7,341 bases of DNA, taken from the IMG/VR virus record IMGVR_UViG_2654587792_000035, positions 1-7,341 of that record. One strand, written 5' to 3'. The position numbers were made by a program, and so were the translations under genes. The DNA is from a virus. Lineage: Duplodnaviria; Heunggongvirae; Uroviricota; Caudoviricetes. Shown here piece after piece: positions 1 to 7,341 of the stretch. A model generated the notes under the pieces. That model saw nothing but the letters and a program-made list of their open reading frames with translations, did no database searches and was not told where the DNA came from. Each line of letters starts with the position of its first letter. Position 1 is the first letter of the stretch.

Positions 1-5589: not shown

Positions 5590-5686
5590 GTGAAGGGTTA
5601 AAACGCAAAAATTTTAATTTACTGCTGTGAGATAAAGCCTATGACAGCGAAGCACATAAAAAAAATCACAATCGCACGCCCTTGAT

Positions 5687-5887
5687 TTGACGGAACACTG
5701 GTTAAGGGTGTCGATAAAAATCATCGACCGCAACGCCGGGGAAGGATATGCGAAAGCACATCCCGAACTGATTAGCGCATTCATGACAACGGCAGCTGCA
5801 AACTTTGCCACGCTGACAGAACGGGAGATTGCCGAAGCGGAACAGGTGACAACCATCAACGTTAAAACCGGAGAGCAGACAGCATGA
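5687..5887 (+). CDS. Hypothetical small protein upstream of and coupled to ssb; start codon uncertain (TTG 5687, GTG 5708, or ATG 5641 in another frame via the A8 tract)
   Basis: Its stop TGA (5885-5887) overlaps the ssb ATG (5884) in an ATGA arrangement. Composition is plausible (Ala/Glu/Thr-rich) but no in-frame ATG with an RBS exists. An A8 run at 5658-5665 separates an ATG-initiated 14-codon ORF (5641-5685) from this frame. Confidence 0.3.
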   Translation: MTEHWLRVSIKIIDRNAGEGYAKAHPELISAFMTTAAANFATLTEREIAEAEQVTTINVKTGEQTA

Positions 5888-6306
5888 CAGCACAGATAGC
5901 GGCTTACGGGCGGCTGGTGGCTGACCCGCAGTTAAAGACCACCAGCAAGGGTACACAAATGACGATGGCGAGTATGGCGGTCCCACTTCCGTGCAGCCAG
6001 GCAGATGACGGAACGGCGACGATGTGGTTATCCGTCCTGGCGTTTGGCAGACAGGCCGAAGCACTGGCAAAGCACCGCAAGGGTGAACTCCTGAGCGTGG
6101 CGGGTAACATGCAGGTGAGCCAGTGGACCGGACAGAACGGGGAGACGCGGCAGGGCTGGCAGGTTATCGCAGACAGCGTAATCAGTGCGAGAACGGCGCG
6201 ACCGGGCGGCAAAAAAGGCCAACAGGGGCAGGCTACTGATGCACTGAGCAGAGCAAAACAACAGGCGGGAAATGATGATCCGTACGGGGATAACATACCG
6301 TTTTAA
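5884..6306 (+). CDS. ssb: Single-stranded DNA-binding protein homologue (140 aa), OB-fold with acidic C-terminal tip
   Basis: GGAGAG RBS about 10 nt upstream. Product aligns by eye with E. coli SSB across the OB fold (G.L..DP ... W..V..FG..AE ... KG ... WT.Q.G..R) and ends with DDPYGDNIPF, matching the conserved SSB C-terminal D-(D/N)-IPF tip. The linker is much shorter than in host SSB. Confidence 0.8.
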   Translation: MTAQIAAYGRLVADPQLKTTSKGTQMTMASMAVPLPCSQADDGTATMWLSVLAFGRQAEALAKHRKGELLSVAGNMQVSQWTGQNGETRQGWQVIADSVISARTARPGGKKGQQGQATDALSRAKQQAGNDDPYGDNIPF

Positions 6307-6321
6307 GCAACGAGTAACAGA

Positions 6322-6345
6322 AGCCGGAGCAATCCGGCTTTTTTA
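6322..6345 (+). terminator. Rho-independent terminator ending the rep-ori-ssb transcription unit
   Basis: Stem AGCCGGA / TCCGGCT (6322-6328 and 6333-6339), 4-nt loop GCAA, followed by a T-run to 6344; it begins 16 nt after the ssb stop. Confidence 0.8.
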
Positions 6346-6571
6346 TGGGTCCTCCCGGTGTAGTGACCTGCCACGGGGCGGGAGCGGCGCGGAAAAAGGC
6401 TAGTTTTTGCATTTTCATTCGTCATCATCATCTTTCTATAATGTTGAATTTTAAGTGTTTTTATTTTTGGTATGTTAATTTTGCTTGTTTTGTGTTCAAC
6501 ATACAGCGCGTTTTTTGACCTTTTTTAAAAGATATTTGCAAGATGCATTTTTAAAACATTCTGGAGCGGGT
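6346..6571. other. Candidate packaging-signal (cos-like) / late regulatory region: GC-rich block (6346-6392) followed by about 180 bp of AT-rich DNA with repeated ATTTTTAAAA motifs, immediately upstream of the Nu1-like gene
   Basis: The GC-rich block contains ACGGGGCGGGAGCGGCGCGG (GGGCGG-type motif reminiscent of lambdoid cosN). The spacing to the Nu1-like start (about 185 bp) resembles the lambda cosN-cosB-Nu1 layout. TATAAT at 6437-6442 lacks a good -35; ATTTTTAAAA occurs twice (about 6520-6530 and 6546-6556). The assignment is inferential. Confidence 0.3.
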
Positions 6572-7057
6572 ATGGATCGGGAACTGAAAAATCTGATGCT
6601 GAACATTAACCAGCTGGCGGCGATAGCGGGAATATGTCGCCAGACTGCGGCGGCAAGGCTGAAAAATATCCAGCCAGCCGGAGGACATGACAAGCTGAAA
6701 CTCTATCGGGTGACTGACATTCTGACTTGTTTTCTTGATCTTCCCGTTCCGGCATCACTGGAAGAAATGGAGCCACACGACCGTAAGGCCTGGTATCAGT
6801 CCGAACGTGAGCGCCTCAAGTTCGAACAGGAAACGGCGCAACTCATACCCGCCGATGATGTGCGAAAAGAGATGGCTATATGGGGAGAAATCGTAAGCGA
6901 GGAACTGGAAAAACTCCCCAGTATTCTGGCACGTGATGTTGGGCTTAAACCGATGGCAGTAAACAGAGTGCAGTCAATTATTGACGATTTGTGTAATCAG
7001 ATTATCAGCCGGATGGTAAAAAATGACGTAGTGAATGAGGTCGCAAAACAGGCATGA
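6572..7057 (+). CDS. Nu1-like terminase-small-subunit-type winged-HTH protein (161 aa); candidate packaging-specificity / redirection factor
   Basis: ATG at 6572 with GGAG 5 nt upstream; the track ORF start at 6485 was rejected. N-terminus LNINQLAAIAGICRQTAAARLKNIQPAGGHDKLKLYRVTDIL aligns by eye with lambda Nu1 VNKKQLADIFGASIRTIQNWQEQGMPVLRGGGKGNEVLYDSAAVI. No large terminase gene follows within the window. Confidence 0.65.
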   Translation: MDRELKNLMLNINQLAAIAGICRQTAAARLKNIQPAGGHDKLKLYRVTDILTCFLDLPVPASLEEMEPHDRKAWYQSERERLKFEQETAQLIPADDVRKEMAIWGEIVSEELEKLPSILARDVGLKPMAVNRVQSIIDDLCNQIISRMVKNDVVNEVAKQA

Positions 7058-7341
7058 TAATGACCGAATCTGAAATACTGCGATTAATCCGCTGTGCTGG
7101 TGGAATTAGCCAGTTGGCTGACGAACAGGCCGCGCAGCCGGATACAGTCACCGCTGAAAATTACGCGCGTGTGGTGGCTGAGGTGATGCGCCGTGACGGT
7201 ATTGAGCTTAACGGCGTGGATATGCGCAACATACGAACCAGAGTCCTTGAGTTGCTGGCATACCGTCGCCGTTCTCAACAACGGAGGGAGAGCGCGAAAA
7301 ATACTTATCAGTGGAAGAAGCCGGAATGGTTGCGGCGGTAA
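7054..7341 (+). CDS. Hypothetical protein (95 aa), translationally coupled to the Nu1-like gene; stop codon is the last triplet of the window
   Basis: ATGA overlap with the upstream stop (7054-7057). Product is Arg-rich at the C-terminus with no recognisable motif. An alternative start at the ATG at 7060 is possible. Confidence 0.55.
   Translation: MIMTESEILRLIRCAGGISQLADEQAAQPDTVTAENYARVVAEVMRRDGIELNGVDMRNIRTRVLELLAYRRRSQQRRESAKNTYQWKKPEWLRR

Follow-up and report, generated by a model that had tools for sequence, protein, structure and literature searches.

The replication module of a phage-inducible chromosomal island (PICI), in which a small gene of the family PHROG 1231 has been put out of frame while the ssb gene behind it is intact, is probably the right description of positions 5641-6306 of the window (the whole stretch of 7,341 nucleotides that was analysed, positions 1 to 7,341 of IMG/VR virus record IMGVR_UViG_2654587792_000035). 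The open reading frame (ORF) ahead of ssb, for which the original prediction had noted an ambiguous start, is on comparison with its relatives a frameshifted copy of an 81-aa gene and not an unusual gene structure.

Identity and layout of the island

By its gene content, the stretch is a small Gram-negative PICI-type satellite from E. coli. The int, alpA and pri-rep genes are co-oriented, and the island is small and without lysis or tail genes, as is typical of PICIs. The satellite setting that had been proposed is borne out, since the window has, besides its iteron origin, an integrase, AlpA and a primase-helicase of the D5 type. The features referred to below are as follows.

1-1239, integrase (annotated as tyrosine recombinase in identical relatives)
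about 1662-1868, AlpA (AlpA match, 3.6e-16)
2214-2519, minus strand, YlcI/YnfO-like gene (Pfam/NCBIfam/PHROG)
2627-2920 as the listed ORF, Icd-like gene (the RefSeq CDS of relatives is 2717-2920)
3240-3539, DUF4222 gene (Pfam/NCBIfam/PHROG)
3521-5353, plus strand, pri-rep primase-helicase (Pfam: D5_N 1.6e-13, Pox_D5 2.9e-12, DUF5906 1.4e-10)
5360-5600, no strand assigned, replication origin (iterons CTGTTCACC in both orientations flank AT-rich spacers)
5641-5685, plus strand, 5' fragment of the 81-codon gene (ATG 5641-5643; 14 codons, MTAKHIKKITIARP*; TGA 5683-5685)
5658-5665, plus strand, A8 homopolymer (one A more than the A7 of intact relatives; the frameshift site)
5687-5887, plus strand, 3' part of the 81-codon gene, codons 16-81 (+1 frame; 66 codons from TTG 5687 to TGA 5885-5887)
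5870-5873, plus strand, Shine-Dalgarno sequence GGAG for ssb (10 nt ahead of the ATG, read from the sequence)
5884-6306, plus strand, ssb (140 aa; OB fold about residues 1-103, conserved short linker 104-130, tip DDPYGDNIPF)
6319-6346, plus strand, intrinsic-terminator-like hairpin (GCCGG/CCGGC core, then T6), which closes the unit after ssb

The pri-rep gene, named 'DNA primase family protein' in the RefSeq entries of relatives, is the replication initiator of the island. It is followed in order by the iteron origin, the 81-codon PHROG 1231 gene, ssb and the terminator, and 5641-6306 is probably the distal end of this replication module. No RNA family was found by Rfam at the gathering threshold in the whole window, and the DUF1441 protein has no PDB match by sequence.

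The closest relatives are 99.5-99.9% identical over the window. In close relatives the island spans roughly 7-10 kb (about 7.3-9.9 kb) and lies between cspD/yljB and clpS. Of the relatives that have this architecture, NZ_AP027844 comes closest: in window positions 1-6386, one SNP and the extra A are all that sets it apart. The block of pri-rep, origin, small gene and ssb recurs in an island that lies inside a prophage terminase gene and in one capsid-forming PICI (NZ_CP074804). The region 5300-6400 has a match, in whole or in part, in about one third of the complete E. coli genomes.

Replication origin

Ten copies of CTGTTCACC, nine of them exact and one with a mismatch, lie within 5367-5589. 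Counted over the whole window, the iteron matches come to 13, where chance would give 1.5, and none of 200 shuffled sequences reaches 13. Origins of Gram-negative PICIs have been described with a pri-rep and iteron layout (PMC6092414), and the layout of the window agrees with that description. The small gene and ssb follow the iteron region, so that ssb does stand after the origin, as the original prediction had placed it.

In EcCICFT073, Pri-Rep and ori sufficed for the maintenance of a plasmid in DH5alpha (PMC6092414). Therefore, ssb and the small gene should not be strictly needed for replication. By this analogy, the satellite SSB would be an accessory to replication and not a requirement, and its contribution may be quantitative or otherwise. 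The question is thereby sharpened to what the satellite gains from an SSB of its own when Pri-Rep and ori suffice.

Anatomy of the upstream reading frame

In the sequence as well as in the ORF list, all features stand at the positions first reported for them: the ATG at 5641, the eight A at 5658-5665, the ORF of 66 codons with its TTG and the ATGA overlap with ssb. As read from the sequence, a weak Shine-Dalgarno-like GAG lies about 9 nt ahead of the ATG at 5641. In the alignment with intact relatives, codons 1-8 of the 5' fragment are authentic, after which the frame is lost and the fragment ends in the stop at 5683-5685, 1 nt before the TTG at 5687. From 5660, directly behind TAA 5657-5659, the +1 frame is free of stops; the earliest codon beyond that point that could serve as a start is TTG 5687, and this alone accounts for the listing of a 66-aa ORF. 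No Shine-Dalgarno sequence was read in front of this TTG. At its other end the frame stops at TGA 5885-5887, overlapping the ssb ATG at 5884-5886 to give ATGA.

Deleting one A from the run yields MTAKHIKKSQSHALDLTEHWLRV..., an ORF of 81 codons that is annotated in near-identical E. coli islands. The original prediction, in which a one-A deletion would fuse the two frames into a gene of 80 codons, is thus supported by the relatives as to the fusion and is to be corrected to 81 codons. In intact relatives, the gene is a CDS of 246 nt encoding 81 aa (WP_000125504.1, hypothetical in RefSeq), with an ATGA overlap with ssb. The best E. coli matches to a query of 1101 bases (5300-6400) have 1100 bases, the missing base being one A of the run. 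The comparison with homologues that had been suggested for settling the upstream gene structure therefore gives an answer: the ambiguous start belongs to a frameshift allele of a known gene.

The A8 run is the longest A run of the window. Runs of A7 or longer number five in the window against 4.1 expected, so that there is no enrichment and the A8 run is no statistical anomaly in itself; it is its location that matters.

The A run across relatives

A query of 66 bases centred on the A8 run found 423 complete E. coli genomes and had an exact match in none of them, while the A7 version of the same 66-base stretch is matched exactly in 71 genomes. The related loci that were fetched number 83 (three from the E. 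coli genome searches and 80 IMG/VR contigs). A7 together with an intact ORF is found in 70 of them, and in-frame variants in 11, examples being an A8 that a T-to-A substitution created and an A7-CC with GTG as the start. The remaining two loci (L003 and L074) share one and the same +1 frameshift, with A8 and a split ORF. On the whole, the long ORF is open in more than 95% of the relatives.

Frameshifts have also occurred elsewhere. NZ_CP074804 has an A8 on another allele (CAC-ACA instead of CAC-ATA), which represents an independent +1 event in one of the 423 complete genomes, and PGAP has annotated in it the equivalent 66-aa TTG ORF; a +1 frameshift on a different allele is carried by a complete genome and by an IMG/VR contig. 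At the equivalent A run of Lys codons, a -1 allele is present on dozens of contigs whose sources are named as E. albertii and E. coli, and in the E. albertii lineage with this allele ssb is degraded too. A third allele class carries an A6-to-A7 frameshift at the equivalent run. Including that of the window, there are at least four independent frameshifts at the run of the window or its equivalent, and one further relative, in which the 81-codon gene is annotated as a pseudogene, is frameshifted at a different place in that gene.

Since A7 is common, the allele of the window is private and the frameshifts are scattered, the run appears to be a hotspot of slippage or of sequencing error and not a conserved site of recoding. 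The split ORF and the slippery run are not conserved among homologues. Programmed recoding at the A8 run was considered and rejected: split forms are few and dispersed, and a ribosome slipping by -1 on A_AAA_AAA would end up in the wrong frame; a +1 shift would be needed for expression of the full-length protein from A8.

The 81-codon gene and PHROG 1231

Once repaired, the 81-aa protein has a profile match to PHROG 1231 of 6e-49, which covers residues 2-80 of 81. It has no match in Pfam or NCBIfam, and for distant members PHROG 1231 is likewise the only match. In a profile search of 1.84 billion cluster representatives, 785 relatives were found at E ≤ 0.001, mostly of 60-110 aa, and the core motif G-x-G-Y-A-K-x-H-P-E-L-I-x-A-F-M-x-T-A-A is common to these 785 representatives. 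The AlphaFold2 model of the protein is a two-helix hairpin with a mean pLDDT of 68; no significant fold match to it was found in the PDB (best E = 5.6).

The homologues begin with different N-termini (forms of 80, 81, 83, 85 and 92 aa), every one of which keeps the frame. Two residues ahead of TTG 5687, A13 and D15, are near-invariant, and when distant relatives are aligned, the conserved first helix likewise starts before the TTG position. Therefore, it appears that the N-terminal segment is translated in the homologues. Judged by these comparisons, the long 81-codon ORF is a real gene. TTG 5687 is unlikely as its true start, given the lack of a Shine-Dalgarno sequence and the conserved residues upstream. 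Many homologues nevertheless have an ATG, and hence Met, at the TTG position, within A-L-D-M-T-E-H.

Among 38 distinct 81-codon alleles, pN/pS is 0.92 for codons 1-15 against 0.16 for codons 16-81. The high value for codons 1-15 is due mainly to low synonymous divergence (pS 0.053 against 0.198). If constraint on these codons is indeed weak, as the ratio suggests, loss of the N-terminus may matter little.

The genomic setting of the family differs between close and distant loci. Across about 28 distant viral loci, a primase or helicase (Toprim + Zn-ribbon, DUF927, DUF5906, VapE, Prim-Pol, D5_N) often precedes the PHROG 1231 gene. What follows it is variable (antiterminator Q, a polymerase of family A, UDG, an exonuclease) and is an SSB in one of 27. 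In contrast, ssb follows the small gene in 81 of the 83 close loci, which are enterobacterial, and there the ATGA coupling is found. A universal pairing of PHROG 1231 with SSB was therefore rejected, SSB lying downstream in just that one distant locus. By its neighbourhoods, PHROG 1231 is a family of early or replication modules, with the tight pairing with ssb specific to enterobacterial satellites, in which the small gene is predicted to be translationally coupled to ssb by ATGA. The role of this widespread family, with its 785 representatives and typical place just downstream of a primase/helicase, is a second question that the present analysis sharpens.

The satellite SSB

The protein of 140 aa encoded at 5884-6306 and ending in DDPYGDNIPF was verified on the sequence, and its assignment to the SSB OB fold holds by several lines of evidence. 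In the HMM search it passes the curated cut-offs of PF00436 (58.6 bits against 26; 7.3e-16) and TIGR00621 (59.1 against 53.95), and its matches in the PDB by sequence are all SSBs. The AlphaFold2 model agrees with these matches; it has strands over residues 2-101, with pLDDT of 80-92 across most of the domain (block means 72-92), and a low-confidence tail with a short helix predicted at 117-127. The top 50 Foldseek matches in the PDB are all bacterial SSBs (E down to 5e-9, target-normalised TM up to 0.81, rmsd 2.6 A).

With E. coli SSB (178 aa) the satellite protein has the OB fold in common at an identity of 26%. W48, F54 and W81 align with W54, F60 and W88 of E. coli SSB and are invariant in the family, so that three of the four stacking aromatics are present. 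Equivalents of W40 and H55 are lacking: Cys stands in the place of W40, and His55 of the tetramer interface in E. coli corresponds to Leu49. About 35 residues follow the OB fold, compared with about 65 in E. coli SSB, which upholds the earlier statement that the linker is very short; the linker itself (about 25-35 residues, against about 56 in E. coli) is conserved and not rich in Gly, Pro or Gln.

The tip, DDPYGD-x-IPF in the family, ends in D-x-[IL]-P-F in about 110 of 120 homologues, and D136, P139 and F140 are invariant, E. coli SSB included. The tail had been called canonical and protein-recruiting. Alignment with the host sequence supports a tip of the IPF type, and near-canonical is the better term for it, because the canonical D-D-D-I-P-F is replaced by G-D-N-I-P-F. 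What the host tip (DFDDDIPF) and that of the satellite have in common is the terminal IPF, the Asp at position -5 and an aromatic residue at -7; in the satellite family, position -4 varies (N, G, D, E, S) and position -6 is Gly. Owing to the changes in the tip and at W40 and H55, the range of partners and the oligomeric state may differ from those of the host SSB.

The ssb gene of the window has zero differences from the copy in NZ_AP027844 (RefSeq WP_000126661.1, single-stranded DNA-binding protein). Its pN/pS is 0.08 overall, 0.06 in the tail and 0.09 in the OB fold. The gene is intact and, by these ratios, under strong purifying selection, with the tail constrained like the OB fold. Among 50,697 phage records, no close relative of the satellite SSB was found (identity at most 32%), and in plasmid records the identity is below 60% to nearly all SSBs, the few closer matches looking like the same satellite module. 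As far as these records reach, the lineage appears to be essentially confined to enterobacterial satellites.

Expression of ssb

No significant mRNA structure covers the Shine-Dalgarno sequence of ssb (z = +0.55). The hairpin after ssb has a fold energy of -18 kcal/mol (z = -3.75), and none of 200 shuffled sequences folds as well. A scan of 5300-6600 with consensus promoters and terminators found nothing, and this hairpin was not among its hits either. With a GGAG of its own, no occluding structure and a terminator behind it, ssb should be left expressed by the upstream frameshift, and it is probably still expressed in the island of the window.

Proposed mechanism and alternative explanations

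In the proposed mechanism, the island operon would be transcribed upon induction by the helper phage, and Pri-Rep would melt and unwind the origin. The island SSB, through its OB fold and presumably as a tetramer, would coat the exposed single-stranded DNA, and its IPF tip may recruit the host proteins that read SSB tips, adding to the pool of host SSB. The island would thus have its own supply of SSB during its replication and that of the helper. The extra A in the A7 run would leave, of the small gene, a stub of 14 codons and an out-of-frame 3' part seen as the TTG ORF. The frameshift itself is most probably either a homopolymer-slippage allele (null or hypomorphic) or a homopolymer error of assembly.

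That it is altogether an error of sequencing or assembly, the real island having A7 and an intact 81-codon gene as its relatives do, is a serious possibility, though it is given less than even weight. Indels in homopolymers are a well-known fault of several sequencing platforms; the extra A is private to the window, with no exact match to the 66-base stretch among the 423 complete genomes, and the flanking 6.4 kb are nearly identical to relatives, with a single SNP. Against this, real frameshifts do exist at the equivalent A run elsewhere, both the +1 on another allele and the -1 on dozens of contigs. That such events have arisen independently four or more times, the one of the window counted, and each time at an A run within the Lys-rich 5' end of the gene, could also be taken to indicate a switch. 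The level of full-length PHROG 1231 protein and, by coupling, that of SSB would then be controlled through programmed slippage in transcription, frameshifting by the ribosome or phase variation. RNA polymerase of E. coli does slip to some extent on runs of eight or more A, and the unusually low pS of codons 1-15 would fit such a function as well. A switch is nonetheless very unlikely, considering that the split form is rare (about two of the 83 close loci and one of the 423 complete genomes) and the in-frame A7 the commonest, that a -1 slip leads into the wrong frame where +1 is needed, that ssb has its own Shine-Dalgarno sequence, and that the E. albertii lineage with the -1 allele, given its degraded ssb, looks like decay and not regulation. 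It is also unlikely, if less so, that the 66-aa product is made, by a start at TTG 5687 or by reinitiation, and works, which would render the A8 allele near-silent. Bacterial ribosomes can reinitiate at nearby starts after termination, and the stop of the stub is only 1 nt away; the ATG of many homologues at exactly this place, the pN/pS of codons 1-15 and the calling of such ORFs by PGAP point the same way. The missing Shine-Dalgarno sequence, the near-invariant A13 and D15 with the start of the first helix upstream, and the long ORF kept open in nearly all relatives argue against it.

With regard to ssb, the preferred reading of a supply of SSB for the island has to be weighed against one in which the satellite SSB mainly interferes with the helper or host by titrating the proteins that bind SSB tips, or meets anti-phage defences that sense foreign SSBs. 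The finding that Pri-Rep and ori alone replicate a plasmid (PMC6092414) would be in keeping with interference, as would the altered tip, the short and strongly conserved linker (pN/pS 0.06) and a lineage so remote from the SSBs of sequenced phages. This reading is considered improbable, because in 81 of the 83 close loci ssb belongs to the replication module and comes directly behind the origin, and because the aromatics that bind single-stranded DNA are conserved. A more elaborate possibility, in which the A run of Lys codons would be a slippage-prone contingency site switching the small protein on and off from one island lineage to another, and the small protein and the SSB, with its altered tip and short conserved linker, would be a dedicated pair and steer a subset of the host SSB-interacting proteins to the island origin at the expense of the helper, is regarded as highly improbable.

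Comparison with known systems

The finding is an ordinary one in that both genes are already in RefSeq and SSB is already listed as a PICI replication gene: in a survey of Gram-negative and helper-embedded PICIs, Primase, SSB and DUF5906 form the replication category and are co-located with the origin (PMC10111431). A search of the literature found no experimental work on a PICI SSB, on PHROG 1231 or on the two RefSeq accessions beyond mention in catalogues. The value for annotation is that the 66-aa TTG ORF sometimes called by pipelines can be recognised as the tail of a frameshifted 81-codon gene.

Gram-negative PICIs (EcCICFT073, as well as helper-embedded and capsid-forming ones) are like the window in having int, alpA and pri-rep in one direction and an iteron origin directly 3' of pri-rep. 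The window copy differs from other PICIs in the frameshift of the small gene, and it likewise differs by this frameshift from PHROG 1231 genes elsewhere, with which it has the motif in common.

Conjugative plasmids and temperate phages (for example Pseudomonas phage F116 and Staphylococcus phages) also carry SSBs, which, like the satellite SSB, are extra mobile-element copies of 130-180 aa with an acidic tip; they are set apart from it by the low identities given above, for all phage and nearly all plasmid SSBs. Plasmid SSBs partly substitute for host SSB. Compared with its closest relatives, the window is without their 2.5-kb gene for a fusion of ClpP protease and capsid.

The small gene and ssb

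The 81-codon gene upstream of ssb belongs to PHROG 1231, a widespread family of uncharacterised small proteins with 785 cluster representatives (family proteins P0241-P0389; loci L084-L122). The core motif of the family is GxGYAKxHPELIxAFMxTAA, and the family has no Pfam model. Its genes usually lie directly 3' of primase or helicase genes, in both phages and satellites.

Among 38 alleles of the 81-codon gene, pS is 0.053 in codons 1-15 (window 5641-5685) versus 0.198 in the remainder, a four-fold drop in synonymous divergence at the start of the gene. The pN/pS of 0.92 in codons 1-15 reflects this low pS, which inflates the ratio.

The linker of the satellite SSB (residues 105-130, window 6196-6273; GGKKGQQGQATDALSRAKQQAG) is short and not Gly/Pro-rich. 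Typical SSB linkers are disordered. In contrast, this linker matches the OB fold in its degree of conservation, with a pN/pS of 0.06, and a helix is predicted within it at residues 117-127.

In one related lineage (L165-L168), which was found on dozens of contigs named E. albertii or E. coli, the small gene (at 1501-1701) carries a -1 frameshift at the equivalent A run, and ssb is disrupted by an internal deletion and a frameshift. Downstream are ProQ-like and PerC genes. It looks as if the small gene and ssb are decaying in this lineage as a whole pair.

The region downstream of ssb

A consensus terminator scan of 5300-6600 reported nothing. By folding, a hairpin of -18 kcal/mol (z = -3.75) followed by T6 is found at 6319-6346, directly 3' of ssb. 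Further 3' in the window is:

6569-7057: gene for a DUF1441 protein (Pfam, 2.3e-35)

In the closest relatives (e.g. NZ_CP101915), ssb and the DUF1441 gene are separated by a 2.5-kb segment that carries a gene for a fusion of a ClpP-like prohead protease and a major capsid protein. The window lacks this segment, the junction being 6306-6569, and the same short form is also present in the near-identical E. coli island NZ_AP027844. Because each end of the relatives' segment can be aligned with window 6339-6418, the deletion was probably mediated by an 80-bp direct repeat.

The DUF1441 protein matches PHROG 141, 'terminase small subunit' (3e-57), and a PDB sequence search with it gave no match. 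The position of its gene suggests that the product is a putative TerS-like or packaging-redirection protein.

In a related locus, L001 (NZ_CP031653, 1-13100), the same replication module (pri-rep, iteron origin, 81-codon gene and ssb) is part of an island that lies between a truncated gene for a phage terminase large subunit and a gene for a tail fibre. The arrangement is helper-embedded and resembles the one that PMC10111431 describes.

Follow-up and report, generated by a model that had tools for sequence, protein, structure and literature searches.

Terminase steering by phage satellites of the PICI type is known from staphylococcal pac islands, which encode their own small terminase (TerS), and from cos islands of E. 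coli, which use Rpp (PMC6739421, PMC6092414). TerS homologues of Gram-negative PICIs are used as catalogue markers, and in the literature searched we found no demonstration of how they work. The same searches returned no paper on the DUF1441-type TerS described here; the name DUF1441 appeared in phage genome descriptions, and biochemical work on a protein of this family did not turn up.

Here we describe a satellite locus in which a cos site is followed by such a gene. In the window, i.e. the whole analysed stretch of 7,341 nucleotides, segment 6347-7341, the probable packaging module of a PICI, carries a cos site of the lambda type and a DUF1441 small-terminase gene that is full length (Table 1). 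The module is a variant on known satellite terminase redirection, and its new part is a mosaic TerS.

Table 1. Features of the candidate packaging module and their positions in the window
Feature	Position	Strand	Remarks
Terminator-like hairpin with U-run	6322..6346	+	3' of the SSB gene; bounds the packaging module on the left; RNA fold of -17.6 kcal/mol (z = -3.9 relative to shuffles)
Helper-shared cassette	6347..6860	+	cosQ, cosN, cosB and terS codons 1 to about 96
cos core	6347-6392		46-bp motif GGGTCCT-N19-ACGGGGCGG-N6-CGCGG
cosQ-like heptamer GGGTCCT	6347..6353	+	29 nt before the left end (30 nt in lambda)
cosN, ACG/GGGCGGGAGCGG/CGCGG	6373..6392	.	predicted 12-nt 5' cohesive end 6376-6387
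cosB-like AT-rich spacer	6388..6571	+	conserved start CGCGGAAAAAGGCTAGTTTTTG; variable part about 6408-6520
terS	6572..7057	+	satellite small terminase, 161 aa; Pfam DUF1441; phrog_141
Satellite-specific TerS C-half, aa 96-161	6857..7057	+	acidic tail of phage TerS absent
93-aa gene (95 aa with the start at 7054)	7060..7341	+	conserved terminal PICI gene, close-coupled to terS

The island and its cos site

The island is a small E. coli phage satellite (PICI) of about 8 kb located between cspD/yljB and clpS. Following the definition of Gram-negative PICIs in PMC6092414 and SatelliteFinder (10.1101/2022.09.14.508007), we found co-oriented genes for an integrase, an alpA-type regulator, a primase-replicase and TerS at a fixed chromosomal site, and no tail, lysis or TerL genes. 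The Pfam families detected in the window were Phage_integrase, Phage_AlpA, D5_N/Pox_D5/DUF5906, SSB and DUF1441. The original prediction of a satellite with no large terminase (TerL), portal or capsid gene in the window agrees with this gene content. In two complete genomes, clpS lies about 640 bp past the window end and marks the end of the island; no complete terminase or structural module follows immediately downstream, no TerL or structural gene precedes clpS, and nothing phage-like lies beyond it. Because clpS follows the window in these genomes, we rejected the idea that the island represents only the left part of a prophage or of a PICI that forms capsids.

Likeness to phage cos DNA starts immediately 3' of the terminator-like hairpin. 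This hairpin lies upstream of terS, and a promoter scan showed no sigma-70-like promoter on the + strand between the two; both points weigh against the packaging model preferred below.

A GGGCGG block followed by AT-rich DNA had been noticed about 185 bp upstream of the gene, and both are present: the block falls at 6376-6387, within the 46-bp cos motif, the distance to the terS ATG is 196 bp from the predicted first base of the overhang and 184 bp from its last base, and the GC content of 6401-6600, between cosN and terS, is 0.305. The 46-bp motif occurs once in the window versus 0.00 occurrences expected from 200 shuffles. Its heptamer GGGTCCT is invariant in every phage and PICI copy examined; we name it cosQ after the lambda element, which we take to lie at bp 48473-48479. 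The cosN site aligns without gaps to lambda ACG/GGGCGGCGACCT/CGCGG (15/20 identical), with ACG/GGGCGG and CGCGG exactly in line, and the phage and PICI copies are either identical to it or differ by one base (G/T, overhang position 12). By analogy with lambda-type cos, the nicks would be introduced at the borders of the predicted cohesive end. No relevant report of the overhang sequence was found in the literature searched.

The cos-like identity looked for between 6346 and 6571 was found as well. The block 6344-6405 is identical at 57/62, 56/62 and 54/62 positions to the sequence 5' of terS in three lambdoid (pro)phages of the mEp460/phi458 type, and at 42/62 positions to the lambda cosQ-cosN junction. 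The cos core is thus genuine rather than a look-alike. The variable part of the cosB-like spacer changes in step with the TerS N-terminal domain: in an alignment of 13 loci, three cosB types are strictly linked to three types of winged helix-turn-helix (wHTH) domain, and the window's type is 10 bp longer (196 vs 186 bp). Neither convincing R-site repeats nor an IHF-type layout was seen in cosB, only short two-copy repeats such as ATGTTGAA/TTCAACAT, which are 46 nt apart and are not conserved across cosB types.

The terS gene and its two halves

The terS reading frame is intact, with GGAG located 6 nt 5' of the ATG, and RefSeq places the start at the same codon in L001 (15272-15757, 'DUF1441 family protein'), an island that is 98.3% identical. 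The protein matches Pfam DUF1441 (PF07278) with E = 2.2e-35 and 122.1 bits against a cut-off of 35.1, its residues 10-148 covering profile positions 1-145 of 147, and phrog_141 'terminase small subunit' at 5.3e-57. DUF1441 is the TerS family of the mEp460/phi458/Gifsy-2-type lambdoid phages and is paired there with a gpA-type large terminase. The satellite protein is 62-71% identical to TerS of mEp460, phi458 and PhiR55_1, all encoded directly 5' of a gpA-type TerL gene. Among phage and prophage homologues, 9/9 lie between cos and a gpA-type TerL gene, the next ORF being 700 aa long (467 aa in one). In the window and eight other PICI loci, the next ORF has 95-96 aa and no TerL is present. The window gene is a member of DUF1441 by sequence and an orphan by context.

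This assignment modifies the original prediction of a Nu1-type small terminase, which holds for an orphan small-terminase homologue but not for the family. At E <= 0.1, no match to Phage_Nu1 (PF07471) was obtained for the satellite TerS, whereas lambda Nu1 (2.5e-100) and the Nu1-type PICI TerS of locus L007 (2.7e-24) were recovered as controls with the same library; hhalign placed residues 9-55 in register with Nu1 residues 2-50 at a probability of only 23%. The AF2 model (pLDDT 79.6) predicts a wHTH domain at residues 1-55, with strand-helix-helix-hairpin-helix topology over residues 9-55, followed by helices 68-89, 94-113, 115-123 and 127-160. A Foldseek comparison with solved structures yielded weak MerR-like wHTH matches only (CbpM, BldC and RacA; E above 0.2), with no Nu1 or RppC chain in the top 50. 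PDB searches with the protein (phmmer, E <= 1) and with a 55-sequence profile (E <= 10) returned nothing meaningful and missed 6HN7, the TerS chain of which is retrieved by lambda Nu1 from the same set. RppC is presumably represented there by 6HLK and by the partner chain of 6HN7. The suggested Rpp-type partner is not supported, the protein being full length and lacking sequence similarity to the RppC and TerS chains of PDB.

Comparison with prophages and other PICIs shows that the satellite TerS is a mosaic, in which the DNA-recognition half matches helper-type prophages and the other half is satellite-only. Along the cassette 6347..6860, 25-30 of 30 nt per bin (83-100%) are identical to prophages L023 and L025, whose genes include those for gpA TerL, portal and capsid; from 6860 on, identity to both drops to 10-19/30 per bin. 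At the protein level, residues 1-95 are 100% identical between the satellite and the matching rare prophages, and residues 66-95 are invariant across the PICI and phage copies, in contrast to the variable segments on either side. The C-half is common to all PICI copies regardless of their wHTH type. The tail KNDVVNEVAKQA ends the protein in 9/9 loci without TerL, and the tail GADDEEELQQEE in 9/9 loci 5' of TerL. The satellite protein has 161 aa vs 163-164 aa in phage TerS and can be aligned with it to about residue 145, the last 16 or so residues being unrelated, with a tail net charge of +1 in the satellite and -7 in phage.

No copy of the satellite C-half (codons about 97-161) was found in 50,697 phage records, the best match being 60% with the tail unaligned, and a search with the C-half alone against a large protein collection gave only nine fragments and no intermediate relatives. 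In the comparison with phage, dN is about 0.30 and dS is saturated, pointing to long purifying selection on the C-half. All family-invariant residues of the 55-sequence alignment are present, including P116, L119, R121, D122, Q134 and D138 in the C-half. The C-half is an old, anciently diverged PICI-only class (9/9 loci). In the sibling PICIs L020-22, the wHTH/cosB type is identical to the common phage type; thus, private DNA specificity is not constant in the PICI family, a point against the packaging model preferred below. Recombination with phages across the cos-terS region is evidently frequent in our locus comparison. The clean split of TerS offers a direct experimental handle on how DNA specificity and engagement of the motor are divided between the parts of a cos-type small terminase, and on how packaging specificity is traded between satellites and helpers or made private by them.

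The short ORF that follows terS is real, although ATG 7060 (93 aa), 2 nt past the terS stop, is likelier to be the conserved start than 7054. The 93-aa protein matches phrog_1561 (unknown function) at 1.4e-51 and has no match in Pfam, NCBIfam or PDB; its AF2 model shows three helices with pLDDT 63, too weak for a fold search. Its proposed role as a dedicated partner of TerS is contradicted by the genomic context, because copies 78-98% identical to it are also the last gene of PICIs with other packaging modules, among them PICIs that have a Nu1-type TerS and one that forms capsids and encodes its own TerL. The idea that it mimics the TerL N-terminus was rejected, as BLASTP detected no similarity.

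According to three BLAST queries with different thresholds, which make the population counts approximate, 187 (about 3%) of the 5,426 complete genomes of E. coli have the cos-terS module, and about 189 have the window's cosB/wHTH type at 90% identity or more, of which about 187 represent PICI modules. Only two genomes have a full-length prophage terS-terL junction at least 95% identical to the window's type. The same terS-terL family occurs in 1,360 genomes, 1,356 of them with about 89% overall identity, and the common cosB types show about 75% identity to the window over 6400-6860 in about 794 genomes. Resident prophages that belong to this terminase family hardly ever have the window's cosB/DNA-binding type. 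Likely helpers, i.e. prophages with DUF1441-TerS and gpA, reside in about 25% of complete E. coli genomes, including ST131 strains. A scan of genome contigs returned only five loci, all of prophage type. The module is kept in at least four PICI backbones, and in three of these the capsid gene next to it is truncated or missing. Within this PICI family, cos, terS and the 93-aa gene are retained, whereas the capsid gene and the second cos site can be dispensed with.

Packaging model and alternative readings

The satellite TerS is best read as the subunit that recognises DNA in a packaging hijack. The original prediction of a subunit that redirects a helper terminase is thus retained, given the near absence of this cosB/wHTH type from resident prophages of the family, with the reservation that the recognition half is identical to that of rare prophages and hence not unique to satellites. 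We lean towards a pathway in which the gpA-type TerL of the helper is recruited by a satellite TerS bound to its own cosB: (i) upon induction by a helper of the DUF1441/gpA terminase family, the N-terminal wHTH of the satellite TerS would bind the adjacent cosB, (ii) the bound TerS would recruit helper TerL, and (iii) TerL would nick the cosN common to satellite and helper, and satellite concatemers would enter helper capsids. Since the window's cosB/wHTH type is rare in resident prophages, possession of its own TerS would free packaging from the specificity of the helper TerS. The satellite TerS may also compete with the helper for TerL, and the C-half probably either keeps it from mixing with helper TerS or alters TerL engagement. 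Recruitment of TerL is not assured, because the part expected from the lambda Nu1 analogy to oligomerise and bind TerL is the diverged one, about 60% identical and without the acidic tail.

The divergence of this part could instead mean that the satellite TerS works as a poison subunit in an Rpp-like hetero-complex, co-assembling with helper TerS via residues 66-95. Its C-half would be unable to bind TerL, which the helper TerS would supply, and the mixed complex would favour the satellite cosB and depress helper packaging. A central helix identical in all PICI and phage copies between variable flanks, together with a satellite-specific C-half ending in a tail of opposite charge, is compatible with this scheme. 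Rpp provides a precedent, being a TerS-like DNA-binding domain with no TerL-binding region that acts only together with helper TerS (PMC6739421, PMC9026076). However, the satellite protein is close to phage TerS in length, retains every family-invariant residue of the C-half and has no similarity to RppC in the PDB search, and such a complex could not discriminate between the two DNAs where the wHTH/cosB type is shared with the helper, as in L020-22. We consider the hetero-complex somewhat unlikely. A more speculative reading, which we hold to be rather doubtful, makes the satellite-only C-half an effector domain and the locus a third packaging-hijack strategy besides SaPI TerS and Rpp: the cos and DNA-binding cassette would be borrowed by recombination from circulating helpers, and the private back end would insulate the protein from helper TerS or reprogramme or block helper TerL. 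If so, the cos-wHTH cassette would be a mobile specificity module that passes between satellites and phages as they compete, in an arms race, for packaging identity.

The cos site alone might suffice, as in the cos-type SaPIbov5, with terS brought in on captured phage cos DNA as a passenger that has no function. A matching helper could indeed package the island unaided, given that some prophages have the same cosQ, cosN and cosB, and the frequent recombination would account for the capture; but an ORF that is intact in 187 complete genomes, has an old C-half under purifying selection never found in phages, and is kept in backbones whose adjacent capsid gene is lost makes a passenger improbable, the more so as matching prophages were seen in only two complete genomes. 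Least probable is that the locus is merely a piece of a defective prophage, or that the protein has no link to packaging and acts as a generic regulator of the MerR/Xre type. The uninformative RefSeq name and the MerR-like folds that are the sole Foldseek matches would fit a regulator. This reading is largely refuted by context: phage members of the family are invariably placed between cos and the gpA TerL gene, the gene set of the island is that of a PICI and chromosomal genes bound it on both sides, and no regulator family reached significance for TerS in Pfam or NCBIfam.

Relation to known packaging systems

Comparison with lambda reveals the same order of cosQ, cosN, cosB and terS, identical cosN flanks, 7/12 matching overhang positions, a similar distance from cosN to terS (190 bp vs 196 bp here) and an N-terminal wHTH in both proteins. 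The differences are the Nu1 Pfam family, which the satellite protein does not match, the low hhalign probability, and, in the satellite, the lack of recognised R3/R2/R1 repeats and of TerL after terS. Boyd & Seed (2024, PMC11417361) describe pac mimicry by the satellite PLE with the packaging specifiers GpsA/GpsB, where likewise a helper packaging signal is copied and proteins make the helper TerL package satellite DNA; the proteins are unrelated to those considered here, the system is of pac type, the host is Vibrio, and PLE also encodes a TerL inhibitor.

Other E. coli PICIs have a Nu1-type TerS; L007 and L009, for example, encode a capsid protein, a decoration protein, TerS and the 93-aa protein and have the same architecture, with cos directly 5' of terS and the same terminal gene. 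The L007 mosaic runs in the opposite direction: its N-terminal DNA-binding part is divergent (Phage_Nu1 matches residues 33-148 only), and its C-terminal part is lambda-Nu1-like.

The Rpp systems of EcCICFT073-type islands (PMC6739421, PMC9026076) also belong to Gram-negative cos-type PICIs and have a lambda-like cosQ/cosN followed, about 100-200 bp on, by a gene whose product has a TerS-like wHTH. A helper TerS is the presumed ancestor of Rpp as well as of the satellite TerS, and redirection of the helper terminase is the role proposed for each. Rpp, however, derives from the Nu1 family, has 135-154 aa and lacks the TerL-binding end, whereas the satellite TerS is a full-length DUF1441 protein with no detectable sequence similarity to RppC; the cosB of Rpp PICIs is unlike that of any helper, whereas here cosB and the TerS N-half are nearly identical to those of rare prophages. 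The TerS proteins of the pac-type islands SaPI1 and SaPIbov1 (PMC6739421, PMC6092414) are likewise full-length satellite homologues of helper TerS, expected to pair with helper TerL and to select satellite DNA. They operate in headful (pac) packaging in a Gram-positive host and are accompanied by a separate inhibitor, Ppi; the satellite described here is of cos type, and no Ppi-like gene was identified in it. Unlike SaPI TerS, its small terminase has a recognition half in common with phages and a C-half specific to satellites.

Gene content and borders of the satellite island

All genes listed for the 7,341-bp window are encoded on the plus strand. The same island is present in a pair of complete E. 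coli chromosomes, which match window 5300-7341 at 98.3% and 97.6% identity; in both it lies between yljB/cspD and clpS, with the 93/95-aa gene as the final island gene and the clpS start approximately 640 bp further on. Since both chromosomal copies end in this way, the element is a PICI-type satellite of about 8 kb, and the lack of large terminase (TerL), portal, and capsid genes, noted in the original prediction, is genuine rather than an artefact of the window cut. Window 5301-5600, located between the primase gene and the small ORF that follows it, is AT-rich (GC 0.33); the PICI replication origin usually sits at the equivalent position.

Coordinates of features in the window and in the compared loci
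Locus	Feature	Coordinates	Strand	Remark
Window	Tyrosine integrase	1-1239	+	
Window	AlpA-type regulator	1572-1868	+	
Window	DUF4222 protein		+	
Window	D5-type primase/helicase	3521-5353	+	
Window	SSB	5884-6306	+	
Window	cos motif	6347-6392		
Window	161-aa protein (terS)	6572-7057	+	
Window	95-aa ORF		+	stop coincides with last base of window
Window	93-aa gene	7060-7341	+	from conserved start
L007	93-aa gene copy	9002-9283		
L008	93-aa gene copy	8959-9240		
L009	93-aa gene copy	9002-9283		
L007	Nu1-type terS	8386-8928		
L009	two cos types	5770 and 8211		
L017	paired cos	6251 and 8775		
L026	paired cos	6236 and 8772		
L002	paired cos	15047 and 15681		strain ETEC1716

The conserved start of the 93/95-aa gene is an ATG located 2 nt past the terS stop. 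Copies with 78-98% identity are the last gene in L007 and L009, two PICIs that combine a capsid and a decoration-protein gene with a Nu1-type TerS, and in the capsid-forming PICI L008, where the copy comes after the TerL gene of that island. Thus, the same last gene accompanies three packaging set-ups in E. coli PICIs: a DUF1441 TerS, capsid genes combined with a Nu1-type TerS, and a capsid-forming island that brings its own TerL. It is a conserved terminal gene associated with packaging modules generally, and not the TerS-specific partner that had been proposed. The protein has a basic tail and belongs to PHROG 1561, a group without assigned function, beyond which no family, structure, or literature match was found; a large protein collection contains 875 clusters with a match to it at E <= 0.001. 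Considered as a look-alike of the TerL N-terminus, it showed no resemblance.

The cos site and the origin of its single copy

The motif GGGTCCT-N19-ACGGGGCGG-N6-CGCGG occurs once in the window (0.00 copies expected from 200 shuffles). In the alignment with phage lambda, cosN is collinear with the joined lambda ends: GGGCGGGAGCGG of the window and GGGCGGCGACCT of lambda are both flanked by ACG and CGCGG, and the GGGTCCT heptamer lies 29 nt upstream in the window versus 30 nt in lambda. More telling is the match with phages carrying a homologous terS. This similarity begins sharply at 6347, directly 3' of a terminator-like hairpin closing the SSB gene, and 54-57 of the 62 bp of the cos core are identical in PhiR55_1, phi458, and one prophage. 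The predicted cohesive end begins 196 bp before the terS ATG (190 bp in lambda), and the intervening DNA has a GC content of 30%. Based on the unique motif, the phage identity, the spacing, and the base composition, the cos-like layout originally described, a GC-rich block followed by AT-rich DNA and terS, is accurate.

Three further features of the region were observed. (i) The last base of the predicted overhang (position 12, window 6387) is polymorphic: most satellite copies and the matching prophages have G, the common phage types and the loci L001, L021, and L022 have T, and there is no clean split between satellites and phages. (ii) Each cos type contains a short trinucleotide-repeat tract about 45-60 bp past the cohesive-end start (TCATCATCATC at window 6420-6433, CACCACCAC in the phi458 type, GGCGGCGGC in cos1, and GGTGGTGGTGG in lambda-type PICIs); because its position is roughly that of lambda R3, the tract is a candidate recognition element. 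(iii) The sequence AAAG-N-T-N-TT-N-GCA-N-GATGCAT-N-TTTAAA at 6522-6559, just 5' of the terS ribosome-binding site, is kept in all cosB types of phages and satellites alike, and the part around GATGCAT is palindromic. The element could be a regulatory or protein-binding site; a sigma-70 promoter was looked for at this position and not found.

In sibling islands, SSB and terS are separated by a 637-638-aa ClpP-protease/scaffold/capsid fusion gene, which is flanked by two direct cos copies; one of these islands, L026, occupies the same clpS site as the window island. Window 6334-6418 matches both cos copies, its left flank corresponding to cos1 and its right flank to cos2; the single cos therefore arose when the DNA between the two copies, with the capsid gene, was deleted. 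The ETEC1716 island, where both copies lie 634 bp apart around a fusion-gene remnant, is an intermediate of this loss. The deletion could have proceeded by homologous recombination or through packaging that started at cos2 and ended at the following cos1, the second route being our inference. In the 234-aa protein P0005, the N-terminal part of the ClpP-like head protease is joined to TerS, which starts at about residue 30; the fusion seems to reflect a further deletion in the capsid-terS interval, in a sibling island.

A mosaic small terminase

The 161-aa protein matches Pfam DUF1441 (2.2e-35) and PHROG 141, 'terminase small subunit' (5.3e-57), and keeps all residues invariant in a 55-member family alignment. 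Its tblastn identity is 62-71% with the small terminases of mEp460, phi458, and PhiR55_1 and 44-54% with those of mEp043, mEp213, and Gifsy-2; in these phages, the gene lies immediately ahead of a gpA-type large terminase gene, after which come portal and protease-capsid genes. The AlphaFold model (pLDDT 79.6) comprises a winged helix-turn-helix (wHTH) at residues 1-55 and four subsequent helices. Thus, the prediction of a small terminase with a wHTH holds, whereas its assignment to the lambda Nu1 type does not: Pfam Phage_Nu1 gave no match (2.5e-100 for lambda Nu1 itself), profile-profile comparison placed residues 9-55 in register with Nu1 residues 2-50 at a probability of only 23%, and one Nu1-type PICI TerS gave only a weak alignment to the central part (22% over 68 residues). 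Fold searches returned nothing informative, and PDB searches with the protein and the family profile retrieved neither the Rpp-TerS complex entry nor any Nu1 chain; the relationship to Nu1 is thus at best distant, and by sequence the protein is not an Rpp, one of the options offered originally.

Nine loci from satellites were compared with nine from phages or prophages, and TerS proved to be a mosaic of two independent layers. The first layer is a cassette extending from cosQ through cosB to about terS codon 96; it occurs in several types, which satellites and phages have in common, and in each type a given cosB is paired with a given wHTH. The type of the window is also present in prophages L023-L025, which have gpA TerL, portal, and capsid genes. 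Between the window and such prophages, every 30-nt bin of the interval 6350-6860 has 25-30 identical positions, and TerS residues 1-95 are 100% identical, whereas past 6860 identity drops to 10-19 of 30 nt.

The second layer, residues ~96-161, falls into discrete classes. Satellite copies share a single C-terminal class ending in ...ISRMVKNDVVNEVAKQA regardless of the cassette (at least four types seen), and phage copies have another with an acidic tail (...EAGADDEEELQQEE). Behind the satellite-type tail comes the 95-aa ORF in 9/9 loci, and behind the phage-type tail a 700-aa TerL in 9/9 loci, one truncated to 467 aa. When the satellite C-half was compared with 50,697 phage records, the top match had 60% identity and left the tail unaligned. 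The two classes differ by a dN of about 0.30 with saturated dS; their split is therefore old and kept by purifying selection.

The distribution of the cassettes was estimated in 5,426 complete E. coli genomes by separate queries, so that the counts are approximate. The satellite module cos-terS-93aa (6340-7341) was at least 80% covered in 187 genomes, and the variable part of the window cassette (6400-6860) was at least 90% identical in ~189 genomes; at only ~75% identity, the latter segment was found in ~794. The prophage form of this cassette with the TerL junction was present at full length and 95% or better in 2 genomes, and the same terS-terL junction was at least 80% covered in 1,360, being about 89% identical in 1,356 of them. 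These counts indicate that the DNA-recognition type of the window is carried almost entirely by satellites and that the likely helpers are mostly of other types. They support the proposal of a satellite-owned packaging site, although sibling satellites L020-22 carry the common phage cassette type.

Packaging model and comparison with known systems

The satellite TerS most likely acts with its own cosB and a helper TerL. It would bind the adjacent cosB via the wHTH and bring the gpA-type TerL of the helper, which would nick the cosN common to satellite and helper genomes; concatemers would then be packaged in helper capsids. If so, the satellite would be freed from the TerS specificity of the helper in the manner of SaPI TerS, but with cos packaging. 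The main weakness of TerL recruitment by the satellite TerS is that the half expected to oligomerise and contact TerL is the divergent half. This leaves room for an Rpp-like mechanism, in which satellite and helper TerS would co-assemble via the invariant helix 66-95, with the helper protein needed to bring TerL.

TerS homologues have already been noted in Gram-negative PICIs (PMC6092414), and TerS is a core marker in SatelliteFinder (10.1101/2022.09.14.508007). In the literature covered, which is incomplete, we found no report on a DUF1441-type satellite TerS, its mosaic structure, or the near-private cosB type. The module has the layout of the Rpp/cos module of EcCICFT073-type PICIs (PMC6739421, PMC9026076) and the logic of SaPI TerS. 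In other PICIs, the Nu1-type TerS is a mosaic in the reverse sense: in L007, the N-terminal DNA-binding part is divergent, with Pfam Phage_Nu1 covering only aa 33-148, whereas the C-terminal part shares about 50% identity with lambda Nu1. The PICI L009 has a DUF1441-phage-like cos (ACGGGGCGGGAGG...) after SSB and a lambda-type cos (GGGCGGCGACCT) before its Nu1-type terS, an arrangement reminiscent of EcCICFT073 and its unexplained 'two different cos sites'.
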